The notes under the pieces: generated by a model
Database searches by the model: none
What the model saw: only the letters and a program-made list of their open reading frames with translations
What the model was told of the DNA's origin: nothing
Program-made: the position numbers and the translations under genes
Shown: positions 1 through 63,438 of the stretch, one piece after another
Position numbering within the stretch: position 1 is the stretch's first letter
Layout of the letters: every line of letters begins with the position of its first letter
From: a virus
Taxonomy: Duplodnaviria; Caudoviricetes
IMG/VR virus record: IMGVR_UViG_3300046170_000254
Coordinates: 1 to 63,438 of that record
Length of the DNA: 63,438 bases
Reading direction: 5' to 3' (one strand)

Positions 1-1328
1 ACCCTTTTCAAATTCATATAAAGCTATTGCAGAACCATCATCAAAGATGTCTGCTGTAGATGCAGAGCCCAGATTACTTGGTTCATTGTATAGTGTTGTA
101 ACTTCTCCGTCATTAGTTTCGTCTAATGCTCTGTTGAAGATTCTTACTTGGTCTATTTTTCCGTTAAAAACTTGAGCATTTATATTACCTAAAGAGCCTA
201 TATGAAAATTTGTATTACCTGCTCCATAGGTAGCTGCTGTAAATGTAGTACTAGCTTCCTCTGAACCGTTGATATATAATTTTATTGAATTTCCTGAACT
301 ATCTACAGTTACCGCAACGTGATACCAAGTGTTGATTGATAAAATAGTTGAACTTGTTGCAAGAGTGGCGGCTTCGTTGCCATAAGTCAAATAACCACCA
401 GCGCTTACTCTAAATCCAAAACCTTTATTATCAGCGGCATAATTAGAAACTATCTGCTGATATCCACTTGTTGTGTTTGTATTTATCCAAGCTGAAATAG
501 ACATAGTGTCAATATTAAGAACATTGCTTGAAACTTCTATCTCACTACTACTCCCATTAAATTCTGCAGCAGTACCAATCTTACCTTCAATGCTTTGGGT
601 AGATCCATTTCCTTCGTAAGTGTTGATTGTAAAGTTTTGAGATGGAACTATTTCAGCAGAATTAACCGTTATAGAAAAGTTTCTAGGTGTAGCTTGGTTT
701 TCATCATCTATTGCTTCAATAGTAAAGCTGTACAATGTTGTAGATGATTCAGCTGTTGTAGTACCGTCAATGTTTGCACCTGTCAAAGACAGTCCAGTAG
801 GTAATGCTCCATTAGTTATATTAAACGTAATAGTGCCGCCATCTGGTTCTGTAGCTGCTAATGTTATTGTAGATATGGTTGTTTCAGATTCAAACGTACC
901 TAAGCTACCTGTAGCAGTTGTCCATGTTGGAACACCATTATACGATATACCATTAACGAATGTACCTGATGTACCAGTAACTGTATTAGTTACAACAATG
1001 TCATAATCACCAGCTGCTTTAGCAGGGGTAGTTATTGTTAATTGTGTATTAGAGTCGTGTGCAACAGAAGGTGCGGTTGTACCACCAATACTAACTGTCA
1101 TACCACTTGCAGCAAAGCCTAGTTCCAGTTAATACGACTGATTGTCCACCAGCAGGGTCTGCAGCTAGGTCATCACCTGGGTAATCTACTGATGTAACTG
1201 ATGGTCCCTGTAGCACCGCCTTGGGACCAAGACATACTGCCATCGGCATTAGTCATTAAGAAATAACCATCTGTTCCGTGACCTACTACGCCGTGGAATT
1301 GTGCTGCTTTAATTTTTGTGTTTGACAT
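1..1328 (-). CDS. N-terminal part of a tail fibre/adhesin (IPT/TIG, Ig-like and LamG-like domains), continuing in frame across the window junction into 61780..63438
   Basis: ATG at 1328 (MSNTKIKAAQF...), with two single-base insertions near 1205 and 1120. Ends ...IFDDGSAIALYEFEKG at base 1, which joins DTGVPIDNGQSAVF at 63438; the paralog at 47132..49472 reads ALYELDEDANDTGVAIDAGQSASF. Confidence 0.8.
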
Positions 1329-1570
1329 TATTTAGTATTATTTTTTTTAGTTCCTTTTCCGTGACCTGATCGATTAGCTTTAACAGATACAAATTTTTTC
1401 TTAGTATGATCATAGTCCATGTTATCTATATTCTTACCGTTCTTTTTAGCGGCACGACGCTTACGCTGATTCTCTGCTTTCATCTTACGACGACGAGGTG
1501 TCATTGCATAAGCTAAATCTCTTTGCCTTTTTTTAAGAGCAGCTTTCTTAGATAGTTTCTGTTTGGCCAT
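1328..1570 (-). CDS. Small basic protein with a degenerate HNH-like C-terminus (DYDH...ANR)
   Basis: ORF track 1328..1615; likely start is MAKQKLSKK at 1570. K/R-rich; its stop overlaps the next ATG (TAATG). Confidence 0.65.
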   Translation of the reverse strand: MAKQKLSKKAALKKRQRDLAYAMTPRRRKMKAENQRKRRAAKKNGKNIDNMDYDHTKKKFVSVKANRSGHGKGTKKNNTK

Positions 1571-1626
1571 GTCTATATATAAGTTAACATGTATATAATT
1601 ACACGGAGTCCCCATATATTAAAAGT

Positions 1627-1672
1627 GCGACGTTAGCCCCCTACATTATATATATTAACACCCTAATGTCAC
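1627..1672. repeat. Imperfect inverted-repeat site, copy 1 (GCGACGTTAG-N26-CTAATGTCAC)
   Basis: Read directly; AT-rich spacer; lies at the divergent strand switch; second copy at 7878..7922. Confidence 0.8.
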
Positions 1673-1822
1673 CCTGCAGGGAAATTTTAGGATAAGATAT
1701 AGGGAAGTAATGGGTAACACATAACATATTGACAACCAGCCCTTTATAACAAACTCATTATCAAACCCCCACGGGGCCCTCATTATCAGCACTTTATGAA
1801 AAGTTTTTAGGTTTTTACAAAT

Positions 1823-1853
1823 TACAGACTTAGTACGTTACTATTTGGATAAT
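1823..1853 (+). promoter_or_regulatory. Putative early promoter, copy 1 (TACA-N8-ACG-N9-GGATAAT)
   Basis: TACAgacttagtACGttactatttGGATAAT. Confidence 0.65.
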
Positions 1854-1901
1854 GTAGTTAGGCGTTGATCGTATCGATACACGTTTTCGTGTATAGCAAA
1901 T

Positions 1902-1932
1902 TACAAGTTAAACACGAATCAATTTGGATAAT
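1902..1932 (+). promoter_or_regulatory. Putative early promoter, copy 2
   Basis: TACAagttaaacACGaatcaatttGGATAAT; ATG at 1958. Confidence 0.75.
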
Positions 1933-2118
1933 ATATATGTAACAAAAAATAATAAATATGAAAACTTTTATAACTTACAAAATTAATAATGATTTCTTTG
2001 AATTAGATTTTAATAATAATAAAGAAGAAGAGAAAGAAATGTTAAACTATATTAAAGATAATAATATAAAAGAATTTAAAAGATTAGAAAATAGTAAAGG
2101 TTATAGATTTAATGTTTT

Positions 2119-2149
2119 TACAAACTAAACACGACCTCAACTGGATAAT
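2119..2149 (+). promoter_or_regulatory. Putative early promoter, copy 3
   Basis: TACAaactaaacACGacctcaactGGATAAT. Confidence 0.75.
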
Positions 2150-2719
2150 ATATATGAACATTAAAACTAACAACATGAATAGAGAAGATCGAATAGAAGA
2201 ATTATATAACCAACTAATACAAGAACATTCAGAGTTACAATATGAATATCTTGATGACGAACTCCAAGATGTGATCATGGAAATGGTATACAAAAGATTA
2301 GATAACAAATAAAACAAACAACATGGAACTAACTAAACACGAACTCAACCTTATCTACAATTGCCTAGAAGATTGTGCCAACTCAGATAGTTGGGAACAT
2401 TACTCAGACATAGTATGGGAATTATCAATCAAAGTTAAAGAAATGGTTAACAATATTAAGTAAAATAAGTAAAACACACACATTCACACACTGGACTATA
2501 CCACCACACTTAAAATCATTAACAAATAAAACACACACTCTATGACTACTGAACAAGTAAACAAAATCAAAAAGAAAATAGCAAGACAAAACAAGCATAC
2601 TCAAGACCTTATGGCAAATTACATTAGACCAGTTAAAAGAGTAACAAGAGTAACATTTGCAAGGAAAGCACTCTGGGACAATATAGACACAACAAAAGAA
2701 TATTATTCTTACACTAGAC

Positions 2720-2750
2720 TACAAGCTTAATACGATGCAAATTGGATAAT
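2720..2750 (+). promoter_or_regulatory. Putative early promoter, copy 4
   Basis: TACAagcttaatACGatgcaaattGGATAAT. Confidence 0.75.
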
Positions 2751-3755
2751 ATAAATGAACATAAAAACAAACACAATGCAAAAAATAGTAATTGACTGGA
2801 ACATAACTGGAAGCTTAATGAACAACAAATACAACTTACATTTAACACTTACTGATGGTACACAAAAAACAATAACTGACACACTAAGTGAATTAACTAA
2901 AATAGTAAAAACATTATGATACCACAACTACACGAAATAAATGGCAAACTAGATATGCTACAAGATCTAAAAATACAAGGTCTAGGATTATCACTCGATC
3001 AACAAGAAGCGTTGCTTGATATACACCAACAACTAATAGACAGACGAATTGAATTAATAAAAGAAATTAAAAAACAATATATAACATGATAATAGTAAAC
3101 AAATACACAGGACGTGACGTCTCAAAAGAATTTGGTGCACTAATGGAAGGCATCATCACAAACGAAGAATTTGAATTAATAACAATGACACTAAAATGAT
3201 CACACAAGAACAAATAGAAGCTAAGCTAAAACAAATACAAGAGTTCGAAAAAGAACACGGTACAGATCACGGAATCACTTCTGTGAATGCAATGAAGAAG
3301 TATTGCCTTGATGCGAACTACAGAAAACGAGTTAAACAATTTAATAAAGCAAGTATAAACACAATCAAACATTATGCAAGATACGGATACTAAAAATGAA
3401 ATGCCTTGGGACTTTTGGAATTATGATATTAACCCAATACTAGGATACAAATTAGAAAAACCATCTTTAACATTTAGAGGTGCTAGAAACAAAAGTGAAT
3501 ACAACGAAGAAGACGATATAAAATTATGAAAACAAAAGACGAAGTACTACAACAAATATTTGACAATGACCCAATGGGAATATTAGATGAAGAATTTACA
3601 ACTAAAGATAAATTGTATATGCTACGTCAAACCATTGATGACCTTGTTGCGATCGGTCCAGACTATGCACACTTTATGAATGCACAAATTGCACACAAGA
3701 ATTTAAAGAAGATTAAGAAACTATTAGAATATATAGGCTAATTGCTATACACAAT

Positions 3756-3786
3756 TACAAACCTAACACGAATACAAACGGATAAT
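3756..3786 (+). promoter_or_regulatory. Putative early promoter, copy 5
   Basis: TACAaacctaacACGaatacaaacGGATAAT; ATG at 3815. Confidence 0.75.
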
Positions 3787-5002
3787 ATATAAGAACATTA
3801 AAACAAACACAATTATGAAAACATTTGACAGATACAAACAAAACTTAAAACAAGTCGGCAATGACATTTATTCTTATGATACACACGTTGCTGAAATAAA
3901 AGATGGTAAACTTCATTTGATGAATTGGCATGTACCCGGCGTTGGATCACACAGCGTTACAACGTCGAAGCATGTCAACTATGTAGCACAACAACTTAAT
4001 CTTGAAATAGCATGATAACTGAATGTAGCTACTGTAATGAACCGTTACACGAGGAAGAAATAGAATTTTATAACACACAAGTAGATGCAATACCACTTTG
4101 CACAAACTGCGGAATTAAATTATGGTAATATGAAAAACTGGATATTTTACGGAGAAAACGAAAATGGTGCACGAGTTGTACACTATATCAAACGATGCAA
4201 AAAGCCTGTATTAACAGCTGAACGCAAAAAAATGATGCAACACCTTGATAATTATGTTTATCAACGTGTAGGCTATATGACAGCCGATGCATGGAACAAA
4301 AGTAGTCAATATATAAAATTTAACTCACAACCAGAATGAACACAATAGTACAACAAATGGCCGATCACTGTATTGAAGTTATTGACCAATACATTGACAA
4401 CACAATACACTGGCAACTCGATGAAGAAGATATTGAAGCCGGCGACTTAAATGAATTAGAATTAAAAATAAAACAACAAATATTATTTACATTAATTAAA
4501 AAAGTAACAAAATGAACAACATTTACACAAAACTAGCAGAAGCTTTAAACATTTATGAATTCACTGAAGACTATACACCAAACGCTGCGTTGCAAATTAG
4601 CGAATATATGACTGCAGATAGCTATGACATACACGTTATGACTAACGATCCTTCGCTTTTAATGTGGGACACCGATGTGTACTATTATCAACCATCGTTC
4701 AATGATATTATCGATCGCATTAAAGACTTAGACGAAGATGCTATCGTATACGTAAGCGATCTTGACCAATACTTACCAGAGTATGAAGTTGAAAACTATC
4801 TTGAAGACCACTGGAAACAACTACAGGCTGAAAATGAAGTATAAAAATATATGGGAAAATTAATTATAACATACAGCGGAAAAAAAATTGAATACTTAAT
4901 TAATACACAGGTTGAAAATCATATATCTATGAAAGCTATTGAAGACATACTTAAATACTTTCCAAAAGATGCGCCTGTTGAATTTGAAGAATTATTTTAA
5001 AC

Positions 5003-5033
5003 TACAAAGTAAACACGAGTAGTAAAGGATAAT
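5003..5033 (+). promoter_or_regulatory. Putative early promoter, copy 6
   Basis: TACAaagtaaacACGagtagtaaaGGATAAT. Confidence 0.75.
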
Positions 5034-5456
5034 ATATATGAATAACAACAAACAATTAAAATTAAATATTATGAACACACAATTACAAAATTACTTAGAC
5101 TTACAAAACAAAATTGATCGCATTGAAAAATTAACTAATGCTGATTGGGACACAAGATACATGCTTGAAAAGTTTGTACCCACTGTATGGAATGACGGCT
5201 TTGACGTGCAAGATATAATTGACTACATAACAGTCAAGCTTCACGACAGTAATAGCAAAGCTTGAAAACGAAAAAGAAATAGTAACAACACAAACTAAAT
5301 AATATGGCTGGTAATAAATTTGACACACAGTTTGCTATACACAAGCCAAAGTTTTATAGCTTAACGTTCAAAGATCTATACAACGAAGAACGTACAATGA
5401 CTGGCACACCTAGTCAAGTTATAAACTACATACTTAATCAACAACTATAAAATATA

Positions 5457-5625
5457 TGATGGTCCTCTACCCTGTTGGCTTCAGCGAGGATAGGGATTAG
5501 CTACCTGAAGAACCTCAAATGGACGCCATCAAAATATACCTTCAATCAGTTTGTGTGTTTGTTTGACCAAAAACCGTCGTACCACTGCAGAGGTAATAAA
5601 ACCGGCGGTGAGGTCTTCACACAAA
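5457..5625 (+). ncRNA. Candidate two-domain structured RNA
   Basis: GC-richer intergenic island with several complementary segments (see findings); family not recognised. Confidence 0.45.
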
Positions 5626-6213
5626 TTAATAATAACTTTAAAAAAAACATTATGACAAATCCAATTGACGATCGAATTGAGGCAAAGCTAATATCTAAAA
5701 TAGCACACTACAGATTAAGTGTACGCACTCAATTTCGTAACAGACACCACGCTGCTTGGCCTGATCTATCTTATAAATTAGTTATGGGCGACATTAGCAA
5801 CCTAAGAGTATGGATGCGAATGGCTGAACTAATTGAACCAATGAAAACAAATATACCATATACAACATATATGGCTAAAGAATTAACGTTATGATTATAG
5901 ATGTACGATCTGAACATTCAGTATTTATAACTATAGGCACTGAAACATATTATATAGACAACTCAACTGGTGAACATTTAATGGAACACTGGAAAACTTC
6001 ACCTGAATATACTAAACCTTTATATTAAATGATTGCAAATATTAATGATACAACATCTGGCATTTGGAATTTTTTACTTGATTTCCAAACAGGTATATAT
6101 GACGATAGCCCTATAAGTGAGGCTGAACAATATAATATATATGAATTTACTAAAGCTATTAAAGCTGTACAATTAGAATTAAATGAAATAAATAAATTAA
6201 TAAATAAATAAAA

Positions 6214-6438
6214 ATGAAATACTCTAAAATACAATTATTATCAATTGACTCTCAAGCAATTAGAAAAGTTTTATACAATTATTCTGATGAAACATTAAAA
6301 ATACAATTCAATTCAAGAGATGAATATGAATATGAACAGGTACCTCGTCATGTATTTGAGGGACTACAGAACTCATCTTCCCAAGGTAGATTTTTAAACA
6401 GATATATTTTAAAACAATTTAATTATAAAAAATTATAA
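6214..6438 (+). CDS. KTSC domain protein
   Basis: IDSQAIRKVLYN...LKIQF...YEYEQVP..VFEGL..SSSQGRFLN matches the KTSC pattern. Confidence 0.8.
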   Translation: MKYSKIQLLSIDSQAIRKVLYNYSDETLKIQFNSRDEYEYEQVPRHVFEGLQNSSSQGRFLNRYILKQFNYKKL

Positions 6439-6439
6439 G

Positions 6440-6913
6440 ATGAACAAAACAAAAAAAGTATCTTTAAAAATTAAAGACATTAAAAAAATTATTGAAAAAA
6501 AATATAAAGTAGATCTTGCTGCTAATGATAGAAAAAGAAATACTGTTTACTTCAGAGCAATATACTTTATGTTATGCAGAGAATTTACTTATTCTTCTCT
6601 TACAGCAATGGGTGAGCTTGTAAATAGAGACCATGCAGGCGCGATCCATGGTATTAATAATATATTTGAAAACCAAATAAAAATATTTGCACCTGAATAT
6701 TATGACATATATAAAAATCTATGCAAAGTCTTAGAAGCCAAAAGTGCTCGTGTTAGAAAAGAAATAATACCTGATCCTTATTATAAAGAAAAATATAGAA
6801 AAGTATTATTAGAATACAGAGGTTTAATTCATAGGCATAAGTTTTCACTTAAAGAGCTTAAAAGAATGGGACATAAGTTTACTGAATCACAACAATTAAA
6901 AACATATTTATGA
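6440..6913 (+). CDS. DnaA C-terminal-like HTH DNA-binding protein
   Basis: RKRNTVYFRAIYFMLCREFTYSSLTAMGELVNRDHAGAIHG resembles DnaA domain IV (RDHTTV). Confidence 0.75.
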   Translation: MNKTKKVSLKIKDIKKIIEKKYKVDLAANDRKRNTVYFRAIYFMLCREFTYSSLTAMGELVNRDHAGAIHGINNIFENQIKIFAPEYYDIYKNLCKVLEAKSARVRKEIIPDPYYKEKYRKVLLEYRGLIHRHKFSLKELKRMGHKFTESQQLKTYL

Positions 6914-7107
6914 CACTACAAGAATTAAAACAATACGTAAAAGATAAACGTAAGGCTAAAGCTAACGAATGGCGTGCACAGAATGCTATACACGGCCGCT
7001 GTGAGCCTTTGACCGACAAAGAGTACTATAAGTACAGAGAAATTATATTTAATGGCAAAAACGCTTATAAAACTAAAATTGTAAATAACAACGGATTTAA
7101 ATTATGA
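6910..7107 (+). CDS. Hypothetical protein
   Basis: ORF with ATGA overlap. Confidence 0.6.
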   Translation: MTLQELKQYVKDKRKAKANEWRAQNAIHGRCEPLTDKEYYKYREIIFNGKNAYKTKIVNNNGFKL

Positions 7108-7240
7108 TGCAAATAATGACCTTTAGTTTATTTATATTATCAACTGGCATTTTACTGGTTGGTATAGCTTTGATAATAGATGTAACTAAAAAAGATAAAT
7201 ATTAAATAAATATTATAACAAGCAATACTTAATATTACCT

Positions 7241-7519
7241 ATGGAATTAAGCGATGAACAATTAGAAAAATTGGCTGAAAAACTGTTTAAAAAACTTATA
7301 AAAGAACAGGAAAAATACGAGAAAAATAATCCTTTATATATATTGAGCGATGAATTTGGAAATACAAGCGAAGTTTCTGAGTCAGCATATTATATGTATG
7401 AATTAGATAAATTGAAAGATTTAGAAAAAGAATACGTAAGACAAGAAAAATATGAAGAGGCAGATGCTATTAAGCGTAAGATAACAGAGTTAAAAATTAA
7501 ATTAAGAGGTATAAGATAA
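7241..7519 (+). CDS. Hypothetical protein with C-terminal UVR (UvrB/C)-like motif
   Basis: EKEYVRQEKYEEADAIKRKI. Confidence 0.55.
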   Translation: MELSDEQLEKLAEKLFKKLIKEQEKYEKNNPLYILSDEFGNTSEVSESAYYMYELDKLKDLEKEYVRQEKYEEADAIKRKITELKIKLRGIR

Positions 7520-7583
7520 ATGAGCAGAAAATTATATATTCATAAAATTATTAATAAACAATTATCAGTTAAAAATAAAGTAT

Positions 7584-7790
7584 ATGAAAGTAAATTTTAC
7601 AACAAGAAAACAAAAACATATTAATTATGTAAGAAATTATATATTTGAAATGCATATGCAATTATCACGTGAGGTACTTGATATATCTGATTTGTCTGGA
7701 AGACAATTAAATGCTAAAGTTAAAGTGCTGAAATCTAAAACACAGCAAATGAAAAAATATAAAAAATATTTAAATTTATTATCATTCTAA
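7584..7790 (+). CDS. Hypothetical protein
   Basis: ORF track; in-operon position. Confidence 0.55.
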   Translation: MKVNFTTRKQKHINYVRNYIFEMHMQLSREVLDISDLSGRQLNAKVKVLKSKTQQMKKYKKYLNLLSF

Positions 7791-7877
7791 TGGGAAAAAC
7801 AAAAGAACTACTTGAAGAACTATCAAAAGAAGAATTATCAAATATGGAAATAGTATATGAGATCATCGGAGCAGAGT

Positions 7878-7922
7878 GCGACGATAGGTAGTTATATATA
7901 AATAGTAATAGGCTAATGTCAC
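7878..7922. repeat. Imperfect inverted-repeat site, copy 2 (GCGACGATAG-N25-CTAATGTCAC), overlapping the ATG of 7916..8551
   Basis: Read directly; same arms and orientation as 1627..1672. Confidence 0.8.
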
Positions 7923-8551
7923 ACAGAAACATAGAGTACTTGCATCGTAGAAATATTATATATAGACGCGATCCTATAAACGATACTCCCACTGAAATAT
8001 TTAGTTGGGGTAAATTTTATGAGGAGGGTACCTATGAGTGTTATGAATTATTCAGAAGTAAAGCAAAAATAACAACTTATAAGTCTTTTAAATGGCACAT
8101 ATTAGTGCTTTGGCACTTAAACCCTAAGCTAGACGATAAACAATTTGAGGATTTAGTTTATTTTTTAGCTGATAAACAAAATGGATTTGTTACCTTTACA
8201 ATACCTGAGCATGTTATATACAATATTGCTTATGAAGTTTCAAAAGAAGATTTAGAAGAATCTCCTAAAAACAAAATAAGAAAAATAATATTTAAAGACA
8301 ATTGCGGATTAACAAGCACAGAGAAGTTAAAGATAGTAGGTACTTTAATGGGTAAAAAGAAAAAAGCTGAAGAGTCGGATATATATGAAGCAATGATAAT
8401 GCTACACGATAACTCTAAGAAAATCACAGTAAAAAGTTTATCTAAGATATTGAACGTATCTACGAGAACTATATACAGAAATATTACAAATGATTTAAAC
8501 AGAGAAAAAGCATTACTCAATGAAGAAATTCAACATTCCAAACTATGCTAG
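7916..8551 (+). CDS. C-terminal HTH DNA-binding protein, candidate replication initiator
   Basis: ITVKSLSKILNVSTRTIYRNI HTH; first gene of the replication module. Confidence 0.6.
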   Translation: MSHRNIEYLHRRNIIYRRDPINDTPTEIFSWGKFYEEGTYECYELFRSKAKITTYKSFKWHILVLWHLNPKLDDKQFEDLVYFLADKQNGFVTFTIPEHVIYNIAYEVSKEDLEESPKNKIRKIIFKDNCGLTSTEKLKIVGTLMGKKKKAEESDIYEAMIMLHDNSKKITVKSLSKILNVSTRTIYRNITNDLNREKALLNEEIQHSKLC

Positions 8552-9258
8552 GTTTAAAAATGATTTAAATGAAATTAATTTAGATTTATATAACGATAGA
8601 GATAAATTAATTGTAGAGAATATAAAATTAGTAGAGAACATAGCTAGATCATTTTCAACTATGCAGCAAGCATCGGGAGTATTAGATATAACAGATTTAA
8701 TACAAGAAGGTACAGTTGGTTTAATTGCAGCTGTAGATAAAATTGAATGGCAAACAATTAAGCTTTCAACCGATCCAGAAAGAACATTAAAATCTTTTTT
8801 AAGTAAAAGAATTAAAGGAGCAATAAGAAGAGCTATTGATATTAATAGAGGGAAATATTAGAATACCGGAGCATAAATTAAATGATATGCGTAAAAATTC
8901 TGAACAAGAAAAAAAGATGGTGGAAATATTTTTTAATAGTATTTTTCAAAGTATTGATAGCATCGAGCACCATACTAATATGAAGTATGATATTATTGAT
9001 CCAACAAAAGAATACAATATAGATATATTAAACAAATATTTATTAAGTATAATGGAAACGCATCTATCTATAAAAGAATATGATGTATTACGCATGAGTT
9101 ACGGTTTAGACTGTGATAAAATGCAGGCTAAAGAAATTGCAGAAAAATTAAAAATTGAGGGGACAGCTGCTTATGTTAGAATATCTCAAATAAAGCGCGA
9201 TGCTATTGACAAGCTAATAGAAAATGTTGACCCAGCTCAAGTGTCTGATTTACTGTAA
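8520..9258 (+). CDS. Sigma-70-family RNA polymerase sigma factor, split by an extra G near 8850
   Basis: Region 2: LIVENIKLVENIAR...DLIQEGTVGLIAAVDK; then NIRIPEH; region 4: LSIKEYDVLRMSYGL...AKEIAEKL...RISQIKRDAIDKL. Confidence 0.9.
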
Positions 9259-9291
9259 GTTAAAAATTATTTTAAATTAAATTAAATAAAA

Positions 9292-9854
9292 ATGAGCAAA
9301 AAAACTATTCATGAAAAATTAAGTTTGATTCAGCAAGAATTTAAATCTAAAAAATCCAGGTTCAATTCATTTGGAAAATATAATTTTAGATCAGCTGAAG
9401 ATATTCTTGAAGCTTTAAAACCATTTAACAAAAAATATAATGTATATTTTACAGTTAACGAAAAGTATTTAGGGGACGGGCGTTATAGAATCTACTGCTA
9501 CTATATTTGATGCAGAAGGCGCAAACTTTATTCCAGCTACAGCTTTAGTAGGCTGTTGACTTCAATCAAAAAGGTATGCAAGTACCTCAACAATTTGGTT
9601 CAGCATCTTCTTATGGTAAAAAATATTCGTTAGGTAATCTATTATTAATAGATGATACTGCGGATTCAGATGCTACTAATAACCATTCAACAAAAACATC
9701 TAAACCAAAACTATCTAAAGGTACAGATAATTGGAACAGTGCTGTTGAATATATAAAATCAGGAGGTAAGATTACTGCGATACTAACTAAGTACGATGTA
9801 TCAGTAGTAGATAAATCCGAATTAAAATCATATGAAGTTAGATCAGGCAATTAA
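9292..9854 (+). CDS. ERF-family ssDNA-annealing protein, with two single-base insertions (~9480, ~9553)
   Basis: KSRFNSFGKYNFRSAEDILEALKP and QQFGSASSYGKKYSLGNLLLIDDTADSD. Confidence 0.85.
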
Positions 9855-10563
9855 TAAACTTAGGGAAGATGAACATTACTATGGTAAGTTCGGAAAACAG
9901 TATTTAAGTAATTCAGATATTTATTCGTTGTTGTCTAATCCTTTAAGTTTTAGGCAACCTCAAAAATCATCTGCGGCATTTTTAATAGGTGGTTACTTTC
10001 ATACTTGTATATTAGAACCTGATAAACTTAAAAAGTATAAAGTTGTAAAAGCATCTACAAGGAATACAAAAGCTTATAAAGAAGTTTCAGATGGAGAGTT
10101 GTGTTTACTTCAGCATGAAGTAGATATGATTGAGATGATGAAAGATAAGATGATGAACAATACGATTTGTAAAGATTTTATTCAAAACAAATCTAATGAA
10201 TATGAAGTGCCTGGTATAACCAGTTTAGAAGGCAACTTATGGAAAGGTAAAGCGGATATAGTTAATCATGATGAGAAACTAATTATTGATTTGAAAACAA
10301 CGAACGATATTTCTAAATTTAAATTTTCAGCTTCTAAATATAATTATGATAGTCAGGCTTATATATATAGAGAACTATTTGGTTATGATTTTTTATTCTT
10401 GGTTATAGATAAAAATACACACCAAATTGGTATCTTTGATTGCTCCGACAGATTTTATCAATCAGGGTTGGATAAAGTAAGAAGAGCAAGCGAAGTGTAT
10501 GAACTGTTTTACAAAACAGAAAACTTTGATCCAGATCAATATTTTTTAACTAAAACCCTTTAA
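9832..10563 (+). CDS. PD-(D/E)XK exonuclease (RecE/ExoVIII-like)
   Basis: LSNSDI, GGYFH..ILEP, KGKAD...IIDLKTT, YDSQAYIY. Confidence 0.85.
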   Translation: MKLDQAINKLREDEHYYGKFGKQYLSNSDIYSLLSNPLSFRQPQKSSAAFLIGGYFHTCILEPDKLKKYKVVKASTRNTKAYKEVSDGELCLLQHEVDMIEMMKDKMMNNTICKDFIQNKSNEYEVPGITSLEGNLWKGKADIVNHDEKLIIDLKTTNDISKFKFSASKYNYDSQAYIYRELFGYDFLFLVIDKNTHQIGIFDCSDRFYQSGLDKVRRASEVYELFYKTENFDPDQYFLTKTL

Positions 10564-10577
10564 TTAAATTTTATATT

Positions 10578-10901
10578 ATGGCAGGAATTATTAAAACCAG
10601 CATCAATTTAAGTGCAATTCCAAAAGAAGCTATTATCGTAGGTAAGAAAGGTAAGTATTTACCTGTAACAATTACTGTTAATGATGAAGTAGATCAATTT
10701 GGAAACCAAGGACCAGTTATTGTTTCACAAAGTAAAGAGGAACGAGAAGCTAAAACACCTAAAGTTTATTTAGGAAACAGTCAAGTAGTGTGGACCAATG
10801 GAGAATTTCCACAACCAGCACCACGTGACAATCAACAAGCTCAAGCCACTATGGCTGCGCAAGCACCTTCATCTCCAGCAGCAGACGATTTACCGTTCTA
10901 A
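10578..10901 (+). CDS. Single-stranded DNA-binding protein
   Basis: Acidic DDLPF tail; sits in the ERF/exonuclease/primase cluster. Confidence 0.75.
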   Translation: MAGIIKTSINLSAIPKEAIIVGKKGKYLPVTITVNDEVDQFGNQGPVIVSQSKEEREAKTPKVYLGNSQVVWTNGEFPQPAPRDNQQAQATMAAQAPSSPAADDLPF

Positions 10902-10966
10902 ATGGATGAAGATTTTTCTCATATAGTAAAAGATGAAGACGGCAACATTATTTTAATAGAAGATTA

Positions 10967-12682
10967 ATGATAAACAATACAGAGATCAATGGATATTTGA
11001 TTGATACATTCAATCAATACGATCTAGAAGTTGGGAAAACACAAGGCATATGTCCTGTATGTTCTCACACTAGAAAACCTGAAAATAAGAAACAGAAATG
11101 TGCTTCTTATGATTGGGAACGGGGTCTCGGTACTTGCCACAACTGTGATAAAACTTTTCAATTACATACTTACCAAAGAAAGGGTGGTTCTGATAGAATT
11201 TACGTTAGACCTCAAACCCCTGAGTTTGTTAAGGAAGTAAGTACTAAGGTAGAAGAATGGTTTAAATCACGAGGCATAAGTAAAGATACGCTCAAAGCTC
11301 TGAAGGTAACTGAGGGGCTTGAGTTTATGCCACAAACCGGTAAAACCGAGAATGCTATACACTTTAATTATTACATGGGTGATCAACTCATCAATGTAAA
11401 ATATAGAGATGGTAGAAAGAATTTTAAACTTTATAAGGGCGCTGAAAAAGTTTTCTATAATATAAATGGAATAGTTGGTTATGACTATTGTGTTATTGTA
11501 GAAGGCGAGATGGACGCCCTTTCTTTATATGAAGCAGGTATTGAGAATGTTGTTTCCGTACCTAATGGTGCTACATTAAATAGCAATAATTTAGATTACT
11601 TAGATAATTGCATTGATTACTTTGAAGATAAAGAAAAAGTAATTATAGCAGTCGATTCTGATGATGCTGGTCAAGCTTTACAAGCTGAATTAGTAAGAAG
11701 ATTAGGATCTGAGGTTTGTTATTTAGCTTCTTTTAAAGATTGTAAAGACGCTAACGAATATTTAACTCAATATGGAAAAGAAGAACTATCAAAGTGTATT
11801 GCAGGATCAAAGCCTGTACCGCTTGAGAATGTTACAACGTTCAGGGATATTGAAGATGAAATCACGGACTTTGTTAAGAATGGCTTTAAGCCAGGTTTTC
11901 AAATTGGCCTTCAAAATTTTGATGATATATTTTCAACTTATACTGGTCAGTTTATTACGGTCACTGGTATACCGTCTTCTGGGAAATCGGATTTCGTCGA
12001 TCAAATGGTTATTGGCTACAACAATAACTATGGCTGGAAAACAGCATTCGCTTCACCTGAAAATGTACCGACATACCTCCATGCTCATAAACTCATGCGA
12101 AAAATTTGGCAGGGTATGCCGTCAAAAAGTGATATTGGAGGAGATAAATGGACACAAGTAGCAGACCATTGTAATACTAATTTTTTTCATATTGATATGG
12201 AAAGATACACTCTTGAAGCAATATTAAAAAAAGGCGCTGAGCTAGTTAAACGTAAGGGAATAAAATGTTTAGTTATTGATCCTTTTAATAAGGTGAGAGA
12301 TATTAATTCAAAAACAGAGGATGTAAATAGGTATACAATGGAATACCTACAAAAAATAGAAATATTTGCAAAAAAATATGATGTATTAGTTTTTATTGTT
12401 GCACATCCTACAAAAATGTATAAAGATGCAAATGGAAAAATTGAAGAGCCAACTATGTATAACATCAAAGGAGGTGGTGAGTGGTATGATGCTAGTTATC
12501 ATGGCTTGCTTGTTCACAGGGATTACGAAAACAAAACAGTTAAAGCGAAGGTTCTTAAAGTAAAGTTTCAAAATTTAGGAGAAAATGGTGCCGAAGCTCA
12601 TTTTAAATGGGAACCTAAGTCAGGTTGTTTTATTCCTCATGAGCCTTTACAGATTCAGAGCGAACCGTTACCTTGGGAATAA
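10967..12682 (+). CDS. T7 gp4/Twinkle-like primase-helicase
   Basis: Zn finger CPVC...CHNC; TOPRIM IVEGEMDALS and DSDDAG; Walker A TGIPSSGKS; VIDPFN; VAHP. Confidence 0.95.
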   Translation: MINNTEINGYLIDTFNQYDLEVGKTQGICPVCSHTRKPENKKQKCASYDWERGLGTCHNCDKTFQLHTYQRKGGSDRIYVRPQTPEFVKEVSTKVEEWFKSRGISKDTLKALKVTEGLEFMPQTGKTENAIHFNYYMGDQLINVKYRDGRKNFKLYKGAEKVFYNINGIVGYDYCVIVEGEMDALSLYEAGIENVVSVPNGATLNSNNLDYLDNCIDYFEDKEKVIIAVDSDDAGQALQAELVRRLGSEVCYLASFKDCKDANEYLTQYGKEELSKCIAGSKPVPLENVTTFRDIEDEITDFVKNGFKPGFQIGLQNFDDIFSTYTGQFITVTGIPSSGKSDFVDQMVIGYNNNYGWKTAFASPENVPTYLHAHKLMRKIWQGMPSKSDIGGDKWTQVADHCNTNFFHIDMERYTLEAILKKGAELVKRKGIKCLVIDPFNKVRDINSKTEDVNRYTMEYLQKIEIFAKKYDVLVFIVAHPTKMYKDANGKIEEPTMYNIKGGGEWYDASYHGLLVHRDYENKTVKAKVLKVKFQNLGENGAEAHFKWEPKSGCFIPHEPLQIQSEPLPWE

Positions 12683-12946
12683 ATGGCGAAACCAAAAACA
12701 ATATGGATGCCAGAGCATTCTCCGTCCAAAGAACAAACAAAATGGCACAATTTTTGTATAAACCAAGGTATTATAATATCACCTATTGCAGCTCAGCAAG
12801 GACCAAATCCTACTGAGTGGAAGATTGGCATTTCTTTTATGCCTAATTTTAAAAAGATTAATTTAACCCCTAGTGTTTACATTAGAGATATTATATGGGA
12901 AGAAACGTATAATTTAAAAAAATATTATTATGATAAATATAGATGA
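12683..12946 (+). CDS. Hypothetical protein
   Basis: ORF abutting its neighbours. Confidence 0.6.
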   Translation: MAKPKTIWMPEHSPSKEQTKWHNFCINQGIIISPIAAQQGPNPTEWKIGISFMPNFKKINLTPSVYIRDIIWEETYNLKKYYYDKYR

Positions 12947-13754
12947 GGAATACAAAGGATTATTATCCGGAGTATTTTATGGAGGGAAACCCAAAGATGA
13001 TAGAACAGGAGTAGGTACTAGCGCTGTTTTCGGCAGAACGATTAGGCATGATATGAGTGGTGGGTTCCCTCTTTTAACAACTAAAAAAATAAATTTTAAT
13101 CATGCACTTACGGAAATACTATGGATACTTCAGGGTAGGACTGATATGCAATACCTTATTAACCATAATGTTAATTATTGGACTCCCAACTATGAGGCCT
13201 CAGGAAGGACTGATGGAACTCTTGGCAAGGTTTACGGTTTTCAATGGAGAAATTTCAATGGGGTTGATCAGTTGTTTAACTTATTATTGGACATCAAAAC
13301 AAATCCATCTTCGAGAAGACTTATGGTTAATGCTTGGAATCCTGCTGATTTCGACGATATGGCATTGCCTCCTTGTCATTATGGTTTTCAAGTCTATATA
13401 AATAATGGTGTGATGGATCTTATGTGGCAACAAAGGTCTGTTGATATATTCTTAGGCTTACCATACGATATAGCTATGTACGGGTTACTTTTAGAAATGC
13501 TAGCTAAAGGAAATGGATATAAAGCAGGCCAGCTAATAGGTCAACTAGGAGATTGTCATTTATATAATAATCATATGGAGCAAGCTAAGCAACAACTATC
13601 AAGAGATAATAAAGTATTACCTAAATTAGATTTATCTTTTGGTTTAAAAATTCAAGAAGGAGCTGGAAATTTTGTTTTTATTCCTTCACATAATATGTTT
13701 AAATTAAATAATTATGAATCCCACCCACAAATCAAAGCAAAACTTGCGGTTTAA
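12930..13754 (+). CDS. thyA: Thymidylate synthase
   Basis: DRTGVGT, FPLLTTKK, YGFQWR, SRR, MALPPCH, QRSVDIFLGLPY, GDCHLY. Confidence 0.97.
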   Translation: MINIDEEYKGLLSGVFYGGKPKDDRTGVGTSAVFGRTIRHDMSGGFPLLTTKKINFNHALTEILWILQGRTDMQYLINHNVNYWTPNYEASGRTDGTLGKVYGFQWRNFNGVDQLFNLLLDIKTNPSSRRLMVNAWNPADFDDMALPPCHYGFQVYINNGVMDLMWQQRSVDIFLGLPYDIAMYGLLLEMLAKGNGYKAGQLIGQLGDCHLYNNHMEQAKQQLSRDNKVLPKLDLSFGLKIQEGAGNFVFIPSHNMFKLNNYESHPQIKAKLAV

Positions 13755-13837
13755 ATTTTGGTTTAAAGAAGCAAATTATCCTGCAAAATGGCTTTCACAA
13801 GAAAGCGTTAATATTATAAATAAAATTATAAAAAAAA

Positions 13838-14605
13838 ATGAATAGTACGTATTATATTTATCATATACCTGGTAAAAAAATAGGCGTAGCACGTGATTTA
13901 AAAAAGAGAGTTACGCTTGTGCAGGGATATAGTCCTAATGAATATGAAGTTTTAGATTCTTCTAATGATATTAATTATATATCTAATAGAGAAATAGAAC
14001 TTCAAAAATATTATGGATATAAAGTAGATAGAAAATTATATAAAAATTTATTTAAAAAAATGAAATCAAATTCAACTACTCAAACAACTACATTTAAAGT
14101 TCATTTAACTGATTTAAGAGGTCATTTAGAAAATGAATTAACATATGGCTACGAATGGAAAACTCCATTAGGTACATTTAAATTAACTAAAGAATCTTCT
14201 GAATGGATATTAAAAAATTCTTATGTTTCACAGTTTGATAAAAATAGCTGCTACATTTATAATAAAGCTTTTTATGAGGCTTTTATGGCGCAACCAACGT
14301 ACAACAAGGAAAACATATTTGGACTCATTAGAGACTGGGCAGACGAGCGTGGTATCTATGATAAGGGAGATGTTAAAACTCAATTAATTAAATTATATGA
14401 AGAATCAGGAGAATTATCGCAAGGAATACTTAAAGACAGCAAACCAGATATTATCGACGCTATTGGTGATTGTGTCGTTGTTCTTACTAATCTCGCCTAC
14501 CTTGCAGGTACTGACATTGAAAGCTGTATTCAGTCTGCTTATGATGAAATATCTACTAGAACTGGTAAAATGAATAATGGAACATTTGTAAAAGATCAGT
14601 TATGA
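13838..14605 (+). CDS. MazG-like NTP pyrophosphohydrolase with a GIY-YIG-like N-terminal extension
   Basis: C-terminal WADERGI...KLYEESGEL...DAIGDCVVVL; N-terminal YYIYHIPGKKIG. Confidence 0.8.
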   Translation: MNSTYYIYHIPGKKIGVARDLKKRVTLVQGYSPNEYEVLDSSNDINYISNREIELQKYYGYKVDRKLYKNLFKKMKSNSTTQTTTFKVHLTDLRGHLENELTYGYEWKTPLGTFKLTKESSEWILKNSYVSQFDKNSCYIYNKAFYEAFMAQPTYNKENIFGLIRDWADERGIYDKGDVKTQLIKLYEESGELSQGILKDSKPDIIDAIGDCVVVLTNLAYLAGTDIESCIQSAYDEISTRTGKMNNGTFVKDQL

Positions 14606-14838
14606 GAGATAAAATAATAGAAAGAGTTATAAGCAAAATAACATCTAGATCAGATGTAGGGTTTTCAAAGTATGGTGTTACCATGCATGATGATAATAAT
14701 ACAACATTAGATGGTTGGCTTAATCACTTGCAAGAAGAATTAATGGATGCTGTTAATTATATTGAAAAAACACGCATGGTACTTAGAGAGGAAATAGAAG
14801 AATGTTATATTAGAGATGCTAAGAAAAAGGAGGAGTAA
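14602..14838 (+). CDS. Small helical phage protein (KYG...WLNHLQEELMDAVNY), possibly of the all-alpha NTP-PPase fold
   Basis: Motif pattern; ATGA overlap. Confidence 0.6.
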   Translation: MRDKIIERVISKITSRSDVGFSKYGVTMHDDNNTTLDGWLNHLQEELMDAVNYIEKTRMVLREEIEECYIRDAKKKEE

Positions 14839-15271
14839 GAAAAAACAAGGACCAGTAAGAGCTAAGAAGATTAGCTATGATGGTCATAACTTTGCTTCAG
14901 GGTTAGAAAGATATATGTATATGGCTTTAAAGAAAGCTAAGATAAGAGCAAAGTATGAGGGAGAAACATTTGTTTTAGTAAATGGTTTTCATTTTGAAAA
15001 TGAAAGTTATGAAAGACAAGCTAATTCAAAAGGTGATTTTACTAATAGAGGTGGTAAAAGAATACTACCTATAAAGTATACGCCTGATTTTATTGGTGAA
15101 GATTTTATAATAGAAACCAAAGGTAGACCAAATGAATCTTTTCCTATAAGATGGAAGTTGTTTAAAAAATTAATGACTGAACAATTTCCTGGATATATTT
15201 TATTTAAACCACAAAATCAAAAGGAATGCGACAGGGTAATAGAAATCATATTACAAAAGAAAAAAAAGTAG
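14816..15271 (+). CDS. T7 endonuclease I-like Holliday junction resolvase
   Basis: FASGLE, YE, YTPDF, IIETKG. Confidence 0.8.
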   Translation: MLRKRRSKKKQGPVRAKKISYDGHNFASGLERYMYMALKKAKIRAKYEGETFVLVNGFHFENESYERQANSKGDFTNRGGKRILPIKYTPDFIGEDFIIETKGRPNESFPIRWKLFKKLMTEQFPGYILFKPQNQKECDRVIEIILQKKKK

Positions 15272-15529
15272 CTCGCTTAAAGTATGCTGAGAGGCAAATT
15301 GAAAAGTGGATTAAGTGGTCTATACAAAATAGAGGCTATGTAAAATATAAAGAAATTGTAGAAATACATGATAGATACAATATTAAATGTTTATGAAAAA
15401 TTGGGAACTTAGCATTGGTTTTTATCCTGGATTACTTCTAGGCATAAGATCTTATGTAGAAAAAGAATTTGTAGAACACGTTTTATATCTACCTTTTGTA
15501 GATATATCATTAAAAATTGAAAAATAAAT

Positions 15530-16498
15530 ATGGGATTATTTACACCTAGAATACCTTACAAACCATTTGAATATGCAGAATACTATACAGAGGGCTGGTT
15601 AAAACAAGCTCAAGCATTTTGGCTGCATACAGAAATACCTATGTCAGGTGATGTTAAAGATTGGAACGAAAAGCTAACACCTGAAGAAAAAAGTTTAGTT
15701 GGCAATATATTATTAGGCTTTGCTCAAACTGAATGTGCTGTATCCGATTACTGGACACAAAAAGTTGTGGGTTGGTTTCCAAAGCACGAAATACAACAAA
15801 TGGCTATGATGTTTGGTTCACAAGAAACAATACATGCTGTAGCTTACAGTTATTTAAATGAAACTCTTGGCCTTGAAAACTTTGAAGCGTTCTTACAAGA
15901 CGAAGCTACAATGGAAAGGTTTGATAATTTAGTTGGCTATGAAGGAAACGATACTAAAAAAATTGCAAAAAGTCTTGCAGTGTTTAGTGCATTTGCAGAA
16001 GGCGTTAGTTTATATTCTGCTTTTGCGGTTCTTTATTCTTTCCAACTACGTAACTTGCTTAAGGGAATAGGACAGCAAATGAAATGGAGTGTACGTGATG
16101 AATCATTACATTCTAAAATGGGTTGTAGATTATTTAGACAGATGTGCGAAGAAGACAAAAACCTTTTAAACGATTGTAGAGATGATGTTATTGCAGCCGC
16201 AACAACAATGCTTGCCGCAGAAGAAAAATATATTGATAGAATGTTTGAAGCCGGAGATGTCGAAGGAATTAAATCTTATGATCTTAAACAATTCATTAGA
16301 AAAAGACTTAATGAGAAGCTACAAGAACTTGGTTACTTCGACCTCGGGTTGTACTTTGAATTTAATGAATCAGCCTCAAATAATCTTGATTGGTTCTACC
16401 ACCTTACAGGCGGGCATACTCACACTGACTTTTTTGCTGTTCGCCCAACTGATTATTCTAAAGCAAATGAAGGAGAAGACTTTGAAGATATTTGGTAA
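15530..16498 (+). CDS. nrdB: Ribonucleotide reductase class Ia beta subunit
   Basis: QETIHAVAY, AEGVSLYSAF, RDESLH, DFFA. Confidence 0.95.
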   Translation: MGLFTPRIPYKPFEYAEYYTEGWLKQAQAFWLHTEIPMSGDVKDWNEKLTPEEKSLVGNILLGFAQTECAVSDYWTQKVVGWFPKHEIQQMAMMFGSQETIHAVAYSYLNETLGLENFEAFLQDEATMERFDNLVGYEGNDTKKIAKSLAVFSAFAEGVSLYSAFAVLYSFQLRNLLKGIGQQMKWSVRDESLHSKMGCRLFRQMCEEDKNLLNDCRDDVIAAATTMLAAEEKYIDRMFEAGDVEGIKSYDLKQFIRKRLNEKLQELGYFDLGLYFEFNESASNNLDWFYHLTGGHTHTDFFAVRPTDYSKANEGEDFEDIW

Positions 16499-16513
16499 TG
16501 AAAAATAAATTAA

Positions 16514-16726
16514 ATGAAAGAAAACAAAATAATAGAAATGCGCAACAAAGTGGAAACACTGGGGGCGGTGGTTCAGAAGATGCTGGGCGAACTAGAAAAC
16601 CTAAGAGACCTCTCAGTTGGGACGCTAGAGACATTAAAACGTATTCCGGGTTATCAGGAAGCACTGGACGATTTACAGAAAGATTTTTTGAACAAGAAGA
16701 AGACTGAAGATAATGAATTGGAATAA
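16514..16726 (+). CDS. Hypothetical coiled-coil protein between the RNR subunits
   Basis: ORF track; overlaps the nrdA start. Confidence 0.6.
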   Translation: MKENKIIEMRNKVETLGAVVQKMLGELENLRDLSVGTLETLKRIPGYQEALDDLQKDFLNKKKTEDNELE

Positions 16727-18458
16727 TGATTGGATAAAAGGCGAAGATTACCCAACCTGGGGGGATACTGAAGTCTATAAAAAAACAATAACAGGTGGAT
16801 ATTTATTACAAGGCGAATCTCCAAAAGACGCTTATATGCGTGTTTCTAATGCTGTTGCGAAGCGTTTGTACAAGCCAGAGCTAGCTGAAAAGTTTTTTGA
16901 TTACATATGGAGGGGGTGGTTGTGCTTAGCTTCACCTGTGCTTTCCAATACGGGTACAGATAGAGGTTTACCTATTAGTTGTTTTGGTATTGACGTAGCA
17001 GATAGCATTCAGGATATTGGTCAAAAGAATTTAGAAATGATGTTACTGGCTAAACACGGCGGGGGTGTTGGTATCGGAATAAATATGATTCGCCCTGCCG
17101 GAGCTAAAATTACAGGTAATGGAACAAGTGATGGAGTGGTCCCGTTTTGCAAGATATACGATTCAACAATACTTGCCACTAATCAAGGATCTGTCCGCAG
17201 AGGAGCTGCGTCAGTTAACATTAATATTGATCATCCCGACTTTGAAGAATGGGTGGAGATCAGAGAACCTAAAGGAGACGTCAATAGGCAGTCCCTTAAC
17301 TTACACCAGTGCGCTGTGGTCGGTGACAAGTTTATGCGAAGACTTAGTGAAGGAGATAAAGAAGCTAGACGTAAATGGGGAAAGTTATTACAAAAACGTA
17401 AAGCAACTGGAGAACCTTATATTCTCTTTAAGGGAAATACAAACAAGAATAACCCAAAAGCATACAAATCAAATGGGCTCAAGGTTCATATGACAAATAT
17501 ATGTAGTGAGATTACATTACATACAGATGAATCACATTCTTTTGTTTGTTGTTTATCTTCATTGAATTTAGATAAATACGATGAATGGAAAAATACTAAT
17601 TTAATTTATGATGCTACATGGTTTTTAGACGGAGTGCTGGAGGAGTTTATTCAAAAAGCAAAGAATATGAAAGGGTTCGAAAACTCTGTCCGCAGTGCGG
17701 AAAAAGGGCGTGCCCTTGGTCTAGGAGTATTGGGCTGGCACAGTCTACTCCAGAAGAATGGCATTGCGTTCGAAGGTTTATTAGCTCAATTTAAAACACG
17801 TGAAATTTTTAGCAAAATTAAGATTGAGTCTGAAAGAGCATCGCGAGATCTTGCAGAGGTATATGGGGAGCCGCTCTGGTGCGTCGGTACTGGTATGCGC
17901 AACACTCATCTTCGATCTGTGGCCCCTACAGTCTCTAACAGCAAGCTTAGCGGTAACGTATCTCCTGGAATTGAGCCTTGGGCTGCTAACGTATTTACAG
18001 AGCAAAGTGCTAAAGGTACGTTTATTAGAAAGAATAAAGAACTTAAAAAAGTATTAAGAAAAATTGGAATTGATGTTAAAGAAACTTGGGACAAAATTTT
18101 GGAAGATGGTGGATCCGTTCAAGGGATTAAAGAACTCGATGGATGGTTTTATGATCACTCGGGAAAGCTTAATGAAAAAGAAGGAGAACCCTTAAAGAAT
18201 GTTTTTAAAACATTTAAAGAAATTAATCAATTAGAATTAGTTAACCAAGCGGGTATACGCCAAGACTATATTGATCAATCAGTAAGTCTTAATTTAGCAT
18301 TTCCGTCTGTGGCAGATCCTAAATGGTTAAACAGGGTTCATATGGAAGCATGGAAAAAAGGTGTTAAAACTTTATATTACATGCGAACTGAATCAGTATT
18401 AAGAGGTGATATTGCTGCTAATGCAATGGATCCTGATTGTTTAAGTTGTGATGGATAA
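16713..18458 (+). CDS. nrdA: Ribonucleotide reductase class Ia alpha subunit, no ATP cone
   Basis: ASPVLSN, PISCF, TNICSEI, APTVS, DQSVSLN, KTLYY, C-terminal CLSCDG. Confidence 0.96.
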   Translation: MNWNNDWIKGEDYPTWGDTEVYKKTITGGYLLQGESPKDAYMRVSNAVAKRLYKPELAEKFFDYIWRGWLCLASPVLSNTGTDRGLPISCFGIDVADSIQDIGQKNLEMMLLAKHGGGVGIGINMIRPAGAKITGNGTSDGVVPFCKIYDSTILATNQGSVRRGAASVNINIDHPDFEEWVEIREPKGDVNRQSLNLHQCAVVGDKFMRRLSEGDKEARRKWGKLLQKRKATGEPYILFKGNTNKNNPKAYKSNGLKVHMTNICSEITLHTDESHSFVCCLSSLNLDKYDEWKNTNLIYDATWFLDGVLEEFIQKAKNMKGFENSVRSAEKGRALGLGVLGWHSLLQKNGIAFEGLLAQFKTREIFSKIKIESERASRDLAEVYGEPLWCVGTGMRNTHLRSVAPTVSNSKLSGNVSPGIEPWAANVFTEQSAKGTFIRKNKELKKVLRKIGIDVKETWDKILEDGGSVQGIKELDGWFYDHSGKLNEKEGEPLKNVFKTFKEINQLELVNQAGIRQDYIDQSVSLNLAFPSVADPKWLNRVHMEAWKKGVKTLYYMRTESVLRGDIAANAMDPDCLSCDG

Positions 18459-18464
18459 AAAATT

Positions 18465-18496
18465 AAGGGGTAGTCAATTAAGATTACCCCTTTTTT
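18465..18496. terminator. Intrinsic terminator at the convergence of the two arms
   Basis: GGGTAGTC-loop-GATTACCC stem followed by a T run, with an A run upstream. Confidence 0.8.
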
Positions 18497-18515
18497 ATTT
18501 AAACATTATATTGTT

Positions 18516-18875
18516 TTACTTTTTAAATTCAAAATTATCACCTGATAATGCTAACTTATCAATTACTTCACTTTGATAATCTCTTAACATTTTTTCTAAC
18601 TTATCTTTTTCTAAAACAATTTGTGCTACTTGTCCCTCTAAAGATTCGTTTTTAGATTTTAATGATTCAAGCTCTTCTGGATTTTTACCTATAAATGTAT
18701 ATATTACTACCGATAAAGATCCGACTAGCATACCTACTATTACTTTAAATATATCATTATTTGTTTCTGGTATTTCATAAAATGCTAAAAATAATAACAG
18801 AGCCATAACTAATAAAAATACAGTAGCTGCTCCAATATATCCTCTCATTTCTTTATTTGCAAAAGGGTTTTTCAT
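18516..18875 (-). CDS. Two-TM membrane protein with a coiled coil (lysis module)
   Basis: Two hydrophobic segments followed by heptads. Confidence 0.6.
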   Translation of the reverse strand: MKNPFANKEMRGYIGAATVFLLVMALLLFLAFYEIPETNNDIFKVIVGMLVGSLSVVIYTFIGKNPEELESLKSKNESLEGQVAQIVLEKDKLEKMLRDYQSEVIDKLALSGDNFEFKK

Positions 18876-18878
18876 AAT

Positions 18879-19172
18879 TTATTTTTTTTTGCGGTCAATA
18901 TCTCTTCTTAAATATTCTATGTCTTTCATAAAAGCACGCATTTCTGCTTCTAAAGATTTTACTTCTTCTTCTGTTTTTCTTTGGTTAGGCCAAGTGTACT
19001 TCTGTTCGTTTTCTTTTAGTTTTTTCGTTGATACTTCTACAGCTTGTATTCTAGCATTTAAAGTATAATATGATCCTACTATTGAAGCGAACATTGCAAG
19101 TATTGTAATAATTTGGGGTAAACTTATACTTATGTCAGCTTTTCCATCTCCATCTAAATCAATTTTTGCCAT
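18879..19172 (-). CDS. Single-TM coiled-coil protein (lysis module)
   Basis: DLDGDG, then a TM segment and a coiled coil. Confidence 0.55.
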   Translation of the reverse strand: MAKIDLDGDGKADISISLPQIITILAMFASIVGSYYTLNARIQAVEVSTKKLKENEQKYTWPNQRKTEEEVKSLEAEMRAFMKDIEYLRRDIDRKKK

Positions 19173-19317
19173 TGTCTTTAACTTTTTTTATAATACTTAT
19201 TGTTGTATATATTATTGCTAATGCTAAACTGCATGCCTGCAGAATTTCATTTGCATCTGACATACTAAGCCCGAAGGCAAATGCATTAGTAATTACTATT
19301 TTTAAATCTTGCATTTT
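19159..19317 (-). CDS. Holin-like small membrane protein
   Basis: MQDLKIVITNAFAFG..., two hydrophobic helices and a basic tail, next to the endolysin. Confidence 0.5.
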   Translation of the reverse strand, partial: KMQDLKIVITNAFAFGLSMSDANEILQACSLALAIIYTTISIIKKVKDNGKN

Positions 19318-19775
19318 TATATTATTATGTAGGTGGTTTTGCCGTTTATCCTTTGCGCTTTTAAGCATCTTTTTCTATTTTGATCTTCAGAAACATAGCT
19401 TACATGCACCCAGTTAGGATTTTTATCGGTACCAAATTCCCATATTAATTGATCAAAGCTAAGATTGTTTTTTATGTATTCAAACATCTCAGCGTTTGTT
19501 TTATGTCCATGCGTATCATCAATATCAATAGCTCTACCCTCACAGTGTTGTGATCTTGAACTTCCTCCAATCGCTTTGTTTAATTCAACACACCGATAAA
19601 AAGAATTAATTTTAATAGGCCCGCCGACCCACTCTCTTAAAGGTTCAAAAACATTGACAGCTATATTAACCATATTAGATTCTTCGTAGTCTCCTGGAGT
19701 ATTATCAATACCCTTCCTGGTTGCTGTATTAGATCTTGTTGCTTCTTTGTAAGATATATGATTAGATATTTTCAT
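19317..19775 (-). CDS. Endolysin, peptidase M15A family
   Basis: INSFYRC..LNKAIGGS.RSQHCEGRAID...WVHVSY. Confidence 0.9.
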   Translation of the reverse strand: MKISNHISYKEATRSNTATRKGIDNTPGDYEESNMVNIAVNVFEPLREWVGGPIKINSFYRCVELNKAIGGSSRSQHCEGRAIDIDDTHGHKTNAEMFEYIKNNLSFDQLIWEFGTDKNPNWVHVSYVSEDQNRKRCLKAQRINGKTTYIII

Positions 19776-19781
19776 TTAATT

Positions 19782-22700
19782 TTAATTTCTTTTAATTTTT
19801 GGTCTTTGTGGCCTGATACTTTTTGATTTTTTCTTTTTTCTTAATGGTGTTTTAGATTTTTTAGTTTGACTTTCAATCATACCTAAATCCCACTCAGTCC
19901 ATCCAAGCGACAATGCTATTGATTGCCAAAGTTCTGTTTCAGGTTGCATAGCTGTATAAACATTGTCAAGTTTCTGTACAACTCTATCAGCAGGTACATT
20001 TGTTCCGGCAGATATTACTTTTCCTGCAGCTAAGAGAGCTGGATTATCTAAACTAAATCCTTCAGTAAAAACTTTTTCTCTTGATTCTTTATATTTAAAT
20101 GTATTTCCTGCAGATATTAATTTTCTTAATTTAGAATTTATAGGAGGTGATATTGAGGTTGCTGCTATTGCAGCTTTTGTATAATCAGGTCTATCCTTTT
20201 TAGATTGATTGATTATTTCAAGTATAACGTTTTTAACTGTTGCTGCAGCTGCGCCATAAACTCCTGTTCCTCTTAATAAAGAATCTGCTGAACTATTAGC
20301 TATTCTATAATATTTTTCCTTAGCATCAACTTCTTCTTCATCATCAAATAATAATGCAAACAATGCAGATTGCAACGCGGAGAATATAATATTTTGTATT
20401 ACACCATAATAAGCAATCTTACTGATATTTGTTTTCCAATCGCCACGTCCATTAACTAAGTCAAGAGCAGCCTTCTTTTGTAATCTAGCGTATTGCATAG
20501 GCGTATTTGCAAAAGCAAGAACAACGCGCCCTAAACTACCTGCTTGTTCCATAGAAACTCTATCTGGTCTTGACGACTGCTGTGTTTCTTCTGCAATCTC
20601 TTGGAAATCAGTAAATGCCTCTTGCTCAGCTTCTTTTTGTTCTAAACCTTCTTTCTTATATTTTTTAATTCTATTACGATAAAATGTAGCACCCCCAGAA
20701 GCAATAGCAAATGAATCAGCAATTTGAGTAGGAGTAAAACCAATTTTTAATAAAGCATTGAATAATGCTCTAGGCGATGTTTCATTTCCTTTAGTAGCTT
20801 TAGCAATTTCATCCGCACTAATATCAGTTTGCAGCCCACTTCGTCTTTGCTTTAAAAAATCAGAATTAAATAGTTTTACAAAATCTTTTCTATACTGTCC
20901 AAAGTTTGCAAGAGCAGCTGCTGCGCTAATAGGGTTGTTATCTGAAAAGTTTATAAAGTTAACTGTAGATAATGTTTGGAGTACTGCGGATCTAGCGTTA
21001 AAGAACATGATACTTCCTACAGAATTGTTTACCCAATCCATCCAGGCTCTTTCCTGTTTACTCTGGCCCATTTTCCTATTAACACCTTTTTCCATTCTAT
21101 AAAGAATGTTTTCAAGTGCTTCAACATATTTTTCGCCGTATAAGCCTCGTAACTTTGTAATGTTTTTTTCAGAAAATATTATATCTTTATTTTCTTTCCA
21201 TTCAGATAAAAATTCAGATCGCTTTGCTCCATTGACATACCCAATTAAATCACTTGTTATATCACCATCTATCCAGTTAGCTTCTGGGGAGGGGTAACCT
21301 TCTGGGTTTAATCCCATTAATGTATCAGCAAAAGATTTAAATTTATCATTTTTCTTTATTGCTCTTATTGCATTGTTGACTTCCCCTTTATTAATACCAG
21401 GGTATATCAAAACCTTGTTTTTGCCACATATACATTCTAAGTGACTGTTCATTTGTAAAACCAGATTCATTTTCTTTTTTCAATCCACCAGGTACATCTT
21501 TTTTAGCTCGCTGTTTCAAAACAGACCACTCGCGCATAGCTCTTTGTTTTTCAGCTTCATAAGCTTGAATACCTCTTGAGAATGGTCGTAATAAATTTTC
21601 TCGATACCAATCCATTTGTTGGTTACCTTTTTCTTTACCAGCAAGCGTTGTGTATAGCAAACCTACAAAATCATCTGCTGAATAGGGAACAAAAATTGCC
21701 CCTTTACCCTTACCCTTAGCCATCACTCTAGCTTTAGCAGGTGAAAATCTTTCAGTCCATTTAACTCCAGTAGATTCTTCTAATATTTTATTAAACTCTT
21801 TGTTTAATGATTTAGAAAATTTTTGTACAAAAATTGAATTAATATTTTTTTCAATAAAAGCATTATTATTAGAATAACTTATATTAACTATTTTGTTTAA
21901 ATCAATATTAGAAGCAATATATCTATCTACCCATTTTTTCCAATTTTTGGGCATTACATGTGCATACCCCGCTTCATTAATTTTTTTAGAGTCAGCAACC
22001 GATATTGCTATTAAAACATAATCTTTTTTAGATTTTTTAAGATAATCTAAAAAGCCCTTTTTATTTTTATTTTTAGCAAAGCGTTTAGCAGCATTTAATA
22101 CTCTTTTCCATTGAATATGATTTTGAACAGCATGTTCATATTCAAAAGTTCTTGTTATTGGAATTTTAATTTCTTTTCCGTCTTTTGCATAAATGGTTTT
22201 AAATTTTTTATTTCCATCTTTATCTACAGCAAAAGTTTTTAAAGCTGTTGGATCATAACCTAAAAAAATAGCTCCTAATCTGTGCCAATGAGAAACGTCA
22301 TTACTAGAGGTTTGTAAAGTTGATTCAAGAAAATCAAACATATCAGGATTTTTCTCTAATATATTATAATACTTTTCCCACATGCTGTCATATACTCTTG
22401 AATATGTATTTTGTAATTTAAATATATTTCCGTTTTCTATATTATTTTTAATTTCAATAGCATTCCGACCAAATTTTTCAGCTGGATTACCAAACGACTC
22501 GCCAGGTTTTAATATATTAAAATTAGTTTTTGCTTTATAAGATATTATTGATTTTCTAAGATCTTTTATTTTTTCTCTTAATATTTGTTTTTCTTTTGGC
22601 TTTAACTTGTCAAATCCTTTAAGCTCATTTTCACTAACTACATAAGAAGGTCTTTGTGACCCTAGTTGAGTTTTAATATCACCAATTTCGTCTTGTAAAA

Positions 22701-25700
22701 TTTTTGAACCTTCTAATTTAGCGTTGCTCCATTCCGCCCACCCCTCAGGAGTTAGTAATTTTTTAGCAGTAACATTAAATTTTGAATTAGAATTTGAAAA
22801 TTTTATTTGTGGTGGATTTACCACTTCTTCAACTGGAAAAGCTTTGGGGTCATAAGCTATAAATATTGTTTCTGAACCATCTGGTATATCAGCTGGATAG
22901 TCATATGTTTCCCATCCTAATTCATTTGCAAACTTTTTATTTAAAGAATTATATAATCTTTTTCTACTTTCTTCTTTTGCGGTAAATGTTATAGAATTTA
23001 ATTTTTCTTTTTTAATTAAATCTATAGTTGCATTAGCTACAGTTCCAAATACTTTAAACTGATTAGTACGACCTTTTAACGCGTATTCTGTTAAACCCAC
23101 TCTTTTTGTGGTTGCAGATGCAAAAGATAATTCCCATGATTTTGGATCATTATTAATAGCTCCGTCCTCAATACCTTCAGTCTGCTCAAATATATCGTAG
23201 TTGTAACCTGAAGGATCTTTAAATGCATTTATTTCATAATCTATTTCACCTACTTTAAATTTATATAGCTTTGCGCTTTCTTCTAATGGGTTTAATTGGT
23301 TTTGTTCCCATTTACCATCAGCCTTAGTTGTGAGACTAAATTTAATATTAGCAGGGTCAGCCTCGTAAATTATATTATCAGATATTAATGAATATTTATC
23401 GCTTAATTTATCTAAGCTTGTTTTATTAAGTATTTTTGCTAATTCTTGAGATTCTAAATTGTATTCCGCTTTAGCATCGTTTATAATACTTTTAGAAAAT
23501 TTAAAGCCTTCCGCTCTATCAACTTGCTTAGCTATTAATGATTTAAAGTTTTCAGGTAATACTTCACCTGTAATACCAGCTATGTCTTGGTATTTTGAAA
23601 TAACATCAGGGTCATTTAAAACTTCCATAGTAGCATCAAAAGCAATTTCTTCTGCCATGCCCTCCACTACGGCCGTCTTTCTTGCTCCTTTAGTTGATGA
23701 ACCTACTTCGCTGCCTAAAAAGTATTTAATCCATTCTGCCTTGCTAATTTTCTTTTTAGTAAATACTTTATTACCTTCAGCTGTCCGTTCTCTAAGTTGT
23801 TTACCATTTTCATCTAATACAGGCTGCGCAAAATCAGAAAATCTTCTGTTAATAAGGCTCTGAGGCATTTTATTATAAATAGCTTCAAAATTATCACGTA
23901 AAAAATTTTCAAAATTAGCTCTAGTTCCTACAAACTTTGATAATGGTTTTTTAAGTTCTGTTCTAAATCTTTTTTGTAATTCAAACCTAAACTTAGGATC
24001 CTGAGGATTGGGTAGTTTTGTGCCAAAAGTTTTTACTACAGCATCTTTAACTTTGGTAACAAGGTCTTCAGATAAACCAATTTCTTTACGTAAACTTTTT
24101 ATTTCATCAGCTACCGCAACTTCTTTTTCTTCTATGATTTCTTCAGTAGTTACAGTATCAGTAACACCTTTAGCTTCTGTTACATCTAATTCAAAATCAG
24201 TTTTAAGAATGCGGTTAGCCGCTTCAATAGCTCTACGACTTAAAAATGTATTTATATAACCGGCTAATGGGGCACCTTTTGCTTTTTCAGGTGTGTATTC
24301 CATTATCATGTCTAGAATACCACGCTTACCAGTCTCTATTTCATCCTTAAGAAGCTCATATTCAAACCCAGGAACATCTCTATACTTATTTACTAGCTTG
24401 TCTACAATTGGCTTAAACTGGTCAATTATATCCATTGCACCAGCAGTTCCTTGTTCTTTGTATATACGTTGAACTTCATCAGATGCTTTTTGTGATCTTG
24501 AAAACTTTTCAACTTCTTTTTGTGAGGTTTTTGTAACATCAACAAGTTTGCCTTCAATACCTTTTCGAGCTTGTTCTAGTACTTTTTGCCTAATACCACC
24601 TTTAGAAATATCTTTGTTATAATCTTTTATGAAATTATATACGTCTCTACCGGTATCAAATTTTATTTTTTTAAATCCTAAATCTTGTAAAACTTTTCTT
24701 ATTGAATCTCCTATGCGCGTAAATATATTTTCATTATACTTAATATCTCCAGTAGCAGTTGCGTCAGAAAATAATGTTAAAATTTCTTCTGCTTGAACAC
24801 TTTCTGGATTCTTAGAATATAATTCAACTCTTCTTCTAAAATTTGAGTCTGCAATTTCATTTAAATTTAATTTAGAAATTTCTTCCCCTAAAGCTCTGCC
24901 TAAATTAATAGCTGTTTCTGGTTTTTCTTTTAGTGTTTTAAACAATAACCCATGCAGCAGCTCATGAGAAGCAACATTTACAGCGTCGGTATTTTTTGCT
25001 ATTTCTTTATTTATAAAAATTTGTTTTCCATCTCCAGAAATAAAACCATCAGACTCAACAGCTTCTTTTATTATATTTTCAGAAAAATTGTTTTTAATTA
25101 AGTACTCTTCTAAAGCTTTTTTAGTTTCAAAAGATTGAAAATCTATGCCTAATTGCTCGGCTTGTTTTTTAGAAATTTCAGCTGTTTTTTCAAATTGTTG
25201 TTCTTTAGCTAAAGAAATAATTTTATTATTTTCTTCGGTAAGTTTTTTAATTTCATCGTTAGCTAACTGAATAGCAGAATCCGGCCCTTTAATAGACTTT
25301 CTTTTATTTATAATATCAATATTTTTAGCATAATCCATTAACTGCTCTTTATTCATAGCGTTAATATTTAATGAATTTGCTTTTTTAATTTGTATTATTT
25401 TTTCAGTTTCTTTATTAATTTCTTCTCGAATAATATTAGCCGCCTCCCCGTCTGCTTTTTGTAAATCTAAACTTAAATTAGATATTTTTGCCCCTGCAGT
25501 CTTCATTTGATTTTGTTGAGCTTCAGGGGTAAGTAAAAATTCTGCTCTATTTCTAGCAGCAGTTGACGCTCCACCAATTTCAGCAATAGTGTTTATAGAG
25601 CCTCCCATTAAACCACCAATAATAGCTCCGTCCATTACTCTATAAAAAGCATCTTCTGGTATATCTTTACCTAAAGTTATAGCGTCAACTATCATATTAG

Positions 25701-26724
25701 CCCCCTCAGTTGCTCCTTCAGATAATGATTCTTTAAAAATGCCTAAACCAAACCTTTTTCCAGCCGCTCCTAAACCTTCTTTTAATATTTTAGCAGCTTC
25801 CTGAGTTGAACCCCTACCTATCAAACCTTTCGCTTTTCCAATTAAGCCCATGGTCGTTCTTTCAAATAAAGCTTCTGTAGCCCCCGTTCCTGCGGCGTTT
25901 AAAGCTAGTAATGCTAAAGACTCTTCTGGATTATTTTTAAATTCTTCATCAAATTTATTGCCAGCTACACTAGACCCAAAAACAGCTAAACCTCCTGCAC
26001 CTGTAAAAGCCATAGCTACTGAAGGTAACGATTGCAACGCGCCTCCTATAGCTAATTCCGCTGCTTCTGCATAATTATTATTTTCAATAGCTTTAGTAAC
26101 AGAAGTGTTTTCTGTTTTTCTAATGTGCTCATTTATATCTGATAATATGTTATCATATTGGCCGGTAGATAAATATGTTGAGCCCGGAACCCCTTGTGCT
26201 AAAGCAGATTTTAAACCTATTTTTTCTTCATTAGATAATGGATTTCCTAAAACATCCGCAACCCCCGCTGTTGTAGTTAATACAACATCTTCAGCAAATG
26301 CTTGTGTACCTCTTAAGAAATCAGTAATTCCATAAACAGTTTTAGCTGCTAAAGATTCTGCTATAGATGGATCTTTTTCTTCAATTTTTTTAACTTGTAA
26401 TAGTTCTTGTTTTATTTCACCTGTTTTTTGAAACTCTTCAAAAGCAGGGCGTTGAGCAATAGTAAACTCGCCTTGTTCAAAACTACTTTTTATTTTTTGT
26501 AAATCCGATGAAATATCTTCCGATAGTAATTCCGTAGCGGTTGGTTGTATTTCGGGTGTTACATTTTCCTCCACAGGCACACCCTGGTTTTCTTCCTTTG
26601 GAGGAGTTATCTTTCCCGGCTCTTCCGCACTTACTTCTATAGCATCAGGATTGTCTGTTAAAAATTGTTGTACAATATTATCTGGTATATCGTAAATAGT
26701 ATTATTCGATTCAAACTTAGGCAT
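19782..26724 (-). CDS. Giant (~2,310 aa) ejection/internal virion polyvalent protein with a zincin motif, a sigma-like module and others; one extra C near 21400
   Basis: ORFs 21391..26724 and 19782..21470 join as ...QGFDIPGINKGEV on deleting one base; HELLH at aa 587-591; last and largest gene of the podoviral ejection trio. Confidence 0.8.
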
Positions 26725-26728
26725 AAGA

Positions 26729-27994
26729 TTAGTTTGTTATAAATTGTGAATAAGGGTCTTCAGAAGGACCTTCGTATATTTTAGGATAAATTCTATTTGC
26801 TGTTGCTGCATCCACACCTTTAGCTAATAAAAGAGTTCTTCGAATATCGTCATCTGACATGTCTGAAGATATAATTAAATCATCACCTCCAGGAACAGCG
26901 CTTTTTATATATAAAGCATCACCACCTGCTAATTCGATTTCTTTATCTATTTTAGGTGAAATATTCAACGAACCTAATTCTTTTGAAAAAACTGTACTAT
27001 TAAAATCAACCATACCTTCTTTAGTTCTAGGTATTTTAATGTTTTTAATTAAGTTATTTGTTGAAAATATTTTTTGTTGTTTTAGAGCTTCTGGATCAGT
27101 TTTACTTGGCTTTGGTTTTCTAATTTCATTTAACTCTTTAGCGTAAAGCGAAAGGTCTCTTAAATATAAAGTATCTTCTACGTCTTTTCTAATTTTAGCC
27201 ATAGGAGTAATAGCGTAATAAGCTTCTTGTTCAGATCTTGTTTTATCTTTTAAGAAATAACCCAAAGCAGCGTTTTTTACATCTTCGTCTGAAATGCTAT
27301 TTACTGTTTTAGCTGCTACATCTCTAATTCTTTCATCTGTTAATGAACCAGAAGTTAATGATCTTTTCTTTAATCTTCCGAATGCAGCGTCCTCTAATTT
27401 AAGTAGTATGCTTTTATCAGCTGCTTCAACTGGTGAAATGCTAGCTAAATCAATTAATGTTTTCCCACCATCAGTACTTAAAAAATATTTGCCATCCTTT
27501 TCAACCCATTCTTTTTTAGTGTTTAAATCAATAGCTGCAATTAAAGCTGCTTTATTTTGAGGATTACCCCAAGGAGCCATCTCTATATTTTTAGCAACAT
27601 TTGTATAATCAGAGCCTAAACTCTTTTTCATTTTCATTAAGCTATTTAAACCTTTAACTTTATTTTGAAGTTTAGCTAATTGTATATTATACTCGGTAAC
27701 ACCAATTTCATCTTTTCTTTTAATTAAATCAAAAGCTTCGTCCTTAATTTTAAAAGCCTCTTTAGATGTAGAATCTAATACATCCTCACCTACCGTAGTT
27801 AAATCTATATTATCTACAGATAAAAAGTCTTTAGACCTAATTTCATTTTCTTTTTTTTCAAGTTCAAGTTGTTGCTGTCTAAGTACAACTGCATTACCGT
27901 AAGTTTCTTTAAATCTATCAGCAAAACCTTTTCCAAAGTCTGTAAATTTAGGGGCTACATCTCTAGCTCCCTGTACTAATATTCTATCTGCCAT
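26729..27994 (-). CDS. Putative ejection/internal virion protein
   Basis: Helical and charged; located between tail genes and the giant protein. Confidence 0.6.
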   Translation of the reverse strand: MADRILVQGARDVAPKFTDFGKGFADRFKETYGNAVVLRQQQLELEKKENEIRSKDFLSVDNIDLTTVGEDVLDSTSKEAFKIKDEAFDLIKRKDEIGVTEYNIQLAKLQNKVKGLNSLMKMKKSLGSDYTNVAKNIEMAPWGNPQNKAALIAAIDLNTKKEWVEKDGKYFLSTDGGKTLIDLASISPVEAADKSILLKLEDAAFGRLKKRSLTSGSLTDERIRDVAAKTVNSISDEDVKNAALGYFLKDKTRSEQEAYYAITPMAKIRKDVEDTLYLRDLSLYAKELNEIRKPKPSKTDPEALKQQKIFSTNNLIKNIKIPRTKEGMVDFNSTVFSKELGSLNISPKIDKEIELAGGDALYIKSAVPGGDDLIISSDMSDDDIRRTLLLAKGVDAATANRIYPKIYEGPSEDPYSQFITN

Positions 27995-27996
27995 GC

Positions 27997-28863
27997 TTAA
28001 GTAATTTTTGATTTAAATAAACCGCCAATACCACCCGGCATACCCACAGCTCCCAGGGCTGCTCCAGCCAAATCACCAATTCCTCCTACTAAAGATTGTG
28101 TAGCTTGTTGTCTAGCTAGATCTGCTGCAGCTTTTCTCTGTTGGTCCATTCCTAATATTGTTCCAGTTCTTTCAAACTCCCTAGTTTCAAGTCTTTCTGC
28201 GCCCCCAGCTTCCATTAATTGGTTACTAGCAGTTTGTTTTGCTATAAGTTGTTGTATGCCTGCTTCTTGTCTCGCAATATCTCCTGATATTCTTTGAGTT
28301 TGTATTGCTTGAGCCTGTGACAACGATTGGGCTAATGCGGCCGCCCCAGCACCTCCTCCAGCACTTCTAAGTGCGTCTAAAGTTTGGGCTAACCCTTGTT
28401 GTTGTTGCTGTGCTTGAAACTCTGCTGCTTCTGTTGAAACTCTTAAATCTTCAAATGGATTTTCTAAATCAGTATAAGCATTCTGAAATTCAAAGTCTTT
28501 ATAGGAAGCTAAAGATTGGTTATAAGCGTCTTGAGCGGCTCTTTGCTCTTTTCTTCTAGCCCTACCCCCTACAATACCACTTATTATCCCGCCAATTCCG
28601 CTCACTGCTCCACCAATAACATTTGCTTTTTCAAAAGCGCTAGCGGTTGGAGAAACATCAAGGTTGCCTGAGATTGCGCCTGCTCCTGAAACGTCTAAGC
28701 TATCAGCTGCTAATTTTTTTTGGAGCCCTCCTCTTACACTAAGTGGATCTGGGACACTACTAGTCACTGGGCTAATACTAGACATTGCAAGCCCTGCGAT
28801 AGGTCTTCTTTTATCTATTCCAGAAACAGTTACGTTTTCTAATTTAATTTCTTCTTCATCCAT
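27997..28863 (-). CDS. Putative ejection (pilot) protein
   Basis: Gly/Ala-rich hydrophobic ends around a Gln/Ala-rich coiled coil. Confidence 0.7.
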   Translation of the reverse strand: MDEEEIKLENVTVSGIDKRRPIAGLAMSSISPVTSSVPDPLSVRGGLQKKLAADSLDVSGAGAISGNLDVSPTASAFEKANVIGGAVSGIGGIISGIVGGRARRKEQRAAQDAYNQSLASYKDFEFQNAYTDLENPFEDLRVSTEAAEFQAQQQQQGLAQTLDALRSAGGGAGAAALAQSLSQAQAIQTQRISGDIARQEAGIQQLIAKQTASNQLMEAGGAERLETREFERTGTILGMDQQRKAAADLARQQATQSLVGGIGDLAGAALGAVGMPGGIGGLFKSKIT

Positions 28864-28865
28864 AA

Positions 28866-29183
28866 TTAATTACTGCTTATAAACATTTCTGAGCTAACAG
28901 CAAAAAGCTCTGCTTCAGAAGTTGATTGATTTTTCATTTTTACTTCAGCATAATACCCTATTATACCTGATGTATTTACTTCATTATCTTTTCCAAAAAA
29001 GATAAATGAGTTGCTTGTTAAACTACTAGTATCACCAGTTTCTTCACAAACTATAGAAGAGGTATTAATAGTAGCTACAGGCCCTATTGTTTTAATAGAA
29101 CCTGAGGTTTCATAATAAATAATATCCCCAACTTGTAAGGAGGTATTTTTATCAAAATTTATGTTTAACGTTATCTGACTCAT
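28866..29183 (-). CDS. Small tail-associated protein
   Basis: NTSLQVGD...GYYAEVKM.N....ELFAV; position in the tail module. Confidence 0.6.
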   Translation of the reverse strand: MSQITLNINFDKNTSLQVGDIIYYETSGSIKTIGPVATINTSSIVCEETGDTSSLTSNSFIFFGKDNEVNTSGIIGYYAEVKMKNQSTSEAELFAVSSEMFISSN

Positions 29184-29221
29184 GCTATTATTATTACGTC
29201 TTAATTAAGTATGTTAATTAG

Positions 29222-30230
29222 CTATGAACACTGGTTTCTTTCAAGTGAAGCTACTGTAACGCCATTAGACGATGCCGTTGAATCCAAATCTACCGGAGGA
29301 AGATCATATGTTCCAGCGTTGTATGCTATCTCTAAATCATATTGATTAGCATTACCGTATTTTTGATATACAGCATTCGTGTCCCCACTATAACGAGGTA
29401 TCAGCACATGACTCCATCCAGTTATATCTGTTAATGATCTAACAACTCTATCATTAAGAGCTCCATTTGAATTATAATCACTACACTCTCTTACTGCTAT
29501 ATAATAATATGTAGGAGGTGGTGTAGGAGTTGGGGGTGTGGGAGGCGTCGGATCTGTACAGCCAGTTGCTCCAGTAGCATCTAAAGATTTAACTGTATTT
29601 GTATGCGTAGCCGCACCAGGACTGCCGCTATAAGTATATCGGGCATTGTTATCTGTTGGGTCAATTCTTCTTTCATCTGTAATCGGAGAAGAAGCTAATA
29701 GTACATCTACTGAAACCCCGGCTGCACAAGGGTCAAAAGTATAATATAAATGCGGAGTTGCAGCTGGTGTAACAACTGCTGTATCAGTACAACTTATATA
29801 TTGATTACCATCTCCTGTGTTAGTATACCCTTCGGGTATTAAAATACTAGCTGTATATGTTGTAACGTTTTCAGAGTAAATAGAAGGTGTTATACCACTT
29901 AAAGTTCCGCCACTTACTGTACCAGTTACAGAATCTCCCGCAGTTCCATCAGCTACATTAAAATTAGCGTCAACACATGTAAACTCTTCTGTAGGACCTG
30001 GCTCTGGTATAACCGGTAGGTTTAAAGAAAAACTTATATTAGCACAATCTCCATTGGACGCATAAGCCGTAACTGAAGCTCCATTTTCAACAGTAACTAA
30101 TATACCTTGCTCTAATTCAAACTTTGTTGTAGATGCAGGGAACAATTGCTCCTGGATCGGCAAAAAGAAGTATTTCGTCTCCGTTTGAAAAGGATTTACC
30201 AAATGTTCCAAATATTTTATATACTGCCAT
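29222..30230 (-). CDS. Cys-containing, Pro/Thr-rich virion appendage protein; extra base near 30138
   Basis: Start MAVYKIFG at 30230; PTPPTPPTPTPPP; shares a ~65-aa domain with 32011..33010. Confidence 0.7.
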
Positions 30231-30254
30231 TTTATTATTATTAACTTTTAATTT

Positions 30255-30875
30255 TTAATCTAAAAAACCCCATATACCAGTGTGATGATGTTTTGTAAAA
30301 CAAATATCTTTTGAACTATTAAACAAATCATTAGGTAGTTTTTTTACCTTTTTATTATTGTTTATTATAAAATCAGATAGAGCAATTGGGCCTACGGTTT
30401 TTCTTACTATAGTACCTGGTATTTTTTCTTTAATATTAGGATACATTGCTACGTTTTCTAAATTTTTAAATATAGATTCTCTGCAGTGATATAAAAACTC
30501 AGTCCAAAAATTTGATTGAGACGAGATCATTAAACTATTTTGAAACACTTCGTCTTCCGCATATGCTTCAATTATATATATGTTATTATTATTTATTTGG
30601 TGCATGAAAGGAGATATTAATTCTATGTCAATATCTATATATGCACCACCTATTTTTTCAAGAATCAAACCTCTAACGTAATCTAGTCTAAATATCTTAT
30701 GAGATTGATTTAATACTTTAAAAAAGTTAGGATCGTATTTTTTTATAAAATCATCTATTTCGTTATCATTCCAAACTTTTATATCGCTATAATGTTTTTG
30801 CCAAGAAGCTAAACAAGTATGCCACATATCTGGCCAAATGTTTTTGTTTTTAGGTGCTAGAAAGTGTAAAGTCAT
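30255..30875 (-). CDS. DXD-motif glycosyltransferase (GT32/OCH1-like)
   Basis: SWQK....IKVWND, DYVR..IL...GGAYIDID, N.LM.S, TVGP, HHHTGIW. Confidence 0.85.
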   Translation of the reverse strand: MTLHFLAPKNKNIWPDMWHTCLASWQKHYSDIKVWNDNEIDDFIKKYDPNFFKVLNQSHKIFRLDYVRGLILEKIGGAYIDIDIELISPFMHQINNNNIYIIEAYAEDEVFQNSLMISSQSNFWTEFLYHCRESIFKNLENVAMYPNIKEKIPGTIVRKTVGPIALSDFIINNNKKVKKLPNDLFNSSKDICFTKHHHTGIWGFLD

Positions 30876-32000
30876 CGAACTTATAATGAACAAATAAATT
30901 TCTGAAGTAATTACCCTCAAAATTTTCTTTACGCCCATGCTCGCACACAGGCTCCTTCGTAAAGTATCATATCACCTGGTTGTGCATAAATTTTATGCCA
31001 TTCTCCATTGTGATCTTTAATATCTAAAGGCCAATCATTTTTGCCATTTAAATCTTTATCTACAATTATTATAGAAGATATATGATGGGTTTCAATTCTA
31101 TCTACATGCGGAACTAATGTTGCTCCATTTTGATAAGACCTAATCCCATATATATAAGAAGGCGTAAGTTTTTTTCCAGCAAATTCTTCGTGGGTTTTTA
31201 ATAGTTCATTGTGAATAAAACTTCTTATATTAGAAACGTAATCAAAATTTAATAATTCAGTTCCTCCGTTTTTAATAAAATCTTTTTTACCTTCAAAAAC
31301 TTCTTCTGTATTCTTATCTTTAATTAACTTATAAGAATCTTGAATTATTCCCCATATAGTTTTAGGTAAAGGAATTACTTTAAAACCTTTTTCTGTAAGT
31401 TTAGGTAAGCCAGAATCAGTAAAATTACTAGGTTCAGTTTTATTTGTTGACCAAGCATTTTCTCTCCACCAAGATGTTATTATATACTTTTTACCTGATT
31501 TAACTTCACACCCTTCATGCATTGCATCAGGTATTATGTTTTTGTTTTCATCTATGTTTTTCCAAAAAATCGCCTTACCTGTTTCTGGTATTACGGACTT
31601 ATCAATATTTGTAAACCTTGTTTCACCACCCTCAAAATTATCATTTAAATAAATCATTAAAGTGTATACCTCGGTTCCCGGCTGCTCCAGCATGCGCTTC
31701 ATAAGAATTACCAGAAAAAGCGTCCTGGTGCGGCTTAAAATACTCACCTGGTTCATACATTTGCCCTTGTAAAGATTCCCCGTTTTCTATAGGAAAACCT
31801 AAATAATTTGCTATTTTTTGGTGTACACTTCTAACAGTACTATCTATTGTTCCTAAATTAGAGGTAGAGGACGTTCTACTATCTTCATAAATAGACTTGC
31901 CCTCTGCTCCAATTACTTGTGATTTAAAATTATTATTATTAATTAGATTTATAATATAATCACATTCTTCTTTTTTTAAAAAATTTTTAATTTCATTCAT
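30850..32000 (-). CDS. Tandem 2OG-Fe(II) oxygenase with an N-terminal prolyl 4-hydroxylase-like domain; two insertions (~31680, ~30950)
   Basis: Domain 1: RTSS, ESLQ...Y.PGEYF.PHQD, MIYLND..EGGET.F, H.GC.V..G.K. Domain 2: L.PHVDR, PGDMILYE, HGR. Confidence 0.88.
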
Positions 32001-32010
32001 TTAATTTAAT

Positions 32011-33010
32011 TTAACAACTTGAACTCAATGTTATTGTCCCACTATTAGGGCTCATTGAAACCGTTCCTTCTTGCGCGCATGATGTTTGGGCTGCATCTCC
32101 ATTAGGAATTGTTACGGATCCAGACCCTCCATTACAGGTAGTCCATGTAAATGTTACACTGTCTCCACCGTCTGCTGCTATATCATATATATAACAATTT
32201 ACTACTGGTGGGGTTGGTGCTGGGGGTGTAGGAGTCGGATGGGGTTGGCACCGGAGGCGTTGGAGTCGGAGGCGTTGGCACTGGAGGTGTCGGTGTTGGG
32301 GGTGTGGGAGGCGGTGGCCCGGTACAACCTGTTACAGATACAATAAAATCAGTAGCTGCTTCACAACAGCTTGTATTTGAATTATAACCAATCGCTCTTA
32401 CTATAACATTACCACAATTATTGTTACTATTTGAAGTGTACGTTAATGTTGTTCCGCTTAAACTAACTGTAACAAGTGAAGTATCAAAACTAAACGGTAA
32501 CCAGTTATCTACGTTAGATCCACTCAAGCTCACTGTTCCCGAGTTGCCACCTACGGCAATTGATTGATTTCCTATTGGATTAACTGTAACACCACAATCA
32601 GTACAAGGCGTAGGAGTTGGAGGAGGTGGGGGTCCCGTCGGTGGTGGTGGAGTTGGTGGAGGTGGTGGATTAATACCCGTCGCAGTTGTTGTGCAGTCTA
32701 TAATACTCCCTGCATTGAGATATCCGTCGGGAGCTAATATACCCACTGTATAAGTATTGCTACCAGATTGATATGTAGTTGGACTTATTGAATCAACAGT
32801 TCCTTTTGTCAATGTAGCGCTTACGGTATCTCCGGTAGTTCCATCAGCAATACTTAAACCAGTATAAGAACATTCAAATGTAGCCTCAACAGATAATTCA
32901 AAAGCGCAGTCAGTAACATTTATTAATGCTGGCTTTTCTGTAAAAGTTGACACATATTGTTTACTATATATATCGTATGTACCTACTATTTTATCTGCTT
33001 TTATACTCAT
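32011..33010 (-). CDS. Cys-rich, poly-Pro virion appendage protein; frameshift near 32240
   Basis: PPPPPTPPPPTGPPPPPTPTP and (PTPPx)n tracts; continues ...VVNCYIYD...SSSC* in another frame. Confidence 0.75.
32206..32320 (-). repeat. Degenerate 15-nt tandem repeat encoding PTPP(T/V/A)
   Basis: ggaggcgttggagtc ggaggcgttggcact ggaggtgtcggtgtt on the + strand. Confidence 0.8.
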
Positions 33011-33023
33011 TGTAATTAGTTAC

Positions 33024-36000
33024 TTAATTAGTAAAACTGGTTATGTTGCCTAAACCTTGTATAGAAAACTCTTTAGTATCAAGATTATTATCGGTGTTTG
33101 CAATACCTTTTATGTTGTTAAACCACTTTCCTTCTTTGTTTATAAAGGTAGTTACTTTTCCAGACTGTTGGTCTGTTTCAATAGACTCCGCTATCCATCC
33201 AGAAGTTCCTTCGTAATTTATTGTTTTAAAACTTTTTACAGTTGATGGGTCTTGGTTATAATTGAAATTTACAGTAGAATTATTTTGAGTGCCGTAAAAA
33301 TTATTATAAGAACTTGCGTTACTGTAATGTTTATATAATTCACCGTTTTTCATTGTATAATAACATCCGTTAATATATGTACCTGATTCAGGAACAAAAC
33401 TTAATCTAGATGTCCATCCGTCAATACCTTCTTTGAAAGAAATAGATTCTTCTTCAGTAAGCTCATTAAATTTATCTCTAAAAAAATCTGCCATACCATA
33501 ATTAGAAATAACTGTTAAACCATCAGCTGATAACCTTAATACTGCATTTCTAGCTTTGTCTGTAAAATATACTCGGTATCCATATTCAGCAAAAGATTCG
33601 GGATTTGTAGATATACCGTATTCTCCGCTAAATGTTATTGCTGTATCCAAAACATTGGTTGTAGCAGTTAAATTTATATTTCCATCAGCATTAAAAAGAG
33701 CATCTTTATTAGATAATATTTTTAATATTTTATCTTCGCATAAAGCAATTAAATCCGTATTCCTAGAATGTAATTTTTGTATGCTACCATATTCAGAGTT
33801 AAGATCTTTTGTAATAGCCTCTCCCGTATTAAACTGGTTTATATCATTAACACCATTTCTGGAATTGAACAAGCCACTAGAAAATATAAGACCGTACTTA
33901 TTATGTTTTTGTTTATAACCATTTTCAACAGTAGTAGAAACTCTTACTTGGTTATCTATAGTTGCTTCGTTAAAGTCATCTCTTATTCTATCTGATTCAA
34001 CACCATTTCCAAAATCAAAACAATTAAACCATTTTAATGTTTTAGTTTGGTTATATTCATGGATGTCATAAGAGTCTTCTGTTTCGTAATATACGTCAAG
34101 AAGATTATCAGAGGGAATTGTTTCAAAAACAGCATTGCTCCATGTTCCTGTATACGCAGCAGTTAAGTTTGTTGCCGTTGCTATTCCACTTGTGTCTTTT
34201 TTAATCTTTATAAAAAAGTAACCATTTAAAGTTTCAGAAGAAGTGATGTTATCTGGTTTACTATTTGAAATATCCTGTACTTTATATTTTAATGAAGGGT
34301 CTGATAAAGGAGCGGTTGTATCTGCTTTTTTCTTTAAAATTATATAGTCTTCTTCTTGTATTTTATTTATTTCATAGCTAGGTATAGCTACCCATAAAAA
34401 ATTAGCATTTTCATCATCATCAAAAGCTTTGTATACAATAACATTGTAGTATTCTTTAGATTGTTCTTTAATGTAATATTTAAATTTTCTTATTCTATTA
34501 TTAAAAAAAACTTCTGATGGTAAATTACTTAATGATACTTTGAATTCATTTCCGCTGGGTCTAGATGGAGTAGCGGTAAGAAATCTAACTTGATCGTAAT
34601 CAATTTTTATTTCACCTGAATCATTAGAAACAATAGGTGTTTGTCTGCCATATTCATCTTCAAAAATAACACCAAATTGATACGTTCTACCTGTTTTTAT
34701 AGATTTTGAAAGATGATTAGTTCTGCGCTCAGTAGAAATATTAAATGTTGGATTATATTGTATATAATTACCATTGCGATCATTAGTTATATCTAATCCA
34801 TCTTTATAGTTTCCAAATATAACTCTATTAGCACTTATTTCTTGCCCTTTTGCTCTATAAGGTACATTATCGTACTGCCTAAATAACTGATTGTTAGGTA
34901 AAACAGAGTATATACTTTCACTGTTTATTTTAATTTTACCAATTCCAGTAGCATAATTTTCAAACTCTTCTTTTCTTAATGTTTTATAAACATATAAATT
35001 AGTATTATTTGATTCTTTGTATACTATGTCTATAGAATATAAATCCGCAGGCTTTGTATCAATACCTATAAGCTCTATAGCACGAATAGTGTTTTCCATA
35101 GAAGTATTATAGCCTTGCTCGGAATCATATACAAAAGCACCAAATGGTTCAAAAATAGGTGGAGTGAATGGAGAAATAACTGATACTTGGTTATTTTTAA
35201 AACGCCATCTGTAAGCAAATCTTACAAACTTATCGTTGAATAATATATCACCCTTTTTTATTGTACCAGTAAAAGATATAGGAGGGTAACCATCTGATAA
35301 AATATATTCAGCCGTAACAGTCAGGCCACTTATAGAAACAAATTTAAATTTTTTTGCTCCTGTATCAAATCCTGCTGCAACAAAAAACTCTTCCCCGGCT
35401 TTAAGATTAGGGTCAACAGAAACGGTCATTGTAGTTGAGTCCCCAGGATTTAAACCTGTTACATTTATAGACGCAGTAATATCTACTCCCGACGATTGCA
35501 CTGCAAAACCGTAAGTACTTATTGAAACAAAAGGAGCTGAAGCTGGTTTCTTTCGTATAAGAGTTATGTCTGATTCTACTATAGGTCTGTCTGCCGCAAT
35601 AAAATCATCATATATATTTGTTGTAGTAGTAAAATTAATTGATTTAGATTTAAATAACTCAATATCAATGTTTTTTGGTTCAGAATTATTATCTGTCCAT
35701 AATAAATAACCTTCTACAACGTTTATAGCTGTTATTTGCGTGTTTGAAAAATTTGTTATAAGTTTGGTAGTATCAACTAAAACAGGAGAAACTACTCCGG
35801 TAACAACGTCATATTCCGCTATGGCATCAATTGTTGTCCCGTAGATAAACCAATATAATTTATCATTTTGTGTATCAGAAATACTTCCAATACAAGTTGC
35901 GCCTGGTATATTGATATTACTTATTTTAGCATTACCCAATATATTGTGTATGCTTCCAGCATCTCCATTTTCGGCAACACCCACCTGAATATTTAAAGCA

Positions 36001-36086
36001 TCTTTGTACTCGCCTGCTGGCAATACTCGCTCATCCGCGTCTTTATTCATTTTCCCCTTAAGGAAGTTTGCTTTAATTTCCGGCAT
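33024..36086 (-). CDS. Tail nozzle/stabilisation protein (tail tubular B-like)
   Basis: FLKGKMNKD.DER..P.GEY.DALN, FAYRW, NGVES.RIRDDFN, YGSIQKL, YGISTNPES, NKEGKWFN. Confidence 0.8.
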   Translation of the reverse strand: MPEIKANFLKGKMNKDADERVLPAGEYKDALNIQVGVAENGDAGSIHNILGNAKISNINIPGATCIGSISDTQNDKLYWFIYGTTIDAIAEYDVVTGVVSPVLVDTTKLITNFSNTQITAINVVEGYLLWTDNNSEPKNIDIELFKSKSINFTTTTNIYDDFIAADRPIVESDITLIRKKPASAPFVSISTYGFAVQSSGVDITASINVTGLNPGDSTTMTVSVDPNLKAGEEFFVAAGFDTGAKKFKFVSISGLTVTAEYILSDGYPPISFTGTIKKGDILFNDKFVRFAYRWRFKNNQVSVISPFTPPIFEPFGAFVYDSEQGYNTSMENTIRAIELIGIDTKPADLYSIDIVYKESNNTNLYVYKTLRKEEFENYATGIGKIKINSESIYSVLPNNQLFRQYDNVPYRAKGQEISANRVIFGNYKDGLDITNDRNGNYIQYNPTFNISTERRTNHLSKSIKTGRTYQFGVIFEDEYGRQTPIVSNDSGEIKIDYDQVRFLTATPSRPSGNEFKVSLSNLPSEVFFNNRIRKFKYYIKEQSKEYYNVIVYKAFDDDENANFLWVAIPSYEINKIQEEDYIILKKKADTTAPLSDPSLKYKVQDISNSKPDNITSSETLNGYFFIKIKKDTSGIATATNLTAAYTGTWSNAVFETIPSDNLLDVYYETEDSYDIHEYNQTKTLKWFNCFDFGNGVESDRIRDDFNEATIDNQVRVSTTVENGYKQKHNKYGLIFSSGLFNSRNGVNDINQFNTGEAITKDLNSEYGSIQKLHSRNTDLIALCEDKILKILSNKDALFNADGNINLTATTNVLDTAITFSGEYGISTNPESFAEYGYRVYFTDKARNAVLRLSADGLTVISNYGMADFFRDKFNELTEEESISFKEGIDGWTSRLSFVPESGTYINGCYYTMKNGELYKHYSNASSYNNFYGTQNNSTVNFNYNQDPSTVKSFKTINYEGTSGWIAESIETDQQSGKVTTFINKEGKWFNNIKGIANTDNNLDTKEFSIQGLGNITSFTN

Positions 36087-36090
36087 GTAC

Positions 36091-37179
36091 TTAGTGTTTT
36101 ATTTGCTTACTCTTACCACGCATAACTTGCGTCATCTCTAAAGATTTAATATTAGAAAGTCTTAGCTTAGCATTTCTCATAGCAGCTCTTCTTTCTCTTT
36201 TAAATCTATTCACTATATATTCGGGCATATTTGCTTTTGATGCAATTACAGCATGAGACACATACTTATATATTGCTTCTTCAGCTAGTTTATGAATTTT
36301 CATTTCAGAATCTGTACCCAAACCATCTGAAATATATTTTATAGTAATTATTTTACCAGATAAATTGCTACTAAAACCAAATTGTCCGTTTAATTCATCT
36401 ATAACAAAAACCCCGTTAACTTGAGTTGTTTCTGGATTACTTCCGTATCTTCTACCTAAACCAAATATATTATCATTATTGTCTACGCCATTATCTAAAC
36501 CTAAACTATCATTAGTTTCTAAACCTTTAAAGTTTTCAGTTGTTAACGATGTACCTGTTAATACACTTTCGTCATTATCAAATAAGTAATTAGCTTGATC
36601 ATCCTGTAGTATGGCTTCAGAAGGTCTTGAAGTACTTGTGCTGGGATATAATATTCTTTCTAATCCATTTGCATCTGTCCAAGATAACTGCACATAATTA
36701 ACATAATCTTGTGCAAAAGGAATAGTTAATGAGGCTCCCACTTCTACCTCTTGTATTTTTTCAACTCTTGATATATCGTAACTAAATTCTTGAATAGCTC
36801 TTTTAGTATGAAATATAACATCTAATTTTCTAGCAGTTCCAATAATTTTATCATCTCCTACGTAAGAGACCATAAAGTTGTTTACTATGTCTTCTAAGGA
36901 TATATATCTGTAACTACCATGTCTTTGATCTTTTAACTTTACCTCAATTACAGAGTTATTGTTTGGAGGTGTTGATGGTGCAAAATCAATAATACCTGTT
37001 GTATTATCATAGTTATAGTTATCGTCATCTATTTCTTGAGCATCGATAAATACAATAAACTTTGACTTTGCTGTTGGTAGTGGATTAAAAGTTAAAGTAA
37101 ACGTAGATAAACTTCCAGTCCCTGTAAACTTTTCAGTTACGGTATAATATTGTTTTGCTGTTTGCGTTATTAATCCCAT
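36091..37179 (-). CDS. Tail ring/adaptor protein with an inserted beta-repeat module
   Basis: YRYISL.DIVNNF...RAIQEFSYD...AKLRLS...RGKSKQIKH; position. Confidence 0.7.
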   Translation of the reverse strand: MGLITQTAKQYYTVTEKFTGTGSLSTFTLTFNPLPTAKSKFIVFIDAQEIDDDNYNYDNTTGIIDFAPSTPPNNNSVIEVKLKDQRHGSYRYISLEDIVNNFMVSYVGDDKIIGTARKLDVIFHTKRAIQEFSYDISRVEKIQEVEVGASLTIPFAQDYVNYVQLSWTDANGLERILYPSTSTSRPSEAILQDDQANYLFDNDESVLTGTSLTTENFKGLETNDSLGLDNGVDNNDNIFGLGRRYGSNPETTQVNGVFVIDELNGQFGFSSNLSGKIITIKYISDGLGTDSEMKIHKLAEEAIYKYVSHAVIASKANMPEYIVNRFKRERRAAMRNAKLRLSNIKSLEMTQVMRGKSKQIKH

Positions 37180-37182
37180 TTA

Positions 37183-37882
37183 CTATGACTTTTCTTGAGT
37201 TATTTTTTTATTTTCTTTTCCATCAGCGACCTGTACGATAGCACTGTCTTTAATGTTTAATCCCGCATAAGAAAGTATTTTTAATAATAAAGTTGTTTCT
37301 TCTGACTCATGCAATTCAAAATTAACTGATGTACTAGCATTATATAATGCATTTCCTCCTACGGTTGTATAACCCCAGTTAGGGTGGTATAGGCTTTCTT
37401 ATATATGTGCATGATACATTAGAAGTAATACTTGTTGGGTGAATTTTTAAAGACCAATCGCTTGCTGCGTTTGCTGTATTTTGAATATATACAGGTGAAG
37501 TAATTGTAGGCTGTGTTAATTTAGATAACTGATATTCAAGTAGTTGCTTTTTATCTACTTTTTCTACTTCAACGTTATCGTAAATAACTGTACCTAATTT
37601 ATGTAAATTTGTAGGAAAATTAAAATGGTCTGTTGAATAAGTTAAATTTCCTTCTGTTTTAAATTTACTTAATTTTTCATCAACTATTTTGTATAGGTTA
37701 GCGTATTCAGTATTATTGTCTTTTAATCTCATGTATTGACTAAGATCAAAAATATACTGCTCAAATATTTCTAGTTGAGATTGATTTGAAAATAAATTAA
37801 ATTCTTGTGGCGTAATATACCCTCTATTTTCTTTATTAACAATCGATAATACTTTTTGGTAAACTGTATCTACGCTAATCAT
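37183..37882 (-). CDS. Head-tail adaptor (tail tubular A-like); frameshift near 37383
   Basis: VDTVYQKVL...NKE.RGYITPQEFN; continues WGY...FELHESE in another frame. Confidence 0.7.
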
Positions 37883-37948
37883 ATTTGTTTTTATTATTTA
37901 TAGTAATTAAGCCACCCCTGAAGATGGCCTAACCACTACAAGGAGTAA

Positions 37949-38695
37949 CTATTTAAGTTTCTTTTCTACTGACTTATATACTTCTACACCTTCATCTGTT
38001 TTAAAGAATGCTGCTAAAGCAGAATAAGGATTTTCTTCAAATGGTACAGTAATTAATTTTTTACCAGTACTAGCCCATTTAAAAGTACGTTGGTCATTTG
38101 ATAAAGAGATAATATTTGCTTCAACAGCTCTAATACCTTTATTTCTAATATTGATATTTTCGTCATTAGCTAACTCTAGGAACAACACAGGCTCGTTCTT
38201 AGCAAATAGTAATAAATCTCTTTTAAGCTCCTTAGAAGTCATCTTAGACACACTAGAGCCAATCTCAGTACGTAAAATAGCTTCAGCATTGTCAATATCT
38301 AAAGAAGCGGCAGTATTTAATGCTTCAATTTCAAGTTCTAAAATATCAAGATCATCTTCTGCTACCGATAGCGGATCAAATTCTTGGTATATTTTATTTC
38401 TATCAGGATGGTATAATGATAATAATTTTTGTAATGATTGCTTTTCTTTAGGTACTGTTATTGTTCCATCCTCAAAAACAATATGTCCTAATCTAGCATT
38501 ACCCGCAAATTCATCAACAAACGGTGTTTTTTGGTTAATAGCATACTTAAGTTCTCTTTCTTCTGCTTTTTGTTCATCAAAAAAGAATATGCCTTTACTT
38601 TTAATAGTATATGTTAATGGTGATTTTCCACCCTTTAAAAAATACGTTCTGTCTTTTAACTCCCATTTAGAAGTTTCTGTTTTAGCTTTTGCCAT
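37949..38695 (-). CDS. Conserved protein downstream of the major capsid gene
   Basis: 248-aa ORF; position. Confidence 0.65.
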   Translation of the reverse strand: MAKAKTETSKWELKDRTYFLKGGKSPLTYTIKSKGIFFFDEQKAEERELKYAINQKTPFVDEFAGNARLGHIVFEDGTITVPKEKQSLQKLLSLYHPDRNKIYQEFDPLSVAEDDLDILELEIEALNTAASLDIDNAEAILRTEIGSSVSKMTSKELKRDLLLFAKNEPVLFLELANDENINIRNKGIRAVEANIISLSNDQRTFKWASTGKKLITVPFEENPYSALAAFFKTDEGVEVYKSVEKKLK

Positions 38696-38718
38696 AATAT
38701 AATAAGATTAAATAATTA

Positions 38719-38762
38719 AAAAAAAATAAGAGTTACCCCCGGAGTTAACCAGGGGCAATCTT
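38719..38762 (-). terminator. Intrinsic terminator after the major capsid gene
   Basis: GC stem (GTTACCCC...GGGGCAAT) with an A run on + (U tail on -). Confidence 0.65.
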
Positions 38763-38774
38763 AAATATGAACTA

Positions 38775-40151
38775 TTAGTTCAACAACATAAAGTTGTTCG
38801 CACCTTGCACTACTAAACATCTTTCAGATAGATAGTGTACTTCCATTGCATCTAAATCAGATGTGAAAGCTCCACCTACTGAACCAGTTGTCCAAGACTT
38901 CATTTTTCGATCATCAGCTTCAGAAGCTCTGTATCGTACGTGTAAGAATGGACGCTTGATGTTTTTACCTAGCGTTTGGTCATAAATTGTAGAAGTACCT
39001 GCAGGAACTAATACTCCACGGATGTCAGTAATCAATCCACGAGTAGAAGCATCATTTAGATATTTCCAGTCTGTTTTATAGAAATCGTAAGATCCTCTAC
39101 GGAATCCGCTAAATCCTAGGTTAAGTGCCATATCTTCGCTGTTTGAGAAAACACCGTAAGAAGTACCACCTGATCCGTAAGAATTTTGAGCAGCTAGCAT
39201 ATCATCAATATTTAATGATACAGCGCGATTTAAGAAAAGCATGTTCTCTTCAATAGCACCTTGCTTGTCAAGTTTCTTTAAGATTTCATCAAAATCAGCT
39301 AAGTCTTCAGTTGCGTCGTTACCATCAACTCCAGCAGTCACATGACCTCTGTCTTCGATAGCAGCAAACAAACCTTCAGTACCTTTAACACCTGATAGTG
39401 CAGCTCCAGATCCAGCGATAGCGTTCTCACCTTCAACAACTCCCATTTCTAGGTAGTCCTCAAAACGAGTACGTGTATCTCCTTCAGCTTTTAGATACCA
39501 TAGGTAACCAGACTGTCCTGCTTCTCCAGTAATTTCAACCCATCCAATTTGAGATGCATCAGATCCTGATACTTCATATTTATCTTTAAAGATAATTGGT
39601 TGGTTTGTAAAAGATTGGAATTCAGGAGTAACAGCTTCATTCATTCCAGCAGTTCCTTTAGAAAACTCAGATCCATAAACGAAAAGTGTTACACTTCCGT
39701 CTGAAAAATCTGAATCAGTACTAAATAACTCTTTGTCATATCTTTTAGCTGTAATCTCGTCAGCTGCAACTGCAGACACATAAGCTTTTACAGTAGTAGT
39801 TCCGTCAGAAACAACAATTGTTTGGCCTACACGTACTGCATGTCCAGTTACTGCGATAGCACCTGAAGCAGCTGTAAGAGTACCAGTATAAGATAAATGT
39901 AGTCTTCCTTGCTCAGACCATACGACCTGATCAGAAGTCATTGGCATTTCAGCACCTACCATACGTAAGAAAGAAGAAACTGAACGATCACCATATCGCT
40001 CTACTTCTGCTTCATACAATTCGGGTAGATATTGCTGAGACCAATCGTTCGCACCACCTGTAAAAGAAAGGTAGTTTGAAGATAATGTTTGTTTTGAAGG
40101 TGCAGGTACCGCATTTAGGTTTGCGCCTCCAGTTGGAGTAATAATTGCCAT
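38775..40151 (-). CDS. Major capsid protein
   Basis: 458 aa after the scaffold gene and followed by a terminator; QQYLP, WSEQGRLH, GTEGLF, GFRRGSYDF. Confidence 0.88.
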   Translation of the reverse strand: MAIITPTGGANLNAVPAPSKQTLSSNYLSFTGGANDWSQQYLPELYEAEVERYGDRSVSSFLRMVGAEMPMTSDQVVWSEQGRLHLSYTGTLTAASGAIAVTGHAVRVGQTIVVSDGTTTVKAYVSAVAADEITAKRYDKELFSTDSDFSDGSVTLFVYGSEFSKGTAGMNEAVTPEFQSFTNQPIIFKDKYEVSGSDASQIGWVEITGEAGQSGYLWYLKAEGDTRTRFEDYLEMGVVEGENAIAGSGAALSGVKGTEGLFAAIEDRGHVTAGVDGNDATEDLADFDEILKKLDKQGAIEENMLFLNRAVSLNIDDMLAAQNSYGSGGTSYGVFSNSEDMALNLGFSGFRRGSYDFYKTDWKYLNDASTRGLITDIRGVLVPAGTSTIYDQTLGKNIKRPFLHVRYRASEADDRKMKSWTTGSVGGAFTSDLDAMEVHYLSERCLVVQGANNFMLLN

Positions 40152-40173
40152 TGTAATTATTTGTTTTTAAAGT

Positions 40174-41424
40174 TTATTTTCTAAGTTTAATTTTTAGCTT
40201 AGAACTGTCTTCTCCTGATATTGCTCTTACTTTAATACCACCTGCTTCAATAACTTCACTTTTCCTAGGGTCCATGTTTATATTCTTAGACTCTGATTGT
40301 AGTTGTGTTATTGCATCAGCTTTACCTTGTTGGTAAAAATGGTTTGCTAAAGCATCAGCATTCTGTGCAGCAAATAAAGCCTTGTGATAACCTTTAGCGT
40401 CAGAAAGCATGTTATTATTATCTAAAAACTTACTTACTACATTAGTTAAATCACTTTGAACTTCTTTTACTTTTTGAACATCATTTACTTTGTATCTAAA
40501 CTTTGAGTCTCCTACTTTAAAATCAAAACCTTTGAATTCTTCGTTAAAGACACTATTAGTTACATTTTTAAAATGCTCATGCTGTTTTTGTTGCACAGCC
40601 TCAGTTTCAGATTGCTCCTTACTGTATCGATTGAAAAAGTCAATAGCTTTTTGCTGATCAGGATTTAACTTAGAACTCAACTTGACCTCTTCGTAATACT
40701 TACCCTTTAAATCTTCTAAAAAGTTTTTTGCTTTTGCAATTTCTTCTTTATAAGCTAACTTTTTTCTTTTAATATCTCTTTCTTCATCAATTTCTTCATC
40801 AAAAGAAAATGAATCATCAATTAAAAAATCAATTTCACTTTTATCTAAGTGAGATTTAGTTTGCTTGTAGTATTCGTATAATAAAGCTGAATCATCAACA
40901 TTACTATAATCAGCATTTAACCTTACGTAATCTTCAAGACTACCACCGGTTTCTTGCATAAATTCAACTACCTTTTGTATATTTTCTGGTAGTTCAATAT
41001 TGTTTTCTTTAGCTTCCTGAATAATCTCTTGTTTTTCAGGCTCGGCTAATTTTTGCTCAGGCTCTTCAGTATCTTCAGTATCTTCTATTCTTTCTAATAC
41101 TACCTCAGCTTCTTCTTTGTTTTCTTCTTCCACTCCTTGCACTTCCACTTGGGTGTCTTGCCCGCTTTCTTCGCTTTGCTCGCTGCTGCGTAACACGCTT
41201 TCATCTGTGCTTTGTTCTTGAATGGCATCTTCTTCTGTTTTAGGTTTTTCTCTTAAATCTACCTTATAAGTATCATCTTCTTTTTTAGAAGGTTTACTTA
41301 GGTCTACTTTATAAGTTTCTTCACTTTCTTTAGTATTAACTCCAGAAGATTCTAAAACTTTTTCTTCTTTTTGCGCACTAGACAATTCTTCGTCTTGTAC
41401 GACTTTGGCTGTTTGCTCTGACAT
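40174..41424 (-). CDS. Scaffolding protein
   Basis: Highly acidic and helical; between portal and capsid genes. Confidence 0.75.
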   Translation of the reverse strand: MSEQTAKVVQDEELSSAQKEEKVLESSGVNTKESEETYKVDLSKPSKKEDDTYKVDLREKPKTEEDAIQEQSTDESVLRSSEQSEESGQDTQVEVQGVEEENKEEAEVVLERIEDTEDTEEPEQKLAEPEKQEIIQEAKENNIELPENIQKVVEFMQETGGSLEDYVRLNADYSNVDDSALLYEYYKQTKSHLDKSEIDFLIDDSFSFDEEIDEERDIKRKKLAYKEEIAKAKNFLEDLKGKYYEEVKLSSKLNPDQQKAIDFFNRYSKEQSETEAVQQKQHEHFKNVTNSVFNEEFKGFDFKVGDSKFRYKVNDVQKVKEVQSDLTNVVSKFLDNNNMLSDAKGYHKALFAAQNADALANHFYQQGKADAITQLQSESKNINMDPRKSEVIEAGGIKVRAISGEDSSKLKIKLRK

Positions 41425-41455
41425 GATATAATATTATAAAATTAATAGCAGCTTT

Positions 41456-43873
41456 TTATCTAGGCTCAAACTGCTCTAAGCCAAATCCCCCAAGAGTATC
41501 AAATCCTGAAGATTCAAAATCTTTTGGTGGTTTATTATTTTTTCTTTGGTCAATCAATTCTGACTGTTGAGACGCTTGGATTTTTGTTCTTTTATCCTTG
41601 CGGTCTTCCTTGAATGTTTCTTTATCTTTAATTACTTGTAAATCTAGTTCTTTAAGCTGCTTACTTAGCTCAAACTCATACGTCATAAGCTCTTTCTTAA
41701 AAGCAACTTCTTGTTCCATTTTTTGCATTTCAAGAGTATGCTCTGTTGTTTTTAACTGAGCTTTTGTTTGAGTTATAACTTGTTCTTTTTGCGCATCTGC
41801 CGCTGCTGCAGCTTGAGCTGCTTTTGCATTAGATTCTGATTGTAGATTTATATTTTCTACTTGGCGTTGTCTATCATCCGCAGCTTTCTTACGTCTTCTT
41901 AATTTTAAGAATTCGTTTGCTAACTTTAAGTTTTTAATATTTCTAATATCAATAGCGTCTTCTAAAAATATCTGATCTTTAGATAAAGCCATTTGTATAT
42001 TATTTTCTAAAAGTTGTTTTTCTTCTTCGTCTGGCGCTAAGTCTAAAAATATACCAAAATCATGCAAATGCAAATCCTCCAGATCTTTTAGTATACCAAC
42101 ATTATATTTACCAATACTTTGTATAAAATTATTTCTAGTATTAGAATACTCAAGAACATCAGATATTCTTAAAGAAACTGCTTCTGCTGTTTTTAAAGTT
42201 AAATATAATCCAGCTTGCAGTATATGTCTAGTAGCAGTATTTGAATTTGCTGCTGCTATTTTTTGTAAACCTACTAAAGCGTTTTTATCTGGAGTACTAC
42301 CATCTCTTGCTTCGTTTAGACCCGTTACATCACGAATCATCTGCAAATAATAGTTATAAGAATTTATTAAACTAGATATTTTAGCATTAGCTCCTGATGT
42401 TTGTAATTCCTGTATAGGTACTCTACCGTGATTAAACTCTCCATCTTGAGTCATTGATCTACCAATAACAGAACCTGTTTGGAAGTACATGTTTAATGCT
42501 TCCTGCGGATTATAATTTGTTCCATTGCCTAAATCAATTTCAGCAATACCATCTGCATCTAAAAATACTCCATCCGGTACCATTCTTGATAAAACCTGTT
42601 GCAGCTTTAAATGAGTGATTTGAATCATATCAGCAAATGTTGTCATTCTGCTTACTAAAGATTCAATTGCCCCTTTATACATTCTAGGAGCTACAATGTT
42701 ATAACTAAATTGTGTTTTAGTTGTATCAGCTTTAGGTCTAGTCATATTTTCAGCTAACTGCCATTTAAGCAATTTATTATGACCAATGATTTTAGCACCT
42801 TCGTATATAACCTCTATAGATCTTGAAACTTTTTCAAATCTTGCTCTTTGATCTTTAGGTGGATTAAAAGTATCATCTTTTTTAATAGCTTTGCTAGCGC
42901 CAGTAGATGTATCTTTTATTTTATAAACTTGATTCTTAAATGTTTTATATTCAAAGTACAATACATAAACAAAAGAATTATCTGAAGCATCTGAAGCTGA
43001 GTAGGACTTATTATACAACATTGCGTTGCTACCTTTGTTTTCAATTTCTTCTAAATCTTCCGTAGTTAATTCAGGATATTGTTTTTTAAGATCAACTAGT
43101 GAGACTCTTCGCACTTCGCCTACGTAATAAATATCATCAAAATATGGTGATTCGGTATATGAATACACAATATCAGCAGGATCTACATATTGAATACTTA
43201 TTCCCTCAGCAGTGTTAAAGCTATTTTTACTACAAGACATACCAATAACGGTAGCATCGTAGTTTAATCTTCTTCTTATTAAATCGTATTTGTTATAGTC
43301 AAACACATTATTTACAGCTTCTTCTTCTGCTATTTCAATAGATTGTTTATAATCTAATTGCATGTGCAGCTCGAGTTCTTCTTCTGTTTCAGGAAGCTTT
43401 TCCTTGTCATTTTCATAAACATCAATACCTAGCTCCTGTTGTATTTGATCAGATATTTCTTTCGTTTGCATATCACGTAGCATTGATTCTATATAATCAC
43501 TACGTTTTTTAATAGATGCTGGGTCTTGTGAATATGCTTTAATGTCATAACTTCTTTCAGACATACCATTTACAACTATATCTACAAACTTTGGAATAAT
43601 TGGTACAGGCTTCCAATCTAAATTCAAATAAGATAAATCACCATTAATAGATAATTCATCTTTATATTTTTGAATAGACTGTTCACCTCTAGCGTACAAT
43701 CTTAATCTATGGAAATTATCTCTATTAGCAAAATAACGGGATGTGCCGGAATCTCTTTTAAACCATTCAGATTCAATTGCTCTAGAAATTTCTAGCCCAT
43801 ATTCATTACTGGATTTTTCAGCATCTGAAACCGCTTGGCTCGGAAATATACCTTTTGTTTGCGTTTGTACCAT
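41456..43873 (-). CDS. Portal protein
   Basis: RLYARGEQ, LDWKPVPIIPKFVD, TGLNEARDGS, coiled-coil C-terminus; follows terminase. Confidence 0.88.
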   Translation of the reverse strand: MVQTQTKGIFPSQAVSDAEKSSNEYGLEISRAIESEWFKRDSGTSRYFANRDNFHRLRLYARGEQSIQKYKDELSINGDLSYLNLDWKPVPIIPKFVDIVVNGMSERSYDIKAYSQDPASIKKRSDYIESMLRDMQTKEISDQIQQELGIDVYENDKEKLPETEEELELHMQLDYKQSIEIAEEEAVNNVFDYNKYDLIRRRLNYDATVIGMSCSKNSFNTAEGISIQYVDPADIVYSYTESPYFDDIYYVGEVRRVSLVDLKKQYPELTTEDLEEIENKGSNAMLYNKSYSASDASDNSFVYVLYFEYKTFKNQVYKIKDTSTGASKAIKKDDTFNPPKDQRARFEKVSRSIEVIYEGAKIIGHNKLLKWQLAENMTRPKADTTKTQFSYNIVAPRMYKGAIESLVSRMTTFADMIQITHLKLQQVLSRMVPDGVFLDADGIAEIDLGNGTNYNPQEALNMYFQTGSVIGRSMTQDGEFNHGRVPIQELQTSGANAKISSLINSYNYYLQMIRDVTGLNEARDGSTPDKNALVGLQKIAAANSNTATRHILQAGLYLTLKTAEAVSLRISDVLEYSNTRNNFIQSIGKYNVGILKDLEDLHLHDFGIFLDLAPDEEEKQLLENNIQMALSKDQIFLEDAIDIRNIKNLKLANEFLKLRRRKKAADDRQRQVENINLQSESNAKAAQAAAAADAQKEQVITQTKAQLKTTEHTLEMQKMEQEVAFKKELMTYEFELSKQLKELDLQVIKDKETFKEDRKDKRTKIQASQQSELIDQRKNNKPPKDFESSGFDTLGGFGLEQFEPR

Positions 43874-46081
43874 TTATTTTATTATTTTTGAAGTATCTCC
43901 TTGATTGTTATATTTTTTAAAACCAAAGTCTAATACCTTTTTACTTGTAGTAACTTTAGGTTGGTATGAATGTTTGTTACAAGCTATAATAGCTAAACCA
44001 GAACTAATAGATGCATCAAACTTTGTTCTATTATTTATATTAAATTTTGACCAGTCGTTTAAAGTAGTATTAAAATATATATTGCCACTACCGCCATCTT
44101 GTTGCATTCCAACATATTTTTCAATATACGTTTCTATTGCTGCTGCATGCACTTGTTTTATATCTTCAGAAGAGTTAGGCATTCCACCTATTTCTTTTTC
44201 AGTAACAGAAAGCTTATTCAAAAGCTTATCGGGTCTATTCATTGAATATCCTCTATAACCTCTTCGCTTTAAGTAATACAATAATCTCGGTTTATTGTTC
44301 TCAGCCAATATAGGCATGCCGTAAAATACTAATGACATTAATACATCTTCAAAAAATATTTCAGCAGTTTGTGGCCTAGCAATATATTCTAAAAAAAACG
44401 TGTTAGGCGGTGCATCTTCCATACTAAATTTAGTAAGCCCGTGCAATGCGCCTTTTGATCCTTTTCCGTCAGTTGTTCCCGATATATCATAAGAATCACA
44501 CCCAAAAGCACCTACATGCTCATTACCAGGGTATTTGGCTCCATTCTTTATTATTACACGATTTTGTAGATTTAAACCTGGAACCCAAGCAATATTAAAC
44601 CTTCCGTCTTTATTCGGGTAAAATATTACTTTCGTATCTTTAATTCCATTTTCCCATTGAAAATTTCCTTTTACAACAGCACCTGATGAAACAACCCCTT
44701 CATTATAATCTATCTGTTCGTATATTTTAACTAAATTAAATATACTATTTTTGCTTTCATCTCTAAAAGCGTGTTCCTCTGTTCTAGGGAATTGTCTATA
44801 AAATTCATTTAAACCGCTTTTGTCATCTCTTAAACCATCTGCTTCGTTTTCCCAAAACTCAATTACTCCAATATCAATGGGCTCTTGATCGTTTCCAATA
44901 ACGGGTTTTTCTGGTGTATCAAATACAGGGTGTCCATAAGAATCAATGTATCCTTCGTAGTTCCATTCCATAGGTATGAACAAACTATATAATCCCGAGC
45001 TAGTCTGTCCATTGCGATTTCGTTTTGTAACATCTGATGCTTTGTATAATTTTTTAAAGTTTTCCCCACCTTTATCTAAAGAGTTTGAGGTAGAACCCAT
45101 CATACATTTACCTATAATTCTACTACCTAATCTTAATGTTGTTTTTGTTACCCTCCAGTTATTTAATATATTATCTGGTTTTTCCCATTTGCCAGATTCA
45201 TCATGTACTAACAACCTAAGCTTCTCACCATCATAACTGTTATCTCCAGTATTTTTCCAGTCTATTGTTGTATCGAGCCCTTCAAGAATTTTTTCTTCAT
45301 TGGTCGAGGTAATGGATTTTTTGGTAAGCTTTGACGCGGGTACCCTGTACGCGAGTTCTGATTTCGGCCTATCCATTCCATCTTGTATTGGTTTAAAGAA
45401 GAACGGTAAATTGAGTGATATCGGAACGACTTTATCGGTAAACATCTTCTTAGCATCAGCTCCAGATTTGGACAATATCCCGAAGCGTGAGTCTGAAGTA
45501 ATTGTAGCCTGATTGACGGTTTCACTCGAAGACATGAAACTAAATCCGGATCTACGGTTTTTAAGATAACACATTCCATAACAACGTTTGTCCGCTTTGC
45601 ATGCTTCCCAAAAAATGAAGAACAATCTATTAGCCTCTCTGAAGTCTGGCTTCCCAACATCAATCTTGGTCCACTGCAAGTACATATAATGAGAGCCAGT
45701 GATATAAGTAGGAACGTTTTTGTTGTTAAACCAAAAACCTTTTTCGCGGCGCGTAAATTCAGTATCAATATATTCAAACCATTTATTTTTAAATTCTTCA
45801 GGATAATTTTCCCAATCAAAAATAGTTTTAATATTTTTTAATTCATTAGGATAATCTTTAGCAACCCATCTATCGTTTTCTTTATTTACTTTACCAGCTT
45901 TGGGCAATGCTATTTTTAAATTTTGTATTTCATATATTTCGCCAATCTGCCCAGTCCTGCTTATAACAATAACATCGTGTTCTTTATTATAACCATATTT
46001 CCAAGATTTACTTCTATTAAGTCTATCTATCGTGGTTAATTTAATAGGTTCAACTATTTTTAACAGTTTTTGCTCGTACAT
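43874..46081 (-). CDS. terL: Terminase large subunit
   Basis: KNRRSGFS (Walker A-like), LLVHDESGK (Walker B), GSTSN, nuclease GCDSYD...AENN...FDASI. Confidence 0.92.
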   Translation of the reverse strand: MYEQKLLKIVEPIKLTTIDRLNRSKSWKYGYNKEHDVIVISRTGQIGEIYEIQNLKIALPKAGKVNKENDRWVAKDYPNELKNIKTIFDWENYPEEFKNKWFEYIDTEFTRREKGFWFNNKNVPTYITGSHYMYLQWTKIDVGKPDFREANRLFFIFWEACKADKRCYGMCYLKNRRSGFSFMSSSETVNQATITSDSRFGILSKSGADAKKMFTDKVVPISLNLPFFFKPIQDGMDRPKSELAYRVPASKLTKKSITSTNEEKILEGLDTTIDWKNTGDNSYDGEKLRLLVHDESGKWEKPDNILNNWRVTKTTLRLGSRIIGKCMMGSTSNSLDKGGENFKKLYKASDVTKRNRNGQTSSGLYSLFIPMEWNYEGYIDSYGHPVFDTPEKPVIGNDQEPIDIGVIEFWENEADGLRDDKSGLNEFYRQFPRTEEHAFRDESKNSIFNLVKIYEQIDYNEGVVSSGAVVKGNFQWENGIKDTKVIFYPNKDGRFNIAWVPGLNLQNRVIIKNGAKYPGNEHVGAFGCDSYDISGTTDGKGSKGALHGLTKFSMEDAPPNTFFLEYIARPQTAEIFFEDVLMSLVFYGMPILAENNKPRLLYYLKRRGYRGYSMNRPDKLLNKLSVTEKEIGGMPNSSEDIKQVHAAAIETYIEKYVGMQQDGGSGNIYFNTTLNDWSKFNINNRTKFDASISSGLAIIACNKHSYQPKVTTSKKVLDFGFKKYNNQGDTSKIIK

Positions 46082-46359
46082 TATTTAGATCTTTTTTCTG
46101 CAAACCCACCAAACGATTTTTCTTCTTTTTTAATAGGTTTGTTTTCAAGCATTGCTTTTTCAGCGTCTATTCTATTAAGTATTTCAAACGCGTCAAATAT
46201 TGCAAGCTTTTTTGTTGCAGCAGCATTTTTTAATCTATCAGCAGCAAGTTCATCTTCACCTCCGTCAACAATAATTTCTTCTTCTGCAACTTTTATAAGT
46301 TCTTCAACTGCTTTGTACCCAGATTGGATTATACGATTCTTCTGTTCCTTTGATGTCAT
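46081..46359 (-). CDS. Putative terminase small subunit
   Basis: Helical 92-aa ORF abutting terL. Confidence 0.6.
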   Translation of the reverse strand: MTSKEQKNRIIQSGYKAVEELIKVAEEEIIVDGGEDELAADRLKNAAATKKLAIFDAFEILNRIDAEKAMLENKPIKKEEKSFGGFAEKRSK

Positions 46360-46900
46360 ATTTAATAGTAATAGATTTAATTGGCACTCTGTAAAGACGT
46401 TTTTTGTCTATAATAAACTCGTATTCTGAATCAGGAGAAAAACCTACAAGCGTATCTTTGCTATACACGCCATCTGAATACGTTACTAAGCCTTTTAATG
46501 GCTCTTCATTATCTTCTGATATAATAGTATCAATTTGTTTTTTTATTGGCTGTACGAAGCAAAAACCGTCCGTAGCTTTCCAATTGTTATTTTGCTTGTA
46601 TAAAAAGATTTGATCTAAATAACAGAAGTATAAATTTTCTTTAAAATGATTCGTGCTATTTTTTTCGTTTCCCTGTATGTCATAAAATCTTCTAAACACA
46701 TTGTGATGTACTATTATTTCGTCCCCTGGTTTGATATTTGTATTAAACGCTTTTGGAACTGAAATAACAATAGCTGATCTACTTACAAAGTTATGATCTT
46801 CTATTGATGTGTTAAGTATTAGATTTTTATTTTGTACTTTTTTTGTATTATTGTATCTTTTTTCTTTAGGTTTTATTATAAAAGAATATATACTATTCAT
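46304..46900 (-). CDS. Tandem GroES-like domain protein
   Basis: FIIKP...AIVISVP....IKPGDEIIVHHN, then FCFVQP...GLVTY...VGF...EYEF.ID..LYRV. Confidence 0.55.
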   Translation of the reverse strand: MNSIYSFIIKPKEKRYNNTKKVQNKNLILNTSIEDHNFVSRSAIVISVPKAFNTNIKPGDEIIVHHNVFRRFYDIQGNEKNSTNHFKENLYFCYLDQIFLYKQNNNWKATDGFCFVQPIKKQIDTIISEDNEEPLKGLVTYSDGVYSKDTLVGFSPDSEYEFIIDKKRLYRVPIKSITIKYDIKGTEESYNPIWVQSS

Positions 46901-47114
46901 AATTTAAATTAAATTCAATACTAATAGCCATGTTTTTATTAAAAGATTTCCAAGGCAAAACCTCTTTATTCTTTTTTATATATACAACATAACTTTCTTC
47001 TCTTTCTAATATATCACATATTTGATGGCCACCGTAAACTTCTTGGCCTACACTATAGTGCATTGCATCATTTTTGTAATCGCGGCCTATGCTTATTTTT
47101 CTTATTAAATTCAT
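46893..47114 (-). CDS. Hypothetical protein
   Basis: IRKISIG.DYK..AMHY.VGQ; overlaps the next gene. Confidence 0.65.
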   Translation of the reverse strand: MNLIRKISIGRDYKNDAMHYSVGQEVYGGHQICDILEREESYVVYIKKNKEVLPWKSFNKNMAISIEFNLNYE

Positions 47115-47131
47115 TTTATTTAATTATTGTT

Positions 47132-49472
47132 TTATGCTATTGCTAAATAGATGTATGTTTCGTTAAGGGCATTTGTTCCCAAATCAGTTAAAAGTAGTTC
47201 AAACCCATCATCAGTAAAATTTAAAACATTAGCAGTTCCTTCTTGACTTGGTGAATCTGCAAGTAAATATTTATTACGAGGATTTGATGGGCTTCTAATA
47301 TCATCTATCATAACCCAACTATGTCCACTTGATGATGTAAGTTTATACATTACAAATCTTGGTCTAAACCCTCCGTTTCCTGTAGCAGTTCCATCATCAG
47401 TAGTATAAACTCTTTTACCCGAAACACCACTTCCTGAATAGGTGGACACTCGCTGATAAGAATCCACTGAATGGAAGCAGTAAGCGATATGGTCGTCAGG
47501 GTCATTAGCATCCGCAGCTTGTGTGTTATCCCCTAACGTAAAAACAGTTGATGTTGGTGCAGTATCATTCCATATAGGTAAATCAAATTTAGCGTTGTTT
47601 GTAAATCTTAAAAAATAATTTTCAGGATTTGCATCAACACCACTATGATATATTGCCCAATGTCTTGCTGCCCCTGAATTTTCAAGATTTTTTACAATAA
47701 TCATTTCAGGAGCTTGACTTAGCCCGTGAGCAACAGTACCTACATTTGTTGTTCCTGTGTACTTCACAATACTAAACCCTGCATCTTGATTAGCCCTGAC
47801 ATCACTTGCTATTGTATTACCTACTGTATTAGCTGCTATTGTTGTAGTAGTGTCAGCTGCTTTCCAACACCAAGCAACGTGTCCTTCATTGTTTGCATTT
47901 GCTGCTGTACCGTTACCTATGGTAAATCCATTGGAATCAAAAGAAAGAACACCATAACCTCCTCCATAAGTTTGCTCGGATTGGGTGGTTTCTGAATGTA
48001 ACCACTTGTCGGCTCCTCTAACACTATCAAAAAGACCGTGCTGCTCTGAATCGTCTCTATTCTTTATCCAAACCAAATCAGGTTGAAATGCCATACCTAA
48101 AAAGTTTATGTTTGCAGGTGTTCCGTCATATTTAACATTTGCTGCTTCATCAATATATGCTGCTGTACCATTCCAAGTAGCATTATAAGAACCACTCTCA
48201 TCATCGGGTGTATTGTCTAATTTATATAATGCTTTTCCATTTCCATCACCAAAATAATCTACTGTTGATGGTGAAGTTTCATTATACAAACTATCGATGT
48301 CCGATTGAGACAATTGCCTATTAAATATTCTAACTTGGTCTATTTGTCCTTCAAGATTAAATCCTCCTGAAGGATGCGAACCTAAAAATGTACCTACATT
48401 ACTCGTTTGTCTATATGTACTTGCTCCTTTATAAACTTTATCAAAATATCCTTTATAAGAACTTGAACCATCAGAAGTAACAACTATATGATGCCAATTT
48501 GAATCTACTGCCCCTAAATTTATATCGCTTCCCCCTCCATTTATTAATGCGTACGCGCCTGCAAAACCCCAATTAGCGTGAATTTGAAAAGTTGAATTAG
48601 TTGTTTCTGTTGAAAATACTGCATCAGTAGCTGCATTAGGAGCTTTTACCCAAAGAGAAAGACCAAAATTTTTAGTATTTAATATTGTATCAATACCTGA
48701 AGGAAGTTGAATATAGTTTTGATTTGTATTTGTAAAAGAAGCACTCTGTCCTGCATCTATTGCTACCCCTGTATCATTAGCATCCTCGTCTAACTCATAT
48801 AAAGCAACACCTGAACCATCTTCAAAATAATCTGTAGTTGATTTTTTAGGGTCTGCATAGGTTTCTGATGCTAATTGTCCTACTTGTGTTGAGTTTAATC
48901 CAATGTCAAAGATTCTTACTTGGTCTATTTTACCATCATAATAAGTTCCTGAAGGAGAGGCGGTATTTCTATAGCCAATCCCAAAAGCAACATTTACAGA
49001 TAAACTTGCAGTTGCACTTACAGGGGTATAACCTGTACCATCTATATATAAAGTAGCAGTAGTTCCGTTATAACTCGCCACATATGTGATGCCAATTTCC
49101 ATCATTTATTGCTCCTGTATGTGTTGCTGAAAATATACCACTTCCTCCATTACTTGCACCAAAAGTTATAATTCCCGAAGCCATTGACAAAAAGCACCAA
49201 TTTGTGCCATCATTTGAAGAAATAATGTGGTAATTTGCTCCTGATGATGTGGTATTAATCCAACAAGAAAGTGTTATTTGAGAAAATCCATTAGGATTTA
49301 ATGTTGTTACTATTTTACTACTACTTCCATTAAAAGCAGCACCTTTTCTAATATACCCTGTTATCTTTTGTGTTGAGCCATTGCCTGTGTAAGTAACGGT
49401 CTCAAAGTTCTGTAAAGGGTCAAATGCTGCTGCCGCAGCCTCTCCTGTATTAACTAATCTTTTTCCAACCAT
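47132..49472 (-). CDS. Tail fibre/adhesin with LamG (ConA-like) repeats; frameshift near 49080
   Basis: ORFs 49068..49472 and 47132..49105; WHHI, G.IDQVRIF repeats; FQPDLVWIKNR; ends YIYLAIA. Confidence 0.8.
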
Positions 49473-49936
49473 TATATAAAGCTTGGTAGTTGATATTCCG
49501 CAACCTCTGCTTGTGTTGTTAATGCATTAATTGCTGTTTCGTGTGTATTACAGTCTATATTGAGCTGTGCTCTTTTATCTATAACGTTTTGTGGGACTGC
49601 TGTTTCTAGTGCTGTAAGTCTTATATAATACCAATCTGTTTTAGAAAGCTCAGTGTTATATATAGATTTTAAATTAGCTATTTTAGCTTCTTTCATTTCT
49701 CCAATAGCCTGAGTCCATACCTTATCAATAACAGGGTATGTGAATACAGAAGCATCAGCGTCCCATTCAATGTCTCCTAAGCTTTGTGTTGAATTATTAT
49801 GCTCAGGCGTTACTACAGGATAAAATCCATAAGAAGATCCATCTGTGATGTTTAAATGCGTTCCATTTTCATCTGTCCATACTTTTGGTAAGGCAGTGAA
49901 CTTTTTAATTGCTCCTTCGTGTTGTATTGCTATCAT
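49472..49936 (-). CDS. Tail fibre assembly chaperone-like protein
   Basis: LSKTDW...R..L motif. Confidence 0.55.
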   Translation of the reverse strand: MIAIQHEGAIKKFTALPKVWTDENGTHLNITDGSSYGFYPVVTPEHNNSTQSLGDIEWDADASVFTYPVIDKVWTQAIGEMKEAKIANLKSIYNTELSKTDWYYIRLTALETAVPQNVIDKRAQLNIDCNTHETAINALTTQAEVAEYQLPSFI

Positions 49937-50253
49937 ACTGCTTGTTGACTAATTGATGCCCACTGTTCGGTTGCACCGTTGGTTGATACTATTTGAATAA
50001 GGTTTGATACTGTTCCGTCATACGTTCCAGATATAACTTTAACTGATGCTGGAAGTGTTAAGGTAAATTCTCCTGAAATTACGAGGTCTTTAACCATTCC
50101 TGTAGATATGTTTGAAAACGTTAATGTTGTGTCCACTGATAATGTTTTTGTAAACACTTGAGCAGAGGTAAAATCAACATCATTAGCTGACATTGCTTCT
50201 ATTGTTGTAAACTCATCAGCTAAAACATTTGATGTGATTTTTGTTAGTGCCAT
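49933..50253 (-). CDS. Small tail fibre-associated protein
   Basis: MALTK N-terminus shared with 51138..52367. Confidence 0.55.
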   Translation of the reverse strand: MALTKITSNVLADEFTTIEAMSANDVDFTSAQVFTKTLSVDTTLTFSNISTGMVKDLVISGEFTLTLPASVKVISGTYDGTVSNLIQIVSTNGATEQWASISQQAV

Positions 50254-50263
50254 AATTATTTAT

Positions 50264-50662
50264 TTATTCTGTTATTAAATCCCAATTTGTTGTTTCTTCA
50301 TTCCAAGTGTATTGTTGTCCATCATCTGGATAAGCTATAGGTGCTTCCCATAAACAGCTAGTTTCATTTAAAACCCAGCTATCAAATGGCTGTGAAGGAA
50401 TAAAAGCATCACGAGTTTCATCGTATGTATATCCTATTCCAGCATAGTTTTTTCTAAATGCTTTTGATTGATCCGCACTAGGCTCATTTGTTACAGGATC
50501 ATAATGCACTCCGCCTCTGGTATTATAAGAAGTGCGCTTGCATAATTGTCCAAACATATGCTGATAAACTAACTCAATATTAGTATCGGTTTCATCCTCA
50601 TTTTTGCCTGTGCAAACTTTAGTCACTATGTTTTGATAGTTTAGTAGACTGTAGTGTGCCAT
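50264..50662 (-). CDS. Fibre-associated protein
   Basis: MAHY...RTSYN...FRKNYAGIGY.YD..RDAF...W.AP. Confidence 0.65.
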   Translation of the reverse strand: MAHYSLLNYQNIVTKVCTGKNEDETDTNIELVYQHMFGQLCKRTSYNTRGGVHYDPVTNEPSADQSKAFRKNYAGIGYTYDETRDAFIPSQPFDSWVLNETSCLWEAPIAYPDDGQQYTWNEETTNWDLITE

Positions 50663-51111
50663 CTTTCTAATAATTTATAATTTTTATATTTTTTATCAAG
50701 TTTTCTATAGCATCTTGAATACATTGTGGTATATTTTATATTATAATATTCCGCTGCTTCTTTTACGCTATTGAATATTTTACCATTTACTGATACTTTC
50801 CTTTGGCTTCTCCTTGAATCATCGCTTTTAATTTCACCGCCAGTTCTGCCTCCTATTGCATCATTTTTTAAATTATATGAATTTTTATTCTCTTTAGCTT
50901 TATGACTTTCTAAATGTAGTTTTTCTATCATTCTATAATCATCACCCTCATATAATATGTGTCTTGTAAAATTTTCAATGCCATATTTATTTACCGCTCT
51001 ATTAAAACAAATACCACTTCCAGTATATCCATCATCAGTAGTTCCTTTATGACTACCAGAATACCACTTTCCATTTAAATTATTAACCCATTTGTAAACG
51101 TATCCTGACAT
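50641..51111 (-). mobile_element. Free-standing GIY-YIG (Seg-like) homing endonuclease with a NUMOD-type HTH
   Basis: GYVYKWVN..NGKWYSGSH...Y.GSG...KYG.ENF; FNSVKEAAEYYNI. Confidence 0.85.
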
Positions 51112-51137
51112 TTATCTTTATTTATTATTAATTTTTA

Positions 51138-52367
51138 TCATGCTACTGTAAATTCTATAGTTCCATCTCCAGCTGTGAATGTTGTTATTTTATTTCCAGA
51201 TACTGTAGTATCATCAGTAGTAAATGACAATACATTACCTCCAGAGGTTGTTTCTGTTATTGTGTAAGTATCTGGATAGCGCAATATAACTACTCCAGAA
51301 CCACCCGCGCCCCCACCTGGACCATCCATAGTACCACCACCCCCACCAGAGCCTGTATTTGTAGAGCCTTGATTTCCAGGAGCACCAGCATCTCCTCCCC
51401 CTCCAGTTCCACCAGAGCCAGGGGTTCTACCTAAATCGCTTCTACTTCCACCGCCACCACCACCAGCTCTTGTTATTGGTGAGCCAGTAATTGATGAACT
51501 TAAACCATTACCTCCATTTGCTCCATTTACAGTTGTAGCATCTGCACCTACAGAGCCAGCACCACCTCCACCACCAGCACTTTCAAAACTGTTACCACCA
51601 TCACCACCATCAAAACCTTGAATAACTGGTGAAGTAACAGCAGTACCACCAGTCCCTAAAACGTGACCACCCCCACCTCCAGAACCGCCAGTTCCAGTAT
51701 TATTTCCACCTGCCTGACCATATCCACCTCCTGTTGATGTTATACTTGCAAAAACAGAATTTGAACCAGCTGCGCCATTATTATTAACGCCTGCGGCTTG
51801 AGCTCCACCACCTCCGCCAGGTCCAACTGTAACAGTATAATTTGTAGAAGGTAATAATGATAAACTTGGTTCAGATGGTTGATTACCTCCAGAATTTTCA
51901 CCTGCATAAGAATTTCTATAACCCCCTGCTCCTCCTCCACCAGCAGCTCTATTACCTCCGCCTCCACCGCCAGCAATCACTAAATAATCAACTGTTAAAT
52001 CTGGTGCAGCAGCAGCTCCACCTCCAGCATCATTAGCAATAAGCCAACCTTTAGTAGCGTCTGAATAAACTAATGTTTTTGATACTTTATCTGTGGATAA
52101 TACCAAATCATCAGCAGCACCTTTTATATTATCACTCGATGTGATTGTAATATTATTTGTAGAGGCATTAGCTCCATAGTCAATAAGACTAATCTCATCA
52201 CCAGCTGTAGGTGAACTTGGTAATGTAACTGTAATTGCAGTACTTGTAGTGTCTACAAAATAACCCTCTCCAGCGACTGCAGTAAAGCTAGCTGTCTTTG
52301 GAGTAGCTTGCCAGTCTGTTCCTAAAGAACCGTCAATTAAATCTGTTGTAAGTTTTGTTAATGCCAT
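51138..52367 (-). CDS. Glycine-rich tail fibre protein
   Basis: YLVIAGGGGG...GGSGVVILRY. Confidence 0.8.
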   Translation of the reverse strand: MALTKLTTDLIDGSLGTDWQATPKTASFTAVAGEGYFVDTTSTAITVTLPSSPTAGDEISLIDYGANASTNNITITSSDNIKGAADDLVLSTDKVSKTLVYSDATKGWLIANDAGGGAAAAPDLTVDYLVIAGGGGGGNRAAGGGGAGGYRNSYAGENSGGNQPSEPSLSLLPSTNYTVTVGPGGGGGAQAAGVNNNGAAGSNSVFASITSTGGGYGQAGGNNTGTGGSGGGGGHVLGTGGTAVTSPVIQGFDGGDGGNSFESAGGGGGAGSVGADATTVNGANGGNGLSSSITGSPITRAGGGGGGSRSDLGRTPGSGGTGGGGDAGAPGNQGSTNTGSGGGGGTMDGPGGGAGGSGVVILRYPDTYTITETTSGGNVLSFTTDDTTVSGNKITTFTAGDGTIEFTVA

Positions 52368-52383
52368 ACTGTAAAATTACAAT

Positions 52384-52737
52384 TTATAATTCAGCTGGTG
52401 CTGTTGGTTTGGTATCTGGAAAATCTTCTGTTGCTGTCCAGTCTCTTAATTCTTGTCTATATGTTAGCCATGCCGAACGGTTTGGGTAGTCCGTTAATGG
52501 AACTATAAAATCAGTTGATTGCAATTCTATATCTCTCCAGGCTCTTGCTTCGGTTTCTATTTCTTCTTGGCTTTTTACTGGTGCAGCAAAATTTGTTCCG
52601 TCATATGACCAACCTATTCCACATTCAGTAGATGTAACGTCAACCGTTGTGTAAGCTAGTGTATCTCCAAATTCTTTTGTTGCTATAATTATATTATCTA
52701 CAAGACTGTTTTTTATTATTGCTATTTTATTTTCCAT
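52384..52737 (-). CDS. Tail fibre assembly chaperone
   Basis: RAWRD.EL..TD...W..YRQELRD. Confidence 0.75.
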   Translation of the reverse strand: MENKIAIIKNSLVDNIIIATKEFGDTLAYTTVDVTSTECGIGWSYDGTNFAAPVKSQEEIETEARAWRDIELQSTDFIVPLTDYPNRSAWLTYRQELRDWTATEDFPDTKPTAPAEL

Positions 52738-52746
52738 AATTATATT

Positions 52747-53301
52747 TTATTCTTGCCACTTAATTAAACAATATCCTGAACCAGCAACTTGATTTGGACC
52801 ACTGCCTTGACCTGAATTTGCTTTTCCAGCAACAATACCTCCTTGTCCTACATTAAGTCGTCCAGCGCCTACACCATAGCCTAAAACGCCACTCCCTGCA
52901 GTTTTATCATCCATCGAACCAAATCCCGCACCCATTTTGAGGGATTGAGTTTGGGTTGCTGCCCCGCCAAGTGCCGTTACATCTGAACCGCCAGCACTTG
53001 AAAAAGCAGCAGAGCTGTTACCTCCACCTCCTCCATACCCGCCTCCTGCACCGATTGTTACTATGCAAGCTGTTGTTGATGTTAAATACATTCTTGAAAA
53101 AATTGTTTCACCTCCAGAAGCACCATATGTGGGATTGCCTGACTGACCGCCTCCACCTACGATAAATACATCTATATAACCTCCAGCATCAATTAATGCT
53201 TGAGTAGGTGTAAATGTTCCCGAGGTTGTAAACTCCTGAAATTTAGGGGTTCCTCCTCCACCGCCACCTGCTGATGGAAAAAAATCTGAAAAATTACTCA
53301 T
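52747..53301 (-). CDS. Glycine-rich tail fibre tip protein
   Basis: FTTSGTF...VGGGG...GSGYCLIKW. Confidence 0.7.
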   Translation of the reverse strand: MSNFSDFFPSAGGGGGGTPKFQEFTTSGTFTPTQALIDAGGYIDVFIVGGGGQSGNPTYGASGGETIFSRMYLTSTTACIVTIGAGGGYGGGGGNSSAAFSSAGGSDVTALGGAATQTQSLKMGAGFGSMDDKTAGSGVLGYGVGAGRLNVGQGGIVAGKANSGQGSGPNQVAGSGYCLIKWQE

Positions 53302-53313
53302 AATTTATTTATT

Positions 53314-55538
53314 TTATGCTCCTTCAACACCTATTAATGTCCAGCCATGTGTAGAGCCAGCATATATAAGTTCAAATCCAGAGTTTAATTTATCTATTGT
53401 TAAATCTGTTGCGCTACCCATTATGTTTTCTCCATTTCTTGCTATAATACAAGTTGTAACACCTGACCTATTTGAAACTTTAACACTATTTCCATTACTT
53501 GGAGAGGCTGGGAGTGTAAGAGTTAAATTTGCTGTTAATACATAGAGAGTATCACTAACTGCAGTTGTATCAGATGAAATAACCGCAACACTATAATTTC
53601 TTGTAATGTTAGCGGCTACGTTATTCAGTCCTCCTGTTGATTTAACCTCTATAGTTGAACCGTTTGGAGGTGCAGTTGAAAATGTTAATGTGCTTCCAGA
53701 TAAACTAAATGTATCTTTTTGCTGATACAGCCCATTGATATAAACATCGATAGCATTTTCACTAGCGGGGCTTGTAGAAAGCGTATAATCAACTTGTGAT
53801 CCAGTTCCATTAAAGTTATCTAAATATAATGTATCATTAAATATAGATACAGAACCAACTGTAATAACCTCAATACTATAACCACTTAATGGTGCCGTAG
53901 TGAATGTTAATGTTGTTCCACTTATAGAATATGTATCCTTCTCTTGATACACACCTTGTAAAAATACAAAAGATGTATCAACATCTACTGCTTGTGTTAA
54001 AGTAAAATCTGTTTGCGACCCTGTCCCAGTAAACTGGTTACTATTCAATGTTGAATAAGTTGCAGGCGTAAAATGTACGACCTCTATCGCACTACCACTT
54101 GGAGGTGCGGTGGAAAAAGTGATAGTTGTTCCAGAAGTCGTATAATTGTCTTTAGACTGATAAACTCCGTCTATGTATACTTGTGTAACGTTTTCATCAG
54201 AAACGTCCTTAGAAGCCGTGAAATCGACTGTAGAAGCGTCTCCTGTAAATGTATCTGTATATACTTTTGAAAGAACAGATATGAAGTGTACAACTTCTAC
54301 TTCTGCTCCAGCAGGAACTCCTGTTGAAAATGTTATTACAGATCCGCTTGTAGTATAATTACTTTTAGCTTGATATACCTCCATCAATATACACTTGTGT
54401 ATTACTTGATGCTGTTATATCAGATGATATTGTAAATGCTTGTTGATTAGCTGTAGCAGTTATTACATCTCTTTCAATTGAAAGTTCCCCGCCTCCACCG
54501 CCTCCTGATCCAGCTGTAGTTACAGTTGTAGCTGAAGTAATACGGCCTTGTTGGTCTATTGTAATCTGTGGTGTGTTATTAGCATCTCCATAAGTTCCTG
54601 GAGTTACTGCTGTATTGTCTAAGATTAACCGTAACTGAGCTATCTGTTGCTTGGTCTGTAGTAAAAGTACCACCACCTGACAATCCTGTACCAGCTGTTA
54701 TTGTAATAGTAGAATCATTTGCAGCATCAACTAGCTCGCTGTGTTTAGCTAACTTAACCCAAGCTCCTGCGTGAGCATAGTACGCATATCCAGTTCCATG
54801 AACATGGGCAAACATACCGTGATAAGTTGTTGCTGATGGTAAATCAGATTCTTGAGCGAATACATTTGAATAATATATTGCCCCACCTACAGTTAAAATA
54901 TTGTTTGTCTCATCTATCTCTACAAGAGTAGATTCTGCTGTATTGGTTGTAGTACCAACCCATATCTTTCCTACAGATAAGTTAGGTACATCATTTGTTC
55001 TTCCAGCACCAAAAACTTCAATGCTTCCGTTTGAAGTGTGTACCTTAATTATCTGTCCTACTCTTTGTATTAAAGCAGTGCCTGTTGGTTTAGTGCCTGT
55101 GAATCCGCCATTTGTTCCAACCCATACAGGATCTCCTGAAGCATAACTACTGCTGATTGCGAAGCCAGCAGCTCTACCAAAAGCAACACAATCACCTTCA
55201 GCTCCATAAGCTATTGTATCGGTAATAATACCTATAGCAGGCATTGTAGATGCAGAAGAATTATCTGCAATATCAACTTCTAAAACATTACCAGCGGGCG
55301 GAGAGGCTGTGGGGGCCACTCTTACTAAAGTTCCAGGGCTAAGCGAATTCTGTGCGCTTGATACGTTTTTAACAGTTAATGTTATTTTAAGAGCAGCATC
55401 AGCTGTTCCGGCGGCTACAGTTCCAAATGAAAGATTACCTGCACCATCTGTAACAATCGCTTGCCCAGTCGTACCGTCTACTGATGGTAACGTATACTCA
55501 TCATTTATCGTTATGTTATTCAGGAAACGATTCGCCAT
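53314..55538 (-). CDS. Long tail fibre with ~5 tandem ~65-aa beta repeats; frameshifts near 54620 and 54380
   Basis: ORFs 54579..55538, 54365..54676 and 53314..54387; repeated FTG.G....F.L...VYI.G.YQ....Y..SG.T.TFS.APP.G..IEV. Confidence 0.75.
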
Positions 55539-55546
55539 AATTTAAA

Positions 55547-56674
55547 TTATAATTTTTGAATAAGTACTCTTATATCATTTGATGCGGGAGCACTAGCAAA
55601 TGTTACAGTTACTTGATTTATTGTGTTCCTTACAACATCTGCATAAACAGTATCATTAGAAGAAACATCATATAATTGAACAATAACATCTTTCGTGCCT
55701 AAACTATGCGTTACCCCGTAAGCCAACGTAACACCATCCCCTATAGAGGTTTTAAAAGTAAAATCACTCAGATTTACTGCAATATCATATGTTTTAATTC
55801 TGTTATCTGTGCCTGAAAGTGTTTCTGTAACTGTAACGCCGCTAGCTCCAGTTTCTTGCACAATAACATCTTCTACTGAGTCCGCGTATGTTGCGAGCCT
55901 TTCGTAAGTGCCAGAGTTTTGTTGTATTTTCCAAGAAAGTGTGCTTTCATCCCAAATGAGACTTCTGTTATCTGATGTGCCTCTTTCTACTTCAATACCA
56001 GCATCTTGAGTTGGAGATCCTGTTTCATCCGCATTTAATACAATTATATTGTCGCCAATTTCTACTGTATTTGAATTAACAGTTGTAGTTGTACCATTTA
56101 CAGTTAGATCACCTTGAATAATAGTATCACCTGCAATTTGAACAGAATCACTAGTTGTGGTACCTAAAGTAACGCTGCCATCAACATCTAAGTCATTAGT
56201 AACAGTTAGATCATTTCCGATAGTAACATCGTCTGGTAAACCAATAGTTACTGTTCCAGCGTCTCCAACAGTTTGTCCTGTGCCATCCGTTGTAACTTCA
56301 ATTTCATTAGCAGTTCCATCAAATGTTACGCTTATTCCGTCTATTGAGGTTGCAACATGGTCAAATATTTGATCACCTGTAGCAAGAGCTGTTCCTCCGT
56401 TAGCTACGGCTGCGGTTATAGTATCTAGTCTTGGGTTTGGACCATCAGGATCTGTAACACTAATAGTTGACGTTGTATTGGTATTTACACTTTTGATGTC
56501 TCCAGATGCATCTATCCAATTTGTTCCGTCATAGAATAAAAGTTTTTGGTCGGTAGAATTGTAGTATATCTGTCCCTCTACAGGATTGCTAGGGTTGGAA
56601 GCTAAAACGTGAATGACTCCATTCTGAAGTTCATTCTTGTTTAAATTTATACTACTTAAATAATTTATTGCCAT
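55547..56674 (-). CDS. Tail fibre/structural protein
   Basis: LTVNGTTTTVNS..V.I.DN, DAGIEVERG, VTHSLGTKDVIV. Confidence 0.7.
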   Translation of the reverse strand: MAINYLSSINLNKNELQNGVIHVLASNPSNPVEGQIYYNSTDQKLLFYDGTNWIDASGDIKSVNTNTTSTISVTDPDGPNPRLDTITAAVANGGTALATGDQIFDHVATSIDGISVTFDGTANEIEVTTDGTGQTVGDAGTVTIGLPDDVTIGNDLTVTNDLDVDGSVTLGTTTSDSVQIAGDTIIQGDLTVNGTTTTVNSNTVEIGDNIIVLNADETGSPTQDAGIEVERGTSDNRSLIWDESTLSWKIQQNSGTYERLATYADSVEDVIVQETGASGVTVTETLSGTDNRIKTYDIAVNLSDFTFKTSIGDGVTLAYGVTHSLGTKDVIVQLYDVSSNDTVYADVVRNTINQVTVTFASAPASNDIRVLIQKL

Positions 56675-56681
56675 TTCTTTT

Positions 56682-57384
56682 TTAGTTTAAATATGCGTTT
56701 CCAGTAATGTTTGCTGAAAAAGTAAGCGTTAATTGATTTGTGCTGTTGTATGTTATATCTCCTACTATTATATTACCTAGTGTATCAACTACAGTAACCG
56801 ATGGTATTTTTCCTAAGTTATGATTTATAACCCATGTAGAAGAAGATGATTGCTGTAAGAAAGTAAATTCTTTATCTCCTGGAGCTGAGCCTTCTACAAT
56901 ACCATAATATTTATTTTTTTCTAGTATTCCGTTGCCTTCTTGAAAACTTAAAGTAGCATCAAAAAATGTGGGCTTCCCCTGTTCTTTCTACTAAAGTTGT
57001 TAAATTGTATTTAGCAAATTGATTTATATCTGATAAATTATATATAAATATTGTTTTACTAGATAAATATTCTAAAAAATCTTCAACATTTATTTCTGCT
57101 GAATTTGATTTACTAATTACAATGTTAGATACTGCTGAAAATGCTGTATTTTCTCCGTAGCCATCTGCAAAAGAAATTGAACCAATTCTTCTGCCTGCTG
57201 GACTACCAGCATAAAATAAAAAAGGTATTTGACCACCAACACCAATTTTACCAGATTGATTAAAATTATTAGCAAGTCCTTGAGCTGTAAAGTTTCTAGT
57301 TTTATTAGTTTGGCTATCAGTACCAATCCATTTGTCTCCATCCTGAATAGTTGGGTCTATTAAATACGTACTTATTTTAGCCAT
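56682..57384 (-). CDS. Structural protein; frameshift near 56965
   Basis: MAKISTY..D...; the C-terminus W.I.HNLG..PSVTVVD is in another frame. Confidence 0.6.
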
Positions 57385-57387
57385 TAT

Positions 57388-57807
57388 TTATTTGTGTTTG
57401 TTATTGCCAAAAACTTTTTCCACTCCTCGCGATCCGAAATATCCTCCAATCACTATCGATAATAAGCCTGTAATAGAATCTAAAGGATACCCCATATACC
57501 AACCGGCAACATAACTTATTGTTAAAAAAACCAAAACTAATGGTCTTACGTTAGAAGCCAGCCAAGAGCCACTTCTTGCGTCAGCAACCCATCTTCTGGT
57601 TGTGCCATCTATTTCGGCACGTTCTGCTTTTAGTTTTTCAAGAGCAATTTCCTTATCATCTTCGCTCATTCCTGAGCCGCCAATAATAGCTTCAATAACA
57701 GAACCAACGGGTGTGTCTCCGGCAATAGCGCCAACAACACTAGGTATTTTTTCTAATAAAAATTTACCAACCCCTGTTTCTTTAAACTTTTTTTTGGGGG
57801 TGGACAT
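57388..57807 (-). CDS. 3TM holin-like protein
   Basis: RW.AD..S.SWL..NVRP...GGYFGSRG.EK. Confidence 0.75.
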   Translation of the reverse strand: MSTPKKKFKETGVGKFLLEKIPSVVGAIAGDTPVGSVIEAIIGGSGMSEDDKEIALEKLKAERAEIDGTTRRWVADARSGSWLASNVRPLVLVFLTISYVAGWYMGYPLDSITGLLSIVIGGYFGSRGVEKVFGNNKHK

Positions 57808-58082
57808 TATTTTTTTCTACCTTTTCTTTTTGTTTTAAAAGCGTCAGGAATATCATCAATTTGATTTCCTACTTCTTTAATAGCTTCTTTTATATCTGCA
57901 ATTTCTTCTGCTAGTCTAGTTTTAATAATACCAGCTTTTTCTTTAATTTCTTCGGCTTTAGCTTCAAGTGAATCTGCCTTGAAGTCTTTGTCTTTATCTT
58001 TTATTACGCCTTTATGCAACATAATAACGTATGCTAAGGCTAATGATAGTACTAAATTTAATATTAAACTAATTGTAATCAT
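57807..58082 (-). CDS. Membrane-anchored helical protein
   Basis: N-terminal TM segment and basic tail. Confidence 0.55.
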   Translation of the reverse strand: MITISLILNLVLSLALAYVIMLHKGVIKDKDKDFKADSLEAKAEEIKEKAGIIKTRLAEEIADIKEAIKEVGNQIDDIPDAFKTKRKGRKK

Positions 58083-58086
58083 AATT

Positions 58087-59117
58087 TTACTTTTTATATG
58101 GAAATATTTTATTTAACGCATCTTTTCGACCTTCACATCCGCAAGGTATATTTAAACCTTTAGAAACTTTTTCTGTCATTGTTTTTATACCAGTTGCTTT
58201 TGTTATTTTCTCTATTGAATCTCCAAGACCTTTTGATTTCATTTTTTTCTTTTTAAAGATTTAACTCTTCTAGGTTTACCAGCCGGTTGGCCTAATCGTT
58301 TCTTTTCTGCTATTTTTTTTCTTTTTTCAGCTGAAGACATTTCTGAAGCTGTTTTTGGTGTTTTAGAAGAAACTCTTTTTTTAGGGCGGCAATATGGTAC
58401 ACCTCTTTTTTCGCCTTTTGTTCTACCACATGGCTTGCCAGTACGGACGTCAATCCACTGTTCTTTAAACCATCTTTTTAGGCTAGCACCTTTTTTACTT
58501 TTTCTTACTGCCATTACCCCAATTTTTTGCACCAACTTTACGGCACTTAGCTATTGCACCACTCGCATAAGCTGATGGAAATACTTTATATTTTCTTTTT
58601 ACCTTATGATAGCATGCATCTTTAGCCATTATTTTCTTTTTTTCTTTTTTAACAATTTAAAATCAGCTCCTGTGATTTTATTAAATGGTTTTGCCATTGA
58701 GGCAATACGCTTTTGTTTTGGTGATAGTTTTTTCATAATATTAACAGTTCCATTTACGCCTTGCGGCTTTTCCTCTTTCTGATGTCCAACTTTTAGATCT
58801 AGCACAAAATGCTTTTCTTCTTTTCCAAGCTTTACTTCCTTTCTTTAATTTAGAAGGAGGTGTAGTCACAGCTGTTTTTAATTTACTTCCAGGATTATCT
58901 TTTCTGTACTTAGCAACACCTTTAGCGGTCATTCCGCCACCAGCTTTTTTACCAGTACCTTTGCCTTTTTTTACTTTAGCATAATATCCTAAAGACTTTT
59001 TCTTTGAGGGGGCATTTTTGCTAGGCATTACTTTTTCTTTTTAGCTTTTTTACCATATTTTGATTTATAGCTTTTTTTGACTTTTAGTCCCCCACCTTTT
59101 TTACTTGTTCCTGGCAT
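58087..59117 (-). CDS. Cluster of six tiny K/R-rich proteins (58087..58242, 58239..58514, 58495..58629, 58629..58736, 58741..59028, 59028..59117)
   Basis: Translated by hand and from the ORF track; mostly overlapping stop/start codons. Confidence 0.7.
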
Positions 59118-59128
59118 AATATTAGTTT

Positions 59129-59569
59129 TTAGCGTTCATTATCTTTTATCATATCATCTATAGCCTTATTAAAGACTTTATCAGTATATGTTTTATTATT
59201 GTAGAATACACTTGTTTTTTTAAAAGGTATATCTTCTTTACCTAATAATATATTGTATATTCTTGTTATTAATCTTTTGCATCGATTAGACGTTTGGTAT
59301 ATATGATATTTTTGTGTTGTATGGTTTCTTTTACGCCAAACAACTATCCAATCTTCTTTACGCAATTTTTCCCAACGGTGTTTATCCCAACTCATTAGGT
59401 AAGTGCCGTTTTTATAATCATTACGCGTAAATCTTCCAACGCAATCCAAATAAATTAATAGTTCAAGGTCGCCGTCAGTGAGCCCATATGTTTTACAAGC
59501 CCACTTACGGGTCAACCTATAATAACGGAAAAGTTGTATTTCTCTTAAATCAGATGCATCTAATCTCAT
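59129..59569 (-). CDS. Putative winged-helix (MarR-like) protein
   Basis: YGLT..DLELLIYL...L.KEDWI.V..RKR. Confidence 0.5.
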   Translation of the reverse strand: MRLDASDLREIQLFRYYRLTRKWACKTYGLTDGDLELLIYLDCVGRFTRNDYKNGTYLMSWDKHRWEKLRKEDWIVVWRKRNHTTQKYHIYQTSNRCKRLITRIYNILLGKEDIPFKKTSVFYNNKTYTDKVFNKAIDDMIKDNER

Positions 59570-59820
59570 TCAACAATTATAACATCCTGTTGTTTAATTA
59601 CTGTGTAACTTTTACCCTCAAAAACTAGATCGTGCCCAGCGTGCCTATCGTAGTATATAATATCTTCAGGGTTTATGCACTCGGTTTTTTCACCGCAGTT
59701 AACAACTTTTCCTTTTAAATACCGGTTTTCGCTTTTATTATCTTGCATGATAAAACCATAATCGGTTTTAATCTCTTCTTTGATCTTAGTTATGATTATA
59801 TAATTATTTACTGCTTTCAT
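59566..59820 (-). CDS. groES: Co-chaperonin GroES
   Basis: MKAVNNYIII...GKVVNCG...D.I.Y......Y.VIK..DVI; adjacent to groEL. Confidence 0.85.
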   Translation of the reverse strand: MKAVNNYIIITKIKEEIKTDYGFIMQDNKSENRYLKGKVVNCGEKTECINPEDIIYYDRHAGHDLVFEGKSYTVIKQQDVIIVE

Positions 59821-61366
59821 TTAACCTAACATTTGAAATTATACAATCAGCTGAAATTATAGTTAATGCAACAGAAACCGCATTAATAAGGGCTGTTTTA
59901 GTGACCAGTACAGGATCTATGATCCCTTCTTTTACAAGATTACACATATCCCCGGTAATAACATTTATACCCTGCCCTTTATCAATATACGGTCCGTATT
60001 TAATTCCAGCGTTTTCCAGTATTTTTTTATAAGGTGCTCTTATAGCTCTATATAGTATATTTTCTGTAGATTTTCCTTCGGCAAGTTCATCAGCTGCATT
60101 ATGTAATGCAACGCCTGCCCCTGGCACAATGCCTTCTTTTAAGGCAGCTTTAACAGCGTGTATTGCGTCCTCTACTCTATCTTTTTTCTCTTTAAGCTCT
60201 ACTTTACTATTTGCACCTACTTTTATAACACCAACAGCCCCTGATAACATAGCGAGCCTTTGTTCTAGCTTTGTTTTTAGAAAACCGTTCTTTTCGTTTT
60301 TAATTTTATTCCTTACAGTAGTTATTCTTTCTTTTACCTCTTCAGGCATAGAGTCTACTGTAATTATAGTGCTATTTTGATTTGTTACAGCTTTTGTTGC
60401 AAAACCTAAACAACTAGGATCAATTAAATCTAAATCATCTCCTAATTCTTCATTTATGACAGTAGCTCCTGTTATTGTAGCTAAGTCTTCAAGCGTATCC
60501 TGTTTTGTAGCGCCAAACCCAGGTAAATCAACAATATTTACTTTGATATTACCTTTTACCTTGTTCATTACTAAAGCAGACATAGGCTGTTGCTCTAATT
60601 CAGCTACAATAAGTAAACTTTGTTGACTTTTAATAACATGCTCTAATACATTTTGTATTTTACGCACATTAGGTACTGGACTAGATAAAATAAGTATTGC
60701 TGCATTTTCTAATTCAGCTTTATTCTTTTCTTTATCGGTTACTAAGTGTTGTGATTTTAAACCTGAATCAAATTCAACACCATCAATAATTTCAACGTGT
60801 GTTTCATCTGTATCTGATTCTTCCATCAGCACTATGCCATCTTTACCTACTTTTTTATATGCTTGTGCTATAATACTACCTAATTCAGCATCATTGTTAA
60901 CTGATATCGTAGCTACCGACTCTAGCATTTTATTTGTTACTTTGGTTTTAGAGCTATTTAGGTTTTTTAACACTTTTTCTTTAGCTTTTTCAACACCACT
61001 CTTAATATCTCTAACATTTGCGTTTTCAACCGCTAAACATTCTTTAAGAATAGCATGAGCAAGTACAGTAGAGGTTGTTGTTCCGTCACCTGCTTCTTTA
61101 ACTGTTTTCTGTGCAGCTTCTTTTATAAGAGTTGCCCCGATGTTTTCTACAGGATCAAAAAGTACAACACTATTTGCTACCGTAACACCATCTTTAGTTA
61201 CAACAGGTTTTCCCATTGCATCCTCATATATAACGCATTTTCCGGATGCCCCTAACGTTGAACTTACTGCTTCGGAAAGTTTTTCAATTCCGTTTACAAT
61301 TTTAGACTTAGCGTCGCTGCCAAAGTCAAGATTCTTTACAATCTCACTTGGATTATTATATTCCAT
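59804..61366 (-). CDS. groEL: Chaperonin GroEL (group I)
   Basis: VTKDGVTVA, AGDGTTT, IKVGA, RVEDA, EGIVPGAG, GIIDP..VTK.AL.NA.SVA. Confidence 0.97.
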   Translation of the reverse strand: MEYNNPSEIVKNLDFGSDAKSKIVNGIEKLSEAVSSTLGASGKCVIYEDAMGKPVVTKDGVTVANSVVLFDPVENIGATLIKEAAQKTVKEAGDGTTTSTVLAHAILKECLAVENANVRDIKSGVEKAKEKVLKNLNSSKTKVTNKMLESVATISVNNDAELGSIIAQAYKKVGKDGIVLMEESDTDETHVEIIDGVEFDSGLKSQHLVTDKEKNKAELENAAILILSSPVPNVRKIQNVLEHVIKSQQSLLIVAELEQQPMSALVMNKVKGNIKVNIVDLPGFGATKQDTLEDLATITGATVINEELGDDLDLIDPSCLGFATKAVTNQNSTIITVDSMPEEVKERITTVRNKIKNEKNGFLKTKLEQRLAMLSGAVGVIKVGANSKVELKEKKDRVEDAIHAVKAALKEGIVPGAGVALHNAADELAEGKSTENILYRAIRAPYKKILENAGIKYGPYIDKGQGINVITGDMCNLVKEGIIDPVLVTKTALINAVSVALTIISADCIISNVRLNESSK

Positions 61367-61391
61367 TAAATTAAATTAAATTTTTTAATAC

Positions 61392-61682
61392 TTATTTGAA
61401 AGTCTTAATTACGGTTGGCCCCTCTAAGGCTTTTAGTCTTTTTTCATAATGTTCAATAGAAGAATCAATTGCTTGTTCAGCACCTTCTACTGTTTCCCGT
61501 CTTGTAACACTTGTCCACTGATTATTATCTAATGTAAACTCAGTTTGATAATAACCATTTGGTAATTGAGTAATCCTCCAGTTTTTTTTAGTTGCTAGAT
61601 TCGTCCATTGTTTTTTGGTCTCTTCGGATACTTTTGGTTCTGAATTGGACCATGAATTAGTTTTATAATAAAAATAAGTCAT
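61392..61682 (-). CDS. Hypothetical protein
   Basis: NWRITQLPNGYYQTE...TRRET. Confidence 0.65.
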   Translation of the reverse strand: MTYFYYKTNSWSNSEPKVSEETKKQWTNLATKKNWRITQLPNGYYQTEFTLDNNQWTSVTRRETVEGAEQAIDSSIEHYEKRLKALEGPTVIKTFK

Positions 61683-61779
61683 TTGTTTGGTTTTTAAAGG
61701 TTTATAAATTATTAATTGGTTATATATTATATTGCATATTTTATTTACTTTTTAGGCAATCTTCAAATCTTCCATTATT

Positions 61780-63438
61780 TTATGCTATTGCTAAATAGAG
61801 AACTCCATTTGAATTAAAAAAATTAGTTGGATAAAACCCGTCTGAAACAAATTCAACTGAACCATTAGCAACAGACTGTTCTGCTAAATTTTCATTTGCT
61901 TCTAAATATGGTTTTACTAATTTTCCCCCGTGCGAACCAGTTGAACCGTCATATCTTGATGTGTCCATTATCCACCAATCATTTGTACCACCAGTATATT
62001 TTATCATTATCCATCTTGGTTCGAATCCAGTTGTAATTTTAACTGAAGCATTTGATGTATAAGTCCCTACCTTCTGATAACCATCTACTGAATGGAAGCA
62101 GTAGGCAATAACAGAACCCCAACTTGTTCCAAATGATGTTCTAAAATGTGTTGAATTAATAAATTCGCTAGTTCCTGAATCAGTTTTAGCATCTCTTGTA
62201 TTTAAAAACAAAAAGTCAAGACTACCATCTATCTTTTTTGTCATTACATACCAATTAAGAGACGAAGTATCGTAAGGCTTAAAAATAATTAATTCAGGTT
62301 CTTGAGTTAATCCGTGAGCAGGTCTGTTGTCTCCGTTTATATTTGTTTCGTAATTTATTATACTAAAACCTGCTTCAGTATTTACAGATGCACCGTTTAA
62401 TGTTGTTCCATTTGCTGAACTTAAACCTGCATCACTTGCAGTAGAATAACCTGTATCGTCAACATTATAAGTATTAGAATTTCCCCCTGCTTTCCAACAC
62501 CAAGCTACGTAATCATCTCCATTTGCATTAGTTCTAATGTGTGAGGCTTGTACTGTGAATCCGTTTGAGTCAATGCTGTTTACATGGCTTGTTGTTGTTG
62601 TATTTTCTTCAGTTGTCAAATCAGAACTTATAAACTTATATGTTGAAGAGCCTATACCTCTTACTGAATCTATCAAATAGTGATTTGCAATATTTGAATC
62701 TCTATTCTTTATCCAAACAAAATCAGGTTGGAATGAAGTTCCTACGAAACTTACATTAGTAGGTGTTCCGTTGTATTGAGTTAATAAAACAGGACCTGAA
62801 TATGCTTCCGTACCACCCCAAGTTGCATTATAATTTGTTGTTTCATCTGTTGCATCCTCATCTAATTTGTAATGAGCAATGAGATTTGCAGTAGGTGCGT
62901 TTGTTTCGTTGTATAAATTGGTTACATCGCCACTATTTAATGCTGATGAATATATTCTTACTTGGTCTATTGAACCGTTGAAATATCTACCTGGAGTAGG
63001 ATTGCCTTGCCATCTTCCAATGTTTAAAGTCTTAACCAGTGAAGAAGGTGGTGATGTTAAACCGCTTCCACTTACCGAAGAAGTTCCTCCTAAATAAAAA
63101 ACATAACTTCCATTGCTTTGTAGAGTAAAAACTAAATGATTCCAAGTGTTTGCAGTTAACGTAAATGCCGTGCTAACATTGTACGACGAACCATTCCATT
63201 GCCATACGCTATATTGATTTGTAGCTGCGTTATTCTGCTGTATAGCGAAAACTCCAGCACTACTTGATGAATGTTCAAAATCAAATAACATAGAATATGC
63301 GTTTTGACTTGAACTGGGGTTTATCCACATTGAGATACTTATATTGCTGCTATTAAAGCTAAAAGAAGATACACCTAAATAACTACTACTCCCATCAAAC
63401 ACCGCGCTTTGTCCATTATCTATTGGTACTCCTGTATC
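61780..63438 (-). CDS. C-terminal part of the LamG-repeat tail fibre begun at 1328
   Basis: Frame open to the window end; GSIDQVRIY, FQPDFVWIKNR; ends LYLAIA like its paralog. Confidence 0.8.
   Translation of the reverse strand, partial: DTGVPIDNGQSAVFDGSSSYLGVSSFSFNSSNISISMWINPSSSQNAYSMLFDFEHSSSSAGVFAIQQNNAATNQYSVWQWNGSSYNVSTAFTLTANTWNHLVFTLQSNGSYVFYLGGTSSVSGSGLTSPPSSLVKTLNIGRWQGNPTPGRYFNGSIDQVRIYSSALNSGDVTNLYNETNAPTANLIAHYKLDEDATDETTNYNATWGGTEAYSGPVLLTQYNGTPTNVSFVGTSFQPDFVWIKNRDSNIANHYLIDSVRGIGSSTYKFISSDLTTEENTTTTSHVNSIDSNGFTVQASHIRTNANGDDYVAWCWKAGGNSNTYNVDDTGYSTASDAGLSSANGTTLNGASVNTEAGFSIINYETNINGDNRPAHGLTQEPELIIFKPYDTSSLNWYVMTKKIDGSLDFLFLNTRDAKTDSGTSEFINSTHFRTSFGTSWGSVIAYCFHSVDGYQKVGTYTSNASVKITTGFEPRWIMIKYTGGTNDWWIMDTSRYDGSTGSHGGKLVKPYLEANENLAEQSVANGSVEFVSDGFYPTNFFNSNGVLYLAIA

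Follow-up and report, generated by a model that had tools for sequence, protein, structure and literature searches.

T7-like and P22-like podophages have large ejection (internal virion) proteins, examples being gp14, gp15 and gp16 of T7. Other internal proteins, namely Alt and IPI-III of T4 and the inner-body proteins of phiKZ and SPN3US, are packed in the head, ejected, and cut at short consensus sites by the prohead protease, an enzyme that cuts several head proteins. In phage polyvalent proteins, as described by Iyer, Burroughs, Anand, de Souza and Aravind in 2017 (PMC5512222), an embedded zincin has been proposed, on the model of RNA-virus polyproteins, to divide the protein into its functional parts. 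A sequence-only reading of the DNA studied here had stated that these zincins are proposed to release domains, and the available text of that paper says so. Within the same text the word 'sigma' is absent and 'cleavage site' occurs once, in the title of a reference; a cleavage site for polyvalent proteins is defined neither there nor in the later papers covered by a full-text literature search.

Here we describe a family of giant phage proteins, a variant on the theme of polyvalent proteins (Iyer et al., 2017) in which the hexapeptide at the module borders is new. As in polyvalent proteins (PMC5512222), a very large phage protein exchanges unrelated domains and embeds an HExxH zincin-like domain; unlike in polyvalent proteins, MPTase-PolyVal, LPD38 and LPD39 gave no match, a conserved hexapeptide occurs at each module border, and the N- and C-terminal frame is fixed. 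The protein also recalls the T7- and P22-like ejection proteins in being encoded by the last and largest of three genes after the tail genes and in having hydrophobic segments, but it is likened to them by position, is far larger, and adds the zincin-like domain and a variable cassette. Its likeness to the T4 and phiKZ internal proteins lies in the proposed packing, ejection and cutting at short sites, and in a weak match of one predicted model to Alt-like proteins. Those, however, are distinct proteins, and the serine protease that cuts them is yet another protein with further targets in the head, whereas here the candidate sites are confined to one protein bearing its own metalloprotease-like domain, and the prohead protease family was not found in the genome. 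With eukaryotic RNA-virus polyproteins the family shares an embedded protease-like domain, a short conserved linker site at each border, and sites that vary by lineage; it differs in belonging to a DNA phage, in being of zincin rather than chymotrypsin- or papain-like type, and in its putative role as cargo of the virion, where those polyproteins serve replication.

A single giant gene in the virion module

The window, that is, the whole 63,438-nucleotide stretch of DNA that was analysed, derives from a phage, a marine podophage. Its virion module is of podophage type, with a portal that has a P22-like relative, and its nearest cultured relatives, as judged by the terminase, infect Flavobacteriia. 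Upstream of the giant gene lie genes for the terminase, the portal, a capsid-like protein and virion structural proteins, and downstream lies an endolysin gene. The giant gene is the third and largest of a consecutive trio (288, 421 and ~2313 aa) that follows the tail genes.

The gene (19782..26724, minus strand) appears in the window as two open reading frames on that strand, P0001 of 1777 aa (21391..26724) and P0002 of 562 aa (19782..21470). Homologues align with residues 1-1775 of P0001 and then run straight into P0002 from residue ~24, and those that cross the junction are 2000-2500 aa long. In contigs from all four public runs examined (X1, X2, X5 and X12), one base fewer was present at 21398-21400. 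A short C run at 21397..21400 (minus strand; coding-strand sequence 'ata ccc tgg') holds the surplus base behind the frameshift, which reflects either faulty assembly or a rare variant. P0001 and P0002 are thus a single gene, since homologues run through both frames and the four runs are one base shorter; on the same grounds, the C-terminal frame is not a gene of its own. Run X12 is a metatranscriptome and carries the stretch as contigs, although the presence of contigs is in itself no sign of transcription.

The family is known only from metagenomes, where it is large: P0002 matched 2380 clusters at 50% identity with E≤1e-3, and 1504 with E≤1e-30, so that the family comprises at least 2380 such clusters. 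A relative in culture was looked for and not found: tblastn with P0001 and P0002 matched none of 50,697 phage records, and the sole match in PHROGs was phrog_16075, at aa 1193-1275. A related phage (MW202828.1), whose terminase is 63% identical, has in the corresponding place a gene for a 3859-aa protein with two HExxH motifs. BLASTP detected nothing significant between this protein, P0132, and either P0001 or P0002; it was dropped as a homologue for that reason and is kept as a positional analogue only.

Modules and the hexapeptide at their borders

The tripeptide KFS occurs five times in P0001, at the positions listed in the sequence-only reading and all on the minus strand: at aa 740 (EKFSRS; 24499..24507), the border between the zincin-like domain and the module M1; at aa 1075 (FKFSKS; 23494..23502); at aa 1128 (IKFSLT; 23335..23343); at aa 1308 (IKFSNS; 22795..22803); and at aa 1635 (QKFSKS; 21814..21822), the border to the C-terminal domain. 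It is likewise absent, as that reading had it, from aa 1-739 and from the 562-aa frame. Taken alone, five copies in a single sequence do not exceed chance: P0001 should hold 0.6 copies, and five or more arose in 0.04% of 5000 shuffles for a motif picked beforehand from the same sequence, but once any tripeptide could count, one at least as surprising turned up in 339 of 2000 shuffled P0001 sequences. This last figure is what favours chance, or a by-product of Lys/Phe/Ser-rich, AT-rich composition, as the source of the recurrence. Against it stand the 120 relatives, which hold 263 KFS where 79 are expected, the conservation of the sites, and their coincidence with alignment ends and low-pLDDT linkers. 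By these family-level comparisons the chance explanation is refuted, and we give it next to no weight. A looser form of the motif occurred 312 times, versus 44 times in one shuffle.

At the individual sites, conservation was clear for three of the motifs and weaker for the first. Site 1075 had K, F and S in 76, 77 and 79 of 88 sequences, site 1128 kept its residues in 32-33 of 34, and site 1308 read K[FY]S in 26 of 29, whereas site 740, the weakest, had K in 64, F in 34 and S in 80 of 117. The border consensus is a hexapeptide, h-K-F-S-[KLN]-[ST]. The serine codons at the motifs differ (TCA, TCT and AGT), which indicates that the motif is conserved at the protein level; a DNA-level recombination signal was ruled out because the codons of the five motifs differ.

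The motif coincides with the points at which homology stops and starts. Of the internal ends of BLAST alignments, 30% fell at +1 to +5 relative to the K (0.6% at random), and of the starts 15% fell at -5 to 0 (0.7% at random), these being counts over related sequences and not independent events; aa 1635 is the exact start of 46 homologue alignments. Segments running from motif to motif clustered at ≥70% mutual coverage and composed 46 architectures in 110 proteins. Variable modules are therefore exchanged at the motif, as the alignment ends and architectures attest, and among 18 diverse members Zeta_toxin/AAA_33 was found in two, and DUF5763 and DUF6934 in one each. Judged from these alignments, the motif marks the borders of interchangeable modules.

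Structure prediction gave a concordant picture, with at least six modules both by AlphaFold and by cutting at the motif. For four of the five motifs, the AlphaFold segment that holds them scores pLDDT <50 (aa 705-734 and 741-744 for the first motif, 1073-1079 for the second, 1299-1311 for the fourth and 1634-1640 for the fifth), such segments making up ~9-11% of the modelled residues (binomial P 7e-4). The remaining motif, at aa 1128, lies in coil, with mean pLDDT of 53 and 66 for its blocks (model B). No motif was found inside a fold, and the motifs are predicted to sit in flexible inter-domain linkers. The protein is a cassette of interchangeable modules set in a fixed frame, which comprises the N-terminal region, the zincin-like domain, a sigma-like module and the C-terminal domain.

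The N-terminal region (aa 1-525; 25150..26724, minus strand) has a Gly/Ala-rich hydrophobic stretch at aa 232-254, located by a hydropathy scan, and long helices, seen in the part that AlphaFold covers (aa 445-525); its only match in Pfam was a weak one to DUF7541. M1 (aa 740-1074; 23503..24507, minus strand; module cluster 2, 29 members) is a highly conserved helical module, the first part of which weakly resembles sigma-70 region 2 in sequence. With region 2 aligned, a profile search of the PDB gave M1 weak matches to sigma-K (E 0.89) and FliA (E ~2), and 26 of 30 matches in the ESM Atlas were Sigma70_r2 clusters (score 0.92). PF04542 did not match M1, its only match in the genome being a separate gene at 8607-8837; M1 retrieved nothing from Pfam at E≤10, and hhalign of a 40-sequence alignment with the sigma factor of the phage itself yielded no usable result.

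Between M1 and the next module is a 53-aa spacer (aa 1075-1127; 23344..23502, minus strand), flanked by motifs on both sides. Its cluster (cluster 4) counts 22 members, each 51-53 aa long, which between them have five different right-hand neighbours. M2 (aa 1128-1307; 22804..23343, minus strand; cluster 5, 19 members) is an alpha/beta module related to DUF6934, which it matched in Pfam with E 1e-4 and 22.8 bits, under the cut-off of 27. The BFVD matches of model B at E≤1e-3 include 147-aa phage proteins (TMt 0.66) as well as Zeta-toxin protein domains, with weaker matches to Alt-like ADP-ribosyltransferases (E ≥3e-3); from the aligned lengths, we infer that these matches probably belong to M2. 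Foldseek matches to GNAT proteins (3d3s_B, probability 0.9, E 0.4) serve only as a lead for M2. M3 (aa 1308-1634; 21823..22803, minus strand; cluster 7, 8 members) is a well-folded predicted module with pLDDT mostly of 85-96, for which Pfam gave only TcaA_2nd, weakly, and no stand-alone homologues of 179-573 aa were found. Neither M2 nor M3 had a significant family in Pfam or by Foldseek.

The C-terminal domain of ~680 aa (19782..21822, minus strand) defines the family. It contains one strongly hydrophobic helix (P0002 aa 355-376) and matched no Pfam family. Its nearest named clusters in the ESM Atlas were LPD38 and LPD39 (0.94 and 0.93), which are leads only; by HMM neither matched, in a weak search whose LPD38 control matched in no genome. 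Short proteins with this domain mostly look like fragments, and one of them, P0152, begins exactly at the motif.

The zincin-like domain and candidate processing

The zincin-like domain (aa 526-704; 24613..25149, minus strand) is predicted to comprise three strands, a helix bearing HELLH and a further helix bearing E647 (DSSP, model A). HELLH was confirmed at aa 587-591 (24952..24966, minus strand), within helix 584-599, and the downstream AEE that had been remarked on occupies aa 645-647. Its last residue, E647 (24784..24786, minus strand), lies 56 residues past H591 within helix 645-658 and is the candidate third zinc ligand. An alignment of 40 sequences shows no variation at H587, E588, H591, Y636 and E647, the equivalent of E647 is unvarying among 18 diverse members, and 117 of 120 relatives carry HExxH. 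On account of the motif, the invariant residues and the order of secondary structure elements, we assign aa 526-704 as a candidate gluzincin-like domain, of an HExxH..E type outside the classified families.

Database searches gave the domain no significant family match, a point against this assignment. Pfam gave two sub-threshold matches in this region, to DUF3267 (E 0.028) and Peptidase_M78 (E 0.037), and no peptidase family above threshold. MPTase-PolyVal (PF18818) matched neither in the genome nor by hmmscan of aa 445-739 at E≤10. P0001 had no match in the PDB by sequence, and a profile of the 40-sequence alignment reached E ~0.02-5 only. By Foldseek against the PDB, the zincin model matched only selecase (4qhi_B, probability 0.16), where the multi-domain model may have masked a domain match; neither model gave a match with E≤1e-3, in a search weakened by multi-domain models of low pTM (0.36 and 0.49).

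The position of the gene in the virion module is the one pointer to delivery of the protein into the cell with the DNA, and packaging and ejection are proposed on the model of the large T7-like ejection proteins and of polyvalent proteins. In our preferred reading, to which we assign a probability of roughly 45%, the giant protein would be packaged in the head, would exit it together with the DNA, and would be cut by its own zincin at the border motifs into separate polypeptides. Of the self-processing injected polyprotein that the sequence-only reading envisaged, the swapping at borders, the linkers, the conservation and the invariant HExxH..E were upheld; we infer the cutting, the zincin as cutter, the packaging, the injection and the roles of the modules. 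We advance more tentatively a broader proposal, that the family is a true phage polyprotein system: the zincin would cut at lineage-specific hexapeptides (KFSKS, QFSKS, LASKPL), freeing a sigma-like factor and shuffled effectors in the newly infected cell, and protease and sites would coevolve as in RNA-virus polyproteins.

Sequence comparison indicates that lineages have motif variants of their own, QFS, RFS, DFS and LASKPL. The first letter changes in concert in P0013 (QFS at five of five sites), P0047 (RFS, three of three) and P0179 (DFS, three of three), and six proteins are purely non-K where 0.14 are expected, a number reached in none of 5000 shuffles, although these too are related sequences and not independent events; 27 of 72 proteins mix K, R, Q and D. 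One clade has LASKPL instead, with its first copy ~150 aa past HExxH, as in P0001. The motif and zincin also tend to be absent together. HExxH is missing in 9 of 226 proteins, and none of the six of these inspected has the motif at a junction; one, P0085, shares 99% identity with P0001 over the part that begins at aa 1638, yet has KNKKSL in place of KFSKSL. Conversely, 56 of 217 HExxH-bearing relatives lack the motif under the pattern used.

A somewhat unlikely alternative is that the protein stays uncut, the motif being a conserved joint at which each module starts, a structural connector or a docking peptide for some partner, kept by cassette exchange, while the zincin acts on host proteins or cell-wall peptides or serves packaging. 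The N4 virion RNA polymerase sets a precedent, as it has a zincin, is packaged uncut and needs the region for encapsidation, according to the available text of PMC5512222. Relatives without a zincin are still long, fused, multi-module proteins, so that release of modules is not obligatory. Moreover, no zincin columns separate K-type from Q-type proteins, the zincin of P0013 looking K-type, and the SKSL..FN of the last motif runs on into the conserved C-terminal domain. An uncut joint leaves unexplained, however, the concerted change of the first letter at 3-5 sites per protein, and the joint loss of motif and zincin even beside a 99% identical C-terminal domain. The placement of the motifs in low-confidence linkers, outside the strands of the modules, also speaks against it, and motif pairs spaced 8-12 residues apart, which exist among relatives, would be odd as module starts.

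It is also conceivable, though we think it improbable, that the motifs are cut by a protease of the host, or by a phage protease that escaped recognition, rather than by the HELLH domain. The link between motif and zincin is correlative, covariation of specificity was not found, and many of the ORFs in the window belong to no known family. Against this reading, proteases of the S78, S77, ClpP and S49 families were not found in the genome (99% complete by CheckV), in searches that begin with a loose first look and that a divergent protease could escape, and the prohead protease was set aside as the cutter for that reason. Nor was there a Pfam protease among the 10 neighbouring ORFs. Among the other ORFs in the window that match head or tail families, the sole KFS is one in the terminase, unlike the spread of prohead protease sites, and the zincin-less relatives inspected lack the motif.

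At each of its module borders the family presents a site open to mutagenesis, as is the predicted catalytic Glu, with natural controls in the relatives that lack both zincin and motif and in the lineages with other motif variants. If the protein is uncut, the family would still plainly exemplify the exchange of cassettes at a constant peptide joint. If the hexapeptide is a cleavage site, sequence would reveal module borders and cargo repertoires in uncultured marine phages, a very large group, giving cleavage maps and effector borders across thousands of them. If the protein is injected, its sigma-like module would be a new way of starting early transcription.

A giant gene split by one base

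With its 63,438 bases, the window amounts to a nearly complete phage genome (99% by CheckV), with terminase, portal, capsid-like, tail-fibre and several 'virion structural' families encoded on its minus strand and an endolysin at 19317..19775. Its nearest terminase belongs to an uncultured podophage (63% identity), followed by those of Flavobacterium, Cellulophaga, Tenacibaculum and Maribacter phages. Two overlapping minus-strand ORFs, P0001 (1777 aa, 21391..26724) and P0002 (562 aa, 19782..21470), cover the region, the second having figured as a C-terminal ORF in a sequence-only reading; we found that they are the same gene. P0001 was matched by 801 proteins, mostly 2000-2500 aa long, and homologues span its residues 1-1775 and then pass directly into P0002 from about residue 24. 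The best 150 of the 2380 clusters matching P0002 begin their alignment at residues 15-41, mostly 21-26. The ORF junction is a CCC run. The stretch is present in 20 seawater runs, and the contigs of all four public runs compared with the window lack one base at 21398-21400; the window thus carries one extra base in a short C/G run (21397-21400), which breaks the giant gene into two ORFs. Given these four runs and the through-running alignments, the true protein is about 2313 aa long, and the split reflects either an error or a rare variant.

Directly upstream, ORFs of 421 and 288 aa (26729-28863, minus strand) match neither Pfam nor PHROG families; from their position, they could be the smaller ejection proteins. 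The virion module also contains a DXD glycosyltransferase and an ORF resembling 2OG-Fe(II) oxygenases (30255-31756, minus strand), and a GroEL-like chaperonin gene is found near the window end (59804-61366, minus strand). In a related podophage, a syntenic gene (MW202828.1, 741-12320, minus strand) encodes a 3859-aa protein annotated 'reticulocyte binding/rhoptry protein', with two HExxH motifs, a hydrophobic stretch rich in Gly and Ala and an FSETP..QQWL segment that occurs twice; it showed no BLASTP similarity to the window's giant protein.

A recurrent motif at module borders

The sequence-only reading proposed that P0001 is an injected polyprotein whose zincin-like domain cuts it at KFS sites, freeing effectors. 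HELLH (aa 587-591) and five KFS tripeptides (aa 740, 1075, 1128, 1308 and 1635) are present as described, with none elsewhere in P0001 or P0002. Five KFS in a single sequence are weak on their own: among P0001 shuffles with any tripeptide allowed, 339 of 2000 were equally surprising. The relatives change this picture and leave chance recurrence scarcely credible, with 263 KFS in 120 proteins against 79 expected and sites 1075, 1128, 1308 and 1635 well conserved (site 740 less so). The consensus is h-K-F-S-[KL]-[ST]. Serine codons at the five sites vary between TCA, TCT and AGT, which points to selection on the peptide rather than on the DNA. In other window ORFs with a head or tail family match, KFS occurred only once, in the terminase.

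As the polyprotein proposal expected, the motifs fall in predicted linkers rather than being buried in folds. Two AlphaFold models, covering aa 445-1140 and aa 1060-1777 with mean pLDDT of 70.8 and 74.2 respectively, place pLDDT below 50 at aa 705-734, 741-744, 846-875, 1073-1079, 1210-1218, 1299-1311, 1634-1640 and 1672-1696. Such segments make up about 9-11% of residues yet contain four of the five motifs (binomial P 7e-4); the fifth, at 1128, is in coil, its blocks having mean pLDDT of 53 and 66.

Variable domains are likewise swapped at the motif. By all-against-all BLAST of 120 proteins, 30% of internal alignment ends fell 1-5 residues after the motif K (0.6% at random) and 15% of starts 0-5 residues before it (0.7% at random), and aa 1635 of P0001 is the exact start of 46 alignments. 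When 110 proteins were cut at the motif and the resulting segments clustered at a mutual coverage of at least 70%, the module families had fixed lengths (334, 53, 180, 333, 305, 295, 484, 337, 372 and 299 aa) and occurred in 46 architectures; these alignment and architecture counts are drawn from related sequences, not from independent events. The 53-aa spacer (aa 1075-1127) has five different right-hand neighbours and module M2 (aa 1128-1307) has six. One relative, P0152 (785 aa), starts with MASKIL, precisely at the border motif preceding the C-terminal domain; either the protein is naturally split there, or the gene was miscalled on a broken contig.

Module M1 (aa 740-1074) is very conserved and looks like sigma region 2 on two weak indications, one from a profile search of the PDB (E 0.9-2) and one from the ESM Atlas (26 of 30 matches). 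The one match to Sigma70_r2 (PF04542) itself was a separate gene of 113 aa at 8520..8861 (plus strand; 25.5 bits, above the Pfam cut-off), so the phage would carry a free sigma-like gene besides M1. M2 resembles DUF6934, with a score short of the Pfam cut-off, and is probably the source of the BFVD matches, which at E<=1e-3 were 147-aa phage proteins and domains of Zeta-toxin and deaminase proteins, with Alt-like ADP-ribosyltransferases weaker (E 3e-3 and above). M3 (aa 1308-1634) is predicted to be well folded. The C-terminal domain, with one strongly hydrophobic helix, defines a very large family whose known members all come from metagenomes. In many relatives (P0066, P0107 and P0274, for example, in alignment A3), the module just before it has the consensus DFDDTL ... 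TARP ... FADD and looks like a HAD-type phosphatase; Pfam at E<=1e-3 gave no HAD match for it. A Zeta_toxin/AAA_33 kinase occurs in 2 of 18 members, and together with the HAD-like module recalls polynucleotide kinase-phosphatase.

The zincin-like domain and cleavage at the motif

In the model, the zincin-like domain (aa 526-704) consists of three strands followed by the HELLH helix and another helix bearing E647, the candidate third zinc ligand. All 40 sequences compared share H587, E588, H591, Y636 and E647, and the zincin Glu and His residues are likewise invariant in 18 diverse members. The first letter of the motif changes in concert within a protein: P0013 has QFS at all five sites, though it lies among K-type relatives on the C-terminal-domain tree, P0047 has RFS and P0179 has DFS at each of their three sites, and Q-type motifs are common to whole clades. 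Of the proteins with at least three sites, six have no K-type site at all, where 0.14 would be expected, and none of 5000 shuffles reached six, kinship being ignored; 27 of 72 proteins are mixed. In a clade with two HExxH motifs, h[LKM]ASK[PVTS]L replaces the KFS type, its first copy about 150 aa past HExxH, as in P0001. Members of this clade (P0141-P0213) carry the second HExxH, HEKQH for instance, about 60 residues from the C-terminus, and a LASKPL-like border motif. Concerted variation and peptide-level selection would be signs of a common reader.

We put self-cleavage of the giant protein at these motifs at roughly 45%. Counting against it, the zincin-like domain matched no family above threshold, fold searches gave nothing significant for it, none of its residues was found to track motif type, 56 of 217 HExxH-bearing proteins lack the motif (by the pattern used here), and relatives without HExxH remain fused proteins. 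A link between motif and zincin, on the other side, is suggested by these relatives without HExxH: they are 9 of 226 long family members, differ in N-terminal type and carry at most one loose motif each, and none of six inspected has the junction motif. From aa 1638 on, P0085 and P0001 share 99% identity, but P0085 reads KNKKSL where P0001 has KFSKSL. Cleavage by a protease other than the HELLH domain seems improbable: no S78, S77, ClpP or S49 protease was found in the genome, and no Pfam protease in ten ORFs neighbouring the giant gene.

Relation to polyvalent proteins

Among known classes, the polyvalent proteins (Iyer et al. 2017, PMC5512222) come nearest, and our literature search found nothing closer. 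According to excerpts of that paper, the N4 virion RNA polymerase, which carries such a zincin, is packaged uncut, which we also counted against self-cleavage. That the protein is never cut and the motif is an uncut joint is somewhat unlikely. In the same excerpts, embedded zincins are proposed to process polyvalent proteins, by analogy with RNA-virus polyproteins, and no cleavage site is defined, whereas the window protein has its border motif; the word 'sigma' is absent from the paper's text. The giant protein matched none of the polyvalent-specific Pfam families MPTase-PolyVal, LPD38 and LPD39. Although it fails these family-specific tests, it appears to work like a polyvalent protein.

Follow-up and report, generated by a model that had tools for sequence, protein, structure and literature searches.

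The window analysed here, a stretch of 63,438 nt of DNA, comes from an uncultured marine podovirus of the type infecting Flavobacteriia. Its minus strand carries a giant gene that closes the virion module, with the tail genes to one side and the lysis genes to the other, all on this strand. Upstream, again on that strand, are the genes for the terminase, the portal and virion structural proteins, together with a gene whose product carries a crAss ‘muzzle’ domain at its C-terminus, and an M15 peptidase gene is located just downstream. In this assembly the giant gene is split by a one-base frame break near positions 21397..21402. The resulting 562-aa ORF aligns from residue 24 onward with the C-termini of single homologues of 2000–2600 aa, in which it continues the first frame unbroken, and the full-length protein comprises about 2,313 aa. 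Searching with the 1777-aa frame returned 788 homologues at E ≤ 0.001, which were mostly 2000–2600 aa long. The features of the giant gene are as follows.

21391..26724, minus strand: giant gene, first and larger reading frame (1777 aa, P0001)
19782..21470, minus strand: giant gene, second reading frame (562 aa)
25960..26055, minus strand: Gly/Ala-rich hydrophobic segment 1 (aa 224–255, Kyte–Doolittle scan)
25582..25638, minus strand: Gly/Ala-rich hydrophobic segment 2 (aa 363–381, Kyte–Doolittle scan)
24952..24966, minus strand: HELLH, an HExxH zincin-type motif (aa 587–591)
24499..24507, minus strand: KFS junction motif no. 1 (aa 740–742), just upstream of the module
24175..24498, minus strand: sigma-70-family domain-2-like subdomain (aa 743–850 of P0001; five helices)
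24103..24174, minus strand: acidic linker, predicted to be disordered (aa 851–874, net charge −6)
23503..24102, minus strand: basic helical partner subdomain (aa 875–1074, pI 9.45, with a small β-hairpin)
23494..23502, minus strand: KFS junction motif no. 2 (aa 1075–1077), reading FKFSK, just downstream of the module
23335..23343, 22795..22803 and 21814..21822, minus strand: further KFS copies in the same protein

The giant protein starts with an acidic N-terminus, followed by a region in which Gly and Ala make up 29.5% of the residues (aa 201–420), and ends in about 680 strongly conserved residues, for which no family was found in PHROGs, Pfam, PDB or NCBIfam. When the whole protein was searched against Pfam, PHROGs, NCBIfam and, as a single sequence, PDB, no sigma match and nothing strong was obtained. 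The first-pass annotation had nevertheless singled out a sigma-70 region-2-like peptide at 24202..24441 (aa 762–841), directly after the first KFS. That peptide is present as aa 763–840, so its position was right within one codon, and the span assigned to the sigma-like domain, 23503..24498 (aa 743–1074), exactly fills the interval that separates KFS no. 1 (aa 740) from KFS no. 2 (aa 1075).

The proposed resemblance to sigma region 2 exceeds chance in PDB-sequence profile, Foldseek, hhalign and protein-atlas comparisons. With a 36-sequence profile of aa 743–850 (A2), 13 of the 21 matches among PDB sequences at E ≤ 10 were sigma factors, all in one register, with sigma-K (8vjl_B) as the best match (E 0.0033); for the wider module profile A1, sigma factors accounted for 6 of 13 matches. 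The nearest sigma domain 2 entries were pro-sigma-K 8vjl_B, the sigma fragment 8b3z_A, FliA, RpoS, RpoH and sigmaE region 2 (4lup, 5or5). By hhalign, the domain is a remote homologue of the phage’s own free-sigma family (A3; Prob 75%, P 2.5e-5 over 70 columns; P 3.6e-5 with a longer free-sigma template), while the controls gave P 0.048 for the reversed template and 0.088 for the best of 20 column shuffles. An F-L-S-x-R stretch in the last helix is common to both, and at relaxed thresholds the A2 HMM matched, without a shift of register, the ORFs encoding the free sigma in three relatives (E 0.04–0.29). In a language-model look-up in the protein atlas, 23 of the 30 named matches carry Sigma70_r2, with a top score of 0.95. 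Pfam Sigma70_r2 itself gave no match at E ≤ 10 in the window’s protein, the module, 24 family members or a six-frame scan of the window, although the same model does detect the free sigma at 8607..8837.

The fold prediction proposed by the first-pass annotation came out in its favour. The AlphaFold model of the domain is confident (pLDDT 91.4, pTM 0.83), and six of the best seven Foldseek matches in PDB are sigma domain 2 (TM 0.48–0.59, against TM ≤ 0.34 for other proteins), one of them being sigmaE region 2 in complex with −10 DNA (TMt 0.59); all Foldseek E-values for the domain are 0.5 or higher, and the weight of this comparison rests on the ranking and the TM scores. For the two-domain model nothing significant was found in PDB (best E 0.44, one SigA chain at rank 26), and against BFVD it matched one uncharacterised viral protein (E 3.5e-3), with a cyanophage sigma in third place (E 0.36). 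The likeness to sigma domain 2 (regions 1.2 and 2.1–2.4; PF04542) extends to the helix order, a G-x-x-G turn in the region-2.2-like helix, an [FY]-x-P-x-x-G loop with a conserved Tyr after it, and the basic character of the final helix. In contrast to the known sigma2 factors, the phage domain lies below Pfam detection.

That a small helical bundle resembles sigma by coincidence is hardly credible. The Foldseek E-values are indeed no better than 0.5, and the PDB profile match is the sole test to reach a conventional database-wide threshold. Against this, five different methods lead to one family in one register, and neither the reversed nor the shuffled controls pass. Because these five tests agree, namely the PDB-sequence profile, AlphaFold with Foldseek, hhalign, the language-model look-up and the predicted β′ complex described below, we conclude from sequence and structure models that aa 743–850 represents a genuine, strongly diverged copy of sigma-70-family domain 2, the element with which sigma factors dock onto the β′ clamp helices of the RNA polymerase core.

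The first-pass annotation had further suggested modelling the domain with the β′ clamp helices. We used residues 220–350 of Flavobacterium johnsoniae β′ as a stand-in for the host, and the module–β′ complex was predicted with a score of 0.66, compared with 0.00 for the best of three controls. Among complexes of solved structure, 58 of 80 attain this mark, as do 2 of 110 mismatched pairs; both counts apply roughly, since we used an alignment of our own. At least 94% of contacts are shared between the runs, with a partner pLDDT of at least 80. Module residues 44–66 are predicted to contact β′ residues 288–319, which corresponds to the geometry of region 2.2 on the clamp helix. The prediction passes its controls and places the expected helix on β′; since sigma and β′ are a textbook pair, however, the model’s memory of solved sigma–β′ complexes may explain the result, which would then speak for likeness and not for binding by this copy. 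Binding to β′ by the phage domain is thus predicted.

The sigma-like subdomain retains 57% mean column identity and seven invariant positions among phages in which the adjoining sequence has diverged to 30–40% identity. The region-2.2-like helices (aa 789–809) present a strongly conserved face, and the most conserved part is the region-2.3/2.4-like loop and last helix (helix aa 820–840; invariant G75, L78, Y81, R89 and I91). In an ungapped alignment, the positions that we take to be the core-binding Q406/E407/N409 of E. coli sigma70 are E/T/K here, and the one presumably equivalent to its melting tryptophan W433 is T/K. PhyR, a cellular response regulator, has a sigma-like domain that binds an anti-sigma factor, which illustrates how a sigma-derived domain can be reused for protein binding instead of promoter recognition, although it has no virion context. 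The phage domain might by analogy be a mimic that occupies the β′ clamp helices and blocks the host sigma, for host shut-off or as a polymerase reserve, with no promoter recognition of its own. The predicted interface is the sigma-binding face of these helices, the domain has no region 4 and no melting tryptophan by this alignment, and, as described below, it does not strictly co-vary with the early motif, all of which would suit such a decoy. We nonetheless regard it as quite improbable. A pure clamp-helix blocker would not need the 2.3/2.4 equivalents, which are the DNA-binding regions and the best conserved here; an outright block of the host core would be self-defeating for a phage without its own polymerase unless reversible; and few copies of any virion protein enter each cell.

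The sigma-like stretch is one domain and not a whole sigma. Whereas free sigma factors are proteins of 20–70 kDa, here the domain is a module inside the giant protein, has neither region 3 nor region 4, and is paired with a basic domain of no known family. No region 3 was found for it, and searches of 24 module sequences turned up neither region 4 nor any HTH family. In the window, Sigma70_r4 matches at 9064..9216 alone, inside the free sigma, and the subdomain C-terminal to the sigma-like one is unlike that protein (hhalign Prob 0.2%, with a template covering 197 of about 250 aa); the first-pass statement that no canonical region 4 is visible was accordingly correct. The two subdomains are joined by the acidic linker (pLDDT < 50 at module residues 106–131), and the partner is modelled at a pLDDT of mostly 85–93. 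The partner always follows the sigma-like subdomain, and the downstream regions of all 77 loci examined (77/77) form one similarity cluster. For aa 875–1074 no family or fold match was found by PDB profile, Pfam, atlas or Foldseek of the two-domain model. This basic domain may provide DNA contacts in place of region 4.

Together, the sigma-like and partner subdomains constitute one module bounded by FKFSK-type junctions, and FKFSK is found at the C-terminal junction of the module in 61 homologues. KFS occurs five times in the giant protein against 0.6 expected, a number reached in 9 of 20,000 shuffles, and three times in the 15,489 aa of the window’s other ORFs. The idea that KFS is a prohead-protease site common to head proteins was rejected, as it is absent from the capsid, portal and scaffold-position ORFs. 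Of 94 homologues aligned, at least 85 retain the HExxH motif (counted over the ten commonest classes), and the single Pfam match in its region is a weak one to DUF3267, ‘putative zincin peptidase’ (E 0.2). KFS-type motifs at the junctions and a conserved HExxH fit processing of the protein, in which cleavage would occur at these junctions.

The first-pass annotation had noticed no RNA polymerase motif, and the searches bear this out. PF00623 was not found in the window, while 14 of 14 control genomes were positive, and the D.D.D motif is absent from both frames of the giant gene; PF00940 was likewise not found, a weak result in that its control was also silent. A polymerase hidden in the window was rejected on the absence of the D.D.D motif and of any Pfam polymerase domain.

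From the position of the gene we infer that the giant protein is packaged and delivered with the virion. In Cellulophaga phage phi38:1, the gene in the equivalent position is annotated ‘structural protein’, to which the giant protein shows a marginal similarity (22% over 250 aa, E 0.003 in a two-sequence database); a closer relative has in this position a 3859-aa protein with two HExxH motifs. Among 50,697 phage records, neither megablast nor tblastn gave a match to the giant protein, and a tblastn search with the 108-aa domain (E ≤ 10) yielded a single irrelevant match (E 6). No cultured phage in this set carries the protein or the domain. The SU10 sigma factor, considered as evidence of packaging, was dropped, since it is represented by one peptide and listed, in the table of that source, under ‘middle gene products’ beside a DNA polymerase. 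The giant gene is a late gene, and without packaging its product would appear late in infection alone.

Very large, multi-module polyvalent proteins with a zincin-like metallopeptidase hub have been described, and it has been proposed that they are delivered with the DNA, processed and ‘jump-start transcription’ (Iyer et al., 2017, PMC5512222). The giant protein resembles them in its size, hydrophobic segments, HExxH motif and modules with junctions, although Pfam detected in it none of the domains named there. We consider it distinctly improbable that the protein does not enter the cell with the DNA but instead has a late role, such as tying polymerase or DNA to assembly, or is a scaffold with no transcription link. 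Its gene does stand in the late block, Pfam is blind to the domain, and the similarity to a known virion protein is marginal. Such a role is, however, hard to reconcile with a gene placed between tail and lysis genes on their strand, in a position shared with an annotated structural protein of phi38:1, with the resemblance to ejected polyvalent proteins, or with a strongly conserved region-2.2-like face that passes the predicted β′ complex test.

We favour, at somewhat better than even chances, the reading that a diverged sigma domain 2 within a giant ejected protein captures the host RNA polymerase core at the entering genome. The giant protein would be packaged and would exit the capsid with the DNA; the sigma2-like domain, perhaps released at the junctions, would then bind the host core via its region-2.2-like helix, and host polymerase would be captured at the incoming genome ahead of any phage gene expression. 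The capture might serve initiation, tethering or blocking. The first-pass annotation, which reached further to a two-sigma cascade of an injected sigma for the early promoters and a free sigma for later genes, is partly supported as a whole, and the cascade itself is conjecture. Its elements outside the giant gene are the following.

8520..9258, plus strand: free-standing phage sigma factor with regions 2 and 4, in two overlapping ORFs in this assembly
1823..5033, plus strand: early motif TACA-N8-ACG-N9-GGATAAT, six copies starting at 1823, 1902, 2119, 2720, 3756 and 5003

The free sigma is real by Pfam (region 2 at 6.9e-7, region 4 at 1e-3). It is present in 23 of 24 complete records of the clade, in 21 of these 23 as a single ORF of 243–274 aa, and differs from the module in having region 4, a length of about 250 aa, an early/middle location and recognition by Pfam. 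The six copies of the early motif, against 0.02 expected, are all on the plus strand between 1.8 and 5 kb.

Co-variation of the domain with the early motif, which the first-pass annotation had suggested as a check, proved not to be strict in either direction. From motif to domain, 27 records were hand-picked from 80 rows (23 contigs with at least three copies and four with two, the other two-copy rows and all one-copy rows being left out); 8 of the 12 motif-bearing records at least 90% complete had the domain at E ≤ 0.001. When local searching was made more sensitive, the domain was also recovered in G024 (E 0.0065), and none was found in the giant ORFs of the motif-bearing G013, G016 and G025, so that three to four of 12 are without it. 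All four records with the motif and without the domain at E ≤ 0.001 have the free sigma. From domain to motif, 50 of 90 loci (L002–L091) were hand-picked, with same-contig duplicates and many short contigs left out. Among the 14 domain-bearing records at least 90% complete, 11 carry 4–13 motif copies (0–1 for the reversed-pattern control), and three have none at ≤ 1 mismatch, of which one has a variant and two have nothing at ≤ 2 mismatches; two to three of 14 are thus without the motif. Shared ancestry alone would explain most of this co-occurrence, and the free sigma is an equally good candidate reader of the motif.

These data bear on whether the module, cut at the KFS junctions after ejection, is a promoter-specificity factor for the early motif, with the free sigma driving later genes, which we hold to be unlikely while granting it several points. 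Sigma2 homology and predicted core binding apply here too, and the motif is real, conserved across the clade and unlike the Bacteroidota consensus TTTG / TAnnTTTG. In relatives such as G035 and G040 the motif-bearing block contains the free sigma gene or is directly followed by it, so the free sigma cannot be what reads this block first. In phage T4, the minimal late sigma gp55 consists essentially of the sigma2-like part and directs the host core to a −10-like element without region 4, which makes it a precedent in this respect; gp55 is, however, a free protein made during infection that needs gp33 and the sliding clamp, while the phage module is internal. The loose co-variation, the near-universal free sigma, including in the four motif-only records, the explanation by ancestry and the lack of a region 4 for the long upstream half of the motif weigh against this specificity role. 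Rather unlikely, too, is the more specific proposal that the clade injects a minimal sigma instead of a polymerase, with the protein’s own putative HExxH peptidase cutting at the FKFSK junctions after ejection, and a module of about 38 kDa, sigma2 plus the basic domain as a DNA-binding substitute for region 4, loading the core on early promoters at time zero.

Two phage routes to transcription at entry are known, namely promoters read by the host holoenzyme, or a virion RNA polymerase (N4, crAss-like and phiKZ-like phages). A sigma-derived, polymerase-docking module carried in a protein that probably accompanies the DNA would fall between these two, as the phage would contribute no more than the element for gripping or steering the enzyme of the host; if true, an injected minimal sigma would be a third way to start early transcription. 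In the case of N4 gp50 and its relatives and of crAss-like phages, a virion RNA polymerase is reported to be ejected with the DNA (PMC13434306, PMC12633501, PMC5512222). The giant protein is like these polymerases in being a giant late-gene product at the end of the virion module, theirs being delivered to start early transcription; N4-type proteins also have zincin-like HExxH domains, and the present phage also encodes the protein with the crAss ‘muzzle’ domain. Unlike them, it has no catalytic domain or motif that we could find, and the module would borrow the catalytic core of the host.

A literature search of limited coverage found no paper on a virion-borne sigma domain, and in the main text of the polyvalent-protein survey ‘sigma’ or its Greek letter occurs zero times (PMC5512222). 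Relative to that main text, the domain adds to the polyvalent-protein repertoire. It also offers a compact, testable case for how a sigma2 might operate in the absence of regions 3 and 4. In 1.84 billion representatives, the domain was found in 341 clusters (50% identity) at E ≤ 0.001; among the 150 clusters listed it lies mid-protein, mostly in proteins of 1000–3366 aa. Flavobacteriia, in whose phages the domain occurs, are major degraders of algal blooms, and the domain, found at 192 IMG/VR loci, is abundant in marine metagenomes.

The sigma-like sequence lies in a giant minus-strand gene, the larger frame of which (P0001) holds a module at aa 743-1074 (23503..24498), between the first and second of its KFS tripeptides (aa 740 and 1075). 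The coordinates proposed in the first-pass annotation proved correct to within one codon, and the peptide quoted there corresponds to aa 763-840 of P0001. The window comprises 63,438 bases, and the virus record is complete or nearly so (99%).

Features of the window (coordinates, strand, description)
21391..26724, minus, P0001, the 1777-aa ORF that contains the sigma-like module
19782..21470, minus, second ORF of the giant gene, 562 aa, overlapping the end of P0001
19782..21822, minus, C-terminal block of the giant protein, ~680 aa (aa ~1635 to the end), its best-conserved part
8520..8861 and 8836..9258, plus, free sigma, a separate phage sigma factor in two overlapping ORFs (region 2 and region 4, respectively)
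33024..36086, minus, 1020-aa virion protein with a crAss 'muzzle' C-terminal domain (PF25729, E 9.3e-11)
19317..19775, minus, M15 peptidase (E 2.5e-18), within 18516..19775 directly after the giant gene
59804..61366, minus, phage-encoded GroEL-type chaperonin (phrog_5725, E 6.9e-135)

Homologues of the giant protein are single proteins of ~2000-2600 aa with no break where the two ORFs of the window meet, and the 562-aa ORF aligns from residue 24 onward to their C-termini. A one-base frame break was therefore placed near 21397..21402, and the intact product, as read from the sequence, would be about 2,313 aa long. The free sigma gene is split in a similar manner here, although 21 of the 23 relatives possessing it encode it as a single ORF (243-274 aa). 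Two such breaks in one assembly favour indel errors over biology, genuine frameshifts being the less likely cause.

Whole-protein searches of Pfam, PHROGs, NCBIfam and, with the single sequence, the PDB returned no sigma match, and the free sigma was the sole match of Pfam Sigma70_r2 in the window, also when the threshold was set at E<=10 and when all six frames were scanned. When the module was aligned over its full length (A1, 24 sequences) and modelled (pLDDT 82.5), it resolved into two helical subdomains, at module residues 1-105 and 132-332, with a disordered acidic linker between them. Since tblastn matches at related loci were often confined to the first subdomain, the better conserved of the two, it was aligned separately (A2, 36 sequences). 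Sigma factors accounted for 13 of the 21 PDB-sequence matches of the A2 profile at E<=10 (6/13 for the wider A1 profile), led by sigma-K (E 0.0033) and a sigma fragment (0.017), then FliA, RpoS and RpoH, and all sigma matches alike placed module residues ~10-89 on regions 2.1-2.4. When the AlphaFold model of A2 (pLDDT 91.4, pTM 0.83) was compared with the PDB by Foldseek, sigma domain 2 made up six of the best seven matches at TM 0.48-0.59, against at most 0.34 for non-sigma matches, with E-values that were all >=0.5, a real weakness of this comparison. The six were a SigA-RpoC model, the sigmaS holoenzyme, S. aureus SigA and, each on −10 DNA, two sigmaE region 2 structures and a Thermus sigma fragment.

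Aligned by hhalign to the phage's own free-sigma family (A3), A2 matched across 70 columns with a probability of 75% and P 2.5e-5, compared with P 0.048 for the reversed template and 0.088 for the best of 20 column shuffles. In a protein-atlas feature search, Sigma70_r2 clusters supplied 23 of the 30 named matches, with a top score of 0.95, and the A2 HMM, once its thresholds were relaxed, reached the free sigma ORFs in three relatives with the register unchanged. The likeness to sigma region 2 noticed in the first-pass annotation is thus genuine by PDB profile, Foldseek, controlled hhalign and atlas search alike. We hold with high confidence that the sigma homology of the domain is established and that the Pfam model missed it; a chance resemblance is very improbable.

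The first-pass annotation saw neither a canonical region 4 in the giant protein nor an RNA polymerase motif, and both statements stood: Sigma70_r4 matches just 9064..9216, in the free sigma, and no RNA polymerase was found in the window, the PF00940 part of this negative being weak because its control was silent. With a pI of 9.45, the second subdomain (aa 875-1074) is basic, and it had no relative outside its own family by PDB-sequence profile, Pfam, Foldseek, BFVD, atlas or hhalign against the free sigma. It invariably follows the sigma-like one, the downstream regions forming one similarity cluster in 77/77 loci.

For A2 paired with beta' residues 220-350 from Flavobacterium johnsoniae, the host being an inferred one, the predicted complex scored 0.66, compared with 0.00 for the best of three controls. 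This mark is reached by 58/80 solved complexes and 2/110 mismatched pairs, counts that are just rough because our own alignment was used for the complex. Three runs had >=94% of contacts in common with a partner pLDDT of >=80, and the predicted contacts join module residues 44-66, on the region-2.2-like helices, to beta' 288-319. Because sigma-beta' complexes have already been solved, the pass may reflect the model's memory of the family. The check by docking on the beta' clamp gave predicted contacts on the expected helices, and the prediction speaks for likeness to sigma, not for binding. We lean towards a reading in which a sigma2-derived core-docking module rides in a giant protein, probably packaged and ejected, and would seize the RNA polymerase of the host where the phage genome enters. 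That the module is a decoy blocking host sigma seems improbable.

The first-pass annotation assigned the early motif, TACA-N8-ACG-N9-GGATAAT, to the sigma-like domain as its promoters. Six copies occur at 1823-5033, all on the plus strand, against 0.02 expected, and the motif is kept in many related contigs. Compared across relatives, its upstream half extends further than the first-pass annotation had it and reads roughly TACAAACTAAATACGA. Clade variants include TGATAAT for GGATAAT (13 copies in relative G073), TACG in G054 and a form without ACG in G065. Among 27 hand-chosen motif-bearing records, the domain was present in 11 (8 of the 12 that were >=90% complete); a more sensitive local search brought one borderline addition (G024, E 0.0065), whereas for G013, G016 and G025 it left the giant ORFs without a match. 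Conversely, among 50 hand-chosen domain-bearing records, the motif occurred with at most one mismatch in 22 (11 of the 14 that were >=90% complete), and of the three complete exceptions, G065 has the variant motif while G039 and G068 have none at <=2 mismatches. Domain and motif thus usually occur together, as is expected among related genomes anyway; the co-variation proposed as a check is not strict, and neither requires the other. The free sigma was present in 23/24 complete records, including all four with the motif and without the domain. In relatives, its gene lies within or just after the motif-bearing block, which is one point in favour of a pre-made or host factor for the earliest transcription. 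The model of the first-pass annotation, in which the module itself is a minimal promoter-specific sigma, we regard as unlikely, though the least unlikely of the alternatives to a core-docking module.

Same-strand neighbours of the giant gene include terminase, portal, virion structural proteins and the 'muzzle'-domain protein, and crAss-like phages carry virion RNA polymerase genes at the position taken here by the giant gene. The 'muzzle' domain links the podovirus tail to crAss-like phages. The M15 peptidase and two small ORFs (18516..19775, minus) probably make up a lysis cassette at which the virion module ends. By portal protein, the nearest cultured phages are Flavobacterium 'elemo', Maribacter Panino, Cellulophaga phi38:1 and Tenacibaculum phages, with Flavobacteriaceae hosts throughout. 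The phi38:1 counterpart by position, gp101 (1691 aa), carries the annotation 'structural protein', and in the closest record a protein of 3859 aa contains two HExxH motifs; the sigma-like domain was found in none of these phages. As they lack the domain and the giant protein has only marginal sequence similarity to gp101, we infer packaging from position and anatomy, by which the giant protein is probably carried in the virion. That it is not delivered at all appears more improbable than either the promoter-specific sigma or the decoy.

P0001 is highly conserved at aa ~200-1075 and beyond ~1635 as far as its end, with low conservation at 1100-1600, and five KFS tripeptides (aa 740, 1075, 1128, 1308 and 1635) lie at block edges, against 0.6 expected (at least five in 9/20,000 shuffles) and three in the 15,489 aa of other ORFs. 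The C-terminal edge of the module reads FKFSK in 61 homologues, and most of the other classes among the 15 commonest are close variants. An HExxH motif (aa 587) is kept in >=85/94 homologues, and aa 201-420 contain 29.5% Gly+Ala with hydrophobic stretches. The C-terminal block shows long invariant-residue runs across 94 sequences, had no match in Pfam, PHROGs, NCBIfam or PDB sequences, and may serve in encapsidation or act as an enzyme. The variable middle (aa ~1193-1275; 22900..23150, minus) has weak matches to DUF6934 (E 0.006) and phrog_16075 (E 1e-4) and differs among relatives, as if modules were swapped between KFS junctions. Such a layout agrees with the 'polyvalent protein' concept as set out by Iyer et al. 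(2017; PMC5512222), with its zincin-like peptidase hub and jump-starting of transcription as one theme; the word sigma is absent from the main text of that article. No account of a virion or ejection protein bearing a sigma domain turned up in the literature searched. The proteomics of phage SU10, in which the sigma factor has one peptide and is tabulated with the 'middle gene products' next to DNA polymerase, lends no support to a packaged sigma.

The module is widespread, with 788 homologues among the candidates scored, 192 IMG/VR loci, and 341 clusters (50% identity) at E<=0.001 among 1.84 billion representatives. The domain lies mid-protein in the 150 listed representatives, most of which are 1000-3366 aa long, and the shorter proteins are likely fragments. 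Elsewhere in the clade, the giant proteins of G017, G022 and G026, and probably that of G024, hold more diverged versions. G013 (loci L213-L216), without a giant-embedded domain, has a separate 203-aa minus-strand ORF with a borderline match to the extended domain HMM (E 0.012); this ORF is distinct from the free sigma and is possibly a relative of the domain that stands alone.
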